NCBI GenBank assembly: GCA_964496095.1
Contig: CAZBWU010000002.1
Coordinates: 15,595 to 79,594, forward strand
Source of the DNA: an uncultured Gammaproteobacteria bacterium
GTDB taxonomy: Bacteria; Patescibacteriota; Patescibacteriia; Magasanikbacterales; GWA2-37-8
Reading direction: 5' to 3'
DNA: 64,000 bases
Shown: positions 1 to 64,000 of the stretch, one piece after another
Position numbering within the stretch: position 1 is the stretch's first letter
Layout of the letters: each line of letters opens with the position of its first letter
Translations under genes and position numbers: made by a program
The notes under the pieces: generated by a model
The model's input: only the letters and a program-made list of their open reading frames with translations
Told to the model about the DNA's origin: nothing
The model's database searches: none

Positions 1-977
1 CAAGCAAACGGTAACAGCCCGAGCCAAGCTAAAAATAACGATCGTCTATTATCGCAACCAAAGGCGCAACCAATTTCAAATAATAATAGTGGAAATACCA
101 GGGACCACAAAATCGGTAAAAACCATTTGGTAATAGTTAATAAATCTGTCTTAAAAACTTTTGCCAAAATAACATTACTTGACCAAAAATTACCATACGA
201 CAATTGACCAACTACAGATTTTAAATTTAATATTTCAGAATTAGGATTATCATAAATAATTGGTCCTACGATCTTAGCTTCCAAAAATTGTTTGCCATCT
301 AACAGTCTTTGTTCATTCGCAATATGTCGCCAACCATCTGCTCCATAAATTAAATCATGCGTAAGCGGTAAATAACTATGTAATAAAAAAGTTTGCAAAA
401 TCAAAAAGAGAATAATAATTGGGGTTTTTAATTTTGACCAAATTAACACTCCTAGTGTAAGCGTAGATAAAAAGAAAATAAAAATGTATTGTGGATTGAT
501 AACTTGCCATGGAGTTAAAATTGCATTTCCTGTACGCGAACTATAAAGCAAATAAAATCCATAACAAACTAAAATTAAAAAGGCTACGGATGCAAACCTG
601 ACTTTTAGTTTATCATTCTGAATGAAATGAAGAATCTTTCTGTCTTCAAGCTCTGTATCGGAAAGATCCCTCGTCCCCCGCTCTTCGCGAAGGGCGGGGT
701 CGCTCGGGATGACAGTTGACGCTATAATTCTTTTTGCCCACCTGGACAATAAGAAAAAAATCAATGCATTCAAAACAAAAATCCCAGCTAAAACCCAAAA
801 AGTTAAAGGCAAAAATAAAATAGCTACTCCAGCTACCCATCCCAAACTAAGAAAACTCGCAAATACTCCCAATATTCTACCATTAAAATTATTATCCAAA
901 CCAAACACTCTGACCAAGACGGCAGATACCCAATTTCCAACAATCAACAAGTAAACTGCAAAGAAAATAAACAACAT
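1..977 (-). CDS. Polytopic integral membrane protein, 3' end truncated by the window edge (possible GT-C-like glycosyltransferase; family not established); ATG at 975-977
   Basis: Manual translation of the minus strand gives an uninterrupted frame from ATG (975-977, preceded in frame by a TAG stop) to position 1. The product is strongly hydrophobic with many predicted TM segments (MLFIFFAVYLLIVGNW...). The frame runs straight through the palindromic repeat at 611-714. Not listed in the ORF track, presumably because it is partial. Confidence 0.5.
   Translation of the reverse strand, partial: MLFIFFAVYLLIVGNWVSAVLVRVFGLDNNFNGRILGVFASFLSLGWVAGVAILFLPLTFWVLAGIFVLNALIFFLLSRWAKRIIASTVIPSDPALREERGTRDLSDTELEDRKILHFIQNDKLKVRFASVAFLILVCYGFYLLYSSRTGNAILTPWQVINPQYIFIFFLSTLTLGVLIWSKLKTPIIILFLILQTFLLHSYLPLTHDLIYGADGWRHIANEQRLLDGKQFLEAKIVGPIIYDNPNSEILNLKSVVGQLSYGNFWSSNVILAKVFKTDLLTITKWFLPILWSLVFPLLLFEIGCAFGCDNRRSLFLAWLGLLPFA
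611..714. repeat. Nested-palindromic MITE/REP-like element copy E1, located inside the membrane-protein CDS and in-frame
   Basis: Termini tcattctgaatg ... cgctcgggatgaca. Internal palindromes gaaagatccctcgtc / gcgaagggcggggtcgc. Same family as the copies at 2590, 13644, 15154, 19461, 31986, 40575, 54453, 56500 and 58396. Confidence 0.7.
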
Positions 978-1121
978 AATTAAGTAAAGTATATAAAATT
1001 CAAAGGAAACAAACAAGCCCTAACCACTAGCAACAATTTATCCCCCTTCTACCAACAGGAATGCCACATTTTTTCTTGCCAAAAAAAACTGATTAGATTA
1101 AGATATACAAACACAAAAAAT

Positions 1122-2582
1122 ATGCCTCCTGACATTACTCAAATAGAAAAAGTTCAGCCTCAAAGCCTAGAAGCCGAAATGTCTCTTCTTGGCTCTGTTT
1201 TGCTTGATAAAGATGCGATGATTAAAATTGCGGACATTGTGCAGGCTGAAGATTTTTACAAAAATGCTAACGCTCAAATTTACGAAGCTATCGTTGAACT
1301 TTACCAAAAAAATGAACCGATTGACTTGCTTACTCTTAGTAATCGCCTTAATGAAAAAGGTCAATTAGAAAAAGCAGGCGGTCACAGCTATCTAGTATCG
1401 CTAACAAATACCGTACCAACCGCATCGCACGTTGTAAACTACGCCCACATTGTCCATAAAAAAGCGACTCGCCGAAGACTCTTAGGCGCCGCTCATGAAA
1501 TTTCCAAATTAGGCTACGACGAAAACGAAGAACTTGATACTCTGCTCGATCAAGCACAAAGAGAACTTTTTGGAGTTTCTCAAAACTACATGAAGCAGAC
1601 TTTTACTCCGATTCGTAGCGTACTTAATGAAGCGTTTGATAGAATTGACGAATTACACAAAAACAAAGGCCAAATGCGAGGCACACCAACTGGCTATCCT
1701 GACCTTGATAATCTTTTGGCCGGTTTGCAAAAATCAGATTTAATTATTCTAGCTGCTCGTCCGAGTGTGGGTAAAACTTCTTTTGCTCTAGATATTGTCC
1801 GCCACGTAGGAGTAAAAAATAAAACACCTGTAGGGCTCTTTTCTTTGGAAATGAGTAAAGAACAGCTAGTAGACCGCCTCCTCTGTTCTGAAGCCAACGT
1901 AGACCTCTGGAAGATGCGTACTGGACGATTGAGCGACAGACCTGAAGATGATGATTTCCCTCGTATTGGTCATGCGATGGGTGTACTTTCTGAAGCGCCA
2001 ATTTTTATTGATGATGCGCCAAACAACAATATCATGCAGATCCGTACCAAGGCTCGCCGTCTACAGATGGAACATGGCTTAGGGCTGATAGTTATCGACT
2101 ACTTGCAGCTCATGGAATCACGTGGAAGTTTGGAAAATCGTGTGCAAGAAGTTGCGGAAATCACTCGTGGTCTCAAAGGTATTGCACGTGAACTTAATAT
2201 TCCAGTAATGGCTCTATCACAGTTGTCTCGTACGGTAGAACAAAGCAAACCGGCTGTGCCAAAACTTTCTCACTTGCGTGAATCAGGGTCTATTGAACAG
2301 GACGCGGATGTGGTATTATTTATCTATCGTAAATCCGCCGACCGTAACTATCGCCCCGAAGATATTCCGCCTGATGAAAAAAATATTGCCGAAATCCATA
2401 TTGCCAAACACCGTAACGGTCCAACCGGCATGGTCCGAATGATCTTTGATGAACAGCGCGCTTCCTTCCGCAACATGACTACCCAATATACAGATCGTAT
2501 GGCTCCAGCTACCGCAGCACCTACTCTCAAACCAAAATCAGCGTTTAGTAACAACAGTGCCTTATCTGAACCACCAATGTAG
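1122..2582 (+). CDS. dnaB: Replicative DNA helicase DnaB
   Basis: DnaB N-terminal domain (LEAEMSLLGSVLLD), Walker A GARPSVGKTSFALD, the IDYLQLM motif and a typical 486-aa length. Confidence 0.9.
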   Translation: MPPDITQIEKVQPQSLEAEMSLLGSVLLDKDAMIKIADIVQAEDFYKNANAQIYEAIVELYQKNEPIDLLTLSNRLNEKGQLEKAGGHSYLVSLTNTVPTASHVVNYAHIVHKKATRRRLLGAAHEISKLGYDENEELDTLLDQAQRELFGVSQNYMKQTFTPIRSVLNEAFDRIDELHKNKGQMRGTPTGYPDLDNLLAGLQKSDLIILAARPSVGKTSFALDIVRHVGVKNKTPVGLFSLEMSKEQLVDRLLCSEANVDLWKMRTGRLSDRPEDDDFPRIGHAMGVLSEAPIFIDDAPNNNIMQIRTKARRLQMEHGLGLIVIDYLQLMESRGSLENRVQEVAEITRGLKGIARELNIPVMALSQLSRTVEQSKPAVPKLSHLRESGSIEQDADVVLFIYRKSADRNYRPEDIPPDEKNIAEIHIAKHRNGPTGMVRMIFDEQRASFRNMTTQYTDRMAPATAAPTLKPKSAFSNNSALSEPPM

Positions 2583-2589
2583 CGGCCAA

Positions 2590-2684
2590 TGTCATTCTGA
2601 GCAAAGCGAAGAATCTTTCCGTTAGCAAAACTTTTTCTCGGAAAGATCCCTCGTCGACCTAAAAAGGCCTCGCTCGGGATGACA
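2590..2684. repeat. MITE/REP-like palindromic element copy E2, starting 8 nt after the dnaB stop
   Basis: tgtcattctgagcaaagcgaagaatc ... ggaaagatccctcgtcgacc ... cgctcgggatgaca; the termini are inverted repeats. Confidence 0.75.
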
Positions 2685-2728
2685 ACGTTTTCTAAATTCA
2701 TAATTCATTATTTTTAATTCAAAAAAAT

Positions 2729-3031
2729 ATGTCCGTATTTTCAAAACTCAAACAGTTCAAAGATTTACGCGAACAAGGTAAAAAACTCCAGGGCGCTTTG
2801 GCTGGAGAATCAGCCACTGTAAATAATGGCGGTGTAGCTATAACTATGGATGGTAATTTTCAATTGACCGGAGTGGCAATTGACGAAGAACTACTAAACC
2901 CAAACAAAAAAGCAAAACTAGAAAATGCAATTAAAGACGCCCATGCCGACGCCCTCAAAAAAATGCAACGCATTATGGCTAGCAAGATGCAAGAAATGGG
3001 TGGCATGGAAAATTTATTTCCTAAAAATTAA
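2729..3031 (+). CDS. ybaB: Nucleoid-associated protein YbaB/EbfC family
   Basis: 100-aa protein with the YbaB signature (GGVAITMDGNFQLTGVAIDEELL...KKMQ), positioned immediately upstream of recR as in the conserved ybaB-recR pair. Confidence 0.85.
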   Translation: MSVFSKLKQFKDLREQGKKLQGALAGESATVNNGGVAITMDGNFQLTGVAIDEELLNPNKKAKLENAIKDAHADALKKMQRIMASKMQEMGGMENLFPKN

Positions 3032-3633
3032 TGTCTTACTCCCCCTCCATCCAAAATTTAATTAAGGCGTTTCGAAAACTTCCAACGGTCGGCCAAAGAA
3101 CGGCCGAACGTTTTGTTTTTTATCTTCTCAAATCTGGCAAAAAAGAAGTTGCGGAAATCACTCTGGCTCTCAAAGAACTGATAGACAACGTGAAGAGCTG
3201 TGAAATCTGCTGGGATTTTGCCGATCAAAGCCCTTGCGCTATTTGCAACAATAAAACTAGAGATCAAAATACAATTTGTATTATTAGCGAACCGCAAGAT
3301 ATCCAAGTCATCGAAGGCACTGGCGCTTATACCGGGTTGTACCATGTCTTACGCGGAGTACTAGAAGCTGGCGAAGAAGATTTGGGCAGGCTCAAAATAA
3401 AAGAGCTTTTTGAAAAATTAAAAAATAATACAAATATTACTGAACTTATCCTGGCGCTCAATCCTGATTTGTCAGGCGAAACCACCATGTTATTTTTGGA
3501 AAAAAATATAAAAATCAAATTTCCCAATCTCAAAGTGACACGACTCGCCCGAGGACTACCGATGGGAAGTGACTTGCAATATGCAGATGAGATTACTTTG
3601 GGTAGTGCGATAAAAAATAGGACTATTAAATAA
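3031..3633 (+). CDS. recR: Recombination protein RecR
   Basis: HhH motif (LPTVGQRTAERFVFYLL), a C4 zinc finger (CEICWDFADQSPCAIC), a Toprim region and a 200-aa length. Confidence 0.9.
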   Translation: MSYSPSIQNLIKAFRKLPTVGQRTAERFVFYLLKSGKKEVAEITLALKELIDNVKSCEICWDFADQSPCAICNNKTRDQNTICIISEPQDIQVIEGTGAYTGLYHVLRGVLEAGEEDLGRLKIKELFEKLKNNTNITELILALNPDLSGETTMLFLEKNIKIKFPNLKVTRLARGLPMGSDLQYADEITLGSAIKNRTIK

Positions 3634-3653
3634 TCATTCATTAAAATATAAAT

Positions 3654-4040
3654 ATGAGTGCAGAAGGAAGACCAGCTAGAGAAACCAGAACTTTAAACTC
3701 AAGAAAAAGCCGGGAAATAAAGAGGGAGCTTGGAGCAAGGTTTGTAACAGATCTCGCTATTGCCTTAAGTAGTGTAATTTACAAAGACAAAAAACTTCCT
3801 TCTGATACTTCCTGCACATCTTGTGCCTTTATTTCTGAAGCACTCACAAAATTAGCATACGATCTCAATGATCTCTCTGAACAAGAAAAACAAGAAATTA
3901 AAACAAGTCCCGGTGCAATACAAAGCTGGTTAGAAGGTAGAACTAATCCAACACCTGAAAAGTTTACAGCTATCAGGCAACTACTTATAAAAATTAAAGC
4001 CCCAGAAGAATTAATTCCTAAAGAAAATCTCTTTCAATAA
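3654..4040 (+). CDS. Hypothetical protein with a C-terminal XRE-like helix-turn-helix
   Basis: 128-aa ORF whose C-terminus (SPGAIQSWLEGRTNPTPEKFTAIRQLL) resembles the XRE-family HTH pattern. Followed by a terminator. Confidence 0.4.
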   Translation: MSAEGRPARETRTLNSRKSREIKRELGARFVTDLAIALSSVIYKDKKLPSDTSCTSCAFISEALTKLAYDLNDLSEQEKQEIKTSPGAIQSWLEGRTNPTPEKFTAIRQLLIKIKAPEELIPKENLFQ

Positions 4041-4059
4041 AAAATAAAGGGAAAGAACC

Positions 4060-4092
4060 AAAAAACCCGCCTTTACAGCGGGTTTTTTGTTT
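4060..4092. terminator. Bidirectional rho-independent terminator between the convergent XRE-like gene and rplU
   Basis: aaaaaacccgcctttacagcgggttttttgtttt: a GC stem flanked by an A-run and a T-run. Confidence 0.6.
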
Positions 4093-4107
4093 TAAATTTT
4101 GAAAATA

Positions 4108-4413
4108 TTACGCAATCTTTACCAAGCTGAATCTTTGTCTTTGACCTCTTACTTTGTGGTAACGAACTTTGCGTTTAAATTTCTCTACGCGCAAGGTGCG
4201 TTCTTTGCCTTGTTTTTCTAAAGTGGCGGAGATAGTCACACCCTCAAGAAAAGGTTGACCGATTTTAACATCACTACCGTCATCTTTGGCAGTTAATAAA
4301 ACTTGATCAAAAACAACTTTCTCACCTTCAACAACAGGTAATTTTTCTATTTTTAGAGTTTCTCCGGTCTTAACCAGATATTGTTTTCCGCCGGTGGCAA
4401 TTACTGCGAGCAT
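4108..4413 (-). CDS. rplU: 50S ribosomal protein L21
   Basis: 101 aa (MLAVIATGGKQYLVKTGETLKIEKL...) with the typical L21 sequence. Confidence 0.9.
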   Translation of the reverse strand: MLAVIATGGKQYLVKTGETLKIEKLPVVEGEKVVFDQVLLTAKDDGSDVKIGQPFLEGVTISATLEKQGKERTLRVEKFKRKVRYHKVRGQRQRFSLVKIA

Positions 4414-4488
4414 ATAATGAATTATGAAGACGAATTAAGAATAATGATAATAGTGTGCGTAGTATATGCTAAAGATTAATTTTTGTCA

Positions 4489-4544
4489 ACCCTGTTAAAT
4501 GCCCCTTTGGGGCAAACCCGATATATTCGGGTTATTTAACAGGG
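4489..4544. promoter_or_regulatory. Perfect 12-bp inverted repeat enclosing two hairpins, in the rplU 5' region (candidate r-protein leader structure or solitary MITE)
   Basis: ACCCTGTTAAAT-[GCCCCTTTGGGGC]-[AAACCCGATATATTCGGGTT]-ATTTAACAGGGT, flanked by the direct repeat GTCAACCC. Lies between the DUF192 gene stop and the rplU start on the transcribed (minus) strand. Confidence 0.4.
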
Positions 4545-4581
4545 TCAACCCAAAGATACTCCCAAAACCAGCTTAAAATAC

Positions 4582-5052
4582 TTAATCCGTGATTACTTGT
4601 AGCTCATCCCCTATTTTAACACCTGTCCGCTCCATAAACCCAGCTGGAACCTCCAAAACAAGAGTAGCTTCGGCACGTGGCTTGTATACCACCAGCTTTT
4701 CCTCTGGCACATGCATTTCTGGCGGTAAATTAGGGGCAATATCTACAATTGTATTATTATATAACCAAATTATATCAAGCGGAAAGTGCATGTCTCGCAT
4801 AACCATAGCATACCTATCACTAGTCGGAAAGACAAACAGCATGCCACCATACTTGCCCATATCTTTTCTATCGCTCCAGCCTTTGAATCTATGATTGGGA
4901 GTGTCGGCCACCAGAACATACAATTTCTGGTTGCCGATTTTTATAGTGGCCTTTGTCCAAATGGCACCATAGATTCTATAGCCAATAGAAATAACTACAA
5001 GAATTGCGATTAGTACCAGATGCCAAGTTTTAAATGTTTTTTTTTCTTGCAT
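4582..5052 (-). CDS. DUF192 (COG1430) family protein, membrane anchored
   Basis: N-terminal TM helix followed by a DUF192-like core (GMLFVF...MRDMHFPLDIIWL). Confidence 0.65.
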   Translation of the reverse strand: MQEKKTFKTWHLVLIAILVVISIGYRIYGAIWTKATIKIGNQKLYVLVADTPNHRFKGWSDRKDMGKYGGMLFVFPTSDRYAMVMRDMHFPLDIIWLYNNTIVDIAPNLPPEMHVPEEKLVVYKPRAEATLVLEVPAGFMERTGVKIGDELQVITD

Positions 5053-5061
5053 ATAAATAAA

Positions 5062-6069
5062 CTAAACTTTCTTTCGTCCAATCAAATGACTAACTATTGC
5101 CATTAAAATTACTAAAAACAATAAAGCGTAAAATTTTTGTAAACTTTGTAAAAACAAGGTGCTCAGACCAAATAAAATTGCCATAAAATATAAAAGACCA
5201 ACTGCTTGCCTCTGACTAAATCCGCCGTCCACCAAACGAAAATGAAGGTGTTCACGGTCGCCAGTAAAAATAGGCTGCCCTCGACGGACTCTTATATATA
5301 TTACACGAATTAGGTCAAAAACGGGAATAGCCATCACTAGTAGCGCAGTCGCAAGTTTTCCACCACCGACAATCGCCAATACCCCAATCATAAACCCGAG
5401 CAACATACTACCACTCTCTCCTAAAAATATTTTGGCTGGATAGAAATTAAAAACCAAAAATCCTAAACATACTCCCAAAAAAATAAGCGCAACCAAACTA
5501 ACATTGGGTTGATAAAATTTGGTAATGGAAGTGAGTAGATATATAACAAACGCGCCAATAGCTACCACTCCTGTCGCTAGACCGTCCAGGCCATCTAAAA
5601 TTTTTACCGTATAAGTCGTGCCCATCAACCAAAAAAATACCAAAATACCCCCAAGCATATTTCCAAACTCAATATAACCGCCAAAAGGGTTTGTAATTTT
5701 ACTAATCCACGGAACAAAAAGAGCTGAGATCATAATAGCAATTACTACAAATAACAAACGCACTTTGGCTGACATAGGCCTAATATCATCCGCTATGCCA
5801 ACAAGCAACATAATAACGGAAGAAATCAGCGCCACCATTAAAAAATCTTGAATTCGCTCTATTCCTCTAATAGGATGAAAAATAAGCAAAAATAAAATTA
5901 CTGCCCAAAAGGATAAAAAAATTGACACCCCGCCAAGCAGGGCCACAGGCTTGTCGTGTAAATGCCTACCGCCATCTGGCCGATCGACAATACTTAACTT
6001 CAAAGCCACCTTTCTAACTAGAAAAGTTGATATGAGTGATAATAAAAAAGCGATTAGAAAATAAAACAT
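5062..6069 (-). CDS. Glycosyltransferase family 4 polyprenyl-phosphate sugar-1-phosphate transferase (MraY/WecA-like)
   Basis: 335 aa, polytopic, with the DD motif (IADDIRP) and ILDGLDGLATG characteristic of the MraY/WecA family. The length favours WecA/TagO-like over MraY. Confidence 0.7.
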   Translation of the reverse strand: MFYFLIAFLLSLISTFLVRKVALKLSIVDRPDGGRHLHDKPVALLGGVSIFLSFWAVILFLLIFHPIRGIERIQDFLMVALISSVIMLLVGIADDIRPMSAKVRLLFVVIAIMISALFVPWISKITNPFGGYIEFGNMLGGILVFFWLMGTTYTVKILDGLDGLATGVVAIGAFVIYLLTSITKFYQPNVSLVALIFLGVCLGFLVFNFYPAKIFLGESGSMLLGFMIGVLAIVGGGKLATALLVMAIPVFDLIRVIYIRVRRGQPIFTGDREHLHFRLVDGGFSQRQAVGLLYFMAILFGLSTLFLQSLQKFYALLFLVILMAIVSHLIGRKKV

Positions 6070-6072
6070 AAA

Positions 6073-8868
6073 CTATTCTACCGACATCATCCCTCCAGCT
6101 CCAACCGTCACCGTACTACCCCTTCTCAGTTTACCTTGCAATAACAATTCTGCCAATTTGTTTTCTACTTTCTCCTGTAAAGCCCTACGCATAGGTCTGG
6201 CACCAAACTCGGCATCAAAACCAACATCAACCAAAAATTCTAAGGCTTCATCGGTCGCTACCAAAGTCACGCCTTTTTCTTCAATATTTTTGGCAAGCTT
6301 CAAAAACATTTGGTTGGCGATTTTTTTGATACCATCTCTGTCCAAATCATTAAATAAAACAATACCATCAAACCGGTTCAAAAATTCCGGACGATAATAT
6401 TGTTTGAGTTCACCGTGAAGAAGTTGATTGAGAACTTTTTCATGCGGAACGCCATTTCGGTTTTGCTCTTGCACAAAGGCTGTGCCGGCATTGGAAGTAG
6501 CAATGATAATGACATTGGTGAAATCATAGACATGACCCGTACTGTCGCTCAACCGGCCATCATCCATAACTTGCAAAAATAAATTCAAAATATCAGGATC
6601 AGCTTTTTCCATTTCATCCAAGAGTACGAGTGAAAATGGATTCTGACGTATAGCTTCGGTCAGCACCCCGCTCGCCTTTTCTCCTGGCATACCAATAAGC
6701 CGATAAATACTAGACTTGTCTTGGTATTCACTCATATCTAGGCGAATCATACGATCTTCTCCGCCAAAATAAATATCAGCGATAGTTTTGGCAAGTTCGG
6801 TTTTACCTACACCAGTTGGACCCAAAAATAAAAAGCTAGCAATTGGCCGTTTGCCCGAACGAATCTCGGCTCTCGCTCTACGCAAGGCATTGGCTACGGC
6901 ACTCACGCCTTCTTCTTGACCAATCACGCGCTTGCGCATTTCTTCTTCTAGGTGCATTAATTTTTCTGATTCATTACTAGATATTGCCGACAAAGGAATC
7001 TTTGTTTTTTCGGTAATAACAGTGGCCACTTCTTCTTTAGTCACTAGAGAATTAGCGCCTTTGGTATTATGAGTAAGGCTCGCAGCTTCGGTAATAATCT
7101 CCAGCGCATTGCCAGGCAAAACTGTTTCATGCAAAAATTTCATGGAAAATTCTACCGCTTTTTCTATAGCCGAGTAAGAGAAAAAAACATTTTGTTTATA
7201 CTCCAAAGAACCAACTCTTGATTCCAAAACTTGAATAGCCTGATCTTCGTTCATCTCGGCAATATTTACTTTGGTAAAGACATCTTTGAGCGAAGAATTT
7301 GAAAAACGTCCGGCATAATCTTCGGTAGTAGTGGTAGCAATAGTAAGCACCTTATCACTACGCAAAAATTCAGCGATAGTATCGGCCATATCAAGACTAC
7401 CACTCTCACCGACCGACACACCCACAAGCTCATGCAAATTATTGATAAATAAAATCACATTTCGCGCTCGAGAAATCTCTTGCATGATAGATTGCAATCT
7501 CTCCACCGCTCCCTCGGGGCTTGTGCCGGCGAGCAAAGCCGAACTGCTAAGCCTAATCAATCTTTTATCTTTAAGTTTACTTGGCACATCTCCAGAGATC
7601 ATACTTTGAGCAATTCCCTCTACAATCGTTTTTTTACCCACCCCATGCTCGCCTACCAAAATCACATTATTTTGGCCACCATCAATTACTTGGAAAATCT
7701 GATCTATCTCAGCGGTACGAGCCACACATTCTTCTAGTTGGCCAAAATGAGCCATCATCGTAATATCAGAACTAAAACTATTTAAGTACGGTGTCGCTAG
7801 AGCAGTCATCGCTTTATCCATGCCATACTTGGAATGATGACTGATAGCCTTTTGCATTTTGAGGTACTCATGATGAAAACGTTCACGCATTCTCGCCCAC
7901 TCAATCACATTAGTCAGCTGTCTTTCGGAAATATCAAAATCAAACAACATGTCTTGCAAAGCAGGAGTTTCTCGCAATACTACAATCAATAACTCAGTCA
8001 CACTCACATAATCCTGCCGAGCCAAACAGGCTTCTTCGTAGGCTTGGAAAATTATTTGGTGAATATCTTTAGATACTATTGGCGACACACCATCATAAGC
8101 TTTTTGCTTATCAACCATTGGGAAAATATGCTCTAATTCTTTTTGCAAAGAACTAGCCGGAATTCCAAGTCTAATAAAAATATTGGAAATTCTATTAAAT
8201 GACAATAGTGTATAAAATATATGTTCAGGTTTTAATTCTTTGACTCTCATTTTATCAGCCAAACCATAGCTCTTAGCTAGAGCTGTCAAAGCTTCTTCAG
8301 TAAAAGCATTGGCAATATTAAATTTTTTTCTGCCAGAAAATTTTTTCGCTTGTGCCCAAGAATCTACAACCGCATCTGCCTTTTTCTCTTTATGTTGATA
8401 ATCATGTTTGAATGTTTCCATTTTACCCACAGATTCTTTCTTACGGATAATTTGATACCAAAGATATAGGATTGATAAGACACCTAACCAAAATAAAAAT
8501 TCTGCCCAATTATTTATTCCCTTAAAAAACAAAGACCATTGTTTCGGATCTGCTAATAAAGCAAACTTATCTTGCTTGAAAATAATAAACCCAGCCCAAA
8601 TCCAAGCGTTGAGCCAAAAGACAAAAGTTGTCACCATTCTTACGCGTTTCAAAATTCTACGCGCTTTTTGCAAAGCCAGATTATATTTGGTGAGCGAAAA
8701 ATCCCAATACAACCATAACCCACGCCTAGACATACCAAAAGCCATACTTTGACACTCTTTACATTTTCGGAGTTTGACAAAGCCTGTGCCTTGGCAGGTT
8801 TCACAAAAAAGTAATTTTAATGATTCTGATTTTTTAAATTGCTGCATATATAAGTCCGTAAAAAACAA
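6073..8868 (-). CDS. ClpC/ClpB-family double-AAA+ unfoldase with an N-terminal zinc ribbon and two TM helices
   Basis: Two AAA modules (Walker A GEHGVGKKT and GPTGVGKT; D2 Walker B LLDEME; sensor SRLIGMPGE), Clp_N-like repeats and a short middle region. The N-terminus carries CETCQ...CKECQ followed by two hydrophobic helices. The D1 Walker B reads FINNLH rather than FIDE(I/L)H. Confidence 0.85.
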   Translation of the reverse strand: MFFTDLYMQQFKKSESLKLLFCETCQGTGFVKLRKCKECQSMAFGMSRRGLWLYWDFSLTKYNLALQKARRILKRVRMVTTFVFWLNAWIWAGFIIFKQDKFALLADPKQWSLFFKGINNWAEFLFWLGVLSILYLWYQIIRKKESVGKMETFKHDYQHKEKKADAVVDSWAQAKKFSGRKKFNIANAFTEEALTALAKSYGLADKMRVKELKPEHIFYTLLSFNRISNIFIRLGIPASSLQKELEHIFPMVDKQKAYDGVSPIVSKDIHQIIFQAYEEACLARQDYVSVTELLIVVLRETPALQDMLFDFDISERQLTNVIEWARMRERFHHEYLKMQKAISHHSKYGMDKAMTALATPYLNSFSSDITMMAHFGQLEECVARTAEIDQIFQVIDGGQNNVILVGEHGVGKKTIVEGIAQSMISGDVPSKLKDKRLIRLSSSALLAGTSPEGAVERLQSIMQEISRARNVILFINNLHELVGVSVGESGSLDMADTIAEFLRSDKVLTIATTTTEDYAGRFSNSSLKDVFTKVNIAEMNEDQAIQVLESRVGSLEYKQNVFFSYSAIEKAVEFSMKFLHETVLPGNALEIITEAASLTHNTKGANSLVTKEEVATVITEKTKIPLSAISSNESEKLMHLEEEMRKRVIGQEEGVSAVANALRRARAEIRSGKRPIASFLFLGPTGVGKTELAKTIADIYFGGEDRMIRLDMSEYQDKSSIYRLIGMPGEKASGVLTEAIRQNPFSLVLLDEMEKADPDILNLFLQVMDDGRLSDSTGHVYDFTNVIIIATSNAGTAFVQEQNRNGVPHEKVLNQLLHGELKQYYRPEFLNRFDGIVLFNDLDRDGIKKIANQMFLKLAKNIEEKGVTLVATDEALEFLVDVGFDAEFGARPMRRALQEKVENKLAELLLQGKLRRGSTVTVGAGGMMSVE

Positions 8869-9187
8869 CTATCGGCAGAACTAACCAGATTAAAAATAAA
8901 ATTGAACAAAAAATTAACCAAAGAAAAAGTCCGAAAATACGAACTATAATTTGCACTAATCTGACAAAAAAACTGATAACTCGTCCTTGAAAATCAAACT
9001 GGCCATACATTGGCACAAACAGATTGGCCAACCACAAACCCGGAGCCAGGCTTTCATTACCCGTTTTGAGCAGACTAAAACATTGGCGCAAAGCATAGAG
9101 AATGCCCTTGCTATACCACCAAAGAGGAAAATAAAAAATATCAATAACAGATTCCAAAAGTAAATGCTGGAAAATAAGAATACCCAT
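8834..9187 (-). CDS. Hypothetical small membrane protein
   Basis: 117 aa, hydrophobic, overlapping the start of the ClpC-like gene. No recognisable domain. Confidence 0.35.
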   Translation of the reverse strand: MGILIFQHLLLESVIDIFYFPLWWYSKGILYALRQCFSLLKTGNESLAPGLWLANLFVPMYGQFDFQGRVISFFVRLVQIIVRIFGLFLWLIFCSILFLIWLVLPIVVFYGLIYAAI

Positions 9188-9302
9188 AATAGTTTTTATT
9201 ATACCATAAAAATGAAATTGTGCCGACTTTATTTATCCAAAGCTTGACGCAGTAATCCATCTATGTTAAATAAACTTCCAGGCCTAAAGGAGGGCCACTA
9301 CT

Positions 9303-9722
9303 ATGACGACTCATGACTGGAGAAAGCGCACGTCGGAGGGCGAGAAGCAACGACTGATCGGCAGGGCGTGGGGGTCGGTGGTGGGCACCTACCTCTGGTA
9401 CGAGATCGGGGAACGCGATCAGATCGTTCGCGAGCGGCCGAACATCATCGCCAACTGCTTCACCGATCACGTGGTGGTGCCCGGTGACATCGAGTGTCAC
9501 CGCAGCAAGTACCTCGCGGGCAACCCATGGCTCCTGCGACTGCGCGGCGGCAATCTCATCTTGCACCCCTCGCTGATCTGGGGGGGAGCAAGGCGCTACT
9601 GCCCGCTCTACCAGATCGGGCACGTGGTCGAGAGCAAGTGCGTGGACGACTGCCTCAACTTCTGGCAACGGATGGACGTCAACGCTCGCGCCGGCGGGCA
9701 CAGCCACAGCGACGACATCTGA
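9303..9722 (+). CDS. Hypothetical protein encoded in a GC-rich island (foreign-looking cassette)
   Basis: 139-aa ORF preceded by a strong SD (aaaggaggg, 7 nt from the ATG). The local GC content is far above the flanking DNA, the amino-acid composition is protein-like (W, Y, C, H rich), and a terminator follows. No recognised domain. Confidence 0.45.
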   Translation: MTTHDWRKRTSEGEKQRLIGRAWGSVVGTYLWYEIGERDQIVRERPNIIANCFTDHVVVPGDIECHRSKYLAGNPWLLRLRGGNLILHPSLIWGGARRYCPLYQIGHVVESKCVDDCLNFWQRMDVNARAGGHSHSDDI

Positions 9723-9866
9723 TCATGCCCTTCGGGGCCAGATCCGCGAGCGGCTCGGGCGCACCATACGACCCGACCACCGCTCAGATCCCAGACCCGA
9801 GCCGTTCACGCAATCTAATAATTAATTTGTTAAATTGCGCGAGCTCGGATCTGTATATAATTTAAA

Positions 9867-9897
9867 AACCCCGCCTTTCACGAAAGGCGGGGTTTTT
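9867..9897. terminator. Bidirectional rho-independent terminator between the GC island and ftsL
   Basis: aaaaaccccgcctttcacgaaaggcggggttttt: a perfect GC stem with A/T runs on both sides. Confidence 0.65.
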
Positions 9898-9918
9898 AGT
9901 ATATTTTTTTATTCAAAC

Positions 9919-10281
9919 TTACCTCTTCGCAACCTCATTATTATTAAAGCTCAATTGCTTGGCAACTCCAACTGATTCAACCATGTTTAATTTTTCAACT
10001 CTAGTCGCAATACTATTTATAGAACTATTATCTGCGATTTGTACTTCTAATTTTTGAATTTCATCTTGAAGACTATCTGTTTTTTGTTCTAACACTTTTA
10101 TTTGATAACCACTGGTCGCAGAAGCGGAAATATTAAAAATATAAGCCGCACCAAAAATAAATATAATTGAAAATAAACCAACACGAACCGCACGAGAATT
10201 CAGCCATCCAGGCAAACTAATAGTCTGTAAAGAAAATTTGAAATTCTGATATTTATTTTTGATTTGGCGTTTGATGGACAT
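9919..10281 (-). CDS. ftsL: Cell division protein FtsL-like (septum formation initiator family)
   Basis: 120 aa with a single TM helix followed by a coiled coil, located immediately downstream of rsmH in the conserved dcw order mraZ-rsmH-ftsL. Confidence 0.5.
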   Translation of the reverse strand: MSIKRQIKNKYQNFKFSLQTISLPGWLNSRAVRVGLFSIIFIFGAAYIFNISASATSGYQIKVLEQKTDSLQDEIQKLEVQIADNSSINSIATRVEKLNMVESVGVAKQLSFNNNEVAKR

Positions 10282-10286
10282 ACGAA

Positions 10287-11210
10287 TTAAATTTTTTCCA
10301 TAACCCTTAGTTTAGCGCTTCTGGCTCGTGGATTTGTCTCCAGCTCAGCTTCTGAGGCGATAATGGGTTTTTTATTAATTAATTTTATAGTTCTATTTTC
10401 GATTGATTTGAAATATTGTTTAACTATCCTATCTTCCAGCGAATGAAAGGTAATAACCGCTAATCTACCACCGCTTACGAGCACTTCTACGGCTTGCGGT
10501 AAGGCTTTTTTAAGATTTTCTAATTCGTGATTAACTTCTATTCGCAGTGCTTGGAATACTTTTGTGGCCGGATGTAAACCGCCAATCCAAGGAACTTCTT
10601 TTTGCGAATTTAATTTTTCTCTATACGCTTGTAAAATTATTTCTGTTAACTCTCCTGTCTTTTCTATTTTTTTATTTTTTCTATAAACTGTTATTGCTTT
10701 GGCAATCTCTCGGCTCAGTTGTTCTTCGCCTAAATTTTTAAAAATCACAGCCAACTCATTTTCACTATAACTATTTACCACCTCAGCAGCCGTCCAACTT
10801 TCGCCTTCAGATTTGAGCATCTCACCAGAGTCATACCGCATATCTAGGACCTCGTCTGTCAAAAAGCTAAATCCTCTCCCCCGCTCTTCAAATTGCGGTG
10901 TGGACCAACCCAAGTCCATCAAAATTGCATTTACTGTTTTAAAATCGTTTTTTTCAACAATATTTTTTAAATTGGCAAAATTGTCTCTTACTAGTACGGC
11001 TTTATCCTCAAATCGATACAGAAATCTTTTAGCTCGCAAAATCGCTTCTAGATCCAAATCTATGCCAAGCAATTTGCCAGTCGGCGCAATCTTCTCCAGC
11101 ATGGCTTCGCTATGCCCTGCATCACCGAGTGTACAATCAATGACATTGCTTCCTGCTTTTAGTTGTAAAGAGTCAATCGTTTCAGTTGGTAATACCGGTA
11201 CATGTTTCAT
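10287..11210 (-). CDS. rsmH: 16S rRNA (cytosine1402-N4)-methyltransferase RsmH (MraW)
   Basis: N-terminal VPVL motif, SAM-binding region (DCTLGDAGHSEAMLEK) and a 307-aa length. Adjacent to mraZ. Confidence 0.9.
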   Translation of the reverse strand: MKHVPVLPTETIDSLQLKAGSNVIDCTLGDAGHSEAMLEKIAPTGKLLGIDLDLEAILRAKRFLYRFEDKAVLVRDNFANLKNIVEKNDFKTVNAILMDLGWSTPQFEERGRGFSFLTDEVLDMRYDSGEMLKSEGESWTAAEVVNSYSENELAVIFKNLGEEQLSREIAKAITVYRKNKKIEKTGELTEIILQAYREKLNSQKEVPWIGGLHPATKVFQALRIEVNHELENLKKALPQAVEVLVSGGRLAVITFHSLEDRIVKQYFKSIENRTIKLINKKPIIASEAELETNPRARSAKLRVMEKI

Positions 11211-11220
11211 ATTGTTTTTA

Positions 11221-11652
11221 TTACACTCCTAGCTCCCCCATCTTCTCAGCAATCGCTCCACTTTCGGCTTCAGTTTGATTCTTGTATTTATTCCATAATT
11301 CATCATCCCAGATTTCCAAGCGATTATAGAGACCGGCAACAACCAAAGTTTTTTTGATACTAGCAAACTTACGTAAGTACTCTGGCAAAATCACTCGGCC
11401 TTGTTTATCAAGTTCTACATCCATCGCACCAGCAAGCATGAGTCTAGAAAAAGCACGACTGTTGGATTGACTAATTGGCAGAGCGGCTAATTTCTCAGCG
11501 AGTTTTTCCCATTCAGTTTTGGTATAAAGAAAAAGACAATTATCCAAACCTCTAGTAACGACTGCGCCTTTGCTAAGTTCACGACGAAATTTAGCTGGAA
11601 TAGCCATTCTGCCTTTATCATCTAGATTGTGGCTATATTCACCAATGAACAT
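11221..11652 (-). CDS. mraZ: Transcriptional regulator MraZ
   Basis: 143 aa with the duplicated MraZ fold signature (KGRMAIPAKFRREL ... KQGRVILPEYLRKF). Confidence 0.9.
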   Translation of the reverse strand: MFIGEYSHNLDDKGRMAIPAKFRRELSKGAVVTRGLDNCLFLYTKTEWEKLAEKLAALPISQSNSRAFSRLMLAGAMDVELDKQGRVILPEYLRKFASIKKTLVVAGLYNRLEIWDDELWNKYKNQTEAESGAIAEKMGELGV

Positions 11653-11717
11653 ATGATTGTGAAATTTTATTTAAGCAGGAAGACAAGCATTTTCCCCACT
11701 TCATACCACTACAACCC

Positions 11718-11746
11718 ATTTTACACCACTTCTAAACACAAGTCAA
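11718..11746 (-). promoter_or_regulatory. Candidate sigma70 promoter for the mraZ operon (TTGACT-17-TAAAAT)
   Basis: On the minus strand, TTGACT (plus-strand 11741-11746), a 17-nt spacer and TAAAAT (plus-strand 11718-11723), roughly 65 nt upstream of the mraZ ATG. Confidence 0.35.
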
Positions 11747-11787
11747 CATTTTATGCCATTTTAAACACGTATTTTTTTGGCTAATAT

Positions 11788-11817
11788 AAAACAAAAACAG
11801 CCCCCTTGTGGGAGCTG
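11788..11817 (-). terminator. Rho-independent terminator of the coiled-coil protein gene
   Basis: Minus-strand hairpin CAGCTCCCACAAGGGGGCTG followed by TTTTTGTTTT. Confidence 0.55.
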
Positions 11818-11847
11818 TGGATAAGATTTATTAAATTATTATAAATT

Positions 11848-12237
11848 CTATGCCAAACCCAAAGCCGGCTTAACATGTCTCATATCTTTTTCCAAAACTT
11901 CAACTCTGTCTGTCAGATTTTTTTGATCATGGGCTAACAGGGTTTGCTCTTCGTCTTTTTTGGTATATAAACCAACAATTTTATCTAAGGTGTTCATTAT
12001 TTTTGACATATCTTCTTTTGTAGCCATGTTATCCAAAACATAATCAAGCTTCTCGCTATGTTCCGCGACTGTGCGAGCCAAAAAATCAAGCTTCTGATCA
12101 TGATCTTCAAGCTTGTCATCTATTTTATCAAACTTTTTATCTATGTTATCAAACTTAAAAACAAACTCTTCAAGTTTGTTATCTATTTTATCAAATCTTT
12201 TTTCTTGTTCCATAAAATTTGTCCCAATTTTTAACAC
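11848..12237 (-). CDS. Hypothetical coiled-coil protein with FDKIDxKLE-type repeats
   Basis: 129 aa with repeated FDKIDNKLEEF / FDNIDKKFDKIDDKLEDH units. No recognisable domain. Confidence 0.4.
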   Translation of the reverse strand: MLKIGTNFMEQEKRFDKIDNKLEEFVFKFDNIDKKFDKIDDKLEDHDQKLDFLARTVAEHSEKLDYVLDNMATKEDMSKIMNTLDKIVGLYTKKDEEQTLLAHDQKNLTDRVEVLEKDMRHVKPALGLA

Positions 12238-12273
12238 TTGTTATTATACTATTTCAACAAATTAACTGTCAAA

Positions 12274-13629
12274 CTATACCTCAACCTCCAACCCAAAGAT
12301 CACCGGCATTGCCTGTATCCCCAAATCTTCTGTCACTTTTTTTGCCAGAATTGCTGACACCCCCGGTTCGCCATGATTGAACAAAACTTTTTTCGGCTTG
12401 CTTTTATTACTATCTATCCATTTCATTAGTTTGGCTTGATCGCCGTGGGCTGATAAGGCGCCAATGGCTTTGATTTGGCAATGCACCGGAATATGTTCTC
12501 CCATAATTTCTACAGGTGACTGACCGTCCAGAATTCTTCTACCCAATGTATTTTCTGATTGATAACCAATAATAAGCAACGTATTTCTGGCATCCGACAA
12601 ATAACGCATCGCATGATGCATAATACGCCCCCCATTCATCATCCCCGAACCGGCAATAACTATTTTTGGTCCCGGTACATTATTTATTTTTTTTGATTCT
12701 TCTTTGGTTTCCGTCATCACCAGTCCTGGGAAATCAAACAATTCATCGCCATTTTTATATAACTTCGCTGCTTCCACATCGTAATACTTAGGATATTTAA
12801 GATACGTTCTGATAGCTTTGATAGCCAAGGGACTATCCAAAAAAATCGGCACTTTTGGCAAGATATGCTGACGATCAATGAGATTATTTAATTCATAAAT
12901 TAATTCTTGCGTTCGCTCTAGAGAAAAAGATGGGATCATTAGCGTGCCTCCGCGAGCAATCGCTTCGCGAATAAGAGTTGCCAAAATTTCTTGACGTCTA
13001 GTAATAGTTTCATGCAAACGATTACCATAAGTAGATTCACAAACAAGCACATCTATACCGGCTGGGAGGTTTTCGGTTTCTTTTAAGATCGGCACATTGA
13101 CATTGCCAACATCGCCTGAGAACACAACACGCTTTCCTTCGGCTTCAACTTCTACAAACGCAGAACCAAAAATATGACCTGCATCGTGCAGTGTAAAAGA
13201 TACTTCCGGAGTGAGAGTAAATTTTTCATTATATTCAACCGGCTTAAATCTTTCCATTACTTTTGTAATATCACCTTCGTCATACAAAGCTGGAATATTG
13301 TAATGAGTCTGGTTATATAACATGATATGCAAAGCATCTTCCATAATCAGTTCGGCCAGTTCTATCGTCGGAGGGGTGGCATAAAAACGACCTTCATAAC
13401 CGTCTTTGACTAGTAGTGGCAATCGACCCACGTGGTCAAGATGAGCGTGAGTGATAATTACCCCAGATAATTCTGACGGTTTAAAAGAAAGTTGATCTTT
13501 ATTTTTGGCTTCACTAAATTGATTGCCTTGAAACATTCCGCAGTCAACCAAAAAATGCTTAGCACCAACCGTAAACATACTGCAAGAACCTGTGACTTCG
13601 CCTGCCGCGCCGAAGAAAGACAACTTCAT
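12274..13629 (-). CDS. MBL-fold beta-CASP ribonuclease (RNase J-like)
   Basis: HAHLDHVG motif, beta-CASP and MBL motifs, and a conserved N-terminus MKLSFFGAAGEVTGSC. The track ORF extends a further 49 aa upstream through the repeat E3; ATG 13627-13629 is taken as the likely true start. Confidence 0.8.
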   Translation of the reverse strand: MKLSFFGAAGEVTGSCSMFTVGAKHFLVDCGMFQGNQFSEAKNKDQLSFKPSELSGVIITHAHLDHVGRLPLLVKDGYEGRFYATPPTIELAELIMEDALHIMLYNQTHYNIPALYDEGDITKVMERFKPVEYNEKFTLTPEVSFTLHDAGHIFGSAFVEVEAEGKRVVFSGDVGNVNVPILKETENLPAGIDVLVCESTYGNRLHETITRRQEILATLIREAIARGGTLMIPSFSLERTQELIYELNNLIDRQHILPKVPIFLDSPLAIKAIRTYLKYPKYYDVEAAKLYKNGDELFDFPGLVMTETKEESKKINNVPGPKIVIAGSGMMNGGRIMHHAMRYLSDARNTLLIIGYQSENTLGRRILDGQSPVEIMGEHIPVHCQIKAIGALSAHGDQAKLMKWIDSNKSKPKKVLFNHGEPGVSAILAKKVTEDLGIQAMPVIFGLEVEV

Positions 13630-13643
13630 ATAAATAAGGTATC

Positions 13644-13719
13644 TGTCATCCTGAATGAAATGAAGGATCTCTGTCTCAATCACCGCCGGACAGAGATTCT
13701 TCGCAAGCTCAGAATGACA
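13644..13719. repeat. MITE/REP-like palindromic element copy E3, 15 nt upstream of the RNase J-like start
   Basis: tgtcatcctgaatgaaatgaaggatctctgtc ... ccggacagagattcttcgcaagctcagaatgaca. An open reading frame is retained through it. Confidence 0.75.
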
Positions 13720-13821
13720 ATTAAAAAATGCTTTATTGACTGGATAAAGTATACCAAAGAAAATAATATAAAACAAAAAAGCACGCGGGTGCGAGCAATA
13801 ATTTAAAACTTTATTTATGAG

Positions 13822-13850
13822 GGCTGGGTCGAGGAACGGTCGACCCAGCC
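13822..13850 (-). terminator. Hairpin (11-bp perfect stem) downstream of the Cys-rich island gene
   Basis: GGCTGGGTCGA-ggaacgg-TCGACCCAGCC. The downstream tract is only weakly T-rich. Confidence 0.3.
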
Positions 13851-13946
13851 ACGTGGCATGATGGTCTACCGTTCCTAGGTGGTCAGGCTAATAGCCCGAC
13901 CGTTGTTGGCGGTGGCTCAGCCACCCGTCGGCACGCCCCTTGCGGG

Positions 13947-14309
13947 CTAGCCGTGCTTGCAGGCGCAGCCGTTGCCCTTGTCGTCGCAGCCCGTCCAGTG
14001 CAGGCAGAAGGGCACGCAGGTGAAGCCCTGAGCCTCGACCTGCGCACAGCAGTCCGTGTCACCCCCGACACCGCACTCCATGCAGATCGCCGCCCAGAGG
14101 TTGTCACCGCAGTCGATGACGTACACTCCGCGAGCCGCGGCTTCCGGGGTGGAGTTGTCCTCCTCCGTGCAGGCCGCGCCGGTGCAGGACGAGTCGTTGT
14201 CGTTGATGCGGGTGACGAGGGTCACACCGTCATCGGTGGGGACGTCCTCCGTACAACCACCGACGGTGAGGGTGGCGAGGACCGCGAGCAAAGTGGTGAA
14301 GGTACGCAT
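13947..14309 (-). CDS. Secreted (probable lipo)protein, cysteine-rich, encoded in a GC-rich island
   Basis: 120 aa with signal peptide MRTFTTLLAVLATLTVGGC and about 18 Cys in the mature part (CxxC, CC and CxC motifs). SD aggag about 10 nt upstream. The local GC is far above the genome background. Confidence 0.5.
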   Translation of the reverse strand: MRTFTTLLAVLATLTVGGCTEDVPTDDGVTLVTRINDNDSSCTGAACTEEDNSTPEAAARGVYVIDCGDNLWAAICMECGVGGDTDCCAQVEAQGFTCVPFCLHWTGCDDKGNGCACKHG

Positions 14310-14473
14310 TTTTGAAACTGACTCCTGTCAAGAAAACGCCTTCGAGGAAACCTTTCCTCGGTTAGACCCCAACACCTTGCCCTATTTTCCCCTTTTTGTC
14401 AAGGGTTTTATCCCCATTTTTATATGTTTTTTGAGATGTTCAAAAACAAATTTTTCTGCTACAATAATGCAAT

Positions 14474-15145
14474 ATGCGAAGAAACATAAACAATGTTGAA
14501 ATAGTTGAACCACCAATTGGCGAACTGACCAAAAAATACTCCGCTTTCTCGGCTATAAAACGCGCCTGCCTGACTGGTTGCGGTTGTTTGGTTTTTGTGA
14601 TTATTGCTGTTATCATTATTATTCGCCTGGTGATGGGAAGCGGCCCCACCACTCTCAAATCTGTACCAGAAAACTTCCCGTCCGATATACCAGTTTATGA
14701 CCCAGACAGAATCGAACAAATCACTTTTATTTCCGGCAAATACAAAAATCGAGGCATAGAGATTGCGGCCTTATTCCCCAAAATCATCCTCTCTCCCCTG
14801 CTCGTCACTTTAGATAAGGGTTCTCAAAATAACATTACCGCTGATAAAAATACTTCCATCAAAAATTTATGGAACACAATTAGCGCGCCTGTGAGCGACC
14901 ATCGCGACACAGTGCAAATTGAATGGCGCAAGCTGGATGCTGAACCACCGTATGTCATCACCTATTACAAAACCGAATTACAAAAAGAATCATACAAAAT
15001 AGATGTGGAAAGCGAAGGTGATAATGTCCAACAATTTTCTTTTAGTAAGGGCGAAGTAAGCGGATCAATGTATGTGCAGGGCCCGCCTGGGCAAGGATCG
15101 GATTATGCGGTGCTGACTGTCAACTTAATCAATAAACCAGAATAA
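14474..15145 (+). CDS. Hypothetical membrane-anchored protein
   Basis: 223 aa with one N-terminal TM helix (CLVFVIIAVIIIIRLV). No recognisable domain. Confidence 0.4.
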   Translation: MRRNINNVEIVEPPIGELTKKYSAFSAIKRACLTGCGCLVFVIIAVIIIIRLVMGSGPTTLKSVPENFPSDIPVYDPDRIEQITFISGKYKNRGIEIAALFPKIILSPLLVTLDKGSQNNITADKNTSIKNLWNTISAPVSDHRDTVQIEWRKLDAEPPYVITYYKTELQKESYKIDVESEGDNVQQFSFSKGEVSGSMYVQGPPGQGSDYAVLTVNLINKPE

Positions 15146-15153
15146 ATTTCAAC

Positions 15154-15299
15154 TGTCATCCCGAGCGAAGCCGCTCCTGCGGCTGACGAGGGATCTAAAC
15201 ATTAATTTTAATTTAATGAATAGATTCCTCACACCTAAAGGGGGTTCGGAATGACAACGACCAACCGGACAGAGATTCTTCACTCCGTTCAGAATGACA
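15154..15299. repeat. Composite MITE/REP-like elements E4 (full unit plus half unit) between the stop of the previous gene and murJ
   Basis: tgtcatcccgagcgaagccgctcctgcggctgacgagggatct ... ggttcggaatgaca, followed by accaaccggacagagattcttcactccgttcagaatgaca. Confidence 0.75.
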
Positions 15300-15333
15300 A
15301 GGAACAAACCAGATAGATACAAAAAATAAAAAT

Positions 15334-16950
15334 ATGCTCAAAATTCTCAACAGCCAATTAAAATCAATCACCAGCGCCGCCATTATTATTTCTGGCGCGA
15401 CCTTGGTTAGTCGCGTTGTTGGATTAGCTCGGGATAGAATCTTTGCGCACTACTTCGGCGTGGGACCAGTGATGGATTCATATTACGCTGCTTTTAGAAT
15501 TCCGGATTTGATTTATAATCTGCTTATTGTCGGCGCGCTCAGCGCCGGTTTTATCCCTACTTTTACCAAACTATTTAATCAAAGCGAAGACAAAACTCCG
15601 GCCTGGAAATTGGCAAATAATATTTTAAATATCACCGCCATATCTCTGGCTATACTTAGTTTTTTTGGCATGTTATTTACTCCAGCTCTGACAAACCTTA
15701 TTGCTCCCGGATTTGATAACGCCTCCAAAGAACTAGTGACGAGTTTTACTAGAATCATGTTTGGCTCAACTGTTATGCTCGGACTATCTATGGTTATCGG
15801 TGGAGTCCTGCAATCTCTACGTGCTTTTTTCTTATATTCTCTAGCGCCAATTTTTTATAATCTTGGCATTATTGTCGGAGCCGTGGTACTGGTGCCACTG
15901 ATGGGCATAAGAGGCTTGGCTTGGGGTGTGGTCCTCGGTGCTTTTATGCACCTATCACTCCAAATATATAGCGCCTATGCCAATGGTTATAAATGGAAAT
16001 GGTACTTTAATCTCAAAGATCAAAACGCCAAAATAATCGGCAAGCTCATGGTACCACGCACTTTGGGACTAGCTATTAACCAACTCAATCTAGTTATCAT
16101 CACTATCCTTGCTTCTTGGCTTCCGACAGGCAGTGTAACAATTTTTAATTTTGCCAATAACTTGCAAGCTGTGCCTATCGGCATTATCGGCATACCATTT
16201 GCGATCGCAGTATTCCCCGTACTCTCGGCGGCCGCTGCCAAAAACGATATAGATGAATTTATCAAAAATCTATCATCAACAATCAGACAGATTTTATTTT
16301 TAATAATCCCCTGCGCTATTATTTTTCTACTTCTGCGAGCCCAAATCGTACGCGTGATATTAGGCACAGGCAAATTCAATTGGGATGCAACCATAAGCAC
16401 TGGCAACACTTTGGCTTTTTTTGCGCTGAGTATGTTTGCCCAGGCTCTTATCCCGCTAGTGGCTCGCGCTTTCTATGCGCTTGCCAATACCAAAACTCCT
16501 TTTATCATCGGCATCATCTCGGAGCTAACTAGTATTATTGCGGCTCTCTTGCTGATGAAACCGTTTGGCGTCGCTGGCTTGGCTTTGGCATTTTCTATTG
16601 GCTCTATTTTAAATTTAATTATTTTAAGTATATATCTAAGAAATACTCTCACAAAAATTAATGGCGACAAAATCTTTTCTTCTTTTTATAGAATAATTAT
16701 AGCAGCCATCCCAATGGCTCTACTAATACAATATATCAAAGATCCGCTAGCTAAAATTTTTAATCAAGACTATTTTTGGGGTATCCTAGGCCAAGGATTG
16801 GTAGCGGGGCTGGCTGGTCTAGCAATCTATCTTATACTGTGTTATCTTTTGAGGGTGCCAGAGCTACTTCAGATCAAAGAAAGCCTTACGAACCGGTTCC
16901 TACGACCAAAACAAGTCCAAACTCAAGAATCTATTGAAACAAACGCTTAA
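15334..16950 (+). CDS. murJ: Lipid II flippase MurJ (MviN)
   Basis: 538 aa, polytopic, with the conserved MurJ N-terminus (SRVVGLARDRIFAHYFGVGPVMDSYYAAFRIPD). Confidence 0.85.
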   Translation: MLKILNSQLKSITSAAIIISGATLVSRVVGLARDRIFAHYFGVGPVMDSYYAAFRIPDLIYNLLIVGALSAGFIPTFTKLFNQSEDKTPAWKLANNILNITAISLAILSFFGMLFTPALTNLIAPGFDNASKELVTSFTRIMFGSTVMLGLSMVIGGVLQSLRAFFLYSLAPIFYNLGIIVGAVVLVPLMGIRGLAWGVVLGAFMHLSLQIYSAYANGYKWKWYFNLKDQNAKIIGKLMVPRTLGLAINQLNLVIITILASWLPTGSVTIFNFANNLQAVPIGIIGIPFAIAVFPVLSAAAAKNDIDEFIKNLSSTIRQILFLIIPCAIIFLLLRAQIVRVILGTGKFNWDATISTGNTLAFFALSMFAQALIPLVARAFYALANTKTPFIIGIISELTSIIAALLLMKPFGVAGLALAFSIGSILNLIILSIYLRNTLTKINGDKIFSSFYRIIIAAIPMALLIQYIKDPLAKIFNQDYFWGILGQGLVAGLAGLAIYLILCYLLRVPELLQIKESLTNRFLRPKQVQTQESIETNA

Positions 16951-17024
16951 GACTATATGACTGAAAACATTCGCAACTTTTGTATCCCTGTAGTAGAAAC
17001 TAAAGTTTCACTACAGGGCAAGTA

Positions 17025-18845
17025 TTGCCCATTATGAATAATATAAGAAACTTCTGTATCATCGCTCATATAGATCATGGGAAGAGCACAATGGCTGACC
17101 GTCTTTTAGAATTTACCGGCACTGTGGAAAAACGAAACATGCAAGACCAGCTTTTGGATTCTATGGATTTGGAAAGAGAGAGAGGTATCACAATCAAACT
17201 AACACCGGTCCGGATGAACTACACTCTCAACTCAACACCGTATATTCTCAATTTAATTGATACTCCTGGCCATGTTGATTTTAATTACGAAGTTTCCCGT
17301 TCTCTAGCTGCGGTGGAAGGCGCCATCCTACTGGTTGATGCCAGCCAAGGAGTGCAAGCGCAGACTATCGGTAATTTGTATTTGGCGATTGAACAGAATT
17401 TAAAAATTATACCGGTAATCAACAAAATAGACATGCCAGCAGCCAATGTCGAAAAAACTAAAGCTGAAATCTTGCACTTAATAGGTTGCAATCCAGATGA
17501 AATAATTTTGGCATCAGGCAAAACGGGTCAAGGCGTCGAAGAAATTTTAAAAGCCGTTATTGAACGTCTTCCTCCCCCACCAGACACCAGCTCCCAAGCC
17601 ACTCGCGCTTTGATTTTTGATTCTATGTATAATGACTACAAAGGTGTCATCGCCTCTGTAAAAGTAGTCGACGGCGAATTAAAAAAAGGAGACAAAATAT
17701 TTTTAATTGGTACCAGAACTCCGGCAGAAATTTTGGAAGTCGGATACTACAAACCAAAATTCCAATCCACTCCCAAATTATTTAATGGTGAGATTGGCTA
17801 TGTAGTGACGGGTTTAAAAGATCTCAAAGATTGTCGTGTGGGTGATACCATTACCACTTTTACCAAAGATCAAGAAGAAAAAGATATTCATACTTTGGCT
17901 TTGCCTGGTTATAAGGAAGTTAAGCCGATGGTTTATGCGGGTATTTTTCCAAAAGAAGGCGACAACTACCAAATGCTTCGTGATGCCATTGATAAATTAA
18001 AACTAAACGACGCGTCGCTGTTTTATGAGCCTGAACATTCACTCGCTTTAGGTTTTGGTTTCCGCTGTGGCTTCTTAGGGCTATTACATTTGGATATTTT
18101 TCAGGAAAGATTACAGCGCGAATACGATTTAGAAATTATTATTACCGTACCGAGCGTGGCTTACCGAGTAATAGATACAAACCATAAAGAAAAAACCATT
18201 CACAGCCCCCAAGGCATGCCCGACCCAAATCATCTGGAGCAAGTTTTGGAACCTTGGATGAAATTAGACATCATCACCCCTAAGGCGTATGTGGGAAATG
18301 CGATGGGATTGGTCTCCGAACGCAAAGGAAAATATATAAATACAGAATATCTCAGTACCGACACAGACCAGCGTGCTATGTTGCATTATGAGATTCCTCT
18401 TGCCTCGCTTGTTACTGATTTTTATGATAAACTAAAAACCGTTACTTCGGGTTATGGCTCTATGAATTACGAATTTATGGAATACCAACCAACCCACGTA
18501 GTCAGACTAGATATTATGGTAGCCGAGGAACAAGTAGAAGCCTTATCAACTCTTGTTTGGGAAGACTATGCCTACAAAACAGGCAAAAAAATAGTTGAAT
18601 CTCTCAAAGATTCATTACCGAGACAGCAATTTGTCCTAAAAATCCAAGCTACTATTGGCGGAAAAGTTATCGCCTCCGACCGCTTGTCAGCGCTACGCAA
18701 AGACGTGATTGAAACCATGAGTGGTGGTGATTATACCCGTAAACAAAAACTATTACAGAAACAGAAAAAAGGTAAAAAACGAATGTTGGAACATGGAAAA
18801 ATAGATATCCCGCCGGAGACTTATTTGGCGGTTTTAAAGCGTTAA
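17025..18845 (+). CDS. lepA: Translation elongation factor 4 (LepA)
   Basis: G domain (AHIDHGKST, DTPGH, NKID), the LepA-specific C-terminal domain and a 606-aa length. Confidence 0.95.
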   Translation: MPIMNNIRNFCIIAHIDHGKSTMADRLLEFTGTVEKRNMQDQLLDSMDLERERGITIKLTPVRMNYTLNSTPYILNLIDTPGHVDFNYEVSRSLAAVEGAILLVDASQGVQAQTIGNLYLAIEQNLKIIPVINKIDMPAANVEKTKAEILHLIGCNPDEIILASGKTGQGVEEILKAVIERLPPPPDTSSQATRALIFDSMYNDYKGVIASVKVVDGELKKGDKIFLIGTRTPAEILEVGYYKPKFQSTPKLFNGEIGYVVTGLKDLKDCRVGDTITTFTKDQEEKDIHTLALPGYKEVKPMVYAGIFPKEGDNYQMLRDAIDKLKLNDASLFYEPEHSLALGFGFRCGFLGLLHLDIFQERLQREYDLEIIITVPSVAYRVIDTNHKEKTIHSPQGMPDPNHLEQVLEPWMKLDIITPKAYVGNAMGLVSERKGKYINTEYLSTDTDQRAMLHYEIPLASLVTDFYDKLKTVTSGYGSMNYEFMEYQPTHVVRLDIMVAEEQVEALSTLVWEDYAYKTGKKIVESLKDSLPRQQFVLKIQATIGGKVIASDRLSALRKDVIETMSGGDYTRKQKLLQKQKKGKKRMLEHGKIDIPPETYLAVLKR

Positions 18846-18871
18846 CGCAGATTTAAATAGACTACTTAGAT

Positions 18872-19303
18872 GTGTTCAAAAAAATAATATCACCCATAAT
18901 ATACACAGCTTTTATACCCGTAACATTTGTTGGTGTTGTAGGAATTATTAATGTCATCGCGCCAATTTTTGTATCATCTCTTAAAAGTACTTTTATTTTT
19001 GTAATGCCCCCCGTTATTATTATATTTGGAACATTCTTATACTGGACTGCTAATAAGTTAATTGCCAAACTAGAAAAACCATACACGCCAAAAATTGCCG
19101 ATCATTTTCGACAATCAGGACTACCCTATTTGATATTTTTCAGTATTCTTTCTGGAACGTTGCAAGCTTGGTATGGTGGATTTCACCATCCTCGTTTCAT
19201 ATATTTTACAGCTATAGCATTATTAATTTCTATTTTGGCAATTTTTATTAATGCAATTTTCCTATATAAACACAGGCAAGCTAACCCACCCACTAACATC
19301 TAA
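18872..19303 (+). CDS. Hypothetical polytopic membrane protein
   Basis: 143 aa with four hydrophobic segments. No recognisable domain. Confidence 0.35.
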   Translation: MFKKIISPIIYTAFIPVTFVGVVGIINVIAPIFVSSLKSTFIFVMPPVIIIFGTFLYWTANKLIAKLEKPYTPKIADHFRQSGLPYLIFFSILSGTLQAWYGGFHHPRFIYFTAIALLISILAIFINAIFLYKHRQANPPTNI

Positions 19304-19460
19304 CGTGCCTGCCAAAGCTAACTATTACTAACCTTGTTAAAATCTGTACTATGAAACATAAAACCATAAAAAGAATCTGGATTGTAATTTCTTTCATTGC
19401 TATTCTGGCGATGCTAGTTTTTTCTTTCCTACCCGCACTACAATACTAATTTTTAACAAA

Positions 19461-19538
19461 TGTCATTCTGAGCAAAGCGAATAATCCCTGTCCAACGAAA
19501 CAACCGGACAGAGATCCTTCACTGCGTTCAGGATGACA
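19461..19538. repeat. MITE/REP-like palindromic element copy E5, ending 5 nt before an ATG
   Basis: tgtcattctgagcaaagcgaataatccctgtcc ... ggacagagatccttcactgcgttcaggatgaca. The terminal AGGA may serve as an SD surrogate. Confidence 0.75.
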
Positions 19539-19543
19539 AATAT

Positions 19544-19945
19544 ATGTTAATTCTTCGTAAATACCAGCTAGATATCGTTTTTCTTTTTTTTGCCCTGCTT
19601 CTATTTATCGGCTTAGTTTTTTATTATCTAGGGCAAATGGGTGTAGACCCACACCAGTTTGAATGGTATGTGGCTGGGCCGCTAATTGTTTTATACTTTG
19701 CCTATATTTGGGAAATAAGAAATAAAATTAGCCTTGCCGACAGGAGGAGCCTGACAAGCAAAACTCTAGTCTATTGGATCATCTTTGGTATAATTCTTTT
19801 CATAAACTTTCAAACACCTCTAGCAGGCAAAGAATACCTAAGTATGTATGTGCTATTTATCATTTTTTCAATACTGCTGGCTGATTCATATTGGGATTTC
19901 AAAAAAATTAATTTAAAAAGTTTTTGGGATAAAAAAGAAAGATAA
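19544..19945 (+). CDS. Hypothetical polytopic membrane protein
   Basis: 133 aa with several TM helices. No recognisable domain. Confidence 0.4.
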   Translation: MLILRKYQLDIVFLFFALLLFIGLVFYYLGQMGVDPHQFEWYVAGPLIVLYFAYIWEIRNKISLADRRSLTSKTLVYWIIFGIILFINFQTPLAGKEYLSMYVLFIIFSILLADSYWDFKKINLKSFWDKKER

Positions 19946-19955
19946 ACTATAATCT

Positions 19956-21734
19956 ATGTTAAAAAGATGGAACATCCTCCCGCCACCTCCGGAAGAATTT
20001 ATAAACTCTCGCCCAGAACTACCAAGTATCATCACTCGCCTACTCTGGAACCGCAACCTACGCGATCAACAAAAAATAGACGAATTTCTCAACCCTGATT
20101 ATTCTCAAGATATTCATGATCCTTTTATATTTCAGGACATGGAAAAAGCGACTGATATTATTTTTGCGGCTATTGCTGAACAAAAAAATATTGTCGTCCA
20201 TGGCGACTATGATGCCGATGGTGTTTGCGCCTCAGCTATAATTATCGGCTGTTTAAAAAAATTGGGAGCCGAACATGTATCTGTCTTTATCCCTCATCGT
20301 GAAATAGATGGCTATGGATTAAACTTAAAAACAGTAGAGCTACTTCATAGCCAAGGAACAAACCTGATTATTACTTGTGATTGCGGTATTAGCAATTATA
20401 ACGAAGTCGTCTTAGCCAAAGAAAAGGGCATGCAAGTAATTATTACCGACCACCATGTGGTGCCAAGTCAAAAACCACCGGCCGACGCTATCATTCACCC
20501 CCTTGTACCTGGCGAACCTTACCCTGACAAAGGACTCTGTGGCGCAGCTGTCGGATTTAAACTAGTCCAGGCTTTGATCAAAAAATACGCCCGCACCAAC
20601 GCTGTACTGCCAGACGGACAGACCTTTGAAGGTTTTGAAAAATGGATGCTTGATCTAGTAGCAATTGCGTCTATTGGTGATATGGTGCCTCTCCTTGGAG
20701 AATCCCGCACTCTGACCAGATACGGACTAACAGTAATCAATAAAACAAAAAATATTGGCTTAAAAAAATTGTTAATAATGTCTGGCGTTGCTGATGAAAA
20801 TGGCAATCCAAAACGTGGAGCTTACGATGCCTACACAATGAGTTTCCAGGTCATCCCTCGTATCAATGCTGCGGGGCGCATGGATCACGCCAACTTCGCT
20901 TTTGCCTTACTTATGGCAACCGATGAGACTGAGGCCGAAAACTTAGCCTTACAACTCAACAAAAATAATTCTGATAGACAAAAACTGACCGAACAATATG
21001 TCAGCGAAGCTAGAAAACAAATCAAAGAAACCAAGCAAACAGAAAATCCCGTCTTGTTTGTGGTTGGCAAAGGTTGGCCAACTGGTATCCTCGGACTTAT
21101 CTCTGGAAAAATCAAAGATGATTATTACCGACCTTCGATTGTAATGGGTGAAGGTGAAGAAATTACCGGCTCTGGCCGTAGTATTAAAGAGTTTAACCTC
21201 ATCAGAGCGCTTCAAGAAATGCCTGAAGTATTTACAAAATTTGGCGGTCATCCCCAAGCTTGTGGCTTTACTTTAAGAAACAAAGAAACTCTAGAAGAGT
21301 TTAAAACTAAACTAACTGAAAAAGCGAGAGCTCAAACCACGAACGTAGACATGACACCACAAATAAATATTGATGCCGAGATTGATCTTGATGAAGTAAA
21401 CTGGAAACTATACGACTTGTTAGAAAAATTTGAGCCATTTGGCCAATGCAACGAAGAACCAAAATATGTGGCGCGAGGCGTCACAATGATAAATATAGAC
21501 CCAGTAGGACAGGACGGCAAACATTTACGCATCACTGTCAAACACAATTCTCATCTCGTGAAAAAAACTATCGGCTTTGGCCTTGGCGATAAAAAACGTT
21601 TTTCAGAAGACTGGAAGGAAAACTTAAAACCAGGAGACAAAATTGATATGGTATTTTCTATCAGCGTCAACCAGTGGAATGGGAATCGGGAATTACAACT
21701 GACTATTGAGGATATACAAAAATCCCCCGTGTAA
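19956..21734 (+). CDS. recJ: Single-stranded-DNA-specific exonuclease RecJ
   Basis: DHH motifs (VHGDYDADGVCASAII, ITDHH), a DHHA1 domain and a C-terminal OB-fold-like region; 592 aa. Confidence 0.85.
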   Translation: MLKRWNILPPPPEEFINSRPELPSIITRLLWNRNLRDQQKIDEFLNPDYSQDIHDPFIFQDMEKATDIIFAAIAEQKNIVVHGDYDADGVCASAIIIGCLKKLGAEHVSVFIPHREIDGYGLNLKTVELLHSQGTNLIITCDCGISNYNEVVLAKEKGMQVIITDHHVVPSQKPPADAIIHPLVPGEPYPDKGLCGAAVGFKLVQALIKKYARTNAVLPDGQTFEGFEKWMLDLVAIASIGDMVPLLGESRTLTRYGLTVINKTKNIGLKKLLIMSGVADENGNPKRGAYDAYTMSFQVIPRINAAGRMDHANFAFALLMATDETEAENLALQLNKNNSDRQKLTEQYVSEARKQIKETKQTENPVLFVVGKGWPTGILGLISGKIKDDYYRPSIVMGEGEEITGSGRSIKEFNLIRALQEMPEVFTKFGGHPQACGFTLRNKETLEEFKTKLTEKARAQTTNVDMTPQINIDAEIDLDEVNWKLYDLLEKFEPFGQCNEEPKYVARGVTMINIDPVGQDGKHLRITVKHNSHLVKKTIGFGLGDKKRFSEDWKENLKPGDKIDMVFSISVNQWNGNRELQLTIEDIQKSPV

Positions 21735-21762
21735 GCGGAGGATTTTTTAGTTTGAATTTGAA

Positions 21763-22071
21763 TTACTTCTTAATCTCTTTTTCCAACTCCTTCCATCTCT
21801 TCTTCAACTCTCTCACCAGCTGATTTTTCATCTCTACTGCCATATCTTTTTTGGCAGCATATTCTTCTACCGCTCTCTCAACTAGCGCGTCATACATTTC
21901 TTTTGTCGGACCATCCAATTTTTTTAGACTTTCTTTTAGTTGCGCAAAAAGGTCGTTAGCTTGCCCCATCATTTTTTCTCTCATTTCTTTACCTTTAGGG
22001 GTAGCGTTGAGCCACATAAGCGCCGCACCGACTAACCCTCCTAAAAAAAGTCCTTTATTAAAACGTCCCAT
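21763..22071 (-). CDS. YtxH-like small membrane-anchored protein
   Basis: 102 aa with an N-terminal glycine-zipper TM (GLFLGGLVGAALMWL) followed by a charged coiled coil, as in the YtxH family. Confidence 0.45.
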   Translation of the reverse strand: MGRFNKGLFLGGLVGAALMWLNATPKGKEMREKMMGQANDLFAQLKESLKKLDGPTKEMYDALVERAVEEYAAKKDMAVEMKNQLVRELKKRWKELEKEIKK

Positions 22072-22090
22072 ACAAATATAAGTTAATAAC

Positions 22091-22699
22091 TTAACTGACT
22101 AGAGTATTATATACCAAAGCGGTCTTAGCCGCAACCACTTCCAAATCATTCCACTCAGAATCCACCCAGTCGCCTTCCAGTTTTATTTCATCAATAACAG
22201 CCAGCTCCTTATCTTTGCCAATGTATCTTGAACCTCTAAAACTCGCAATCTCCTCCAAATTTTGACAAACCACAATATCGGCCACCTTAAATAATTTTGG
22301 GAGATAATAATGATTGTATAGTTTTATAAAAAGACTAAAAGAGTCTGTCCAAACCACATCTCGATGATAAGTAATGACAAGCGGAGTTTTTGGAGTAGAT
22401 TTTTTCCAATTTAAAATCTGACGAGAGGCTCCCAACAACGGACAATGCAGATGCACAATATCAAAGTCAGCCAGGCTATCCACCAAACCATTGGCGCCAG
22501 TGCTACTTATATAATTATGAACCGAAGGCGAATCTGATTTGATTTGATCTTTGATGGTTTTTGTTGGCCCGCCATATTGCAGAGTGAAAGCTTCGGTTTC
22601 TATTCCCATTTTATAAAGACCTTCAATCAATTTAAAAACTTCTGATCTAATATCATCAAAATACTCAAAAGCCGATGGGATAATATGTATGACACGCAT
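22091..22699 (-). CDS. Stand-alone GT4 glycosyltransferase N-terminal domain (truncated; possible pseudogene or split GT)
   Basis: 202 aa resembling only the Glyco_trans_4 N-terminal Rossmann half (MRVIHIIPSA...HLHCPLLGA). The C-terminal catalytic half is absent. Confidence 0.45.
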   Translation of the reverse strand: MRVIHIIPSAFEYFDDIRSEVFKLIEGLYKMGIETEAFTLQYGGPTKTIKDQIKSDSPSVHNYISSTGANGLVDSLADFDIVHLHCPLLGASRQILNWKKSTPKTPLVITYHRDVVWTDSFSLFIKLYNHYYLPKLFKVADIVVCQNLEEIASFRGSRYIGKDKELAVIDEIKLEGDWVDSEWNDLEVVAAKTALVYNTLVS

Positions 22700-22821
22700 A
22701 ACTAACTTGAAATAAATTTATAATGATTTTTGCAGCGGCAATCACCAACCCCTTCAGGGGTGGTCGTCCGCCTAAGCGAACGACCACTTTGCCACAAGAA
22801 AATTATTATAAATTTATAATT

Positions 22822-23643
22822 TTACTTTTTAACAACCACCAAATGCACATTTGGCGAAGGAATTATAGAAAAAACAATAGACTCTGTCGCTACCAAACTA
22901 TTAACTACATCCTTAAGCAACTTGAAAGCTCCCCCACCCTTCTTATCCAAATCATAAAAAAACTGCTCGTTGTTTACTTGTTCCAAATTGTTTTTCTTCG
23001 CGAATTTACTCATAGAAAAAAACGAGGCAATGCCTAATAACTGCCCCAAAACATGCTCACTATATCTAATTCTATCTTTGGTAAAACCAAAAGATTCAAC
23101 TAATTTTAATAATTCTTTCCGGCTAAATCGATTGATATGTCCGGCATATTTTTTGGTCAGATCCGTACCGATATCAAACTTTCGCAAAAAATTCCAAAAA
23201 GATAAAGAGTCGCCTTCACAAGGTACAAAAGAATAGAACCGACCACCAACTTTCAAAATTCTTTGCACTTCAGATATAATCGACCCCGGGTCTGTCACAT
23301 GCTCCAAAACATCATAGATTAACACCGCATCAAAAGCATTGTCTTCATAAGGAGCCATCTTCTCTTCACTCAAACCATAAATCACACCGTCGTTGCTTTT
23401 TTTGGCAAAATTTATAGCGTGCTGGCTAATATCACAGCCATAACAATTTAAGTCCGGTCTGATTCTTTTTATCTCTCTAATAAATTGTCCGGCACCACTA
23501 CCAAGCTCCAAAACCTTGGCTCCGGCTGGCAACCCAGATAAAGCTTGCAAACTTTGACGTAGCCGAAAACTAGTCGGCGAACTCAATCTCAAACTAGCGT
23601 CACCATAACCCCAGATGGACTTCTCGTAATCAAATTCGCTCAT
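22822..23643 (-). CDS. Class I SAM-dependent methyltransferase
   Basis: SAM-binding motif VLELGSGAGQF, acidic loop D/E and a 273-aa length. Confidence 0.75.
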   Translation of the reverse strand: MSEFDYEKSIWGYGDASLRLSSPTSFRLRQSLQALSGLPAGAKVLELGSGAGQFIREIKRIRPDLNCYGCDISQHAINFAKKSNDGVIYGLSEEKMAPYEDNAFDAVLIYDVLEHVTDPGSIISEVQRILKVGGRFYSFVPCEGDSLSFWNFLRKFDIGTDLTKKYAGHINRFSRKELLKLVESFGFTKDRIRYSEHVLGQLLGIASFFSMSKFAKKNNLEQVNNEQFFYDLDKKGGGAFKLLKDVVNSLVATESIVFSIIPSPNVHLVVVKK

Positions 23644-23672
23644 ATAATAAACTAATAATTAGCAATAAACAA

Positions 23673-24791
23673 CTAACAATCGACGATTTTTTTATAAACA
23701 TTTTCAAGCTTATCAATATGACCCTGCCAAGAAAATTCTTTTTTGACTTTTTCAATTTGCAAATCCCCAATTATTTTTTTCTCAGCAACTGAAAGTGATA
23801 AAACTTTTTTCAAAGCCTCGGCCGAGCTTTCTACAGACCCTCTCTCAAAAAAAACTACCCCTTCTACTTTATTTTTAAATACTGCTAAATTGCTTACAAC
23901 TATTGGTTTACCACAAGCCATAGCTTCTACCGCCACCAGTGAAAAAGATTCATAATCAGAAGGCACAGCCACACAACTAGCAACATTATAATACTGAGCC
24001 AATTTTAGCTTATCCTGACAAGAGCCCACAAAAATTACTTGCTTATCAACACCCAAATCTTTTGCAAGCTTCTGACAATTTTGGCTGTCATATCCCCCAC
24101 CGACAACTAGTAAAACCAAGTCTTTGTCATCTAGTAATTTCAGAGACCTGATAAGCAAATCCAGTCTTTTGAGTGGTAAAATATTACCAACAAATAAAAT
24201 TATTTTTTTATCTTGTAAACCCACCAAATCCAACTTTACTAGATCTACCAATTGTGGTTTAAAAATATCCAGATCAACACCATTATTTATTTCCACAATT
24301 TTATCCTTTGTAATATTTTGCAAAAGTTTGGAACCACGAAATGACGGGTCGACCAAAACAATCTTTCTGGCTTTGGTAAAAATTAATTTTGGCCAAATTA
24401 AATCATAAACTTTTTGAAACACCAATTTTAAACCTCTGGACTGCGCATCCATATGATAAGTTACAACCATTGGAATCTCTAAAAAAACTAACCATTCGGC
24501 CCCACCATAAAAGGGATAATGTAAATGAACTAAGTCAAAATTATTTTTTAACTTGCCCAAAATTTGTGGCACTAGACCCGCGTCCCCCATTTTTACCAAT
24601 GCTTTCAACCTAACTACCTTAAACGGGAACTGTGCGTCGTGTTCTTTATAATCACCTACATCGGGATAAGCTAAAGTAAAAACCGTAACTTCGTGTCCAC
24701 GTTTAGCAAGAGACATTGCTTCGTCGGCGCATACCGAGCCCATACCGCCAATCTGCGGAGCAAAAGTGGAAACTATATGGGCAACACGCAT
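23673..24791 (-). CDS. Glycosyltransferase family 4
   Basis: 372 aa with the GT4 N-domain (MRVAHIVSTFAPQIGGMGSV) and a C-terminal GT-B domain carrying an EX7E-like region. Confidence 0.8.
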   Translation of the reverse strand: MRVAHIVSTFAPQIGGMGSVCADEAMSLAKRGHEVTVFTLAYPDVGDYKEHDAQFPFKVVRLKALVKMGDAGLVPQILGKLKNNFDLVHLHYPFYGGAEWLVFLEIPMVVTYHMDAQSRGLKLVFQKVYDLIWPKLIFTKARKIVLVDPSFRGSKLLQNITKDKIVEINNGVDLDIFKPQLVDLVKLDLVGLQDKKIILFVGNILPLKRLDLLIRSLKLLDDKDLVLLVVGGGYDSQNCQKLAKDLGVDKQVIFVGSCQDKLKLAQYYNVASCVAVPSDYESFSLVAVEAMACGKPIVVSNLAVFKNKVEGVVFFERGSVESSAEALKKVLSLSVAEKKIIGDLQIEKVKKEFSWQGHIDKLENVYKKIVDC

Positions 24792-24792
24792 A

Positions 24793-25134
24793 CTATTTTA
24801 TTAAAGGCTTATCTTTTTCGTCCAAAGAAATTTTTCTAGTCAACTTGGTAATATCTCTATTCAACGTTTCAATTCTTACCATTAACTTAAAAATTATAAA
24901 AAATATAACTGCCAAAGCCACATAAACTACCAAATCAGCGCCACGAGTAATACCAACCATTTTTGCTAGAATAGATGTAGAATCCGGCAAAAGCACAACC
25001 AATATCGCTAACACCCAAAAAATAACCCAGCCTGCCATTCCCGCAGAACTCAAATCACCAGCCTGGAATCGACTAGCTACTTTAAACAAAGCAAATAAGA
25101 AAAAGATGACTAGCAATATTTGAATAAGAAACAT
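24793..25134 (-). CDS. DUF2304-like small membrane protein (GT2-associated)
   Basis: 113 aa with 3-4 TM helices (ILAKMVGITRGADLVVYVAL) and a charged tail. Sits immediately downstream of a GT2 gene, which is the usual context for DUF2304. Confidence 0.5.
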   Translation of the reverse strand: MFLIQILLVIFFLFALFKVASRFQAGDLSSAGMAGWVIFWVLAILVVLLPDSTSILAKMVGITRGADLVVYVALAVIFFIIFKLMVRIETLNRDITKLTRKISLDEKDKPLIK

Positions 25135-25140
25135 AAAATT

Positions 25141-25827
25141 CTATCTAAAAAATTTAGCTATAAAAATATCTTGTAAAACTTTTATTCCCCCGCTAACATT
25201 TTGTCCATACTCAAAATACTTTACTTCCACGGGATGCTCTACAAAAACTAAATTGTTTTCTTTTACTTGCCTAACAATTTCCGAATTGTGCGCCATGCGA
25301 TCTTGGGTAATATTTATTTTTTCCAAAGCTCGTCTGGATAAAATCCTAAAACCATTGTGCGCGTCGGTCAACTTAAGGCCGGTTAAAATCCTATTAATAA
25401 ACCGACTGATGGGCAAAAGAATATATCTTTTTGTCCAAGGAAGTTTTGATCTATTATCCAAAAACCTGGAACCAAAAACCACGTCAGCATTGTTTTTTTG
25501 CATCACCTCAATAGCCTCGGCAATATCACCAGGATTAAACTGCCCGTCAGCATCAAAATGGACAACCAAACTAGTATTTTTTAGCAAAGCGTACTCATTG
25601 CCAGTTTGTAGAGACGCGCCCTGGCCTCTATTTATCTCGTGACGTAAAACCACCGCGCCTGCCTCTTCAGCAATTTGCGCTGTACGATCTGTTGAACCAT
25701 CATCTACAACGACAATATTTTTATATCCTTTTTCAAAAAGGTCGCTTATGACGCGACCAATTTTTTTTTCTTCATTGTACGCTGGCACAATCACAAAAAT
25801 CATATTCCTTCTAGAAACCCCTACCAA
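25141..25827 (-). CDS. GT2 family polyprenyl-phosphate glycosyltransferase (DPM1/ArnC-like)
   Basis: IVPAYNEE...VVVDDGSTDRT and a DxD region; the 228-aa soluble GT-A fold is typical of polyprenyl-P sugar synthases. Confidence 0.8.
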   Translation of the reverse strand: MVGVSRRNMIFVIVPAYNEEKKIGRVISDLFEKGYKNIVVVDDGSTDRTAQIAEEAGAVVLRHEINRGQGASLQTGNEYALLKNTSLVVHFDADGQFNPGDIAEAIEVMQKNNADVVFGSRFLDNRSKLPWTKRYILLPISRFINRILTGLKLTDAHNGFRILSRRALEKINITQDRMAHNSEIVRQVKENNLVFVEHPVEVKYFEYGQNVSGGIKVLQDIFIAKFFR

Positions 25828-26833
25828 ACATCAAAGCCTCCTTGTTGGCAATAGTATAATCAATCGTTTTTTCCAAACCGTCTTGCAGACGCACTAACGG
25901 CATCCAACCCAACACATCCTTGGCATAAGCCAGGTCTGGGGCGCCTTTTCTAGTGAGAAACAACAGTGGTTTCTCAAACACAATTTTTGAAGAAGAATTA
26001 GTAGCGGCAATAATAGTATTAGCCACATCAACAATTTTTATTACTTTATCATCACCCAAATTTACAATCTGCACATCAGGAGTGCTGGCCATTAGTCGGA
26101 CCATACCATCAACTAGATCTGTAATATAGCAAAGAGATGTAGAAGAAGATTCATCTCCATTTATTACCAAATCTTTACCCATAAGCGAGTTTACAATAAA
26201 ATCAGGAATCATCTGACCTTCAAATAATTTCATGTGCGGACCGTAAGTAGTGAACACTCTCGCAATTTTGGCATCAATACCATAGACCTGACGATAAGTA
26301 GCCACACAAGTCTCGGCAAAACGTTTGCCCTCATCATAACAAGCGCGTGGTGACAAATGATCAACCAGACCCTGGTCACTTTCTTTAAAAACATATTTTT
26401 GATCTGTAGCATTACCATAGACTACCGAGCTTGATGTAAAAACATACTTAGCGTGATACTTAACTGCCAAATCCAAAGTGCTAATCATTGAAGAAGAATT
26501 CGCCCATAAAGATTTCATTTTTAATTTTTCAAAATCATTTGGGCTAGTCGGACAAGCCAAATGATAGATCTCTTGAATACCTTGAAATTTAACTTTAAAC
26601 TTATCTAATTCTTCAAATTTATCCAAATCAATCATTTGATTACTATCGCATTTGATAAACTCAAAATCAGGATATTGCAATAAGTGATTTATATTAGACG
26701 GCGAAGAATTGGAAAAGTCATCAAGACATATTACTTTAGCTTCTTTGAGTAATCGCTCACAAAGATGAGAGCCAATAAACCCAGCGCCACCGGTAACAAG
26801 GACGTTCTTTTTCTCAAAAATTAGAGTATCCAT
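25811..26833 (-). CDS. NAD-dependent epimerase/dehydratase (UDP-glucuronate decarboxylase / UXS-like SDR)
   Basis: VLVTGGAGFIGSHL Rossmann motif, a YxxxK catalytic region and a 340-aa length. Confidence 0.8.
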   Translation of the reverse strand: MDTLIFEKKNVLVTGGAGFIGSHLCERLLKEAKVICLDDFSNSSPSNINHLLQYPDFEFIKCDSNQMIDLDKFEELDKFKVKFQGIQEIYHLACPTSPNDFEKLKMKSLWANSSSMISTLDLAVKYHAKYVFTSSSVVYGNATDQKYVFKESDQGLVDHLSPRACYDEGKRFAETCVATYRQVYGIDAKIARVFTTYGPHMKLFEGQMIPDFIVNSLMGKDLVINGDESSSTSLCYITDLVDGMVRLMASTPDVQIVNLGDDKVIKIVDVANTIIAATNSSSKIVFEKPLLFLTRKGAPDLAYAKDVLGWMPLVRLQDGLEKTIDYTIANKEALMFGRGF

Positions 26834-26955
26834 ATGACGTAAATCCTAATTTCTAAAACCTTAAATACTAAAATTAAACACTAAAATTACAGTTGTAATT
26901 ATAGCATTTGCTATACTAATTGACAACATGATGCCTTCTCTAATATGCTAAACTT

Positions 26956-27125
26956 GGTGGCGTGCATCCCCGAAGAGACTTGGAAGCAAGCCTGGAGATT
27001 GGATAGTCCAATCTCTGTGGTACAGAAAACCCATTCTCAATGGACTCAAATGCATCAGATCCCAAAGGGAGAAATGCCGAGAGTTCGAGAGTGAGCACGC
27101 TGTACCCTTTAGGGCACTCGCCACC
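26956..27125. ncRNA. Candidate structured small RNA (about 170 nt with an end-closing helix); identity and strand unknown
   Basis: The GGTGGCG ... CGCCACC termini pair, and the interior has several hairpins (GGAGATTGG-atagt-CCAATCTC; CCC-aaa-GGG; CCC-tta-GGG). It is GC-richer than its surroundings, in the 300-nt gap between the S8 peptidase stop and the glycosylation-operon start. Confidence 0.2.
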
Positions 27126-27130
27126 ACTTA

Positions 27131-28654
27131 CTATTCAACCTTCCAACTTCCGCTAGAGATATCAATAATAACTTTTTGAGAAGTCTTACCTTTTTTACCG
27201 ATTATTATCGGGTTTGCTCCTTGACCCCAGAGATATTCAATTTTTACACTCGCTATTCCACTAAACCCAGGCAAAACTAAATTTGATAATTTTTTCACTC
27301 CCGACAAATCCCAAGCATCGACAATTATTCTATTTTTACCAATACGAGCATGAACAAATAATCCGTCCTTAAAAAACCATTTTGAGGACTTAGGGAAATA
27401 ATCAACTAGATTTATACTTCGTGCTACTTGCCCATCTGCCAAAATCTGCGCTACATAATTTTTGGGATTCTTGATAATTTTGACTGTATAAACTACTGCA
27501 GGAGGCGGAGGGGTATTTTTTACTTCCAGCGCTCTAAGCACCGCTTTGCCAATATTTAAACGTCCATACCCCATCTGTCCGGCAAAACCAGGATTGAGCG
27601 AATCTACATCATCTGCTGTTTTGAGCAAAACATCAGTTATTTCTTTAGGACCCCAATTTGGTTGAATAGATTTTATTAAGGCTGCAGATCCAGCCACCAT
27701 TGGCGCCGAAAAAGAGGTCCCGTACCAAGCTCCCCCAAAATCTTTGCCATAACCATCTGATGGAGAATATTTTTGCGTACTGAAGAAAGCTTCTCCAGGA
27801 GCGGAAATATCCACACAACTGCCATAATCGGCAAAATCACTTAAGTGATCATCCTTATCAACTGAAGCTACTCCCAAAACCCAATTATCAGAAGAGTCTG
27901 AATCAAGACAAATTGGATATTGTTTTATTTTTGTTAAATTTTCATTACCTGTTGTGTCGTTACGACTATTGCCAGCAGCTACTACTACCAGCACACCCTT
28001 TTTATAAGCATTATAGAGCGCGTCAGTCAAATCGATATCTTTGTTCTGACCAACAAAACTAAGACTAATAATATTAGCTCCATTATTTACTGCATAATTT
28101 ACCGCTTTGGCTACATTACCCAGCGAACCTGCACCATCACTACTAAGCGCACGCAAAGGCATAATTTTGACATGCCAGTTGAGCCCCGTGCCATTCAAAC
28201 CGTTGTTCCCTTCTTCACCAATAACACCGGCCAAGACAGTACCATGGTTAACTGCCCCCGAATCGTCAGATTGCAAAATTGCAGGAATATTTACCGAGTT
28301 ATTATTTTCCACAAAATTCCAACCACGAGTATCATCTATAAAACCATTGTTATCATCATCAATATTATTTCCTCCTATTTCTCTTGGATTTTGCCAAATA
28401 TTATTTGTTAAATCATTATTGAAAATATCTACACCAGTATCAATAACCGCCACCACCACATTACTACTGCCAGTGGTATGTTCCCAAGCTAAAGGCGCTC
28501 CAATTTGGGTATAATAGGGCTCTTGAAAACTAAATTTTGGGTCATTTGGTATCTTGGCACTAGTAGAATTAGCCAAAAAAACTGAACAAAAAAATAAAAC
28601 GGCCAAAGGCTTAACTATTGATTTTTTTCCTAATTTAAAGTAATATCTAAACAT
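27131..28654 (-). CDS. Secreted S8 family subtilisin-like serine peptidase
   Basis: Signal peptide plus catalytic triad motifs VAVIDTGVD, HGTVLAGVIG and GTSFSAPMVAGSAALI; 507 aa. Confidence 0.85.
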   Translation of the reverse strand: MFRYYFKLGKKSIVKPLAVLFFCSVFLANSTSAKIPNDPKFSFQEPYYTQIGAPLAWEHTTGSSNVVVAVIDTGVDIFNNDLTNNIWQNPREIGGNNIDDDNNGFIDDTRGWNFVENNNSVNIPAILQSDDSGAVNHGTVLAGVIGEEGNNGLNGTGLNWHVKIMPLRALSSDGAGSLGNVAKAVNYAVNNGANIISLSFVGQNKDIDLTDALYNAYKKGVLVVVAAGNSRNDTTGNENLTKIKQYPICLDSDSSDNWVLGVASVDKDDHLSDFADYGSCVDISAPGEAFFSTQKYSPSDGYGKDFGGAWYGTSFSAPMVAGSAALIKSIQPNWGPKEITDVLLKTADDVDSLNPGFAGQMGYGRLNIGKAVLRALEVKNTPPPPAVVYTVKIIKNPKNYVAQILADGQVARSINLVDYFPKSSKWFFKDGLFVHARIGKNRIIVDAWDLSGVKKLSNLVLPGFSGIASVKIEYLWGQGANPIIIGKKGKTSQKVIIDISSGSWKVE

Positions 28655-28679
28655 AATACCGTTTATTATATCATACTTT

Positions 28680-30059
28680 ATGTATCGGTTGAAACAGATT
28701 ACCCTTCTGACAGGCGACCTTATCGGACTATACGTCGGCCTATATACGGCTTTGTTTTTGAGATATCTTACCGCCCCTGGGCAAAACTTTTTAGAATTAT
28801 TAACTCCCCTAACTTTACTATTTTTTGTAGCAGTGATAATACTTTTTATCGCCGGTCTTTATGATGCTACCAAAGCCAAAAACTCTTGGCCATACTTTCA
28901 AAAAATAATTATCAGCGCTTTGGTTTGGATAATTTTGGGCATCGTCTATTTCTATATCGCTCCAAAAAAAGATGTCTCACCAAAAACAATTTTGCTTCTC
29001 ACAGCTCTAGTCGGATTTGGCTTAATTTCACTTTGGAGATTTTGTTATAACAAATTTATTTCCACCACTCTCAAATACAATGTAATTTTTGCAGGCATTA
29101 CTAGCGAAGTAAAAGAACTAATTGAAACTATCCAAAAAGAACCTCAGAGAGGTTATTTTGTAAATGGTGTTATCTACGAAAATGAGTCCGATAAAAATAT
29201 CTTATCTTCCCAAGCTAATCTAATTTTTGGCAGAAATATTTCTGAATTAAACTCACAAAGCGCCGAAAAAGCCAACATTATCGTCCTCTCCCCTGGCATG
29301 AGCGCCAATCAAGAACTTCTCAAAGATCTATATAACAGTTTGTTCCAGCAAGTAAGCATTGTAAGTCTCTCAGATTTTTACGAACTCATCATGGCTAGAA
29401 TTCCACCTTTTACTTTTTCCGAGGGTTGGTTTGTCGCCAACTTGCACGAACAACAGAAAAAAATTTATGATCGCTTCCGCATCCTGACTGATTATTTTTT
29501 TGCCATTATTATCGGTGTATTTTTTATCATTCTTTTTCCTTTTGTCTTTGTAGCCATAAAACTTAACTCCAAGGGCTCAATATTCTTTCCACATGACAGA
29601 GTTGGCAGACAAGGAAAAATTTTTAAACTATACAAATTTCGTAGCATGAAATCTTTATCAACAGATGGTAGCGCAGAAACTAACGGCCCGCAATTTGCAT
29701 CTACTAATGACAGTCGCATAACCTTAGTAGGTAAATTTTTACGCCTTACTCATATCGATGAAACTCCTCAATTTATAAACATTCTCAAAGGCGAAATGTC
29801 ATTCATTGGCCCTCGCCCTGAGCGTCCAGAGTTTGTCTCCCAACTAACAGAAAAAATGCCTTATTACGCTTTAAGACACCTGATAAAACCCGGTCTCACT
29901 GGCTGGGCGCAAGTAAATAACTCCTATTATGGAACCATCGAAGAAAACCTCCAAAAACTTGAATATGATTTATTTTATATAAAAAATCGCAACCTCACTC
30001 TCGATATTTCTATAATACTTCGGACTATTAATACTATCTTGAGATTGGGAGGAAGATAA
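28680..30059 (+). CDS. Polyprenyl glycosylphosphotransferase (bacterial sugar transferase / WbaP-like initiating PGT)
   Basis: Four N-terminal TM helices and a C-terminal Bac_transf domain (KGSIFFPHDRVGRQGKIFKLYKFRSM ... SFIGPRPERPEF). Confidence 0.85.
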   Translation: MYRLKQITLLTGDLIGLYVGLYTALFLRYLTAPGQNFLELLTPLTLLFFVAVIILFIAGLYDATKAKNSWPYFQKIIISALVWIILGIVYFYIAPKKDVSPKTILLLTALVGFGLISLWRFCYNKFISTTLKYNVIFAGITSEVKELIETIQKEPQRGYFVNGVIYENESDKNILSSQANLIFGRNISELNSQSAEKANIIVLSPGMSANQELLKDLYNSLFQQVSIVSLSDFYELIMARIPPFTFSEGWFVANLHEQQKKIYDRFRILTDYFFAIIIGVFFIILFPFVFVAIKLNSKGSIFFPHDRVGRQGKIFKLYKFRSMKSLSTDGSAETNGPQFASTNDSRITLVGKFLRLTHIDETPQFINILKGEMSFIGPRPERPEFVSQLTEKMPYYALRHLIKPGLTGWAQVNNSYYGTIEENLQKLEYDLFYIKNRNLTLDISIILRTINTILRLGGR

Positions 30060-30082
30060 GAAATAAAAAATTGCTTAAAAAG

Positions 30083-30322
30083 CTAAAATAAGATTGGCAG
30101 TTTTGGAACGCAAGACCACTCACCCATTCCCACTGCCTTACAACCTGACTTAACACAGCTTGTTTCACCTCCGGAGTATGGATATGATGGGCCAAATTCT
30201 TTGCAACGCAACTCTTCCGATCTTTGTATTTGAACATAAAAAGTACCTGCCCAAAAACTTAACCCGAGCATTATAATAACAAAACTAATCACAAAGAAAT
30301 TTTTCATAACCGAATACAACAA
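30083..30322 (-). CDS. Small membrane-anchored cysteine-containing hypothetical protein
   Basis: 79 aa with an N-terminal TM helix and six Cys in the C-terminal half. Low confidence. Confidence 0.3.
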   Translation of the reverse strand: MLYSVMKNFFVISFVIIMLGLSFWAGTFYVQIQRSEELRCKEFGPSYPYSGGETSCVKSGCKAVGMGEWSCVPKLPILF

Positions 30323-30333
30323 AAAATTATTAT

Positions 30334-31974
30334 TTAATCAATTTTTTTCCCTTTTAATCCCGCCTTCACAAGCCCCACGAACAAAGGATGTGGAAAAAGG
30401 AAACGAGATTTGAACTCTGGATGAAATTGCACCCCGACAAAATATGGGTGCTTTTTTAATTCTATAATTTCTACAAGATTTGATTGCGGATTAACACCTG
30501 TGACTACCATACCCTTCTTTTCCATTTCTTCTCTATACTTGTTATCAAACTCGTAGCGGTGACGATGGCGTTCACTAATTTTTTCTGACTTATACAAATC
30601 GCGAGAGATACTTCCTGGCGTCAAAACACAATCATAAGCTCCCAGACGCATAGTACCACCATAACGAGCTTTTTTGATATTCTCCGCTTGCGTTTGATTG
30701 ACATTGATAATCAAATTTTTACTCTTTGGATTACACTCTACCGTATGAGCATCTTTGTAGCCCAAGACATTGCGAGCAAATTCGATAGTCGCTAATTGCA
30801 TACCATAACAAAGGCCCAAGTACGGCAAATTATTTTCCCGGGCAAACTGAATAGCGTTGAGAATCCCATCAATGCCTCTCGTACCAAATCCACCTGGGAC
30901 AATCAAAGCATCAAAATTACCAAGCTCTTTGACTTTAGCTGGGTCTTTTTCATAGTCCTCAGCATCTACCCAAGTCATGTCTGGGTGCACACCACTATGC
31001 CAAGCTGCATGCTTCACAGCGTTAATTACAGAAGTATAAGAATCTGCCAAGGTGTAATCACCGGTGGCAAAATATTTTCCAACCACGGCAATTTTTATTT
31101 TTTTATCTAATTTATTTATCTTACCCACAAAATTATCCCAGCTCTTATCTGGCGATGTTCTTGCTTTCATTCTCAATCTTTTCATAACCAATTCTGCAAA
31201 TTTTTGTTTTTCTAATACCAAAGGAATTTCATAAATACTATTTACATCGGGAGCATTTATCACATCCTCTTCGTTACGCAAACCGCACAAAACCGAAAGT
31301 TTCTCACGTCTTGGCTTGTCTAACTCAGAAGGACCGCGTGCCACGATAAAATCAGCTTGAATACCGCTAGCATTGAGCGTACGAGAAGCATATTGTGTTG
31401 GTTTAGTCTTCATCTCACCCAAATGTCCTGGGACTGGCAAATAACTAACCAAGACAATAGCCACATCATCTGGCGTCTTTAGCTTCATCATGCGGGCTGC
31501 TTCCAAGAACAAAATATTTTGATATTCTCCGGCTGTACCACCAACTTCAATTACCATTACCTCGGCTTTAGTTTTAGTAGCGGCGTTTTTAATCCGATCA
31601 ATCACTTCCATCGGAATATGAGGCACCACTTCTACACATTTGCCTTTATAGTACATGCTTCTTTCTTTTTCTATGACGCTTTGATATACCCTGCCAGTAG
31701 TCATGTAATTGTATGAGAAAATATCTTTCTCCAAAAATCTTTCATAATTTCCCAAATCTTGGTCAGTCTCATCACCATCTTCGGTCACAAAAACTTCGCC
31801 GTGTTCGGTTGGGTTCATCGTACCTGCATCAATATTAATATATGGATCAATTTTAATGGCCGAAACATTAAATCCTCGGTTTTTAAAAATACGGCCAATA
31901 GATGCCGTAGTTACGCCCTTACCTACTCCGCTTAGCACTCCCCCAATCACGAAAATGTATTTTGTCTTTTGCAT
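30334..31974 (-). CDS. pyrG: CTP synthase
   Basis: N-terminal synthetase domain (KYIFVIGGVLSGVGKGVTTASIG), a C-terminal glutamine amidotransferase domain (GLCYGMQ) and a 546-aa length. Confidence 0.95.
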   Translation of the reverse strand: MQKTKYIFVIGGVLSGVGKGVTTASIGRIFKNRGFNVSAIKIDPYINIDAGTMNPTEHGEVFVTEDGDETDQDLGNYERFLEKDIFSYNYMTTGRVYQSVIEKERSMYYKGKCVEVVPHIPMEVIDRIKNAATKTKAEVMVIEVGGTAGEYQNILFLEAARMMKLKTPDDVAIVLVSYLPVPGHLGEMKTKPTQYASRTLNASGIQADFIVARGPSELDKPRREKLSVLCGLRNEEDVINAPDVNSIYEIPLVLEKQKFAELVMKRLRMKARTSPDKSWDNFVGKINKLDKKIKIAVVGKYFATGDYTLADSYTSVINAVKHAAWHSGVHPDMTWVDAEDYEKDPAKVKELGNFDALIVPGGFGTRGIDGILNAIQFARENNLPYLGLCYGMQLATIEFARNVLGYKDAHTVECNPKSKNLIINVNQTQAENIKKARYGGTMRLGAYDCVLTPGSISRDLYKSEKISERHRHRYEFDNKYREEMEKKGMVVTGVNPQSNLVEIIELKKHPYFVGVQFHPEFKSRFLFPHPLFVGLVKAGLKGKKID

Positions 31975-31985
31975 ATGTTTTTTAT

Positions 31986-32071
31986 TGTCATCCCGAGCGA
32001 AGCCGCTTTTGCGGCTGACGAGGGATCTATACTTTAATGAATAGATTCCTCACACAAGGTTCGGAATGACA
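31986..32071. repeat. MITE/REP-like palindromic element copy E6, between the rplI stop and the pyrG start
   Basis: tgtcatcccgagcgaagccgcttttgcggctgacgagggatct ... ggttcggaatgaca. Confidence 0.75.
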
Positions 32072-32077
32072 GTTAAT

Positions 32078-32518
32078 TTAAATTTTAGATACAACTATAT
32101 GAATTTCCGATTCCAAGCCATAGGAAAATTTCACCTTGGCGCTAAATTGTCCAACATCTTTAATCGGTTTCATCACTATCTGATTCTTATCTACATTAAA
32201 ACCGGTTTTTTTCAAAACTTCAGATATTTTTTGAGGACCTACTGATGCATACAACGCTCCGACCGCACTAGTTTTTTCTTTTATCACCACTTCATGCCCA
32301 TCCAATTTCTCAGCCAACTCTTGTTGGTGTCGCAATTCTTCTTCTACATTTTTTACTTGTTTTGTCTTACGAGCTTTGATTTCAGCTAACATTTTGGGTG
32401 TGGCCGGCACAGCCAAATTCTTGGCAAACAAAAAATTACGGGCATAGCCTTCGGAGACTTCCTTAATATCATCAATTTTGCCTATCTTAGGGACATTTTG
32501 AATAAAAACGACTTTCAT
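32078..32518 (-). CDS. rplI: 50S ribosomal protein L9
   Basis: 146 aa (MKVVFIQNVPKIGKIDDIKEVSEGYARNFL) with the L9 N- and C-domains. Confidence 0.9.
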   Translation of the reverse strand: MKVVFIQNVPKIGKIDDIKEVSEGYARNFLFAKNLAVPATPKMLAEIKARKTKQVKNVEEELRHQQELAEKLDGHEVVIKEKTSAVGALYASVGPQKISEVLKKTGFNVDKNQIVMKPIKDVGQFSAKVKFSYGLESEIHIVVSKI

Positions 32519-32586
32519 ACTTGTAGCCTTGATTTAACTAGATTATTCGTGTAGTATTATACTATTATAGAATTTTATAGGCAAAT

Positions 32587-33438
32587 ATGTTCAAATCAGG
32601 CTTTATTACTCTAGTCGGGCGTTCCAATGTGGGCAAATCTGCGCTTATCAATACTTTGATCGGCACCAAGATTGCCGCTGTCACCGATAAACCCCAGACT
32701 ACCAGAGACATTATACACGGCGTCCTAAACACTCCGCAAGGGCAGGCTGTGTTTGTTGATACCCCTGGAATTTTCAAAGACAAGGGCAATGCCCTCTCTG
32801 GCAAACTGACTGAGAGAGCTAAAGAATCTTTGCATGGCGTAGAAATTATAATGTATGTCGTTGACCCTTGCAAATCTATTGGTGAAGAAGAACGCGCAAC
32901 GCTAGCCATGATTCGCAATATCAATATTCCAAAACTACTTATCATCAACAAGTCTGATTTGCCTACTTACGAAAAAAAATTCCTTGATGATTACCTAGCG
33001 CTCAAAGATCAATTCACTGAAATTTTTGAAGTTTCCGCTGAAGCCAATCGCCATATCCAACCGCTCAAAGACAAAGTATTTGAATTACTCCCAGAAGGCG
33101 AACCGATTTATCCAATAGATCAATTAACCAATATTGATAAAAAAACTTGGGTAGCAGAAATTATCAGAGAAAAAATCTTCCGCGCGCTACGCCAAGAAGT
33201 GCCGTATACCACTCATGTAGAAGTGACTGACATTGAGGAAAGACCAGACATGTTTATCGTCAAATCACTTGTTTATACTTTTGATAGTCGCTATAAGAAA
33301 ATGATTATCGGCGCTGGTGGCAGATCAATCAAAGAAATTGGCATTGCTGCTCGCAAAGAATTAGAAGCCGCACTCAATAAAAAAGTCTTCTTGGAACTTG
33401 AAGTTGAAACTGACAGACGGTGGGAAGAAAAAATTTAA
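32587..33438 (+). CDS. era: GTPase Era
   Basis: G motifs (GRSNVGKSALIN, DTPG, NKSD), a C-terminal KH domain and a 283-aa length. Confidence 0.9.
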   Translation: MFKSGFITLVGRSNVGKSALINTLIGTKIAAVTDKPQTTRDIIHGVLNTPQGQAVFVDTPGIFKDKGNALSGKLTERAKESLHGVEIIMYVVDPCKSIGEEERATLAMIRNINIPKLLIINKSDLPTYEKKFLDDYLALKDQFTEIFEVSAEANRHIQPLKDKVFELLPEGEPIYPIDQLTNIDKKTWVAEIIREKIFRALRQEVPYTTHVEVTDIEERPDMFIVKSLVYTFDSRYKKMIIGAGGRSIKEIGIAARKELEAALNKKVFLELEVETDRRWEEKI

Positions 33439-33439
33439 A

Positions 33440-33475
33440 AACAAAAAAGCCGTCTGTATAGACGGCTTTTTTGTT
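33440..33475. terminator. Bidirectional rho-independent terminator between the convergent era and ctpA genes
   Basis: aaaaaagccgtctgtatagacggcttttttgttt. Confidence 0.65.
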
Positions 33476-33506
33476 TCATTAATAGCGTAGGAGAAAATTT
33501 ATTTCA

Positions 33507-34769
33507 TTACCACTTAAAAGTAGTTGAAGCTAAAATATCCAAAGCGGCATTAAGAACCAAATCCTCCCCCACCTTTTCTTTCTCCCAATCTTCTTTCATT
33601 TCAATATTTGGTTTGATGCCTTCTTTGTTTATATTTTTTCCATTTGGAGTGTACCATTCGGCAATTGTGAGTTTCAAAGCTGATCCATCTGGAAATTGTT
33701 CCAAATCCTGAACTGATCCCTTACCATAGGTCTGTTCTCCCAAAAGAATTCCTTTTTTTGTATCCTGCAACGCGCCAGCCACAATCTCTGAAGCTGAAGC
33801 TGAACCTTTATTAACAAGTACTACTGTTTTTATTCTTGAAAATGGATGCGAGCCGTAGGTCTTGTGTTCATTATTAATGCCATTTCTCCCTTTCTCACTT
33901 ACCACCGAGCCTTCAGTCACCCAATAGCCGGCCATATCAATAGCAGTATCAAGATAACCTCCTGGATTATTTCTAAGATCTAGAACAATCCCACTTGCTT
34001 TTTTATTTGTTATTTCTTTGGCATATTTTGCCAATTTCTTTTTGGTATCTTCATTAAATTGCATCACGCGCAAATAGGCCACGTTATTTTCTTTGAAAGA
34101 GAATAAAATGGAAGGAATAATAATTTTTGCTCTGGTAACAATTACATCCTGAGATTTGGTTTGACCGTCGCGAAGAATTGTTAGTGTCACTTTGGTATTT
34201 GCCTTACCCCTAATCTTACTCACCGCTGTATTTACATCCATTCCGGCTGTACTAGTTGTATCAATAGCCAAAATCTTATCCCCCGGTCGAAGGCCTGACT
34301 TTTCGGCTGGAGAGTCCGGCAGTGGCGAAACTACCATCAATTGAGCCTCTTTGATACCAATCTCCGCGCCAATACCCTCCAGCTCACCAGATAAGTCTTT
34401 GGCAAATTCATCGGCTTCCTTTGGCGGGAAGTAGAGAGAGTATGGGTCACCCAATGAGCCTACAAGGCCCTGGATGGCGCCATAGAGCATCGTAGTTTCA
34501 TCAGAGGACTGTTTGACATACTTATTCTTGATTTTGTCCCATACCTCCCAGAACTGATCAAATTCTACACCTGACTTATTAACCGAACGATCCGGGTTCA
34601 AAATATTGGCCACGTCTGTAGAACTACTCGAAGCTGTGATTTGATTTTTTGCATTCCAAGTACGACCAACAGATACACCTATCCCAAAAGAAATAATAAA
34701 AAATATTACTATCAAATAGGTGCCGAAATATTTTTGAGCTCTACTTTTTACTGGTGAAGTGTCAGACAT
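33507..34769 (-). CDS. ctpA: S41 family C-terminal processing peptidase with a PDZ domain
   Basis: N-terminal TM helix, a PDZ domain, the S41 catalytic region (GSASASEIVAGALQD ... K) and a 420-aa length. Confidence 0.85.
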   Translation of the reverse strand: MSDTSPVKSRAQKYFGTYLIVIFFIISFGIGVSVGRTWNAKNQITASSSSTDVANILNPDRSVNKSGVEFDQFWEVWDKIKNKYVKQSSDETTMLYGAIQGLVGSLGDPYSLYFPPKEADEFAKDLSGELEGIGAEIGIKEAQLMVVSPLPDSPAEKSGLRPGDKILAIDTTSTAGMDVNTAVSKIRGKANTKVTLTILRDGQTKSQDVIVTRAKIIIPSILFSFKENNVAYLRVMQFNEDTKKKLAKYAKEITNKKASGIVLDLRNNPGGYLDTAIDMAGYWVTEGSVVSEKGRNGINNEHKTYGSHPFSRIKTVVLVNKGSASASEIVAGALQDTKKGILLGEQTYGKGSVQDLEQFPDGSALKLTIAEWYTPNGKNINKEGIKPNIEMKEDWEKEKVGEDLVLNAALDILASTTFKW

Positions 34770-34774
34770 AAATT

Positions 34775-36070
34775 TTATTCTTTAACTACTTTAATATCCG
34801 CTCCGGCTTTATTTAAAACTTCATATAAATTTTCATAGCCTCTATCTATTGTATATGTATTTCGTAAAATAGATTTACCTTTGGCGGCGAGCATACCAAT
34901 AAGAATATTTACCCCGGGTCGCAAAGCTGGTGGACATACAACTTCATTGGCTTTGAATTTGGTTGGACCTTCTACCCACGCGCGATGCAGATCGAGCAGA
35001 TTGACAGTGACACCGAGTTTTTGCATTTCCATATAGTAGACTGATCTGTTTTCGTATGCCCAGTCATGCACCAAGGTTCGGCCTGTAGCCTTAGCTAGAA
35101 TCGGCACAAACAAAGGCAAGTTATCAATATTAAGTCCCGGAAATGGTCGGCCATAAATTTTGTCTGGCAAAGCTTTTAACTTTGATGGCCAAACCTCAAT
35201 ACTTGCCATGCGAAACCGGTCGTGTTTTTCGTACTTTACTGCAAACTTCTGACCCATCTTGGCTAATTTTAATAATTCCAAATCAAGAAAATCCATCGGA
35301 CAATGCTTCACAACCAAATGCGAATCAGTGGTGATAGCCACAGATAAAAACGTCATGGCTGCGATTGGATCTGGCATTATAGAATAGCTAACTTCGGTTT
35401 TTAATTTCTTAACACCTTCAATCACTAGCGTGGTCGTGCCAATACCCTCTATCTTAGCTCCTGCTTCACGCAAGAAAAAACAAAGGTCTTGCACCATATA
35501 ATTGGCTGAGGCCATACGAATCGTAGTTTTACCTGGAGCCAAAACAGATGCCATAATCGCATTTTCAGTTGGCGTATCTCCTGATTCATACATTACAATT
35601 TCAGAAGCTTTTAAAGGACTGTTTTTTACTTCATAAAATCCTAATTTGGAAACAACACTCACACCAAAACTTTCCAAAGCATAAAGATGCGGACGGACAG
35701 TACGCTCACCCAAACGACAACCTCCTGATTTATATAGTTTATAATTAATATTATGAGATGCCAAAGCTCCTAATAACAAAAGAGATGATCTGGTCACTTC
35801 AGAAGCATGTCGATCTATTTTATCTAGTTCAAGTTTTCCACTTGCATCCAGAGTCATTTTACCTGGACCGGTTTTTTCAATCTTTACCCCAATACTTCCT
35901 AGCAACTCTAAAATACGATTAACTTCTTCTATTTGAGGCACATCTGACAAAACTGTTTTACCTCGCACCAAAAGAGAGGCGCATAAAATAGCCACCGCTG
36001 AGTTTTTGGATGGCTGGTTTATAATTTCTCCGTGTAATTTCTTACCGCCATTTATAACTAAATATGACAT
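34775..36070 (-). CDS. murA: UDP-N-acetylglucosamine 1-carboxyvinyltransferase MurA
   Basis: 431 aa with an EPSP-synthase fold, the active-site Cys region (KLYKSGGCRLGERTVRPH) and the MurA N-terminus. Confidence 0.9.
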   Translation of the reverse strand: MSYLVINGGKKLHGEIINQPSKNSAVAILCASLLVRGKTVLSDVPQIEEVNRILELLGSIGVKIEKTGPGKMTLDASGKLELDKIDRHASEVTRSSLLLLGALASHNINYKLYKSGGCRLGERTVRPHLYALESFGVSVVSKLGFYEVKNSPLKASEIVMYESGDTPTENAIMASVLAPGKTTIRMASANYMVQDLCFFLREAGAKIEGIGTTTLVIEGVKKLKTEVSYSIMPDPIAAMTFLSVAITTDSHLVVKHCPMDFLDLELLKLAKMGQKFAVKYEKHDRFRMASIEVWPSKLKALPDKIYGRPFPGLNIDNLPLFVPILAKATGRTLVHDWAYENRSVYYMEMQKLGVTVNLLDLHRAWVEGPTKFKANEVVCPPALRPGVNILIGMLAAKGKSILRNTYTIDRGYENLYEVLNKAGADIKVVKE

Positions 36071-36229
36071 ATTATCTTGTTGGCTATTGGCTAAAAAGCT
36101 ATTTTAAGTTAGTATATTAAGATATAATCACCATTCACTCAAAAAAGCCTGTAAACATTCTTTTTATTCGCTTCATGATGATTATAAGTATATTATAAAA
36201 GTCCGGCTAAGTCAAAGCAAAAAAACTCA

Positions 36230-36315
36230 CCTATTTCGTTATATGGGCTAAAAGCCCATATATTCTCATTCGCTCAAAAATTTGTAGCGAGCTACATATT
36301 TTTTCACTCATTTCG
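36230..36315 (+). promoter_or_regulatory. Conserved ~85-nt leader/upstream element, copy 1 (ATATGGGCT-AAA-AGCCCATAT ... CTCATTCGCTC ... hairpin ... CACTCATTTCG-N3-ATG)
   Basis: Nearly identical elements occupy the same position relative to the start codon at 48939-49027 (hrcA) and 39051-39130. It contains a perfect 9-bp palindrome and a small hairpin with compensatory changes between copies. Confidence 0.5.
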
Positions 36316-36318
36316 ATT

Positions 36319-37704
36319 ATGGAATACCCTGGAACCAAATTTACCCGCCCCATTCGCGTTGCCTTACTTCTTAGCTTAATTGCTCTATTTTTGATTATAT
36401 CCCCCCTTCTAATTATGTATACGGCTGGCTACCGCTATGACTGGAAAAATGGCCTGCTCAAAGAAACTGGCGCCATCAACATTGACCTGGAACCAAAAAC
36501 AGCAATGGTCTACCTCAATAATGTCAAACTACAAGATAAAATTCCGGTTCGCTTAAACAATATTATCCCTGCCAAATATAATGTCCGTGTCACAAGTCAA
36601 GGCTATTTTGATTGGAACAAAGAAATAGAAGTCAAAAATAAACAAACAAACTACATCAAAGAAATCAGCTTACTCAAAAAAAATAAACCTGAAATTTTAA
36701 TTACCGGAGAAATAAATAATTTTGCAGTTTCTTACGATGGCCAATTTATCATTTATACCACCATAGAAAATGGTGACAATGAAATTTGGCTCTGGGATAA
36801 TAATACCAAACAAACCAATAGTTTATTTCGCCTTCCAGGCAATACAAAAATAAACATAGCTTGGGCGGAAAAAAATAATTACGTTTTAATTACAGACTCT
36901 GCCACCCCTTATTATCAAATAAGAATTATAAACGCGCTAGACTCGCTCAAACAAATAGACTTAACCAAAGAAAGTTTATTTATAAATAAAATCCAATGGG
37001 CAAACACATCTGACCCTCAATTGTATTACAGCACTAAAGAAAAAATTCTTTCCTACTCCCCTATTACCCAAACAAGTCAAACTATTAGCGCCAATAATTA
37101 CGCCGACTGGTACATGGAAAATGCCCAATTATGGACAATGCAGACAGATTCATCTACCAAGGACTACATAATCACCAAAGACACTTTGGGCTTTAGTAAA
37201 ATCTTAAAACAAATTAAAGATAGTGAGATAAAACTAACTACTGATATAGATCCTAAAGAAAAAGAAGTTAAAATCGGTTTTGCAGTTGCCAGACAAAACA
37301 GCGCCCTAATCAAAACAAACACAAATGGAAAAATGCTTTTGGTAAACAATAACGTAGTCCTACCAATGCAAGTAAGTAAATTTTTAATTTCAAAATATAA
37401 TAACTGGTGGCTTATGTGGTCTGACTGGGAATTGTGGAGCTATAATGACAATGAGAATCCATACTTACTCAATAGGTCTGGCGAACACCTGACTGACACT
37501 TTGCCTTTGGATCAATATAATACTTTGGCACTCGTCTGGGCAGACAAAGTCACCGCCCTCTTCCCTTACTACTCTGTGAGTCATGATTTAATAAGTGAAA
37601 AAATATCAAATCCCATTGCTGATACAGACAATAAAATTTTGTATTTTATAGAGAGCAATAGCCAGACAAAAAATAATAATGGAATTTGGAAATTAAACTA
37701 TTAA
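36319..37704 (+). CDS. Membrane-anchored PEGA-domain / beta-propeller (TolB-like) hypothetical protein
   Basis: N-terminal TM helix, a PEGA-like segment (PKTAMVYLNNVKLQDKIPVRLNNIIPAKYNVRVTSQGY) and W/Y-rich repeats (DGQFIIYTT...NEIWLWD). Confidence 0.5.
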   Translation: MEYPGTKFTRPIRVALLLSLIALFLIISPLLIMYTAGYRYDWKNGLLKETGAINIDLEPKTAMVYLNNVKLQDKIPVRLNNIIPAKYNVRVTSQGYFDWNKEIEVKNKQTNYIKEISLLKKNKPEILITGEINNFAVSYDGQFIIYTTIENGDNEIWLWDNNTKQTNSLFRLPGNTKINIAWAEKNNYVLITDSATPYYQIRIINALDSLKQIDLTKESLFINKIQWANTSDPQLYYSTKEKILSYSPITQTSQTISANNYADWYMENAQLWTMQTDSSTKDYIITKDTLGFSKILKQIKDSEIKLTTDIDPKEKEVKIGFAVARQNSALIKTNTNGKMLLVNNNVVLPMQVSKFLISKYNNWWLMWSDWELWSYNDNENPYLLNRSGEHLTDTLPLDQYNTLALVWADKVTALFPYYSVSHDLISEKISNPIADTDNKILYFIESNSQTKNNNGIWKLNY

Positions 37705-37766
37705 CACAGTTCTCAGTTCGCGGTTCACAGTTCACAATAAATAAAAGCTGTTTATTCTTTAACTAT

Positions 37767-38168
37767 ATGAGGCTAACAACATATACAGACGGGGGTGCAA
37801 GAGGCAATCCTGGTCCGGCAGCTCTTGGTGTGGTGGTCAAAGACCAGGCAGGCAAAACTATCGCCGGATATGGGCAGTATTTGGGCAACCAGACCAATAA
37901 CTACGCCGAATACTCAGCCCTCATCTCGGCCCTACAAAAAGCCAAGGAGCTAGGCGCAACTGAAGTAGATTGTGTATTAGATAGCGAGCTTGTTTGCAAA
38001 CAAATGAAACGTGAATATAAAGTCAAAGAGCCGACCTTGCAAAAATTATATATTCAAGCCTATAACCTCACGACTCAATTTAAACAGGTGACATTTCGCC
38101 ACACGCTTCGAGCTAATAATAAAGAAGCAGACAGTTGGGTGAATAAAGCTTTGGATGAAAGGCGATAA
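37767..38168 (+). CDS. rnhA: Ribonuclease HI
   Basis: Start MRLTTYTDGGARGNPGPAA, the RNase H DEDD residues (DGG...EYSAL...D) and about 133 aa. The track ORF begins upstream at a TTG overlapping the previous gene; ATG 37767 is more likely. Confidence 0.8.
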   Translation: MRLTTYTDGGARGNPGPAALGVVVKDQAGKTIAGYGQYLGNQTNNYAEYSALISALQKAKELGATEVDCVLDSELVCKQMKREYKVKEPTLQKLYIQAYNLTTQFKQVTFRHTLRANNKEADSWVNKALDERR

Positions 38169-38181
38169 AAATAATAACTAA

Positions 38182-38215
38182 AAAACACCCTCAGATAAAT
38201 GAAGGTGTTTTTTTA
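38182..38215. terminator. Bidirectional terminator between rnhA and the convergent secreted-protein gene
   Basis: aaaaaacaccctcagataaatgaaggtgttttttt. Confidence 0.55.
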
Positions 38216-38231
38216 TAGACTTATTTATGTC

Positions 38232-39047
38232 TTAGATTGATGGGGTAGTAGCTGGTGCTGGAGCCTTAACAGTTACTAATTTTGTTTTGATAACTGTATT
38301 AAGATTTGTATTAACAATACCGTCTACTCTTACTGTACTACCAACTTTTAAGTCGGCAAAAGCAATTGCAGTGTTGGCATTGTTAATTCTGGAAACAAAT
38401 TTTGTATCAGCGTCTGTTTTTACAGTCAAAGTTTTGTCGCCTTGTTTGAAGACAAAAGTCTTATTAACTGCATCTAGACTTACTACTTCGCCTTTCTTAC
38501 TAGAAATCATGTGGATAGAATTGTCTTTAACAGCGGTCACAGACAAAGATCCATCCTTGTTGAATTTAGCTACGATTCTTAATTCGTCACCAACACTCAT
38601 ATCAGACAATTTCATTTTTCCAAAGAATTCTCTGACAAATGTGGTTTTCTTGGTAAGGGTTAAAACAAGGTTGTTGCCTACCACTGGATAAACTACTGCT
38701 GGATCAACTATTTTAGAAGATTTTTTTGGTAACACACTTGTCACATTTACTGTAACTGTGGTGGAAGTTGTAGTAGAAGTGAATTCAGATACTGCGCTGG
38801 CTGTAACTAATTTTCCAACAAAAGTGAGGGTGCGAGGAGTAAATCTTAATGATTTTTCTAAGTCTTTTCTCTTTTGATCATCATTTCTGCGATCTTCCTG
38901 TCTATCCTCACGTCTATCTTCTTGTTTTTTTAACTCTGAAATTTCACGACCACGATTTTCTTGTTCACTATTTTGTGAAGCCAAGGCCGGAGCCACCGAC
39001 ATTAAAGCCATCACTGCGACTAAAGATCCTATTATATATTTTTTCAT
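38232..39047 (-). CDS. Secreted hypothetical protein with a charged RED-rich linker and a T/V-rich beta C-terminal domain
   Basis: Signal peptide (MKKYIIGSLVAVMALMSVAPALA), a QEDRREDRQEDRR linker and repeated T/V-rich strands. Sits downstream of the ECF sigma and anti-sigma-like pair. Confidence 0.5.
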   Translation of the reverse strand: MKKYIIGSLVAVMALMSVAPALASQNSEQENRGREISELKKQEDRREDRQEDRRNDDQKRKDLEKSLRFTPRTLTFVGKLVTASAVSEFTSTTTSTTVTVNVTSVLPKKSSKIVDPAVVYPVVGNNLVLTLTKKTTFVREFFGKMKLSDMSVGDELRIVAKFNKDGSLSVTAVKDNSIHMISSKKGEVVSLDAVNKTFVFKQGDKTLTVKTDADTKFVSRINNANTAIAFADLKVGSTVRVDGIVNTNLNTVIKTKLVTVKAPAPATTPSI

Positions 39048-39050
39048 ATA

Positions 39051-39130
39051 CGAAATGAGTGAGGAAATAAATTAAATGTTGTTAATTTATTCCGAGCGAA
39101 TGAGTATATATGGTTTACCTATATACAGAT
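39051..39130 (-). promoter_or_regulatory. Conserved leader/upstream element, copy 3 (more diverged)
   Basis: On the minus strand it reads ...ATATAGGTAAACCATATATACTCATTCGCTC ... hairpin ATTAA-caacat-TTAAT ... CACTCATTTCG-TAT-ATG. Confidence 0.45.
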
Positions 39131-39235
39131 TATAATTAAATTTAATTAAATACTTTTACTCAGACTGTTTATCGACCTCTCCTCCTCCATCCCGACTCAG
39201 TCGGAACCAGAGAGTTAAACAGTTAAAACTTATTT

Positions 39236-40015
39236 TTAATCCCCATCATGTCCGTCTCCTTTTTCCAGACGAGAATCGTTTCGCAAACCAGATCTATCCC
39301 CTCTTTTTTCAATCTTTTTATCTTCTAACTCTTGCAATTTTTCAGCTCTATTTTTTATAATCTCAGAGGCTTTATCTAATCTTTCTCTTCTTTTTTCTAA
39401 TCTTTGTTCGATTTTAGCCTTAACTTCTTCTTGAAATTTATTATCTTTTATTTCCACTTGATCTAGATTTTCCTTAAATTTTTCTAATCTATCTTCGGCT
39501 TCTTGGATTGATTTGTCTATGTTTTCTATTCTGGCATCAATTTTTCTATCCTTTTTAATAAACGCTTTTTTGGATTCTAAATTTGTTGCTTCTGTCGAGG
39601 TGGCGTCCTCTTGTTCTGACTCAACGCTTTGATCTTCAACTTCATTTTTCTTTATAATTGCCCTTTCAGCTTCTCGACGCTCAATTTTCTTTAGGAGAAA
39701 CTTTGCTTTCGCTTCAGGAGTTATCTTGGTAATTTCTTCTACATTCTCTATCACTTTTTTTACTGGATATAGGATATTACCTTCGGTTACATCTGGACTG
39801 TTGTAGGCATAGGCACCGCCACTTCCTACCAGAACTAGAACTACTACTGCCATCGCTCCGGCTCTGTACATAATACTAGAATGAATCCAGCTTACTTTTC
39901 CATATTTTGCATCCCAAGCTTTATTCAAATCTTTTTGTAAGCTAGCTTTAAAAACAGTACTTGGAGATAAACTTCTTTTTATTTTAAATAAATTGTACCT
40001 TGTTTTTAATGACAT
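39236..40015 (-). CDS. Membrane-anchored coiled-coil protein, putative anti-sigma factor (DUF5667-like context)
   Basis: 259 aa with a single TM helix (AMAVVVLVLVGSGG), a charged coiled-coil ectodomain, and a start 5 nt after the ECF sigma stop. Confidence 0.4.
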   Translation of the reverse strand: MSLKTRYNLFKIKRSLSPSTVFKASLQKDLNKAWDAKYGKVSWIHSSIMYRAGAMAVVVLVLVGSGGAYAYNSPDVTEGNILYPVKKVIENVEEITKITPEAKAKFLLKKIERREAERAIIKKNEVEDQSVESEQEDATSTEATNLESKKAFIKKDRKIDARIENIDKSIQEAEDRLEKFKENLDQVEIKDNKFQEEVKAKIEQRLEKRRERLDKASEIIKNRAEKLQELEDKKIEKRGDRSGLRNDSRLEKGDGHDGD

Positions 40016-40019
40016 ATGA

Positions 40020-40544
40020 TTATGATTTGGTAGATAGCTTCTTAATAGCTCTGTGAGCTGCGACCTTAACGGCCGTCTCTGTCGTTTGCTTCATCTCTGC
40101 TATCTCTGCATAACTATACCCGAGCAGGTAGTGAAAGGTTACAATTTCCCGATCATCATCGGCTAAACCGGCCAACAAATCCTCTAATTCTCGCTTTTTT
40201 TCTTCATTTTTAAACGATTTAATGGCTGATTTTAGCCAAAAACTATCATCAGACTCTTCCTCGTCCTCAGGCAAATGGTTGGTCGGCTTTTGATCCCGCC
40301 AATGGTTAGCTAGGTGATTTTTGGTAATAGTCATTATCCAGGCAGATTTGCTTAATTCTTCGTTATAACTGCCAAAATGCTCCAGGGCTTTCATAAATAC
40401 CTCTGAAACTAGGTCCTGAGCCAGGTCTTTATTTGCACCAACACGAAAAAAGACAAAGCGATACACTTTGTCTATGTGAGTATTATAAAACTTCTCAAAT
40501 TCTTTTTTTGTATTCTGGCTTTTCATGGTAAAAGTATACACCAA
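40020..40544 (-). CDS. RNA polymerase sigma-70 factor, ECF subfamily
   Basis: Region 2 (YRFVFFRVGANKDLAQDLVSEVFMKALEH) and region 4 HTH (REIVTFHYLLGYSYAEIAEMKQTTETAVKVAAHRAIKKL); 174 aa. Confidence 0.8.
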   Translation of the reverse strand: MVYTFTMKSQNTKKEFEKFYNTHIDKVYRFVFFRVGANKDLAQDLVSEVFMKALEHFGSYNEELSKSAWIMTITKNHLANHWRDQKPTNHLPEDEEESDDSFWLKSAIKSFKNEEKKRELEDLLAGLADDDREIVTFHYLLGYSYAEIAEMKQTTETAVKVAAHRAIKKLSTKS

Positions 40545-40574
40545 TAATAAGCCTTAAGGGAAGTCTGGCGGTCT

Positions 40575-40750
40575 TGTCATTCTGAATCCCCTCAAGGGGA
40601 TAAACCCCATAAAGAATCCCTGTCTAAACAATGTCATTCCCGCAAAAAGCGGGAATCCAGACAATTCAATTGAACGCTGGATCCCCGATCAAGTCGGGGA
40701 TGACAACGAACAAACCGGACAGAGATCCTTCGCTGTCACTCAGGATGACA
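40575..40750. repeat. Tandem cluster of three or more MITE/REP-like palindromic units (E7) between the dnaJ stop and the ECF sigma start
   Basis: tgtcattctgaatcccctcaaggggataaacccc..., then tgtcattcccgcaaaaagcgggaatccagacaa, then ...gatccccgatcaagtcggggatgacaacgaacaaaccggacagagatccttcgctgtcactcaggatgaca. Confidence 0.7.
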
Positions 40751-40772
40751 GTTGCGCAACAATTAAAACAAA

Positions 40773-41873
40773 TTAAAGCTCGCTCTTCAAATCTTCTAAC
40801 TTCTTTCGGACATCTCTGCTAATTTTTTTCGGCACTTTGATTTTTATCTTTACATAATGATCACCACGAACATTTCTATCCAAGTGCTGAATACCTTTAC
40901 CTCTCAGTCTAATCAATTGGCCTGACTCCACCCCTTCCGGTACCAATAATTTTTCTACACCATCCAAAGTTTCAACCTCAACTTTATCTCCCAAAACTGC
41001 CTGAGGAAAACTAACTTCTTTTTCAGTATAAACGTCATAACCCTCACGACCAAAATCTTTGTATGATTTTACGCGCACGCGCACATAGAGACTACCATTA
41101 CCACCACCGTGCGGAGCGGCTTCACCATGACCATCAAGTCGGATAGATTGGCCATTATCAATTCCAGCTGGAATTTTGACTTTAATGGTTGAATTGCTTT
41201 GCACCACGCCTGAGCCACCACAATGTTTACATTTCTTAGAAGGTTTTTTGCCCGTGCCATGACAATCACTACAAACAACCGCAGTTTGCATATTACCCAA
41301 GAAAGTTCGTTGCATCTGTGTCACCTGGCCTTGGCCATGACAAGTACCGCAAGTTTCCATTTTACTGTCCGGTTCTCCCCCACTACCTTTACAAATATCA
41401 CATTTATTTTGCTTGCGTAAAGAAATTTCTTTTTCCACACCAAAAGCAGCTTCCTTAAAATCTATCTCCACATCTACCTGAATATCTTGGCCTCTAGCCT
41501 GGCCTCGGCCACGACTGCGTCCTCCGCCAAAAAAGTCTCCAAAAATATCTCCGAGGTCGCCAAAATCACCGCCAGAAAAACCGCCCTGAGTGCCACCTTG
41601 CCCTCGGAAAGAATTCATCACATCTTCCCAGTTCATACCACCGCTAAATCCACCTTGTTGCTCAAAATCAGAACCAAACTGATCATAGCGTTGGCGCTTT
41701 TCTTTATCACTCAACACTTGATAAGCTTCGTTTATCTCTTTGAACTTTGCTTCATTGCCACCCGGTCTATCGGGATGGTGTTGCATGGCAGCTTTTTTAA
41801 AAGCCTTTTTTATATCGTCAGTGGAAGCGTTTTTTTCCACGCCAAGAATTTTGTAATAATCTTTTTGGGACAT
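40773..41873 (-). CDS. dnaJ: Molecular chaperone DnaJ
   Basis: J domain with HPD (YYKILGV...HHPDR), a G/F-rich region, four CxxCxGxG zinc-finger repeats and a 366-aa length. Confidence 0.9.
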   Translation of the reverse strand: MSQKDYYKILGVEKNASTDDIKKAFKKAAMQHHPDRPGGNEAKFKEINEAYQVLSDKEKRQRYDQFGSDFEQQGGFSGGMNWEDVMNSFRGQGGTQGGFSGGDFGDLGDIFGDFFGGGRSRGRGQARGQDIQVDVEIDFKEAAFGVEKEISLRKQNKCDICKGSGGEPDSKMETCGTCHGQGQVTQMQRTFLGNMQTAVVCSDCHGTGKKPSKKCKHCGGSGVVQSNSTIKVKIPAGIDNGQSIRLDGHGEAAPHGGGNGSLYVRVRVKSYKDFGREGYDVYTEKEVSFPQAVLGDKVEVETLDGVEKLLVPEGVESGQLIRLRGKGIQHLDRNVRGDHYVKIKIKVPKKISRDVRKKLEDLKSEL

Positions 41874-41880
41874 AAATTAA

Positions 41881-42360
41881 TTAAACAAAAAGTACTTTTT
41901 TTGCTCGTATTATAAATTCTTTAATTGATCTTAAGTCATCTTCACTGGGGCCATCGTCACCAGAACCTTCATGGGCGTCTTCATCAAGAAAAAGAAAGGA
42001 TAAATTACTTGATAAAACAAGACGATTTTTCAGCCAAGCTAAAAATTCTTTCCTATTTCCATTATCCAACACATCCTTTTTTAAAAGATTTGACTCAATT
42101 TCTTTTTTTAGTAATGATAATTGCTTTAAGTTATCTTTTAAAGATTCTGAGACTTGAACATCCTTAACCGTTTTTAGGTCTTTTAACACCGAATCTACTT
42201 TTATAAATATTTGTTTAAAAACAACCCAAACTACCATCTCGCCTACTCTTAGATCTTCTACATTTTGTACGCCAAGCCTAAGCGACTCATTTATTTCTGC
42301 CAATTTTTTTATTTCATCTCGAAAAGCCTCTAGCTCTCCTGGTTCTTCTACGTCTAACAT
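41881..42360 (-). CDS. Hypothetical protein with an acidic C-terminus, between dnaK and dnaJ
   Basis: 159-aa ORF with no recognisable domain. Tightly packed (7-nt gap to dnaJ). Confidence 0.4.
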   Translation of the reverse strand: MLDVEEPGELEAFRDEIKKLAEINESLRLGVQNVEDLRVGEMVVWVVFKQIFIKVDSVLKDLKTVKDVQVSESLKDNLKQLSLLKKEIESNLLKKDVLDNGNRKEFLAWLKNRLVLSSNLSFLFLDEDAHEGSGDDGPSEDDLRSIKEFIIRAKKVLFV

Positions 42361-42398
42361 AAATAATTATTGATATTTTTGTATACTAATCTAGAAAT

Positions 42399-43127
42399 TT
42401 ATATTTTGTCACGATTATCAACAACAAGAAAATCACTAAATTTATTAAATCTATTACCTTGATTTCGATTGACGTCAAAATTATAAATTGCATTAACCCC
42501 AGATTCTAATAACTTCTCTGAAGACAGCATGGATAAATCAACTTCTTCAGCTGCACCTAAATGCACTTGGATATCACTCAAACGTGCCATAGATTTAATT
42601 AAATTAATTGAGTACATTGGGTCACGAACAACCTTTGACTGCCAATCAGGCCCACCTAGGAATTGGGAACTGACTACTACGTCAAATTTCTTAGATGGAG
42701 TGGGAATTGCTTGTATTTCAGAAGGTAAAATATCCATATTATCAAACTCTTCATAGTTTGTTGACAAAGCAATAGGGTCGACTAAAACAACCTTTTCAGC
42801 TCCTAGCCCAGCGATAATTCTAGATTGTGTAGCTGTAAAAGTTCTATACCTATCAGGTGTAATGTCCCCATCTGCAACAACTATAATCCGCTTACCTTTA
42901 AAACCTTCTACGCCACCAAACATCTCTACTAGATAACCTAAAGTAAAGGCTTCGTTGCCAACAAGCCAATTATTTCTCTGTTGATCAGAAAAATTTTTCT
43001 TAATATACCTGGCGATTCTCAAACCTTTATAAGACAAATCTTTCAAATCGCTTTCGGTTAGTATGTTTGGGAAATGAAAATCAGGCAAATTTTCAACATC
43101 TGGCCGTGGAGTATGCACCTCACGCAT
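42399..43127 (-). CDS. Hypothetical protein with a Rossmann-like core, between dnaK and dnaJ
   Basis: 242 aa containing GKRIIVVADGDITPDRY...AGLGAEKVVLVDP (alternating beta-alpha pattern). Family not identified. Confidence 0.4.
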   Translation of the reverse strand: MREVHTPRPDVENLPDFHFPNILTESDLKDLSYKGLRIARYIKKNFSDQQRNNWLVGNEAFTLGYLVEMFGGVEGFKGKRIIVVADGDITPDRYRTFTATQSRIIAGLGAEKVVLVDPIALSTNYEEFDNMDILPSEIQAIPTPSKKFDVVVSSQFLGGPDWQSKVVRDPMYSINLIKSMARLSDIQVHLGAAEEVDLSMLSSEKLLESGVNAIYNFDVNRNQGNRFNKFSDFLVVDNRDKI

Positions 43128-43187
43128 AAGATTAACTAAATAAATTTATTCCAAAATTTGGAACTAATTTCTTATTATTAGAAAAGT

Positions 43188-45137
<1,950 letters not shown>

Positions 45138-45177
45138 TTATTAATTATTAAATTTTAACAAAGTTAATAGATATTTA

Positions 45178-46047
45178 TTATTCCGGTTTAAATAAATATT
45201 CACTAATTAGCTTATCATAATTATTCGGATCAGGACGCCATCCTTTATAATACTCAACGTGCAATGGATAGAGGAGCGATTCTTTAATAAAATTTCCTCT
45301 AACTAAATCTTCTAAAAATTTACCCTGAGAAAGAAATTCTTCTATTGTTTTAAATTCTTGATCCTGCCCTTTCTTTAGCTCGTCATACACACGCTTATGC
45401 TCTTGCCTAAATTGCCACGCACTATCAATAGCAGAGATAATATCTTTTTCTTGATCTGGTCCTAGGTCTATCACAGGATCCTTCATCTCATCTTCAATCT
45501 CAATATAATCGCCAAACTCTGGGTCATTCTTAATATAAGGCCTTCCAGAAACAGTTCCCATTATTTTACAATTATCTGATAAATCAAAGCTATACCCGAA
45601 TATAGGCAGAATTTGCTTATCTCTATCAGGTGCATCATTTTTAACCGATAAAGTACAAAATCCGCCAGAACACTGAACATCGATAGTTGGATATTTAGCT
45701 TTAATCAAATCGGCTATACGACCAGCGCTTTCGTAGGCTTCAAAAGGATCTATTTCATCTTCCATGCCAACTTCTATATCATCATGTTCTATAACATCCC
45801 TTTGGGGCGGCATACTGTCAGTTATAAACCTATCTTTGGCAGTCTTAATTTTTTCTGCCGAAACTGACGTTGGTTCTGCTGGTCCTTTTTTTAATTCATA
45901 CATAATTGCCCCGCCTTCCCCCAACACCCCCGCAATTCCGGCTGCTAATAACCATTTTTTAAATCTTTGTGATCTGCCTAAACTGAGCTTTTGCATTGCT
46001 CCGTTTTCGGCTCCTTTCAAGGATTGACTATAAACAGGTTCACGCAT
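45178..46047 (-). CDS. Hypothetical membrane-anchored protein, between grpE and dnaK
   Basis: ORF in the track runs 45178..46122. The likely start MREPVYSQ is at 46047, abutting the upstream gene's stop. One TM helix (WLLAAGIAGVLGEGGAIM). No known domain. Confidence 0.4.
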   Translation of the reverse strand: MREPVYSQSLKGAENGAMQKLSLGRSQRFKKWLLAAGIAGVLGEGGAIMYELKKGPAEPTSVSAEKIKTAKDRFITDSMPPQRDVIEHDDIEVGMEDEIDPFEAYESAGRIADLIKAKYPTIDVQCSGGFCTLSVKNDAPDRDKQILPIFGYSFDLSDNCKIMGTVSGRPYIKNDPEFGDYIEIEDEMKDPVIDLGPDQEKDIISAIDSAWQFRQEHKRVYDELKKGQDQEFKTIEEFLSQGKFLEDLVRGNFIKESLLYPLHVEYYKGWRPDPNNYDKLISEYLFKPE

Positions 46048-46051
46048 ATAT

Positions 46052-46609
46052 TTAAAAAGTCTTAGCATGCTTTTTACTATAAAGATAAGAATAAATCTTT
46101 TCTTGATTATTATGCGGATCATCTAATATGCCGCTTTTATATAATTCTCTTAAGGAATCTAGGGCAACATCATCAGCTATTTCTTCATTTACTACATCTG
46201 CAAGATTTTCATGTTTTTCTAAGCATCTCTCAATCTTAATAATCTGTTCTAAAACACTAACGATCGTTTTATAATTATCTTCTGCAGATTGCAAATTACT
46301 TTTACATATACCTAATTTATTAATCAGCTCTTGGTCTTCAGCAGACATGCTTCCTTTAAAAAAAGGCCCTTCATTGTTATCTAAAAATTCATAGATCCTT
46401 CTTGATAAGAATCTCAAAATATTTCTAACCTTACTAACCTTGTCACTAAAATTAGCATCCTTTTCTAAATCATTAAATGATTTCACTCCATTTTCACCAA
46501 CTTGACCCAACTGATCTGCAACTGCTAATTTAAAATCTATAATTTCAAAACTAATAGGTTTATGATTAACTTTTATTTCTGGGAAAATACCACCTTCTTC
46601 TCTTCTCAT
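46052..46609 (-). CDS. Hypothetical protein, between grpE and dnaK
   Basis: 185-aa ORF, predicted helical. No known domain. Confidence 0.4.
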   Translation of the reverse strand: MRREEGGIFPEIKVNHKPISFEIIDFKLAVADQLGQVGENGVKSFNDLEKDANFSDKVSKVRNILRFLSRRIYEFLDNNEGPFFKGSMSAEDQELINKLGICKSNLQSAEDNYKTIVSVLEQIIKIERCLEKHENLADVVNEEIADDVALDSLRELYKSGILDDPHNNQEKIYSYLYSKKHAKTF

Positions 46610-46652
46610 AAAATTTATTTACAAATAATAACTCGCGCTGGTTTAATAATTT

Positions 46653-47645
46653 TCAAGCAAAATTCAAAGCACTTTGAATTTTTTCTTTACAGCCATAAGG
46701 GTCTTTTCTTCCTTCATTATATAAATTAAGTAGCGAATGAAGAGTGTCCTTATCTAACGAAAGGTCCTTAGTCACAACACTCCAATCACTATCTCTTCCT
46801 AGACTAATCAACTTATCTTCTAGTTCAAAAAGTGGCTCAAAAAAGTCCGCTTCAAATGATGCCTTTTCTAGCTTAACTACAAAATCCCTTTCTACATCGA
46901 CATCTTTACACATTTCAATTATCTTATTTATCGTCTTTTTTATCTTGTCAAACCTGATTTCTCCTTTCTTTACCAGATCGGTCACTTGCTGAATGCTAAC
47001 ATCTTGAAAAATAAATCTGATTTTTTCTATAATATAATGAAATAAAGGAGAGTCCTGATTTGCTGGCAAATCGATATATAAAGAAAACTCAGATTTTCGA
47101 AGTTGATTTAACTCAATCAAAGCATCAGCAACTTTAATAAATACCACGTCATTAAACTTTCTGTCTCTAACATATCCCTCAAATAACCTTAGAAGGTTAT
47201 TTGGATGAATCTTTGGATCACCCTGAACTATGGTGCAGGCACCCACTAAATCATCTACAGTTATTCTACTGTTGCGTGCATATTCATCTATCATATGCAT
47301 CACCCTTTGGTAATCAGGATGATTGGTATTAAAACTCCATATTGGTTTTCGAATGTTAAATTCTTGTTCTACAACTGCTTCTCCTTTACTACTTTCTATC
47401 CCTGCGGTATCATCCGAAATATTCAAGCCTTCATCTTCATCAGTCGATCTTCTACTACTATAATCTCCTTCTATAACTAATTCTTCTGCGCCTGCATCTT
47501 TTCCACCACTATTACCTAACCATTCGTCTTCCTTAGGTGTTTCCTTTCTTGGAGGGGTGTTATGCAAAACAACCACATCATCATCTGCGTCAATAACTTC
47601 TGTATTAAAAACTTCAGTTCCTGTTGTTACCCTTTCTGTAATCAT
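46653..47645 (-). CDS. Hypothetical protein with an acidic disordered N-terminus, between grpE and dnaK
   Basis: 330-aa ORF with no known domain. Confidence 0.4.
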   Translation of the reverse strand: MITERVTTGTEVFNTEVIDADDDVVVLHNTPPRKETPKEDEWLGNSGGKDAGAEELVIEGDYSSRRSTDEDEGLNISDDTAGIESSKGEAVVEQEFNIRKPIWSFNTNHPDYQRVMHMIDEYARNSRITVDDLVGACTIVQGDPKIHPNNLLRLFEGYVRDRKFNDVVFIKVADALIELNQLRKSEFSLYIDLPANQDSPLFHYIIEKIRFIFQDVSIQQVTDLVKKGEIRFDKIKKTINKIIEMCKDVDVERDFVVKLEKASFEADFFEPLFELEDKLISLGRDSDWSVVTKDLSLDKDTLHSLLNLYNEGRKDPYGCKEKIQSALNFA

Positions 47646-47720
47646 AGATAAATTACTTACTTATAATAAGAAAAGCTTGAAATTTTGTCGGGCTTCCAAA
47701 TAAGAAAAATATTTTCTTAT

Positions 47721-48248
47721 TTACTCACCCCTAGAAATTATAACCCGTGCTGGTCTAATAACCTTGTCTCCACGTTTATACCCACCTTCTATTTCTTTCA
47801 AAATCAATCCTGACTCTCCTTCGGCGGATTCTTCCTCGCCTACCGCTTCATGCCAGCGTGGATCAAACTTTTCTCCGACTGTTTTTATTTCTTCTACTTG
47901 ATAGGTTTTTAAAATATCGCCAAATTGTTTTTTGATATGGCCGATACCTTCGGCCCATTGTTTCCAACCATTTTCTTCATTTAGATTTTCTCTGTGACTA
48001 AAGGCTTTTTTGAAATTCTCATAGACTGGCACAAATTCTTCCAAAATATATTGCTCGCTGGCTTTGGCCCACACACTACGCATATCAGCTGATTCTTTTT
48101 GCAAATTTTTATAATCAGCCAAAGCTCTCTGCCAACCCGATTTATATTCTTCGGCTTCAGCTTTGCACTTATCACAATTCTCACAAGTTTGCGTTTTTGC
48201 AACTTCTTGCTCTTGAACTTCGTCTTGTATGTTTTGTTCGTCTAACAT
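47721..48248 (-). CDS. grpE: Nucleotide exchange factor GrpE
   Basis: 175 aa with a coiled-coil N-terminus and the GrpE C-terminal beta domain (GYKRGDKVIRPARV). Confidence 0.85.
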   Translation of the reverse strand: MLDEQNIQDEVQEQEVAKTQTCENCDKCKAEAEEYKSGWQRALADYKNLQKESADMRSVWAKASEQYILEEFVPVYENFKKAFSHRENLNEENGWKQWAEGIGHIKKQFGDILKTYQVEEIKTVGEKFDPRWHEAVGEEESAEGESGLILKEIEGGYKRGDKVIRPARVIISRGE

Positions 48249-48257
48249 AATAATATC

Positions 48258-48938
48258 TTAAATAATTTCAAGTAACTTTTTAATCAAACCAAAATTATAT
48301 TTATAATCCATTCTCTTTGGACCCAAAAGAGTAATCATGCCTTCTTTGCCAAACCGAGCCGAGACCACACTTAGCATCTCATCAAACGGATTTTCGCTAC
48401 CGATAAAATATCTTGGCGAATCTTCTACTTTATCAAAAAAATCTTCCAGATAATCCTCGCAATGGTCAAACATTTGCGAAATAGCAGAGACTGTTTTTAA
48501 ATTTTCAAACTCTGTTTTATTAAATAAATTGGATAAGCCAGTATAATAAACTCTCTCCGGAGAAAAAGCAATAATTACAGTTTCGTTAGAAAGTTCGGTA
48601 GCGGCCTTGGCAATATTCTTGCGTGAAAGTTCGTAATCCTGGTCTTCCTCAAAAGAATCGAGCAAAATCTTAGAATCATTTTTTGAAATATGACTTTTTT
48701 CCAAATTAATACGGCTCACGTAATGACGATAACCTTGCTCAGTTGGAATTCTACCAGCGGAAGTGTGGGGATGAGTGAGATACCCACCTTCTTCTAGAGC
48801 ACGCAACTCATTGCGTACTGTAGCCTCACTAAAATCTAAATCACCAAAAGAAACCAAAAATTTTGAACCGATTGGTTCGGCATTTTTGATATAACTTTCA
48901 ATGACTAAGGTTAGTAATTCTTCTTGGCGAGGATCCAT
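48258..48938 (-). CDS. hrcA: Heat-inducible transcription repressor HrcA
   Basis: Winged-helix N-terminus (MDPRQEELLTLVIESYIKNAEPIGSKFL) and an HrcA C-domain. The track ORF extends to a GTG at 49049, but that stretch overlaps the promoter, CIRCE and the conserved leader, so an ATG near 48938 is preferred. Exact base coordinates here are uncertain by about 1 nt. Confidence 0.8.
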   Translation of the reverse strand: MDPRQEELLTLVIESYIKNAEPIGSKFLVSFGDLDFSEATVRNELRALEEGGYLTHPHTSAGRIPTEQGYRHYVSRINLEKSHISKNDSKILLDSFEEDQDYELSRKNIAKAATELSNETVIIAFSPERVYYTGLSNLFNKTEFENLKTVSAISQMFDHCEDYLEDFFDKVEDSPRYFIGSENPFDEMLSVVSARFGKEGMITLLGPKRMDYKYNFGLIKKLLEII

Positions 48939-49027
48939 ATTCGAAATGAGTGAAAAAATATTGAGCTTGCTCAAATATTTTTGAACGAATGAGAATATAT
49001 GGGCTTTAGCCCATATAACGAAATGGG
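48939..49027 (-). promoter_or_regulatory. Conserved leader/upstream element, copy 2, in the hrcA 5' UTR
   Basis: On the minus strand it reads ...TTATATGGGCT-AA-AGCCCATATATTCTCATTCGTTC ... TTGAGC-aa-GCTCAA ... CACTCATTTCG-AAT-ATG. Confidence 0.5.
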
Positions 49028-49042
49028 GTGAATAATAACAAA

Positions 49043-49069
49043 TTATCACTCAACGCTTGTGAGTGATAA
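49043..49069. promoter_or_regulatory. CIRCE operator (HrcA binding site) TTATCACTC-N9-GAGTGATAA
   Basis: Matches the CIRCE consensus TTAGCACTC-N9-GAGTGCTAA at 8/9 positions in each half, symmetrically. Overlaps the -10/TSS of the promoter upstream of hrcA. Confidence 0.7.
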
Positions 49070-49096
49070 TATAACACCGGTTTAAAGAAGTGTCAA
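49068..49096 (-). promoter_or_regulatory. Sigma70-type promoter TTGACA-17-TATATT driving the hrcA operon
   Basis: On the minus strand, TTGACA (plus-strand 49091-49096), a 17-nt spacer and TATATT (plus-strand 49068-49073). Confidence 0.55.
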
Positions 49097-49112
49097 GAGC
49101 TATTTTTAGCTA

Positions 49113-49700
49113 TTAAATCTTAGCTATTTCACTCAGGAGTACGTTTTCTACATAGATACCTCGAGCGTAGAAAATTCGTTCTAATTCATTTTTTAATTCC
49201 ATCTCAACCGCATCTCTTTTCATACCCACCGCTTCCGCATAATCAAACTTACTAAAAACCATACGCATACGACTGCGGATAGTCGGTCGCACAATCTTTG
49301 CCACAAAATCTTCACCGATTGTTTGCCAAATAGATGGTACTTGATGCACATCGAGACGCAACAAAATAGTACCCTCTACACCCACACGCTGACCGTCTTT
49401 GGTACCAGCAGCCACCGGAATATCGCCAAGAGCTTTTTCGTGTTCAGGGTTGAACTGTCTGGAAATACTATATTCAAGAGTTTGAGTATTAAATAATTTG
49501 GCTTTCTGCCAAAAAGGAATTTTGAGATGCAAACCCGGAGTCAAAACTTTCTTGAGCACACCACGGCCTAAATCATAGACACAAGCCACATAGCCCGGTG
49601 GAACGCTAATAAAAAGTCCTTTGAGGACATCGTCCATGACAAACGAATACATTAATTTATCCATTGAATCTCCGGACATATTTAAATATTTAGATGCCAT
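49113..49700 (-). CDS. SPFH/Band 7 domain protein
   Basis: 195 aa containing PGYVACVYDLGRGVLKKVLTPGLHLKIPFWQKAKLFNTQTLEY, typical of the stomatin/HflC-like SPFH core. Confidence 0.6.
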   Translation of the reverse strand: MASKYLNMSGDSMDKLMYSFVMDDVLKGLFISVPPGYVACVYDLGRGVLKKVLTPGLHLKIPFWQKAKLFNTQTLEYSISRQFNPEHEKALGDIPVAAGTKDGQRVGVEGTILLRLDVHQVPSIWQTIGEDFVAKIVRPTIRSRMRMVFSKFDYAEAVGMKRDAVEMELKNELERIFYARGIYVENVLLSEIAKI

Positions 49701-49740
49701 CCTAAATTTGTTTTAGAATGACGATAGTTTTGTTATTAAA

Positions 49741-50460
49741 TTAGTGATGCGAAGCGACTTTTGCGTCTGCTTTTTTCGCAGGAAAAATAACTTTTCTGAT
49801 AACATTAATTGTATCAGAAAATACCATGGTTGTCAAAATAAAAAGTGATTTTACCATTGGTAAATACCAGAGAATAATGAAAGTAAATAGGGGGAAAAAA
49901 ACTAAATAGGTTAATTTTGACGAGTCTCTTTTCTTTTCAGATCCTTCACCTAAATAAATGGAGACAAACAAATAAATCGCAACTATTCCTGCCCAAAAAA
50001 TATCATGACTCAAACCAATATTAAATCCATAAAAATCTGTATTTATCTTGCCTGGGAAATCTATAAAATAATAAAGAGTCTTAATAATTTTATCACCGCT
50101 AATACCATGGATAAAAACCTGATATAAAAGCAAGAAAACCAAGACCTGAAATCCTAACAAGAACACCTTTGCCCAAGGAGACACATGGTTTTTTTTCATT
50201 ACCCTGCGAATTGCCTCCTTTTGAGCCACCTGATCATTTTTGAAGGCCTTGGCAGCCAAAATAGCCTGGGCTTCAACCTCCTGCTCTTTGGCGCTATTTC
50301 TTTGAGAGATAATGGTAAGTGGTAAAAGTAAAATGCGTAAAAAAACAGTGAGCCAAATCACAGCCCAACCCATATTTTTTTCAGCGATATTTACATATAT
50401 CCAAAGAAGAGCGTTGAATAACGGTTGATATAAATATACTGTCCAAATCGTACTAAACAT
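49741..50460 (-). CDS. yidC: Membrane protein insertase YidC (short form)
   Basis: 239 aa, polytopic, with the conserved first TM region (GWAVIWLTVFLRILLLPL). Confidence 0.75.
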   Translation of the reverse strand: MFSTIWTVYLYQPLFNALLWIYVNIAEKNMGWAVIWLTVFLRILLLPLTIISQRNSAKEQEVEAQAILAAKAFKNDQVAQKEAIRRVMKKNHVSPWAKVFLLGFQVLVFLLLYQVFIHGISGDKIIKTLYYFIDFPGKINTDFYGFNIGLSHDIFWAGIVAIYLFVSIYLGEGSEKKRDSSKLTYLVFFPLFTFIILWYLPMVKSLFILTTMVFSDTINVIRKVIFPAKKADAKVASHH

Positions 50461-50537
50461 ATATAGTAGATATTACCACAAAAACAAACTCAAAACAATA
50501 ATTATTTGGTACTTAGAATTTGGCGCCAAGAATTTAT

Positions 50538-51773
50538 CTATGCCATTCCCCTATCTCTCATCGCCTGCGCAATTCTCTCTACTGCGAGCGCGTAGGCGCC
50601 AGTACGCATATCACTACTATACTTTTCTTTTCTTGACCAAACTTCACCGAACGATTCAACCATAATTTTTTCCAATTTTTCCAAAATATCTTTTTCTTCC
50701 CAATAATAACCGTAGGCATTTTGCACTTGTTCAAAATAACTAACTGCTACTCCACCAGCATTGGCCAAAATATCAGGCACAACGATAGCGCCAATACGTG
50801 ACAAAATCTCATCCCCTTCGGCGGTAATAGGACCATTGGCAAGTTCAATAACTAATTGCGCTTTTATTTTATCCGCGTTTTCCAGGGTGACACTATTTTC
50901 CAGAGCAGCTAAAATCAAAATATCAACTTCTTGCGATAAGATATCGTCTTCAATATTTTTCGCTTCTGCAAAATTTACAACTGACCCAGTTTTTTCTTTA
51001 TGTTGAAATAATTTTTCTATATCAAGCCCATCGGCATTATAAATTCCACCATGAGAATCACTGACTGCCACCACATTATAACCATTTTCAGCTACAATTT
51101 TGGCCATCGTGGCGCCGGCATTGCCAAAACCTTGTACGGCCACACGTAAATCTTTTAATTTTATTTTTTTAACTGCTTGTTGTAAAACATAAAAACCACC
51201 TTGAGCCGTAGAGTATCCTCGCGCTTTGGAACCACCAATACTAAGAGGTTTACCAGTTATAACTCCTGGCGCGCCACCACCAGTTAATTTTTCATATTCA
51301 TCCAGCATCCAACCCATAATTTTTGGATCAGTATATACATCTGGCGCTGGCACATCCACTGTCGGCCCAATTAACTTATAGATGCCTTGAATATAACCAC
51401 GAGATAATTTTTCTAATTCATGAGCAGATAATTCTTTTGGATTAACAATAACACCACCCTTACCACCACCTAACGGAATACCGACTACGGCAGTTTTGAG
51501 CGCCATCCACATACTCAGCGCTTTTACTTCTGACTCATTTACCTGGGGATGAAAGCGAATACCGCCCTTGTACGGACCACGAGAATTATTAAACTGAGAA
51601 CGAAAACCTTTAAAAACTTTGAGTGAACCATTGTCCATTTTTACAGGAATAGAAACTTCCAAAAACTTTTGCGGAGATTTTAGCTGTTCAAAAATATTAT
51701 CCTCCAAATTAATTAACTTTTTGACTTTTTCTAACTGTTTTTGAGCGCCGATAAAGGGGTCATTGTTTTGCAT
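50538..51773 (-). CDS. gdhA: Glu/Leu/Phe/Val dehydrogenase (glutamate dehydrogenase)
   Basis: Catalytic Lys motif (GPYKGGIRFHP), NAD(P)-binding GFGNAG and a 411-aa length. Confidence 0.9.
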   Translation of the reverse strand: MQNNDPFIGAQKQLEKVKKLINLEDNIFEQLKSPQKFLEVSIPVKMDNGSLKVFKGFRSQFNNSRGPYKGGIRFHPQVNESEVKALSMWMALKTAVVGIPLGGGKGGVIVNPKELSAHELEKLSRGYIQGIYKLIGPTVDVPAPDVYTDPKIMGWMLDEYEKLTGGGAPGVITGKPLSIGGSKARGYSTAQGGFYVLQQAVKKIKLKDLRVAVQGFGNAGATMAKIVAENGYNVVAVSDSHGGIYNADGLDIEKLFQHKEKTGSVVNFAEAKNIEDDILSQEVDILILAALENSVTLENADKIKAQLVIELANGPITAEGDEILSRIGAIVVPDILANAGGVAVSYFEQVQNAYGYYWEEKDILEKLEKIMVESFGEVWSRKEKYSSDMRTGAYALAVERIAQAMRDRGMA

Positions 51774-51857
51774 AATAGTAATACTATTTACTTAATTTAT
51801 TTATTATAAAAAACACTTATTTAATACTACCACCAATTCCAAAATTGTCCACCTTAC

Positions 51858-53105
51858 TTACTTTTTCCCCAAATACTTCCTATCTTTTAATTGTGGCGGG
51901 AGATATTCTTGTTCTTCTTTATAATCAAATTCCGGTGAATATTTATAATCTTTGCCATAACCAATTTCCTTCATAAACTTGGTCGGGGCATTACGCAAAT
52001 GCAAAGGTACACCCAAATGAGAGGTAGCTTTGGCATCTCGAGCGGCTTCATTATAGGCCCTATAGAGCAAATTAGACTTAGTTGACTTGGCGCAATAAAC
52101 CACCGCTTGCGCCAAATGCACCGAGCATTCCGGCATACCTATATTATGACAGGCGTTAAAAGCGGCGCTAGCCTGTATCAAAGCTTCGCTATTGGCCATA
52201 CCAATATCTTCACTAGCAAATCGCAACACTCGACGAGCAACATAAAGAGGATCAGCGCCACCCTCAAGCATTCGTGCCAACCAATACAAAGATGCGTCCG
52301 CGTCCGATCCGCGCATAGATTTATGCAAAGCGGAAATTAAGTTATAAAATTCTTCGCCGTTTTTATCAAACACCAAATGTGTGCGCTGGAGGGCTTCTTT
52401 AATATCATCTGACGAAATAATTATTTCTTTACTGCTACCTGATTTTGATTTAAAAGCCAACTCCAAACCATTGAGTGCGGTTCTCGCATCTCCCCCGGCC
52501 AACTCTGCGAGTAGTTCAATTGCTTTTTTATCTATTTTAATATTAAATTTTCCCAATCCCTTGTTTTTGTCTTTGAGAGCATTTTTTATAATTGTCGCAA
52601 TATCGCTTGACTCTAAATACTTGAGAATAAAAACGCGCGACCGAGAAAGCAAGGCGCCAATTACTTCAAACGAAGGATTTTCAGTGGTAGCGCCAATAAG
52701 CACCACTGCGCCTTTTTCTACTACCGGCAACAAGGCATCCTGCTGGACTTTGCTCCAACGGTGGATTTCATCTATAAATAAAATTGTGCGTTGCTGTTTG
52801 CTTTCCAAAATTTCTTTTGCTTCTTTTATTATTCGCATCAATTCTTCTTTACCGCTAGAGACAGCTGACAGTAAAACAAAGTTTGATTTTGTTTGCGTAG
52901 CGACAATCTGAGCAAGGGTTGTTTTGCCCACTCCAGGCGGACCCCAAAAAATCAGCGAAGTAAGCTGATCATTTTCTATTAACTTACGAAGTAGTTTCCC
53001 CTGCCCAACAATTTCTACCTGACCGACAAATTCATCAAAGATTTGTGGTCGCATTCTTTCAGCTAAGGGCGCCACCGACTTGTCTATTTCTTTAAACATA
53101 ATCAC
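51858..53105 (-). CDS. rarA: Replication-associated recombination protein A (RarA/MgsA AAA+ ATPase)
   Basis: Walker A GPPGVGKTT, Walker B FIDEIHR, the MgsA C-terminal helical domain and a 415-aa length. Confidence 0.9.
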   Translation of the reverse strand: MIMFKEIDKSVAPLAERMRPQIFDEFVGQVEIVGQGKLLRKLIENDQLTSLIFWGPPGVGKTTLAQIVATQTKSNFVLLSAVSSGKEELMRIIKEAKEILESKQQRTILFIDEIHRWSKVQQDALLPVVEKGAVVLIGATTENPSFEVIGALLSRSRVFILKYLESSDIATIIKNALKDKNKGLGKFNIKIDKKAIELLAELAGGDARTALNGLELAFKSKSGSSKEIIISSDDIKEALQRTHLVFDKNGEEFYNLISALHKSMRGSDADASLYWLARMLEGGADPLYVARRVLRFASEDIGMANSEALIQASAAFNACHNIGMPECSVHLAQAVVYCAKSTKSNLLYRAYNEAARDAKATSHLGVPLHLRNAPTKFMKEIGYGKDYKYSPEFDYKEEQEYLPPQLKDRKYLGKK

Positions 53106-54231
53106 GTATTTTATTCACTAACCAGTCTTTCAATCGACGATGCCAGCCAATTTTATTATTTAGACCCAACTCTGACAGAGGCACTGCTTCTTTTTTTAAT
53201 TCATCAAAAATTTTATTAAGGTCTTCTACCATTTTTTTATCTGAAAAAACTACGCCCGCTTCATGATTAATATAAAAACTACGCGGAGTGAGATTGGCGC
53301 TACCAACCATACCAAGCTTGCCATCCACTGTCACCGCCTTACCATGATTCATTTTTCTCAAAAAATAAAAAACCGCTCCCGCTTTAGCGGAAATACTAAA
53401 AAACATAGAAGCCATATAACGCATCAGGCGCTCATCTGTTCGCCATGGCGTGATAATATTTATTTTTACTCCTCGGGCATGTGCCTTGGCTATCAAATCC
53501 AAAAAACTCTTATCAGGCACATAGTAGGGTGTCAATAAATTAAAGCTTTCTTTAGCAGTACTAAGCGCATCTTTATAAAATTTCTTAAATGGCGACTTGC
53601 GAGTTGACCCTAAAGGTGAATGCAAAATTAGTTTTATTTTCTCCTTAAAGCTACTAATTTTAGCAACCAACTTTGGCCTTAGTAAATCTTGCACATCTCT
53701 TTTATCGCCTCCAGCTCGCACATAAGCTCTGCCAAAGGCAAACAAAATAGGCACCACTGTTTTGCCAGTCAAACGTAAATGTAAATCATGCCAACTGGCT
53801 GAGTCTTGGGCCACATTGACACCACCGATAAACAGTATATCTTTATCAATAATTAAAACTTTGCGATGAGTACGATGCCAAACTCGACGCCACCAACCAT
53901 ATATAGAAAAACCCGGACGAAGATGATTAAAAATCAAAAGCTTAATTCCCGCATTTCGCATTTGAGCAATAGCTTCTTTGGATAAATCATAACTACCAAA
54001 GCCATCCACAATAATTTTAACATCTAATCCTGTCTGCGCTTTGGCGCACAACAAATCTATAAAAGGCTTACCGGCCTCGTCATCTACAAACATAAAAATC
54101 TCCCAATAGATTGAGCTTTTGGCCTCCAAAATAGCCTGTCGCATTCCTGCCCAAGCCAAAACAGTGCTATTGTAAAATTTATAGCTAAAAGACATATACT
54201 TAAATATACTCTGCCCAAGAAGAAATATCAA
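53092..54231 (-). CDS. Phospholipase D family protein (cardiolipin synthase-like, two HKD motifs)
   Basis: HRKVLIIDKDILFIGGVN and HGKAVTVDGKLGMVGSANLTPRS; 379 aa. Confidence 0.75.
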   Translation of the reverse strand: MIFLLGQSIFKYMSFSYKFYNSTVLAWAGMRQAILEAKSSIYWEIFMFVDDEAGKPFIDLLCAKAQTGLDVKIIVDGFGSYDLSKEAIAQMRNAGIKLLIFNHLRPGFSIYGWWRRVWHRTHRKVLIIDKDILFIGGVNVAQDSASWHDLHLRLTGKTVVPILFAFGRAYVRAGGDKRDVQDLLRPKLVAKISSFKEKIKLILHSPLGSTRKSPFKKFYKDALSTAKESFNLLTPYYVPDKSFLDLIAKAHARGVKINIITPWRTDERLMRYMASMFFSISAKAGAVFYFLRKMNHGKAVTVDGKLGMVGSANLTPRSFYINHEAGVVFSDKKMVEDLNKIFDELKKEAVPLSELGLNNKIGWHRRLKDWLVNKIRDYV

Positions 54232-55271
54232 CCCAAATTATGCAGAAAATCCATCACTATTTTTTCCACATCATCGGCGGTTTTTGCGCCTTCCATCAGC
54301 CTAACCCGAAGTTCTTTAGCTCCGTCAAATCCATTGACATAAGCCTTATAATGTTTTTTCATGATATCAAAATTTTTATAGTCTCCCAGGACTTTTTCAA
54401 ACAAATGTGTATGCTCTACCATCACCATAAGTTTCTCCTCAACACTCGGCGTTGTCATCCTGAACGGAGTGAAGGATCCCTTAAACTCAGACGATAGGGA
54501 TTCTTCATTTCTCTCAGAATGACAACCGGAAAAAAGCCAGGGATTACCGAAAATCCCTCGACCAATCATCACGCCGTCTGCGCCGGTTTGTTTTACTCTT
54601 TCTTCAGCCTCGGATAAATTTTTGACATCACCATTCCCTAAAATCAAAGTCCTACTTTCTGAACTATCATATTTATTTCTAATCTCAACAGCATCTTTGA
54701 CAGTTTCCCAATTGGCAGGAACTTTGGACATCTCTTTGCGCGTACGAGCGTGCACAGTAATTGCAGCTGGTTCAGTTTCCAACAAGTACGGCAACCACTC
54801 AGACAAAGTATTTTTGTTATAACCGATTCTAGTTTTGACTGACACTGGCAAATTACCCGCTCCACGTTTAGTTTCTTTGATAATCTCTTGAGCTAACAAT
54901 GGGTGCTTTATCAGGCACGCTCCCCCGCCCTGTTTTTCTACATTTCTGTCAGGACAGCCCATATTAATATCAATTCCATCAAAACCAAGTTCTTGAATGA
55001 GCAATGCTGTTTTATAAAAATTCTCAGGATTGGAACCAAAAATCTGCGCCACAATTGGACGCTCTGCTTCGCTATACATAAAATCTATCAGAAGTTTGTC
55101 TCGGCCAGCTGAGACCAACCCATCACAAGCTACAAATTCGGTCCACATGACGTCTGGTTTACCGTATTTGGCAATTACACGTCGAAAAGCAGCGTCCGTG
55201 ACATTAGCCATCGGCGCCAAAACAAAAATTGGCTTTTTTAGTTTTTGCCAAAAGCCTGTGTGCATATGCAT
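54228..55271 (-). CDS. dus: tRNA-dihydrouridine synthase (Dus family) carrying an in-frame 24-aa insertion derived from a palindromic repeat
   Basis: TIM-barrel Dus motifs (LAPMANVTD, catalytic Cys region NMGCP, GADGVMIGRGIFGNPWLF). The segment SGCHSERNEESLSSEFKGSFTPFRMTTP is encoded by repeat E8 (54453-54524). Confidence 0.85.
   Translation of the reverse strand: MHMHTGFWQKLKKPIFVLAPMANVTDAAFRRVIAKYGKPDVMWTEFVACDGLVSAGRDKLLIDFMYSEAERPIVAQIFGSNPENFYKTALLIQELGFDGIDINMGCPDRNVEKQGGGACLIKHPLLAQEIIKETKRGAGNLPVSVKTRIGYNKNTLSEWLPYLLETEPAAITVHARTRKEMSKVPANWETVKDAVEIRNKYDSSESRTLILGNGDVKNLSEAEERVKQTGADGVMIGRGIFGNPWLFSGCHSERNEESLSSEFKGSFTPFRMTTPSVEEKLMVMVEHTHLFEKVLGDYKNFDIMKKHYKAYVNGFDGAKELRVRLMEGAKTADDVEKIVMDFLHNLG
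54453..54524. repeat. MITE/REP-like palindromic element copy E8, lying within the dus coding sequence (72 bp, in-frame)
   Basis: tgtcatcctgaacggagtgaaggatccc ... gggattcttcatttctctcagaatgaca. Confidence 0.8.
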
Positions 55272-55273
55272 AA

Positions 55274-56293
55274 TTAACCCCCAGCTAAATCCTGGATTTC
55301 CTTCATCATTATATTAAAATAAAAATCAGTTGGGTCGATCTTGAGTGCTGTTTCACATGCACTAATAGCCTCTGTATAACGTCCTAAATTTTTGTATGCT
55401 TTTGCAAGACCATCATGAATTGCAGTGTTTCTTGGAGCTTTTTCTAGTGCTATTTGAAGAATCTCTATAGCTTCTTTATATTTACCTCTATTAACAAGGC
55501 CGCATCCAGTACTAATCATAGTCTCTAGCTCTAATTCAAACTCAGGAGGAAATACAGTCATTGTCGAATCCTGCCAATACTCTTTATTAATAAAAAAAGT
55601 CATGCCTTCATTGTTGGGATTGCTTGCAAAAGCAACTATATCTGCGGGGGTAATATCTTCACCATTTTCTTTTTTTCCACTAATCTTTTCTGCATCTAAC
55701 TCCTCATTTTCTAAATGGTCTCTTTCTTTTCCATCTTGCATGTCTTGCCATAACACCCTGCCATCACTGGTGATAACGATTAAAAGAAGGTGATGCCCAA
55801 TGGCACCAGCTAAGTACTGTACACCTACTTCATGAAGCAACTTGCCACCAAGAACCGAAGCACCGACGCAATTCATTTCTTTCTTATCTAAGATGTTGGC
55901 CACATGACAGGTGCTGCTTTCGTAATCATAATCACTTATCCTTTGTTGAAAAAGATGCGCAATCTCTTCTTCTTTTTTACCTAAAGCAACCAAATCGCCT
56001 GCTTCTCTTAACGATTCGAGTTTTGATTTTAATTCCGACAGATTTAACGTATCAATTAGTTTCATTTTACTGTCTCTATGATCTGACAGTTGATCAAGAA
56101 GATTATTTACACCTGCACAAAATACAGTGTTATAAATAACCAACTTTTCTCTAGGCGAAGAATTTGGATCAATATGTTGATCTTGACTTGCGCAACCATT
56201 TATCCTGCACCAATCAAGCAAGCTAGAATTTACTATCGATTCATGAGATTCACCTCGTCCATAATCCAATATTCCGTTAGAGCCAGATTCCAT
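55274..56293 (-). CDS. Hypothetical protein with C-terminal TPR repeats
   Basis: 339 aa. The C-terminal third carries TPR-like repeats (AIEILQIALEKAPRNTAIHDGLAKAYKNLGRYTEAISACETALKIDPTDFYF). Confidence 0.5.
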   Translation of the reverse strand: MESGSNGILDYGRGESHESIVNSSLLDWCRINGCASQDQHIDPNSSPREKLVIYNTVFCAGVNNLLDQLSDHRDSKMKLIDTLNLSELKSKLESLREAGDLVALGKKEEEIAHLFQQRISDYDYESSTCHVANILDKKEMNCVGASVLGGKLLHEVGVQYLAGAIGHHLLLIVITSDGRVLWQDMQDGKERDHLENEELDAEKISGKKENGEDITPADIVAFASNPNNEGMTFFINKEYWQDSTMTVFPPEFELELETMISTGCGLVNRGKYKEAIEILQIALEKAPRNTAIHDGLAKAYKNLGRYTEAISACETALKIDPTDFYFNIMMKEIQDLAGG

Positions 56294-56351
56294 AATTTAT
56301 GGATCAAAATTATAAAATATATAAACTTATAATTCCTTGCGAAATTATTAG

Positions 56352-56423
56352 TAGCCCCAACGGGAATCGCACCCGTCTTTCGACCTTGAGAAGGTCACGT
56401 CCTAACTGATAGACGATGGGGCC
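56352..56423 (-). tRNA. tRNA-Glu (anticodon CUC)
   Basis: Manual cloverleaf: acceptor GGCCCCA/TGGGGCT (G1-U71 wobble), U8, D-stem GTCT/GGAC, anticodon stem TGACC/GGTCG, loop TTCTCAA (anticodon CTC, A37), T-stem ACGGG/CCCGT, discriminator A. The 5' sequence GGCCCCATCGTCTA is typical of tRNA-Glu. Confidence 0.75.
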
Positions 56424-56499
56424 GTATTTAATAACAATAAAATATCAAATTTTAAATCAAAAATCAAATCTTAAAAAAATAATTGCAATACAAATTCAC

Positions 56500-56553
56500 A
56501 GTGTAAGGGATTCCTCCACTCAGTCGCAAAAGCTCCTTCGGTCGGAATGACAA
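56500..56553. repeat. Partial (right-half) MITE/REP-like element E9, between the typA stop and tRNA-Glu
   Basis: ggattcctccactcagtcgcaaaagctccttcggtcggaatgaca. Confidence 0.5.
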
Positions 56554-56570
56554 CCCCTACTTTCTACTCC

Positions 56571-58376
56571 TTACATCCCTCTCGCTTTTTTCTTTGCTTC
56601 ATTCACATCCAAAACCATTTTTCTAATACGGATATTTTTTGGAGTAATTTCTACGAGTTCATCATCACTAATATATTCCAAAGCATCTTCTAGACCCATA
56701 GCTTTTGGCGCTTTAAAATACTCACTCACACCATCGCCTTTAGAACGCATGTTAGAAAGTGCTTTTTCTTTACAGACATTAACACTAATATCTTCACTAC
56801 GTGCATTTTGTCCAACCACCTGGCCTTTATAAACGCTAACAGCCGGGCCAATAAACAAAACACCGCGGTCTTGGATATTAAGAAGACCATAAAGATTACT
56901 AACGCCTGTTTCGTGTGCCACCAACGACCCCTGCTCGCGTTCGCGCCAGTTGGCTGGGTCTGGCATATAATCATGGAAGATTGTATTGATAATACCCAGA
57001 CCTCTAGTGTCAGTCAAAAACTCAGTGCGATAACCAAACAAACCACGAGTTGGGATAATAAATTCCAAGAACACAATACCATTTTCGGTACGCATTTCTC
57101 GCAGTTCACCATGACGACTACCGAGCTTTTGGATAACTACTCCGGAATGAGCTTCTGGAACTTCGATAAACACCTGTTCATAAGGAGTCATTTTTTTACC
57201 ATCGACTTCTTTGATAATTACTTGCGGACGAGAAACTTGGAACTCATATCCTTCGCGACGCAAGCGTTCAATCAAAATTGCTAAGTGCAATTCACCGCGA
57301 CCGGAAATAATCCAATTACCATCAGTGCTGTCTGCGACTTTGAGCGCCATATCTGTCTCAAGCTCCTTGAACAAGCGGTCACGAATCTGCCGAGAAGTTG
57401 TATAATCCCCTTCTTTACCGGCAAATGGAGAATTATTAACACTAAAAGTCATTTTCACTGTTGGCTCTTCGATATGCAGGAGAGGTAAGGCCACCGGGCT
57501 CATCACATCAGCCACAGTCTCACCAATATTCATTTCTGAAATACCAGCAATGGCTACCACATCTCCAGCAAAAGCTTCTTGAACTTCGATTCTTTCCAAA
57601 CCAAAGAATGTCATCAACGCCATCACACGACATTTTTTCATCTGACCTTCACGGTTAATATGCATCACATCTTGTCCAGTCTTAATAGTACCATTGTAAA
57701 TTCTACCAGTAGCAATTCTGCCTTTGAAACTATCTGCATTAATTGTTGTAATCAAAATTTGTAATGGCGCAGTTGGATCTACTTTTGGTTCAGGAATAAA
57801 TTTCAAAATTGTTTCAAAAATAGGAGTGATGCTATCCATTTTTTCTAGGTCTGGTTGCAAGTCAGCTTTGCCTTGTTTGGCAGAAGCATAAATAACTGGA
57901 AATTCCGCCGTCTCGTCACTAGCACCAAGTTCTACAAACAAATCAAAGGTTTTGTCGAGCACCCAGTTTGGTCTAGCCCCTGGTTTATCAATTTTATTGA
58001 TAACCACAATAATCTTATGACCCATCTGTAAAGCTTTTTTAAGTACAAATCTGGTTTGAGGCATTGGCCCTTCTTTGGCGTCAACAAGCAACAAGCAACC
58101 GTCAGCAAGTTTTAAAACACGTTCTACTTCCCCGCCAAAATCAGCATGACCTGGAGTATCAATAATGTTAATCTTTGTGTCTTCCCATTGCACCGAAGCA
58201 TTCTTAGAAAAAATTGTAATTCCGCGTTCACGTTCCAAATCATTACTATCCATAATTGCCTCTTGACTTACCATTTCTTTGGAAAGTTTGGTCTTAGATT
58301 GACGAAGCAAAGCATCCACTAAAGTGGTTTTTCCATGGTCAACGTGGGCGATAATGGCGACATTGCGGATATTCAT
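56571..58376 (-). CDS. typA: Translational GTPase TypA/BipA
   Basis: G domain (AHVDHGKTTL, DTPGH, NKID), an EF-G-like domain arrangement and a 601-aa length. Confidence 0.9.
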   Translation of the reverse strand: MNIRNVAIIAHVDHGKTTLVDALLRQSKTKLSKEMVSQEAIMDSNDLERERGITIFSKNASVQWEDTKINIIDTPGHADFGGEVERVLKLADGCLLLVDAKEGPMPQTRFVLKKALQMGHKIIVVINKIDKPGARPNWVLDKTFDLFVELGASDETAEFPVIYASAKQGKADLQPDLEKMDSITPIFETILKFIPEPKVDPTAPLQILITTINADSFKGRIATGRIYNGTIKTGQDVMHINREGQMKKCRVMALMTFFGLERIEVQEAFAGDVVAIAGISEMNIGETVADVMSPVALPLLHIEEPTVKMTFSVNNSPFAGKEGDYTTSRQIRDRLFKELETDMALKVADSTDGNWIISGRGELHLAILIERLRREGYEFQVSRPQVIIKEVDGKKMTPYEQVFIEVPEAHSGVVIQKLGSRHGELREMRTENGIVFLEFIIPTRGLFGYRTEFLTDTRGLGIINTIFHDYMPDPANWREREQGSLVAHETGVSNLYGLLNIQDRGVLFIGPAVSVYKGQVVGQNARSEDISVNVCKEKALSNMRSKGDGVSEYFKAPKAMGLEDALEYISDDELVEITPKNIRIRKMVLDVNEAKKKARGM

Positions 58377-58395
58377 ACTTAATTGTTATTTTTGT

Positions 58396-58495
58396 TGTCA
58401 TCTTGAGCGAAGTCGAAAGATCCCTTATACTAAGCTATTTAAAATTCTTGGTTTAAGGGATTCCTACACTACGGTCGGAATGACAAGTACATTGC
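58396..58495. repeat. MITE/REP-like palindromic element copy E10, 20 nt upstream of the typA start
   Basis: tgtcatcttgagcgaagtcgaaagatccc ... gggattcctacactacggtcggaatgaca. Confidence 0.75.
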
Positions 58496-58613
58496 CATCC
58501 TTTGACAAAAGTTATAATTTAAAAATCTGCCGAGCCGTGGCAGAAAGCACTGAAACTATACTACAAAAAAATCTATCTGTCAATGGAAAGGCTCTTATTT
58601 TAAGCCAAAAACC

Positions 58614-58645
58614 AAAACCCGCCTCTTCGGCGGGTTTTGTAACTA
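58614..58645 (-). terminator. Rho-independent terminator of the giant surface-protein gene
   Basis: On the minus strand: acaaaacccgccgaagaggcgggttttggtttttgg. Confidence 0.6.
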
Positions 58646-58675
58646 TAGGATAAATTCTTTAGAGCATCAAATCAA

Positions 58676-61600
58676 TTAAGATTTAGATACGGTCTTTGAA
58701 TTTGCATCCCAGTTTTGTAGCAAGAAACTGTTCATCCACTCAACTGAAGTGAAGGCGTCAGTATCTGCACCATTATCAGACCAAACAAATGCATTTATCG
58801 TATCTACAACAGTTGCATTGTTACCTGATCTTACAACACCACCAGACAATGCTGAGGCATCTTGAACAAACTTAACACTTACACTATCACTGGTTTCAAC
58901 ACCGGTGAAATCAGCACGAACTTCGAAGATCTTAGTTGTGCCTTTAGCGATAGTTGGTAAAGTTGAACTGGTCAAATTAATTGGATATGCAGCAGTAGTT
59001 GAAACTGTGAGAACACCTGAAGTGCCGATCACAGTAGATGGCGCTGTCATATCATACAATTTTACAGTTCCAGCAGTGATCCTCAACTCATTACCACCAT
59101 CAGAATCACCGAAAGTGATATATGGAGTAATGCGAGCCAGAGTCACATCTTCATTAGCATCGGCAGTCACCGAGAATTTGAAGATAGTCACAGTATCAGA
59201 TGCCAAAACAGTACTTGGCAAAGCTAACACACTGACAGTAGGAGCTGATTTTACAACTTGATAAGAGTTGCTAACAGCAGCATCTGCAACAATGTCTACA
59301 TAACCTGACCCACCTTGAGCGTTAAAGTCTCCACTAACAGCGGACAAAGCAAAGGTCAAGGTATCTCCAGTATCAGAACCAATACCGGCAGTAGCGTCAG
59401 TAGCTGTAGAACGCTCACCGATGGCGTTCAACATAGCTTTTACGATCACCGTAGTACCGGAAATAGGAACTTGAATACTCAAGCCACTAAATGTAGTTGT
59501 GCCATTGGCATCAAGACTAGCAGGCTCAGACAAAGCAGTAACTCCGTCTGCGGCGTACAATCTCAAATATTGAACATTGTCGTACGTAGTATTAGCGCTA
59601 CTAACACCTACAGCCAATTTATCAACTGTAAATGCTTCTTTAGTAGCAGTTAATTTAATACGATGCACTTCTTGCTCAGTAGCCAAACCAGCAATCAACA
59701 CTTTTGCTAATGGTTTACCAGTATCAGCGGCAGTAGTAATTGTACCCTGACCTGTAATGGTAATAGCTACAGATGGAGCAGTTGTTCCATTGAGATTATT
59801 GCCAGTGACGGTTGGAACAAAAGTTGCTCCTGTTCCGTCTTCAGCAGTCACATCAGCAGCAGCAAAGGTGAAAGCAAAACGATCATCGTCCCCACCGTAA
59901 GGTGCATTACCAGACACGGTTGCACGAGCGATTACAGTTTTACTGGTCCCGGCTGGAACATTGTAATAACCTCCAACAAATTTGCTGGAATTAAATACCA
60001 CATTACCAGAAGTATCCACTGAAGCTGGTCCAGCAATCTTGGTGTTGCCAACATACAAATTCACTTCAGTAACTAATTCGTTGGCGTCCACTGTACCTTC
60101 TGTTGTGTCTACATAAGTACCATCAGTAGTACCTACATTATCAACATAGACGTTCAATGTTAAAGCAGTTAATTTAACATCGTTGCCTGTACCAGAACCA
60201 GCGGCAAAAATCATTCCTAAAGCATCTACTGTAGAACCCTTCACAACTGTGCGGGATTCAGGAGTAGTAGCCCGAGAAACAGTCAAAGCACTGGAACGAG
60301 TGGTAATAGGATTACTGGCGATAGTGCTCCTTGGCACAATGTCAGTAACGGCCACATCCTTTGAATCTTTAATGACAAATTTAGTTGCGTCAGTAAAATC
60401 AAAGGTTGCGGTGTAAACTACACCGGAAATTTGAGCGGAATTTATATCGGCTACTAAGGCGATATTTCTGGTTGCGCCTTTAGCAATAGTGAAGTATTCG
60501 GTATAGACAAAGGTCAAAGTATCCTCTTCGGATTCAGTGCCAGCCCAACCATCGGCATCAGTGACAGCTTTAGCAGAACCAACAGTTCTACCAGTATCTA
60601 AATCTTTCAACTTCAAATTGCGAAGTAAAAGTGTAGAAGTGCCAGTGTAGTTCTGACCAACACCGGTCTTGAACATACCCCAATCATAGCCACCAGAAGC
60701 AGCTACTTCGTCTGGGTTAACTGTCACAGTCATCTTCTGAATTTCCACAGTGTCGGATTTGGCAGTAATTGCTACTTTGCCTAATTCAACTTCAGTACTA
60801 TCAGTTTTTACATCATGAGCAGCTAAACTCTTGTTGGCAATAGTTACACCACCACCAAGTAAAGTATAATCTTGCTCTAATGAAGCATAGTTGTTAGTAA
60901 CACTAACGCCATAACCATATGATACACCAACAGCTTTAACATCGTTGGTTGAGTCCATATAGAAATCAACTGTATCTCCAGAATCGGCTAAGGCTGAAAC
61001 ATCAGCTTTAACAGTGAAGATTTTGTTGGCGCCATTTAAAATTCTCAAAGGAGAATTTAAAGTAAATGCTACCAAACGACCACTAACTGTTGCGACAGCA
61101 GGAACTGAATTAGTGCCTTGAGTCACAACAAAATTAGACAAGTGACTGGTATCAATGGTACCACCTTGTTTTAAGGTGAAACTATAAACATCGATGTCTT
61201 CTGAGCCAGCAGTTAATTTAAACTGGGCAACAGAAGCGCCAGAATCGCCAACAACCGCAGCACTCAAAGTGCCATTGTCGTCAACAGTAACTGAACCAGC
61301 AGTCTGTGAACCAATAGTAAATGTATTACCAACCAATGGCATAGAACCACCAGCGTTACCAGAAGCCAATTTGGCAGAGATAACGGAGAAAGCACTATCA
61401 CCAACGGAACCGGCAGTTGTCGCCAAGCGCAAAGATAACGCTTTGGTTGTACCAGCTTTAACAGTCAAATTTAATGCACTAAACACCGCTTCGTTAGTAT
61501 CAGAGGCAAAAGTCTTGCCAGTGCCAACGCGATTGGCGCCATCATACAAAGTGACGGTCAAACCAGTCACTGCACCAACGCCAACTCTCTTGATGACAAG

Positions 61601-62497
61601 TTCGTCCAAGATAGAATCATTGGCAGATGGGTTAACAGCGTTGAATTTTAATACATCAATATTTGTAGCGCCCTTTGGCACAGTTTTGCTAGCTGGATTT
61701 TCAGCAGCCAAGGAAACATTTAAAGTTCCACCTGTTTGAGCCACAATAGCTCCGTCTTGAGTTCTATTAGCTAGAACAGATTCCAAAGCGGTAATTTGTG
61801 TACCAACAGTTGTACCAATTAAGTAAGAAGCAGGAACAGCATGTACCCAGCCAGATTTGAATCTGTTTGCAGTCATACCGGTTTCTGTTACTTCACGCAA
61901 CACTTTGTTGGCAGCAACATACCAAGTTTTACCATCTTTACTAACAAGCATACCTTCATGAACTGTACCCATAACATCGGCTCCTCTATTTACATAGTGA
62001 GGCCAGAAAGCATCGGCAACAGTCATTACTTTGTAGTTAGATCCATACAAAGCAGCGGCATCAGCAGAACTGATTTTTGCTAATGAATTTCCTGGTAAAA
62101 CAGCGTACAATTGATCTGAAGAAGTTCTCTTCAAAATGTATGAACCAGGCTGAAAGTTTACAGCACCTGGGTATGCACTAGGAACTGGCAATGAATCAAA
62201 ACATGCTTGAGTTATAGTTGTATAACCTGCATATTGATTAGCAGCAGTGGCTGAAAGACCATTCCAACTCTTAAACTCATCCCCTGAAGGGAAGTAAAGA
62301 ATTTGGTTCATTTTGTTGACAGAGTAAATAGCTGCCTTTCCAGACACTTTTACCATATCACCAGCGGACAAGGTTGGACAAACTGCTGCGTTTGCAGTGT
62401 TTACCAACAAAGGTGCAGCGCCTACGGACCACAACATGGTGGCTCCGACAACGCTAACTGTAAAGATTTTTTTTACAGATTTTAATACAATATTCAT
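58676..62497 (-). CDS. Giant secreted cell-surface protein (1273 aa; T/V/A/G-rich Ig-like beta repeats; S-layer/adhesin-like)
   Basis: Signal peptide (MNIVLKSVKKIFTVSVVGATMLWSVGAAPLLVNTANA). Low-complexity T/V/S/G-rich repeated segments throughout, and no TM beyond the signal. Confidence 0.7.
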   Translation of the reverse strand: MNIVLKSVKKIFTVSVVGATMLWSVGAAPLLVNTANAAVCPTLSAGDMVKVSGKAAIYSVNKMNQILYFPSGDEFKSWNGLSATAANQYAGYTTITQACFDSLPVPSAYPGAVNFQPGSYILKRTSSDQLYAVLPGNSLAKISSADAAALYGSNYKVMTVADAFWPHYVNRGADVMGTVHEGMLVSKDGKTWYVAANKVLREVTETGMTANRFKSGWVHAVPASYLIGTTVGTQITALESVLANRTQDGAIVAQTGGTLNVSLAAENPASKTVPKGATNIDVLKFNAVNPSANDSILDELVIKRVGVGAVTGLTVTLYDGANRVGTGKTFASDTNEAVFSALNLTVKAGTTKALSLRLATTAGSVGDSAFSVISAKLASGNAGGSMPLVGNTFTIGSQTAGSVTVDDNGTLSAAVVGDSGASVAQFKLTAGSEDIDVYSFTLKQGGTIDTSHLSNFVVTQGTNSVPAVATVSGRLVAFTLNSPLRILNGANKIFTVKADVSALADSGDTVDFYMDSTNDVKAVGVSYGYGVSVTNNYASLEQDYTLLGGGVTIANKSLAAHDVKTDSTEVELGKVAITAKSDTVEIQKMTVTVNPDEVAASGGYDWGMFKTGVGQNYTGTSTLLLRNLKLKDLDTGRTVGSAKAVTDADGWAGTESEEDTLTFVYTEYFTIAKGATRNIALVADINSAQISGVVYTATFDFTDATKFVIKDSKDVAVTDIVPRSTIASNPITTRSSALTVSRATTPESRTVVKGSTVDALGMIFAAGSGTGNDVKLTALTLNVYVDNVGTTDGTYVDTTEGTVDANELVTEVNLYVGNTKIAGPASVDTSGNVVFNSSKFVGGYYNVPAGTSKTVIARATVSGNAPYGGDDDRFAFTFAAADVTAEDGTGATFVPTVTGNNLNGTTAPSVAITITGQGTITTAADTGKPLAKVLIAGLATEQEVHRIKLTATKEAFTVDKLAVGVSSANTTYDNVQYLRLYAADGVTALSEPASLDANGTTTFSGLSIQVPISGTTVIVKAMLNAIGERSTATDATAGIGSDTGDTLTFALSAVSGDFNAQGGSGYVDIVADAAVSNSYQVVKSAPTVSVLALPSTVLASDTVTIFKFSVTADANEDVTLARITPYITFGDSDGGNELRITAGTVKLYDMTAPSTVIGTSGVLTVSTTAAYPINLTSSTLPTIAKGTTKIFEVRADFTGVETSDSVSVKFVQDASALSGGVVRSGNNATVVDTINAFVWSDNGADTDAFTSVEWMNSFLLQNWDANSKTVSKS

Positions 62498-62700
62498 AAT
62501 GAATTTAATATTCTTTAACCTAGGGCGCCACTCGTAATCGAGCGGTCGGTAAGTTAAAGGTTTCTCTAGCTTGCGCCAGAGTACAATGGCCTTTGCGAGC
62601 CTTTATCGGCTCTCGACCTGATGCAAAGTACCGCGGATTTTTACTATTTTCCCTCTCTTGCTTAATAAGAAATAATTCTTACCAAACAGGAAAGAAAAAA

Positions 62701-63987
62701 TTATTTATTTGTGGTTGAGACTGGTGTGGTAGTTGGTTTGATAATTATTACTGGAGTTGTACTAATAAATTTGACTGTGCCAGTTGTAGTAGTTACTGGA
62801 ACTACAGGAATAGTTGAACTGGTGCTGGTAGAAAGAACAGTGGTGCTAACCGCTGGATCAACAGCCACAACTACTACCGGCAAGATTGTTTGTACAGCTT
62901 TGATAGCATTATCAGAAATTTTTTCAATTTGAACATTGGTAGCATTAGCCTCTCCTATTTTCTTAACAGCTTCTACTAGATTATCTTGAGATAATAATGT
63001 TTGACCTTCACTAGCTGTTTTTCCAGTTTCAGTACTAAGTACTTGAGCGCTACTAACTGCGGCTTGAGTTTGTTTTGAAGTCACTTCTATCTTATCTGTA
63101 ATAACTTTATTATCCTTTATAGAACCCTCAGAAGCCTTTCCAACCACACTATTCGCAACGACTTTAGCTTCAATTTTTACCACATCCACAGCATTATTGA
63201 CTTCAACAATACTTTGTTTTGAGGCGGTGGCATCTTTCACGGCAGAATTTAACTGGTCGCTTATAGCTTGTTTTACTTCATCCTTAGAAACACCCCGATC
63301 ACCTTGCTGATGTTTTACTACAAGTATTTCTAGTGTTTGTACTGCTATATCTTTTGCTAAACCTTTGACTTCTGAAACTTCATTAGATAAATCACTGGTA
63401 GTGGAAGCATCATTAACAACCAATAAATTGTCTTTGACATCTTCCAAAACACCTTTAATTTCTTTGGCGCTTTGATTTATATTTTTAACGGCTTCTGAAC
63501 CAGTATCAGATATAGTTTTAATTTCTTCTAATTTAACACTCACGATTTTCATTTCATCTTTGAGATCCTTAACTGTTTGGGAAGCTTGAGCTATATTATC
63601 TGACTTACCCTGAGAAACAATTTTACTAATTTCTACCGCTCGTTTTTTGGCGAGCTCTCCGTGCAATTTTACCACCTCACTCTTATTGCCAACTGCATCA
63701 GTTATTACTACTTGAGTTTTTTCAGTTGCTCGTTTAGCAGAGTAAAGCCACTCACCTGGTAGAGATTCGTATGAAGCACTAACTGTGGCAACCCAACTAC
63801 CAACACCCATCATCGCAATAAGAACTAAAGCTGTAGCTGGTCGCAGCACTTTGTAGACAACTGATTGAGGTAAAAATATAGATAAACCTTGCCAGACATT
63901 TTCAGAATTAAATTTATGAGTCCTTGTTTTAGAAACAGTATTATTAATTTGAGACAACAAAAGTTCGCGGTTTCTTTTCAACCACAA
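62701..63987 (-). CDS. Membrane-anchored coiled-coil hypothetical protein with a C-terminal T/V/P-rich tail
   Basis: 428 aa with an N-terminal TM helix (LVLIAMMGVGSWVATV), a long helical K/E/V-rich region and a C-terminus TTTGTVKFISTTPVIIIKPTTTPVSTTNK. Confidence 0.4.
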   Translation of the reverse strand: MWLKRNRELLLSQINNTVSKTRTHKFNSENVWQGLSIFLPQSVVYKVLRPATALVLIAMMGVGSWVATVSASYESLPGEWLYSAKRATEKTQVVITDAVGNKSEVVKLHGELAKKRAVEISKIVSQGKSDNIAQASQTVKDLKDEMKIVSVKLEEIKTISDTGSEAVKNINQSAKEIKGVLEDVKDNLLVVNDASTTSDLSNEVSEVKGLAKDIAVQTLEILVVKHQQGDRGVSKDEVKQAISDQLNSAVKDATASKQSIVEVNNAVDVVKIEAKVVANSVVGKASEGSIKDNKVITDKIEVTSKQTQAAVSSAQVLSTETGKTASEGQTLLSQDNLVEAVKKIGEANATNVQIEKISDNAIKAVQTILPVVVVAVDPAVSTTVLSTSTSSTIPVVPVTTTTGTVKFISTTPVIIIKPTTTPVSTTNK

Positions 63988-64000
63988 TTCATCCGGTTTA

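Follow-up and report, generated by a model that had tools for sequence, protein, structure and literature searches.

Variable genes of undescribed families in two slots of a dnaK operon from Candidatus Magasanikbacteria

The dnaK operon of a genome assigned to Candidatus Magasanikbacteria (Patescibacteria; 35% G+C) is interrupted by five genes, named here U1 to U5, which lie in two slots in the order hrcA-grpE-[U1-U2-U3]-dnaK-[U4-U5]-dnaJ. We propose that these are lineage-specific accessory genes in two recombination-prone slots of an HrcA/CIRCE-controlled operon, and we give this account, taken as a whole, an even chance of being right. As recombination exchanges the inserts even among relatives that are nearly identical, they are only candidate partners of the chaperones, and they could equally be passengers unrelated to them.

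In the window, i.e. the whole stretch of 64,000 nucleotides that was analysed, the ORF list gives nine ORFs for the operon, all on the minus strand. This agrees with the preliminary description, which had reported the canonical gene order on one strand with three inserts between grpE and dnaK and two between dnaK and dnaJ. Its gap lengths of 2-60 nt and its hrcA start had to be revised: the intergenic spacers measure 9, 75, 43, 4, 55, 60, 38 and 7 nt (range 4-75), and the ATG at 48938, from which the relatives align, is most likely the start codon of hrcA, in preference to a GTG that overlaps CIRCE. The features are listed below in the direction of transcription.

49068..49096, minus strand: predicted sigma-70-type promoter TTGACA-17-TATATT (11/12 consensus, TG before the -10), directly upstream of CIRCE
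49043..49069, minus strand: CIRCE variant TTATCACTC-N9-GAGTGATAA, predicted HrcA site, abutting the -10 of the promoter
48258..48938, minus strand: hrcA, 226 aa from ATG 48938 (PF01628 E 1e-15, TIGR00331 E 4e-48)
47721..48248, minus strand: grpE (PF01025 E 4e-38)
47697..47723, minus strand: 12-bp all-A/U hairpin from the grpE stop codon, no G-C pairs (RNA fold z -3.1)
46653..47645, minus strand: U1, 330 aa, without family match
46052..46609, minus strand: U2, 185 aa, distant paralogue of U1
45178..46047, minus strand: U3, 289 aa, weakly hydrophobic N-terminal segment
43188..45122, minus strand: dnaK (TIGR02350 E 5e-289)
42399..43127, minus strand: U4, 242 aa, predicted class I SAM-methyltransferase fold with degenerate motif I
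41881..42360, minus strand: U5, 159 aa, predicted helical bundle, ending 7 nt before dnaJ
40773..41873, minus strand: dnaJ (TIGR02349 E 5e-124)
40625..40772, minus strand: operon end, G+C-rich hairpin cluster and dispersed repeats (RNA fold z -5.6; terminator scan)

In this group, dnaK operons are as a rule interrupted, the slots being filled in most Patescibacteria. Slot 1 (grpE-dnaK) holds genes in 107 of 136 related loci, usually hsp20 (82 loci), and slot 2 (dnaK-dnaJ) in 85 of 117, often DUF3467 (28 loci); the sample comprised 160 related loci with DnaK as anchor, to which family members elsewhere in those genomes are invisible. Neither Hsp20 nor DUF3467 was found by hmmsearch of the whole window, and hhalign probabilities were at most 0.5%. 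Other occupants in Patescibacteria are queF, a Vut_1/yhhQ-like transporter gene and genes for GNAT, a DUF559 endonuclease, DUF4230, a trypsin-like protease and an alpha/beta hydrolase. Both slots are empty in four close relatives (87-88% DnaK identity), so the core chaperone system can dispense with the inserts. The conservation that the preliminary description had proposed to check holds in that coding homologues exist in relatives, and fails in that the genes are not fixed.

Unrelated occupants and empty slots fit the most serious alternative, namely that the inserts are passengers in permissive spacers of a conserved, highly expressed operon, spread via recombination in the flanks and with functions unrelated to Hsp70. 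We regard this reading as a real possibility, although with clearly less than an even chance. The GC3 of the U genes (0.19-0.28), below that of the chaperone genes (0.29-0.33), points in its direction, whereas the content of slot 1 does not, as the commonest occupant, Hsp20, is itself a chaperone and the slot content is therefore not random. Each insert family holds its own position and order. The U1 family lies directly 3' of grpE (7/7), the U4 family directly 3' of dnaK (7/7 assessable members) and the U5 family, in every locus that shows both flanks, directly 5' of dnaJ, at a distance of 3-66 nt, mostly 3-12; the one exception is a U5-like gene 421 nt from dnaJ, with an 83-aa ORF in between. 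The very tight U5-dnaJ spacing argues against passengers, although position specificity could come simply from vertical descent and recombination via the conserved flanks.

Backbones with 97-100% identity in DnaK and DnaJ differ by the replacement, gain or loss of whole genes and carry deeply divergent or even unrelated alleles, and the breakpoints of these cassette swaps lie at gene boundaries. Between loci L004 and L088, amino acid identity is 99% for GrpE, 98% for DnaK and 100% for DnaJ but only 28% for the U1-like genes, and a U5-like gene of one locus is missing from the other. The window and locus L095 share 90.5% nucleotide identity up to the dnaK stop codon, nothing detectable thereafter, and resume their similarity 7 nt before dnaJ; dS is 0.38-0.68 in the flanks and 1.9-2.6 in the cassette genes. 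L095 is a mosaic of window-like flanks, a U4 allele like that of locus L020 and a third U5 allele. In one pair, the cassette dS (0.64-0.70) is below the flank dS (1.7-2.7), suggesting recent horizontal exchange. The conserved chaperone genes would serve as homology arms for such exchange. The U4-like gene of L095 is broken up by frameshifts, as might be expected of a passenger. On the other side, the inserts are real genes under purifying selection, with dN/dS values for orthologous pairs of 0.14-0.24 (0.137 for a U1-like gene, 0.139 and 0.24 for two U5-like genes), compared with 0.025-0.075 for the chaperone genes.

None of the five inserts (0/5) reaches the Pfam or NCBIfam threshold. U1 has an acidic N-terminal region of about 100 aa, probably disordered, and then helical repeats with a C-terminal module at their end. 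This helical module of ~55 aa is shared by U1 and U2 and is confined to slot 1 among 7178 ORFs. In U2 it was detected by a leave-one-out HMM (E 9.5e-6 in 7178 ORFs), and no further homologue of U2 was found beyond this relation to the slot-1 proteins. By sequence, U3 probably carries the same module, its match with U3 left out (E 0.004) being marginal but the sole further one; the single homologue of U3 lies in the same slot of one related locus. The occurrence of one module in three adjacent genes and nowhere else among the 7178 ORFs speaks against passengers, subject to the marginal score of U3. Compared by hhalign, the module has a probability of 0.1% against 99 J-domains and 2% against GrpE. 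The slot-1 proteins might be adaptors that combine a common docking module with variable N-terminal parts. A TM helix had been attributed to one of the inserts, which is doubtful: the segment in U3, with a Kyte-Doolittle maximum of 1.37 over 19 residues, is weakly hydrophobic, and in the only homologue (1.03) it is not conserved.

The Rossmann-like core that had been noticed in U4 proved to belong to a methyltransferase fold. The AF2 model of U4 (pLDDT 70, pTM 0.78) has a seven-stranded Rossmann-like alpha/beta strand order, and the top 50 Foldseek matches are all class I methyltransferases (50/50, E down to 2e-6), which confirms the class I SAM-methyltransferase fold at the level of the predicted structure. 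The best of the curated methyltransferase models, Methyltransf_11, matched U4 below the cut-off (E 0.13), and the relatives matched none. Instead of the glycine loop D/E-x-G-x-G-x-G, the window protein has VVADGD, and its relatives have EVAGGD, DIGGGH or DVGGGS at motif I; the acidic residue of motif II at the end of strand 2 is present, and D117-P118 is invariant across the family. Normal SAM binding has probably been lost in the U4 of the window. Among the class I SAM-dependent enzymes is METTL21A, a lysine methyltransferase that acts on Hsp70. With this class, U4 has in common the seven-stranded fold, the acidic residue after strand 2 and, in its relatives, a D-x-G-G-G motif I; it differs in the VVADGD sequence, and its top fold matches do not include METTL21A. 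The earlier statement that the inserts have no recognisable signature thus no longer applies to U4. It stands for the chaperone cofactors, no match to the J-domain (PF00226) or to the GrpE-type exchange factor (PF01025) having been found in U1-U5.

U5 is predicted by AF2 as a confident helical bundle (pLDDT 87.7, pTM 0.82), with no fold match in PDB or in the viral proteins of BFVD. What had been described as its acidic tail is an internal loop, modelled with low confidence and with a C-terminal helix behind it, and is absent in most relatives. At 50% identity, the family falls into at least 105 clusters from a single narrow lineage. When members were sampled without the DnaK anchor, 6 of 9 were located in the dnaK-dnaJ slot, and three of about ten were outside it or unplaced: P0045 is a stand-alone gene and P0073 a Maf-like fusion, both elsewhere, as passengers might be, and the contig of P0030 is too short for placement. 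In one relative (P0066), U4 and U5 form a single fused protein encoded between dnaK and dnaJ. This fusion weighs against passengers and suggests that U4 and U5 may work together, although it could also represent a tolerated read-through of neighbouring genes and not a joint function.

Small proteins encoded beside the heat-shock component on which they act are known from other bacteria. The DafA gene of Thermus thermophilus is located in the dnaK operon, adjoining dnaJ, and Escherichia coli CbpM, encoded beside cbpA, modulates CbpA by direct binding. DafA is a DnaK-DnaJ assembly factor that forms a 3:3:3 complex with DnaK and DnaJ (PMC3727329). U5 is comparable in being small, lineage-restricted, encoded beside dnaJ and devoid of a recognisable domain. 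It differs in that it is about twice as large and has no detectable sequence or fold relation to DafA, and in that its family is hyperdiverse, with occasional fusions to enzyme domains. In Chlamydia, hagF belongs to the HrcA regulon, being repressed by HrcA, and HagF modulates HrcA by direct binding (PMC12154930). Both CbpM and HagF are small proteins co-expressed with the component they modulate, and neither has homology to the inserts. By analogy with DafA and CbpM, U5, tightly coupled to dnaJ, might be a modulator or adaptor of DnaJ/DnaK.

The CIRCE-controlled promoter that had been proposed ahead of the operon was recovered as one strong promoter with an abutting CIRCE variant. The CIRCE-like repeat is the sole match in the window, with two symmetrical mismatches to the consensus (TTAGCACTC-N9-GAGTGCTAA) and 0 matches expected by chance. 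In 32 related loci, the identical symmetrical variant precedes hrcA, and in 130 of 133 some form of CIRCE does. The inserts would be transcribed with the chaperone genes from this promoter and may therefore be heat-inducible. Alternatively, they might form separate transcription units, with a terminator after grpE and own promoters for U1-U3 and possibly U5-dnaJ, which we hold to be improbable. The hairpin at the grpE stop codon is followed by a promoter-like site, CCGACA-17-TATTAT (9/12, 47691-47663), and another such site (10/12, 42767-42738) is located within U4, but the all-A/U hairpin was not called in the terminator scan and promoter-like sites barely exceed expectation (39 compared to 28.7 +/- 5.3 in shuffled sequence). 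RNA folding showed the remaining spacers to be unstructured; neither folding nor the terminator scan gave a convincing intrinsic terminator within the operon, and a terminator-like stem (40636-40656) lies in the hairpin cluster after dnaJ. In relatives, U1-like genes start 4-13 nt past grpE and U5-like genes end 3-12 nt before dnaJ, which also argues against separate units. Co-expression of the inserts with the chaperones is thus plausible from the sequence. The hairpin at the grpE stop is possibly a weak attenuator or RNA-stability element and, together with the weak promoter-like site behind it, leaves room for partial uncoupling of U1-U3.

Another reading, which we consider quite unlikely, is that the inserts are conflict-driven hypervariable genes under balancing or diversifying selection, for instance by phages or a host cell, and use the heat-shock promoter for expression only. 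Near-identical backbones with deeply divergent alleles, the diversity of the U5 family, the pair with cassette dS below flank dS and the DUF559 and GIY-YIG endonuclease genes in or near some slots would be in keeping with it. However, the inserts gave no match to the PADLOC defence models at E up to 1 or to PHROG below E 0.05, no relatives were found in IMG/VR contigs, U5 has no viral fold match, and dN/dS in orthologous pairs is well below 1. O-antigen and capsule loci and the free-standing homing-endonuclease cargo between genes of T-even phages are also variable cassettes between conserved core genes. The slots resemble them in their divergent alleles, conserved flanks, gene-boundary breakpoints and occasional endonucleases, but are flanked by Hsp70 chaperone genes and contain 1-3 small genes, with no endonuclease gene in the window. 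That the ORFs are chance reading frames or decaying pseudogenes, as the absent family matches and very few homologues in word-indexed searches could suggest, has almost no probability in view of their length (159-330 aa at 35% G+C), the homologues at the same positions in relatives, the dN/dS values, the confident AF2 models of U5 and U4 and the size of the U5 family, and is effectively refuted for U1, U4 and U5, U2 being without orthologue.

The B. subtilis operon, hrcA-grpE-dnaK-dnaJ-prmA-rsmE-yqeV, is regulated by HrcA/CIRCE. Gram-positive operons of this type share with the present one the core order, CIRCE at the promoter and additional genes outside the chaperone set, among them methyltransferases. 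The extra genes, which are co-transcribed in those operons, lie there after dnaJ but here between the chaperone genes, and here belong to undescribed families and vary between near-identical genomes. The gene content of dnaK-dnaJ operons is also known to vary by species (PMC12077118). A more far-reaching form of our proposal, which we think unlikely, is that the two slots hold recombination-driven exchangeable Hsp70 cofactors whose diversity is selected, the slot-1 module docking on DnaK/GrpE and U4-U5 modifying or gating DnaJ/DnaK. The variable N-terminal parts of the slot-1 proteins would then pick clients or locations, and phages or host cells exploiting the chaperone would select for allelic diversity.

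Few machines in biology are as conserved as the Hsp70 system, whose bacterial partners (J-proteins, GrpE, ClpB, Hsp20) have been regarded as largely catalogued. In Patescibacteria, most lineage-specific genes have no assigned function. In this large uncultured group, extra genes at two fixed positions are a regular feature of the dnaK operon, and in the Magasanikbacteria lineage the slot genes belong to undescribed families, are under purifying selection and are swapped in an allele-like manner between near-identical genomes. If the reading as exchangeable cofactors were true, they would form a class of bacterial Hsp70 partners not described before, and theirs would be the first core chaperone system with a hypervariable accessory layer. 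Should none of the inserts bind DnaK or DnaJ, the operon would be a clean natural case of conserved essential genes acting as homology arms; should any of them do so, they would provide new cofactors and a handle on proteostasis in Patescibacteria.

The preliminary description of an hrcA-grpE-dnaK-dnaJ operon with five inserted genes behind a CIRCE-controlled promoter was confirmed with small corrections. All nine genes were located, and hrcA, grpE, dnaK and dnaJ gave strong matches to curated models in Pfam and NCBIfam. The inserted genes, named U1 to U5, lie between grpE and dnaK (slot 1, U1-U3) and between dnaK and dnaJ (slot 2, U4 and U5).

Features of the dnaK operon (coordinates, strand, description)
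49096-49068, minus, near-consensus promoter predicted by sequence scan: TTGACA, 17-nt spacer, TATATT preceded by TG
49043-49069, minus, CIRCE variant TTATCACTC-N9-GAGTGATAA, perfect inverted repeat downstream of the promoter
48258-48938, minus, hrcA (from ATG 48938), 226 aa
47721-48248, minus, grpE, 175 aa
46653-47645, minus, U1, 330 aa
46052-46609, minus, U2, 185 aa
45178-46047, minus, U3, 289 aa
43188-45122, minus, dnaK, 644 aa
42399-43127, minus, U4, 242 aa
41881-42360, minus, U5, 159 aa
40773-41873, minus, dnaJ, 366 aa

The spacers from hrcA to dnaJ measure, in order, 9, 75, 43, 4, 55, 60, 38 and 7 nt; the gaps are thus short, as had been noted, but range from 4 to 75 nt and not from 2 to 60 nt. 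CIRCE, the HrcA operator, deviates from the consensus by one compensating change per arm (G to T and C to A), so that the palindrome is kept intact, and this site is the only one in the 64 kb. Neither a second CIRCE nor groESL is present in the window, and the 538-aa ORF at 15334 is MurJ-like. GC3 is slightly lower in the inserts (0.19-0.28) than in the chaperone genes (0.29-0.33). The nine operon genes (40773-48938) all lack a Shine-Dalgarno-like sequence before the start codon and have leaders of 76-92% A+T, so that the inserts share the initiation context of the chaperone genes; this suggests that initiation in the organism is Shine-Dalgarno-independent. The sole notable RNA structure inside the operon is a 12-bp all-A/U hairpin (z -3.1), which begins at the stop codon of grpE. 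The remaining spacers fold no better than shuffled sequence, and a strongly structured, G+C-rich hairpin cluster (z -5.6) lies downstream of dnaJ. Because the spacers are short, the single promoter is strong and no G+C-rich terminator is found internally, the inserts are probably co-transcribed with the chaperone genes.

The ~85-nt leader from CIRCE to the hrcA start codon (48933-49017) contains a GGGC/GCCC hairpin and recurs, with 87-88% identity, directly before the start codon (ATG) of unrelated genes from two related loci (L006:17901-17986 and L007:1626-1692). It was not found before the hrcA genes of these two loci, and may represent a portable leader or promoter module. Downstream of dnaJ (38232-40544), a gene for an ECF-type sigma factor (40020-40544) is accompanied by a probable anti-sigma gene and a DUF5666-like gene, an arrangement kept in relatives. 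The window also contains an intergenic repeat, TGTCATCCYGAGYG, in 9 copies versus 0.07 expected (at 701, 2671, 13644, 15154, 19525, 31986, 40737, 54453 and 58396), one of which belongs to the hairpin cluster downstream of dnaJ, and a companion motif, ...GAATGACA..., with 17 occurrences versus 3 expected.

The nine operon proteins and relatives of each U family were scanned against Pfam and NCBIfam, with no match for U1-U5. PADLOC and PHROGs gave no matches for them either, no relatives were detected in the IMG/VR contigs, and nothing significant was found in the PDB by sequence using profiles of U1, U5 and the slot-1 module described below, or U3 alone. With hhalign, probabilities against Hsp20, DUF3467, J-domain and GrpE were at most 2%, which rules out diverged forms of the usual slot occupants and hidden J-domains, and is in line with the reported lack of a J-domain or GrpE-like signature. 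The wider statement that the inserts carry no recognisable signature holds at the level of Pfam and NCBIfam for all five, but not for U4, which has a methyltransferase fold.

In U1, an acidic N-terminal region of ~100 residues precedes helical repeats. A search from the last 62 residues of U1 recovered slot-1 ORFs only: besides every U1-like protein, with an internal repeat in one, it picked up U2, U3 and two small ORFs from relatives with a single module each. It thereby outlined a C-terminal module of roughly 55 aa. The iterated jackhmmer search took the targets into the model and so inflated their E-values, which were superseded by those of leave-one-out models run against 7178 ORFs. For U2 the value was E 9.5e-6 and for U3 it was E 0.004, with no further match below E 10; on these values, the assignment of the module is solid for U2 and probable for U3. 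No relationship links the module to the J-domain, GrpE, Hsp20, DUF3467 or U5, and the reading of its 'xDP' as a degenerate HPD was dropped, as it is not conserved across the family. The TM helix attributed to one insert is doubtful, the segment in U3 being only weakly hydrophobic and not conserved in its homologue.

The AF2 model of U4 (pLDDT 70, pTM 0.78) shows a seven-stranded alpha/beta fold, whose best 50 Foldseek matches in the PDB are all class I SAM-dependent methyltransferases (E from 2e-6), which gives substance to the Rossmann-like core perceived earlier. Across the family, strand 2 is followed by an invariant acidic residue (VDP); motif I reads DVGGGS, DIGGGH or EVAGGD in relatives and VVADGD in the window. 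From the model and these motifs we infer that U4 is methyltransferase-derived, with a cofactor site that is degenerate in this genome. Identical copies of U4 occur in L003 (GCA_013565575.1, contig JACCDM011403927.1, 967 bp), from an NCBI assembly with contig numbers past 11 million, and in two Logan assemblies, and DNA of the organism is therefore found in unrelated sequencing projects.

U5 is modelled confidently by AF2 as an all-helical bundle (pLDDT 87.7, pTM 0.82). Fold comparison gave nothing significant, the best E being 1.2 in the PDB and 0.46 among viral models. Word-indexed searches had indicated families of only 3-9 members, an underestimate in the case of U5, for which 9 relatives were found in this way versus at least 105 clusters at 50% identity by exhaustive profile search. 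Nearly all clusters are of 125-170 aa, and F13, W45, F106, W109 and N112 are invariant. Further architectures include U5-U5 tandems and U5 with a CxxC tail.

Related loci (80 from genomes and 80 from metagenomes) were fetched with DnaK as anchor, the closest named ones being from Candidatus Magasanikbacteria (Patescibacteria or CPR). Of 133 loci, 130 have CIRCE upstream of hrcA, and the symmetrical variant of the window recurs in 32 of them, which suggests that operator and HrcA have co-evolved lineage-wide. A second CIRCE precedes dnaJ in three loci. Flanking synteny is conserved (gdh, yidC, band-7, the operon, a sigma factor and onward). Spacing varies from 4 to 4601 nt between grpE and dnaK and from -6 to 5315 nt between dnaK and dnaJ; with slots counted as occupied at 250 nt or more, slot 1 is filled in 107/136 and slot 2 in 85/117 assessable loci. 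An interrupted dnaK operon is thus the rule in this group. The usual occupant of slot 1 is Hsp20, present in 82 loci and often, in 18, with a small CxxC protein after it; others are QueF, a Vut_1/YhhQ-like transporter, GNAT, a DUF559 endonuclease and a trypsin-like protease. Slot 2 usually holds DUF3467 (28 loci), and otherwise DUF4230, an alpha/beta hydrolase or a DUF559 endonuclease. Profile searches of the whole window found neither hsp20 nor DUF3467.

Some of these occupants deserve mention in their own right. DUF3467, a family of unknown function that a single paper in the literature searched mentions, lies between dnaK and dnaJ in its 28 Patescibacteria loci (e.g. L032:12519-12809) and almost never elsewhere in them, and could be a DnaK-system partner that has gone unrecognised. 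The small CxxC proteins (106-131 aa, two CxxC pairs, no Pfam match) follow hsp20 (e.g. L035:9621-9962). DUF559 (Vsr-like) endonuclease genes lie within one of the slots in 7 loci (L006:8923-9312, L018:4923-5306 and others), and a GIY-YIG gene adjoins a Maf-U5 fusion (L094:3-350); such free-standing endonucleases could drive cassette exchange.

Each insert family keeps its own place in the operon. In the DnaK-anchored loci, U1-like genes directly follow grpE in 7/7 cases (4-73 nt away), U4-like genes directly follow dnaK in all seven assessable cases, and U5-like genes directly precede dnaJ, typically by 3-12 nt. As a control for anchor bias, U5-family members were also looked up independently of DnaK: six of nine (P0008, P0050, P0090, P0066, P0075 and P0100) are in slot 2, P0045 is a stand-alone gene and P0073, in which a Maf-like domain is joined to a U5 domain and which neighbours the GIY-YIG gene, is also outside, and the contig of P0030 is too short for placement, so that strict slot specificity had to be softened. 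In P0066, which lies between dnaK and dnaJ, a U4-type domain that is intact (E 6e-49) is naturally fused to a U5 domain (E 3e-24). The possibility that the inserts lack conservation or coding signal was checked: they have homologues in relatives, and orthologous pairs are under purifying selection, with dN/dS of 0.137 (U1-like) and of 0.139 and 0.24 (two U5-like genes), versus 0.025-0.075 for the chaperones.

Synteny holds for the flanks and family positions but not for the slot contents, which change between almost identical backbones. Loci L004 and L088 share 99% amino acid identity in GrpE, 98% in DnaK and 100% in DnaJ, but only 28% in their U1-like genes, and just one of them has a second U5-like gene. 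Between the window and its closest relative, L095, nucleotide identity is 90.5% as far as the dnaK stop codon. From there no similarity is detectable over 1.3 kb, until identity returns to this level 7 nt ahead of the dnaJ start. As dS is 0.38-0.68 in the flanks versus 1.9-2.6 in the cassette, the common ancestor of the cassettes is older than that of the flanks. L095 is a mosaic, in which a U4 allele like that of L020 and a third U5 allele sit between window-like flanks; its U4-like gene (L095:1200-1960) is split by frameshifts over two reading frames, reflecting either a pseudogene or assembly errors. In relatives at 87-88% DnaK identity, both slots are empty.

The inserts are therefore genuine accessory genes, and the two slots that they occupy in the CIRCE-controlled dnaK operon are variable and prone to recombination. 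They might be passengers held in place by flank-mediated recombination, the main rival to a role with the chaperones, which we regard as possible though doubtful; empty slots in relatives, the unrelated housekeeping genes that fill the slots of other lineages and the U5 relatives outside the operon all speak for it. Conflict-driven genes are quite improbable, and no positive signature of them was found. That dnaK operons vary in gene content has been recognised (PMC12077118), but neither the slots nor the families were found described for Patescibacteria in the literature searched. The families, their fixed positions and the exchange of alleles between nearly identical genomes all seem to be new.

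In the exchange of the inserts as cassettes, the conserved chaperone genes would provide the homology arms. The slot-1 proteins may be adaptors with a common docking module, and U4 and U5 may act together, given their fixed order and natural fusion. U5 might act with DnaJ or DnaK, because of its tight coupling to dnaJ and the precedents of DafA, a lineage-specific partner (PMC3727329), and HagF (PMC12154930). That the two slots form a recombination-driven system of exchangeable Hsp70 cofactors is a bolder proposal, which we consider unlikely at present.

Follow-up and report, generated by a model that had tools for sequence, protein, structure and literature searches.

A palindromic repeat read in frame within the tRNA-dihydrouridine synthase gene of a CPR bacterium, and its GIY-YIG-bearing relatives

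The Rickettsia palindromic elements (RPEs) are short dispersed palindromes, some of which lie in frame in housekeeping genes and are translated (Ogata et al. 2000, as cited in PMC10969869). In-frame intragenic copies have also been described for the bacterial MITEs ERIC, BOX and QMITE1 and for the MITEs of Anabaena (PMC10969869). Here we describe a family of palindromic repeats from Patescibacteria/CPR with a copy in the reading frame of dus, the gene for tRNA-dihydrouridine synthase. The window that was analysed is the whole 64-kb stretch of DNA in which this gene lies. Going by the names of its orthologues, the host belongs to Candidatus Magasanikbacteria.

The first-pass annotation had likened the repeat in dus to the RPEs, and the comparison is apt as far as behaviour is concerned, but no further. 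In both cases a dispersed palindrome has a copy in the frame of a housekeeping gene at a site compatible with the fold, and both are non-autonomous. The families differ in host (Patescibacteria/CPR instead of Rickettsia), in length (56-104 bp compared to about 100-150 bp for RPEs) and in the share of intragenic copies, which is 1 of about 11 in the window but nearly half in some RPE families. The family described here also has REP-like hairpin arms and, in its longer relatives, a GIY-YIG ORF. To our knowledge no GIY-YIG-type partner of RPEs is known.

The REP/REPIN system (RAYT, Y1 HUH) is similar in its short imperfect hairpin with a flanking tetranucleotide, in the inverted doublet as the mobile form and in copies that are abundant, overwhelmingly intergenic and without target-site duplication. 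However, the tetranucleotide is TGTC and not GTAG, a 95-aa GIY-YIG protein is encoded between the units whereas RAYT is flanked by REPs, and no RAYT turned up among the window ORFs scanned. Moreover the dus copy is intragenic and apparently translated, which REPs by definition are not. With MITEs the family shares short ORF-less multi-copy forms, terminal inverted repeats as in a longer ORF-bearing element and the occasional in-frame fusion with host ORFs, but it shows no target-site duplication and the ORF of its long form is neither DDE nor any other recognised transposase. Free-standing GIY-YIG homing genes of the Seg and I-TevI type and UPF0213 have in common with it PF01541, a patchy distribution and co-conversion-like flanks. 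Here, in contrast, the protein has about 95 aa, lacks a DNA-binding domain and is framed by hairpin arms, and ORF-less derivatives far outnumber the nuclease-bearing form. In-frame palindromic repeats of CPR were not found described in the literature searched, an absence that is no proof of novelty, and the searchable literature yielded no description of this repeat family or of palindromes that enclose a GIY-YIG gene.

The dus protein of the window reads ...GNPWLF SG CHSERNEESLSSEFKGSFTPFRMT TPSVEEKL..., where GNPWLF represents residues 242-247. ORF and coordinates agree with the original description of a 72-bp repeat in frame that contributes 24 residues after this motif. Nor is the gene disrupted: Pfam recognised PF01207 (Dus; E = 3.2e-62, 210.9 bits, cut-off 20.4) over residues 18-342, corresponding to profile positions 2-306 of 311, and the protein keeps 90 of the 90 invariant columns of the Dus alignment, including NMGCP, K146, H174 and R176. 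The AlphaFold model (pLDDT 90.6, pTM 0.89) shows a TIM barrel and a C-terminal helical domain, and its Foldseek matches were 1vhn, 3b0u, 4yco and 6ei9 with TM scores of 0.78-0.86. Between E233-236 and H277-295 of this model the 24 residues have a pLDDT of 47-56 and no secondary structure. The insert is thus modelled as a low-confidence, disordered loop that connects the TIM barrel to the helical domain, in line with the first-pass annotation, which regarded this linker as a plausibly permissive site. A disordered surface loop at this position predicts that the enzyme should still work. We infer translation of the insert from the conservation of the frame, full-length protein predictions being an ascertained sample.

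The possibility that the 24 residues are a native Dus loop was rejected. They are encoded by one of about 11 copies of a dispersed family in the window (Table 1), and the earlier view of the insert as a palindromic repeat foreign to Dus is upheld. Ten of these copies are intergenic and the dus copy is the sole intragenic one; related CPR loci contributed another 6 copies, none of them clearly intragenic. The 27-nt arm, at up to 3 mismatches, had 3 matches in the window and none in 100 shuffles. Short members lack an ORF and have the termini TGTCATYCYGA and TCRGRATGACA; some high-GC copies merely carry the palindrome on into their flanks. The palindrome of the dus copy reaches from 54451 to 54526, with 31-nt arms (81% complementary) and a 14-nt loop. 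Folded as RNA the element gave -36.4 kcal/mol (z = -4.0), and in a 90-nt folding scan it ranked within about the top 15 stretches of the window by stability, half of this group being copies of the family.

Neither a target-site duplication nor a shared target motif was detected at 10 window copies. A Pfam scan of about 60 window ORFs revealed no transposase, RAYT or recombinase, and tblastn with the GIY-YIG protein found no such gene in the 64 kb, all window copies being without ORF. Rfam gave no family at gathering score and, at permissive thresholds, only miRNA-precursor-like hairpin noise (E > 0.1). A protein-database search with three concatenated insert peptides returned no matches.

Table 1. 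Repeat copies, arms and host gene in the 64-kb window
Position	Strand	Feature	Basis
611-715		Intergenic copy; left terminus TATCAT, right-arm hairpin expanded	
2590-2684		Intergenic copy 3' of dnaB	
13644-13719		Not intragenic; copy directly 5' of an MBL/beta-CASP gene whose true start is MKLSFFGAAG	
15154-15256		Complete copy	
15257-15299		Right half of a second copy, abutting the preceding one	
19461-19538		Intergenic copy; subtype as in dus copy	
31986-32071		Intergenic copy between pyrG and rplI	
40575-40750		Outer copy of nested pair	
40632-40705		'C-type' copy in the loop of the outer copy	
54228..55271	minus	dus (tRNA-dihydrouridine synthase) gene, 347 aa, intact	ORF and translation, Pfam, AlphaFold
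54453-54524	plus-strand coordinates	72-bp imperfect palindrome TGTCAT...ATGACA in dus; 24 in-frame codons CHSERNEESLSSEFKGSFTPFRMT	
54453..54478	plus	dus-copy arm TGTC-ATCCT-GA-AC-GGA-GT-GA-AGGAT-C; 5-bp stem and mini-hairpin intact	Arm census, covariation
54499..54524	minus (mRNA-sense)	dus-copy arm TGTC-ATTCT-GA-GA-GAA-AT-GA-AGAAT-C; 5-bp stem intact, inner mini-hairpin degenerate	
56509-56552	minus	Lone arm between tRNA gene and bipA	Arm census
58396-58485		Intergenic copy upstream of bipA	

A short member is composed of two arm units in inverted orientation around a variable spacer. The arm unit is REP-like and has the structure 5'-TGTC-[5-bp stem]-GA-[2-bp stem + GNA-type triloop]-GA-[5-bp stem]-C, where TGTC was set by the search pattern for arms and its conservation is thus no independent result. 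The 5-bp stem is perfect in 208 of 231 arms and occurs in at least six covarying versions. Paired arm positions amount to 81.5% compared to 64% in shuffles (0 of 500), the covariation score is 0.409 compared to 0.175 (again 0 of 500), and all 7 of 7 pairs vary on both sides. What the family conserves is the single-arm hairpin, neither the long hairpin nor a peptide. Two of the three reading frames of the arm consensus are stop-free; the dus copy is read in the TGT-CAT...ATG-ACA frame. An asymmetry in folding between the strands was considered as a sign of RNA function and discarded, being inconsistent among copies. The family is not confined to genomes of this type: the same arms were found in contigs with a GC content of 46-64%.

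Relatives that have these arms but are longer encode a GIY-YIG nuclease and no recognised transposase. In 5 of 5 loci (L042, L249, L263, L271 and L277), three of which had been picked by the protein alone, an ORF of about 95 aa is located exactly between the left and the right arm, where it replaces the spacer. Because of this arrangement the short palindromes look like ORF-less derivatives of the GIY-YIG unit. Arm-encoded N- or C-terminal extensions are present in 27 of 120 GIY-YIG homologues, and the L042 contig starts with a second, partial copy of the unit. GIY-YIG-bearing copies occupy unrelated intergenic sites (cobS/cobD, tldD/pmbA and ATPase/dnaB). The protein possesses the PF01541 catalytic domain, has a weak sequence match to UPF0213 structures (PDB 1zg2 and 1ywl) and lacks a DNA-binding domain for a long target. 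GIY-YIG proteins that occurred on several contigs were at first sight candidates for multi-copy genes but represented the same locus in several samples. A search of viral contigs by protein gave one GIY-YIG locus, apparently the L249 gene (100% match).

The pairing of arms and GIY-YIG gene extends beyond CPR bacteria into Acidobacteriota, Chloroflexota and Ignavibacteriota. These relatives suggest how the repeat family spreads, with the nuclease as the most likely mobilising or homing enzyme, but an ORF between arms is equally compatible with a GIY-YIG gene homing into pre-existing palindromes. Tentatively, the short palindromes, the dus copy among them, might be seen as the non-autonomous majority of an undescribed, phylum-spanning group of mobile elements. 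The complete form would then measure about 350-480 bp and encode, between two REP-like arms, a 95-aa GIY-YIG nuclease that recognises the arm hairpins. Essential genes would be colonised without splicing because two of the three frames of the arms lack stop codons, and the elements would land in, or home to, the dus linker time and again. We regard this proposal as possible rather than probable.

CH...MT inserts two residues past GNPW[LF]F were found in 16 of 119 other orthologues (Magasanikbacteria), at the same codon and in the same frame. The resulting 17 alleles comprise at least three interior subtypes at this shared site, and 17 of 17 inserts are stop-free with lengths that are multiples of three. 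In P0009, P0023 and P0025 (83-88% DNA identity), for example, elements of 72, 84 and 87 bp, all of different subtypes, are located exactly between GCC GGC and CCN. The C-type insert corresponds to the nested copy of the window, joined to 17 nt that remain as the tail of an older element. The linker itself has natural lengths of 9, 11, 13 and about 20 residues, and inserts of many kinds, many of them strongly folding, reside in it in 37 of 115 CPR Dus genes sampled.

A clean 24-residue indel had been anticipated at the repeat boundaries. Against the closest orthologues, P0002 and P0003 (94% and 92% identical to the window Dus outside the linker), this expectation failed: they have a different linker of 13 residues, with DRFVDVDSMPIK in place of the SG, the 24 residues and the TPSVE of the window, a net difference of 19 aa in which both flanks are changed as well. 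The insert comes close to a clean indel only in comparison with P0039 (AGK followed by TPTIEE), a less common allele with a short linker. On the Dus tree the presence of inserts required 13 parsimony changes over 17 taxa (bootstraps 10-14; shuffled labels 16). As judged from these sequences, insert-bearing alleles are polyphyletic and scattered over the tree, and the insert is not a private insertion of the window genome.

The sister pairs window/P0002, P0004/P0011 and P0009/P0035 show a sharply bounded exchange of the entire linker, which in the last pair is bordered by about 100 nt without a mismatch; most of the orthologue DNA stems from metagenome assemblies, in which chimeric contigs are possible. 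Segmental recombination among dus alleles is directly visible in the mosaic make-up of the window gene and P0121, where 210 identical nucleotides lie beside stretches of about 10% divergence. Between these two the element differs at 5 of 72 positions, 3 of the 5 differences being non-synonymous, and the adjoining tract at 7 of 435. A second indel of Dus, located after AKY[GS]K and not a repeat, served as a recombination control and, from lineage to lineage, varies together with about 30 nt of its flank. This insertion was itself considered as another palindromic element, but it folds weakly, is confined to dus and is not dispersed.

We consider it probable that the insert in dus is one of the ORF-less members of the family, a translated and largely neutral passenger whose allele was spread by segmental recombination. 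The copy would be tolerated because its length is a multiple of three, because two of three frames of the arm consensus are stop-free and because the site is a naturally length-variable linker between TIM barrel and helical domain. It would be translated as a hydrophilic, disordered surface loop of 24 residues and would be a passenger and not an adaptation; in comparison with the closest relative it changes about four times as fast as the coding DNA beside it, by mostly amino-acid-changing substitutions. Rather than a fresh insertion in the window genome, it would be part of a class of occupied short-linker alleles with the pattern xG/xN, element, (T)P[ST][VI]EE. This class may owe its patchy distribution in Magasanikbacteria lineages to segmental homologous recombination, and its interior may be turned over as further family members land in the resident copy or replace it. 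Homologous recombination at 75-88% allele identity should be inefficient, and it is uncomfortable to attribute 10 or more state changes solely to neutral recombination. This leaves room for an active, site-directed process.

Such a process could be a homing-like invasion, in which the dus linker beside the conserved GGNAAYCCNTGG (GNPW) is a specific target that is hit repeatedly and independently. A few flanking codons would be co-converted, possibly after GIY-YIG cleavage, and the element would persist in this essential gene through translation and not through splicing. GIY-YIG is the catalytic type of many homing endonucleases (I-TevI, Seg) and is encoded by members of the family, and homing sites typically adjoin the most conserved motif of a gene, as the insertion site in dus does. 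Seventeen alleles, among them at least three unrelated interiors, have the insert at the identical nucleotide and in the same frame, in agreement with homing. The same is true for the near-random distribution over the Dus tree, for the perfect identity around the swapped linker of P0009/P0035 and for the flanking residues xG/xN and P[ST][VI]EE, which move with the insert and displace the 13-residue linker of the lineage. Nevertheless we think homing to dus unlikely. The dus copies carry no nuclease gene, and those copies that do sit at unrelated intergenic sites, so no specificity for dus is evident. The 95-aa protein has no domain for binding a long DNA target and the other window copies have no target motif in common. 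Moreover, the control indel is just as polyphyletic and shows the same co-variation with its flank, which indicates that ordinary segmental recombination suffices.

An exapted function appears more improbable still. The mRNA hairpin (-29 to -38 kcal/mol) at the domain boundary might slow ribosomes or control mRNA processing, or the loop might aid tRNA binding. The position of the insert exactly between two folding units would fit this idea, as would the varied, often strongly folding occupants of the linker in CPR Dus genes and the retention of the hairpin in P0121 despite 5 substitutions. Those substitutions are, however, not compensatory, and the peptide evolves rapidly with non-synonymous changes. 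Furthermore, the closest relatives lack the insert, folding is more stable for the antisense strand (-34.2) than for the mRNA strand (-29.0), and it is the hairpin of the single arm that the family conserves.

It is very improbable that the insert is missing from the mature product, be it through removal at the mRNA level, ribosomal bypassing or excision from the protein. Yeast mitochondria do have palindromic insertions within genes that ribosomes bypass, and a related Dus (L044) has an in-frame TGA within a 56-codon insert at the same site, with its flanks in register. On the other hand, removal would make it needless for all CH...MT inserts to be stop-free and a multiple of three in length, Rfam showed no match to an intron or ribozyme, and matching take-off and landing codons are absent around the element. 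An intein was dismissed because 24 residues are too few, and a self-splicing group I or II intron for want of an Rfam match at gathering score. Although repeats can be mis-assembled in metagenomes, an assembly error or a decaying gene is hardly credible, since the junctions, as the first-pass annotation had asked to see, are identical in an independent assembly from another run (Logan assembly of SRR10036080, L165; 100% identity over 3123 bp spanning the element), the same protein occurs on 4 contigs, a relative that is 94% identical and comes from a different sample has this insert with 5 substitutions, and the ORF is intact with all family-invariant residues.

Selfish palindromes in frame in essential genes have so far been mainly a Rickettsia curiosity. 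Their occurrence in CPR bacteria, where one site has been filled by different family members in many orthologues, shows it to be a broader phenomenon and provides a natural experiment on protein positions that accept 20-60 extra residues. The repeats also inflate and fragment protein predictions from metagenomes, through spurious CHSE.../VILS.../...SLRSE peptides, extended ORFs and short contigs, and annotation pipelines would benefit from recognising them. If the link to GIY-YIG proteins is causal, the arm hairpin and the nuclease would represent a new mode of DNA mobility in a minimal form that can be tested directly.

The dus gene is an open reading frame of 347 codons on the minus strand of the window (54228-55271), the translation of which matched the Dus domain PF01207 over residues 18-342 (Pfam, E = 3.2e-62). 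After GNPWLF the protein continues as SG-CHSERNEESLSSEFKGSFTPFRMT-TPSVEEKL. The insert consists of 24 codons, TGT CAT through ATG ACA (54453-54524 in plus-strand coordinates), and its DNA is an imperfect palindrome with arms of 31 nt (54451-54481 and 54496-54526; 81% complementary) separated by a 14-nt loop. The RNA fold had an energy of -36.4 kcal/mol (z = -4.0 versus shuffles). A 27-nt arm of this copy found two further matches in the window at no more than three mismatches, against none in 100 shuffles. The ORF, the fold and the dispersed copies thus confirm the first-pass annotation, which had proposed a palindromic repeat read in frame within dus and adding 24 residues. A pseudogene was rejected because the Pfam match is intact and all 90 columns invariant among 67 aligned orthologues are retained. 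An assembly artefact was rejected as well: the junctions were checked in the independent Logan assembly of run SRR10036080, which is 100% identical to the window across 3123 bp including the element, and the same insert with five substitutions is present in P0121, a 94%-identical relative (contig L260) from another run. Four contigs on record encode exactly this protein.

An AlphaFold model built from an orthologue alignment (pLDDT 90.6, pTM 0.89) superposed on solved Dus structures across both domains (target-normalised TM 0.78-0.86). Its sole internal stretch of low confidence is the insert, with pLDDT values of 56 and 47 for the ten-residue blocks of 251-270, and it shows no secondary structure from strand 233-236 to helix 277-295. 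The expected loop between the domains is therefore borne out by the model, as a disordered one. The nearest solved relative by sequence, 1vhn, has a linker of its own (19 residues) at the same place. Because of this and of the low confidence of the insert, the insertion site is, as modelled, a naturally variable inter-domain linker. The insert would be translated as a disordered, functionally neutral loop.

Copies in the window were located by the termini TGTCATYCYGA and TCRGRATGACA followed by inspection of folds, which gave about 11 family members in 64 kb. The dus copy is the sole intragenic one, the rest being intergenic; that at 13644-13719 lies within a mechanically listed ORF, yet upstream of the real start of the MBL/beta-CASP gene. 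Nested, truncated and solitary forms are listed in the table; no partner was found for the lone arm. Direct reading of the consensus shows that the left arm is open in the frames TGT-CAT-TCT-GAG... and GTC-ATT-CTG-AGC... and the right arm in ...ATG-ACA and ...AAT-GAC, the third frame meeting TGA in both arms. Since two of the three frames are open, an element whose length is a multiple of three is readable at its ends with two chances in three. The window also contains two strong palindromes unrelated to the family (-37 and -34.5 kcal/mol), located at 4480-4554 between rplU and a DUF192 gene and at 22721-22810 in a gap between listed ORFs. Two GC-rich islands (9300-9900 and 13850-14310; 61-69% GC against a background of 38.7%) are among its strongest-folding stretches; the ORFs of either strand had no Pfam match and Rfam gave nothing above noise, and the islands could be unannotated structured RNA or foreign DNA. 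A Clp/AAA+ chaperone ORF of 931 aa (6073-8868) has Pfam domains beginning at about residue 380, its N-terminal 380 residues having no Pfam match.

Coordinates of repeat elements, GIY-YIG units and the control indel (L, DNA loci; P, homologous proteins)
Feature	Sequence	Position	Details
Copy nested inside another	window	40575-40750	
Copy abutting a truncated copy	window	15154-15299	
Lone arm, hairpin with expanded loop	window	56509-56552	between a tRNA gene (56352-56423) and bipA
GIY-YIG unit	L042	916-1263	left arm 916-942 (TGTCATCCCGACCGTAGTGGAGGGATC); right arm to 1263 (GATCCCTCGACTTCGCTCGGGATGACA)
GIY-YIG unit	L249	10730-11229	ORF between left and right arm, a perfect 30-nt inverted repeat; extra arm inside
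GIY-YIG unit	L263	944-1325	61% GC; between cobS and cobD
GIY-YIG unit	L271	940-1405	63% GC; between two tldD/pmbA genes
GIY-YIG unit	L277	951-1318	42% GC; between a P-type ATPase gene and dnaB
Tandem ends	L042	88-279	
Tandem ends	L207	12012-12070	
Tandem ends	L185	261-330	
Tandem ends	L263	~920-943	
Tandem ends	L271	~919-939	
Element in stop-free frame	L250	2842-2935	
Element in stop-free frame	L202	535-664	
Control indel	P0121 (L260)	556-630	
Control indel	P0130 (L261)	1371-1445	
Control indel	P0023 (L166)	926-1000	
Control indel	P0051, P0055, P0056, P0097		

Each arm is composed of TGTC, a 5-bp stem, GA, a 2-bp stem with a GNA-type triloop, GA, the second half of the 5-bp stem and C, the commonest inner mini-hairpin being GCGAAGC. 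With a loose pattern the outer stem was perfectly complementary in 208 of 231 arms, although it exists in at least six versions (ATTCT/AGAAT 105, ATCCT/AGGAT 58, ATTCC/GGAAT 24, ATCCC/GGGAT 8, ATGCT/AGCAT 5 and ACCCT/AGGGT 5). The inner stem covaries as well (GC..GC with AC..GT). In a second set, collected under looser constraints and comprising 57 different 26-mers (chance expectation about 12), 81.5% of cells were paired, compared to 64% after shuffling (reached in 0 of 500) and 25-45% with slid partners, and both sides changed in all seven stem pairs. The two arms of one element, the dus copy included, often carry different stem versions (e.g. T/A versus C/G). Such mixtures weaken the long hairpin but leave each arm hairpin perfect, which argues that the arm is the conserved object. 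In this respect the family resembles REP/REPIN sequences, its arms being built as REP units paired in doublets. No target-site duplication was seen at 10 window copies, and Rfam holds no model for the repeat. At element ends the outermost 17-24 nt (TGTCATYCTG.. or ..TCGGGATGACA and a few further bases) often form tandem arrays of two to six units, also beside copies bearing the GIY-YIG gene described below; these repeats may be the footprint of a cutting or joining mechanism.

A degenerate 26-nt arm pattern hit 91 stretches in IMG/VR contigs with a median GC content of 57%, and these elements plainly belong to the same family. The repeat is therefore not a speciality of the candidate phyla radiation (CPR). 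At high-GC viral-contig loci, two complete elements out of 40 fall in frames that are free of stops and extend for 40 or more codons to either side, and one reads CHSERSEES...QND; they are possible further in-frame copies outside CPR.

By the names on the closest homologues and loci, the host of the window is Candidatus Magasanikbacteria (Patescibacteria/CPR). Most of the 120 best homologues of its Dus protein possess a 13-residue linker of the type NRKVDYAKIPLAE and a few a short one, such as AGK-TPTIEE or RG-ITPTITE. An insert that starts with CH two residues after GNPW[LF]F, and in nearly all cases ends with MT, is carried by seventeen, counting the window protein. These orthologues were gathered as full-length predicted proteins, a procedure that frame-shifted occupied alleles would escape, and the comparative DNA came almost entirely from metagenome assemblies. 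A clean 24-residue indel relative to the closest orthologues, as had been predicted, was not found: P0002 and P0003 are 94% and 92% identical to the window protein outside the linker and have DRFVDVDSMPIK and NRSVDAETMPIK in place of SG+24+TPSVE. Collinearity of the window with a relative ends at GGTAATCCNTGG on one side and at GAGAAACT on the other, and everything between differs. Equally sharp swaps divide P0004 from its sister P0011 and P0009 from P0035, the latter two with identical flanks of about 100 nt on the left and 50 nt on the right in genes that are 86% identical overall. A near-pure insertion is apparent only against the empty short-linker allele, where P0039 has GCC GGC AAA ACA CCG ACG ATT GAA GAA and P0009 has GCC GGC [TGTCAT...ATG] ACA CCG ACA ATT GAA GAA. 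In a sample of 115 CPR Dus genes (L001-L164, with some duplicates) the linker measured 18-67 residues rather than 9-13 in 37, and in many of these its DNA folds strongly and derives from other lineage-specific repeats (e.g. L045/L056, L138 and L147). In L044 (DAIDBF010000077, 10742-10930) this linker is interrupted by an insert of 56 codons that includes a TGA in frame, with both flanks in register; TGA is otherwise a stop in this genome, and a split gene, read-through or ribosomal bypassing are candidate explanations.

The same codon is occupied by different members of the family. P0009, P0023 and P0025 (83-88% DNA identity) have elements of 72, 84 and 87 bp whose position and frame are identical. 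The shortest belongs to the window subtype, and the 84-bp element matches the insert of the distant P0004 (L001) almost exactly. The 87-bp element consists of the C-type copy that is nested at 40632-40705 of the window and of a 17-nt tail, GTTGTGTCGTGATGACA, which resembles the right terminus of an earlier resident element. On a neighbour-joining Dus tree (292 columns, linker excluded) the 17 insert-bearing sequences required 13 parsimony changes (10-14 in 50 bootstraps) versus a mean of 16 for shuffled labels. The clade-specific 13-residue linkers agree with the tree whereas the occupied linkers do not. The latter have common flanks (xG or xN before, [PSV][STGN][VI][EA][EK] after) which resemble the empty short allele and not the linkers of sister sequences. 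In one clade (P0051, P0057, P0058, P0060, P0066 and P0074) every linker is either short or occupied, and this allele class may be native there.

Homologous exchange could underlie this distribution. P0121 is a mosaic relative to the window gene, with 100% identity in about 210 nt before the element, about 98-99% at the 3' end and about 88-90% in the 5' half. A second indel, used as a control, comprises 22-23 residues after AKY[GS]K (..FGGQDIGDGSKESLPVRSDSEGG..) and is absent from the window gene. It was rejected as a dispersed palindromic repeat, being neither dispersed nor strongly folding, and is likewise polyphyletic. P0121 and P0130, from different lineages, share with it the same upstream flank of about 30 nt (GCGGCTTTTCGGCGGATAATAGCAAAATAC), which insert-free sisters lack. 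The mosaic and the shared flank show that dus segments have been exchanged homologously among Magasanikbacteria lineages, and such exchange suffices in principle for the patchy distribution of occupied linkers. We suggest that occupation of the linker began in a short-linker allele, as a single event or a few, and was disseminated through segmental recombination. Family members inserting into or beside the resident copy would later have replaced its interior, a turnover suggested by the C-type tail and by two pairs in the window, one nested and one with a truncated member. The main rival, a homing-like process directed at the conserved sequence that encodes GNPW, would account for the improbable number of state changes and for the flanks travelling with the insert, but it presupposes a dus-specific cleavage for which no evidence emerged, and we consider it unlikely. 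Once in place, the dus insert looks like a neutral passenger: in the tract recently shared by the window and P0121 there are 5 differences among the 72 positions of the element and 7 among 435 of the surrounding coding DNA, and three of the five substitutions change amino acids, none is compensatory and all are in one arm or the loop.

A screen of ORFs bracketed by arms revealed a GIY-YIG gene, first met in L249. A homologue in L042 (Candidatus Uhrbacteria, also CPR) lies exactly between two arms, and the final 55 nt of the unit recur where this contig starts, so that at least two copies are present there. L263, L271 and L277 were selected by protein alone and their DNA fetched afterwards; each ORF has a left arm immediately before its ATG and a right arm downstream of it. 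Thus an ORF of about 95 aa is framed by arms in five of five loci, from CPR to 63%-GC genomes, and the unit often separates genes that belong to a single pathway (cobS/cobD, tldD/pmbA). The protein family comprises more than 7600 homologues at E < 1e-10, all PF01541, on records whose names include Uhrbacteria, Paceibacterota, Melioribacteraceae, Thermoanaerobaculia, Binatales, Chloroflexi and Omnitrophica. It has no NCBIfam model or curated name, and its only structure matches, weak ones, were to UPF0213. Extensions translated from arms (e.g. ...DSSLRSE*, ...DPSLRSG*, ...RDSLGMT, ...ARNDR, MSFRGSARNLT... and MSFPRKRESR...) were present in 27 of the best 120 homologues; the association comprises these and the five loci. 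The simplest reading is that arm-ORF-arm would be the complete element and the short palindromes ORF-less derivatives, related to it as MITEs are to insertion sequences. Alternatively, the gene may home into the loops of pre-existing palindromes. In our reading the nuclease would move the elements by acting on arm hairpins. Within the window, neither a GIY-YIG gene nor any kind of transposase is present.

In-frame palindromic repeats are established for Rickettsia palindromic elements (RPEs), with sporadic reports for ERIC, BOX, QMITE1 and cyanobacterial MITEs (PMC10969869). A literature search, with most subscription journals outside its reach, gave no account of the recurrent site, the arm hairpin or the GIY-YIG link. 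The present family differs from all those systems in that one codon of one essential gene is repeatedly occupied by different members, and in the REP-like hairpin of the single arm, which contains a mini-hairpin of the GCGAAGC type; it is, moreover, associated with a minimal GIY-YIG nuclease rather than with a RAYT or DDE transposase. The dus insert adds a new phylum to those in which palindromic repeats are known to be read in frame.
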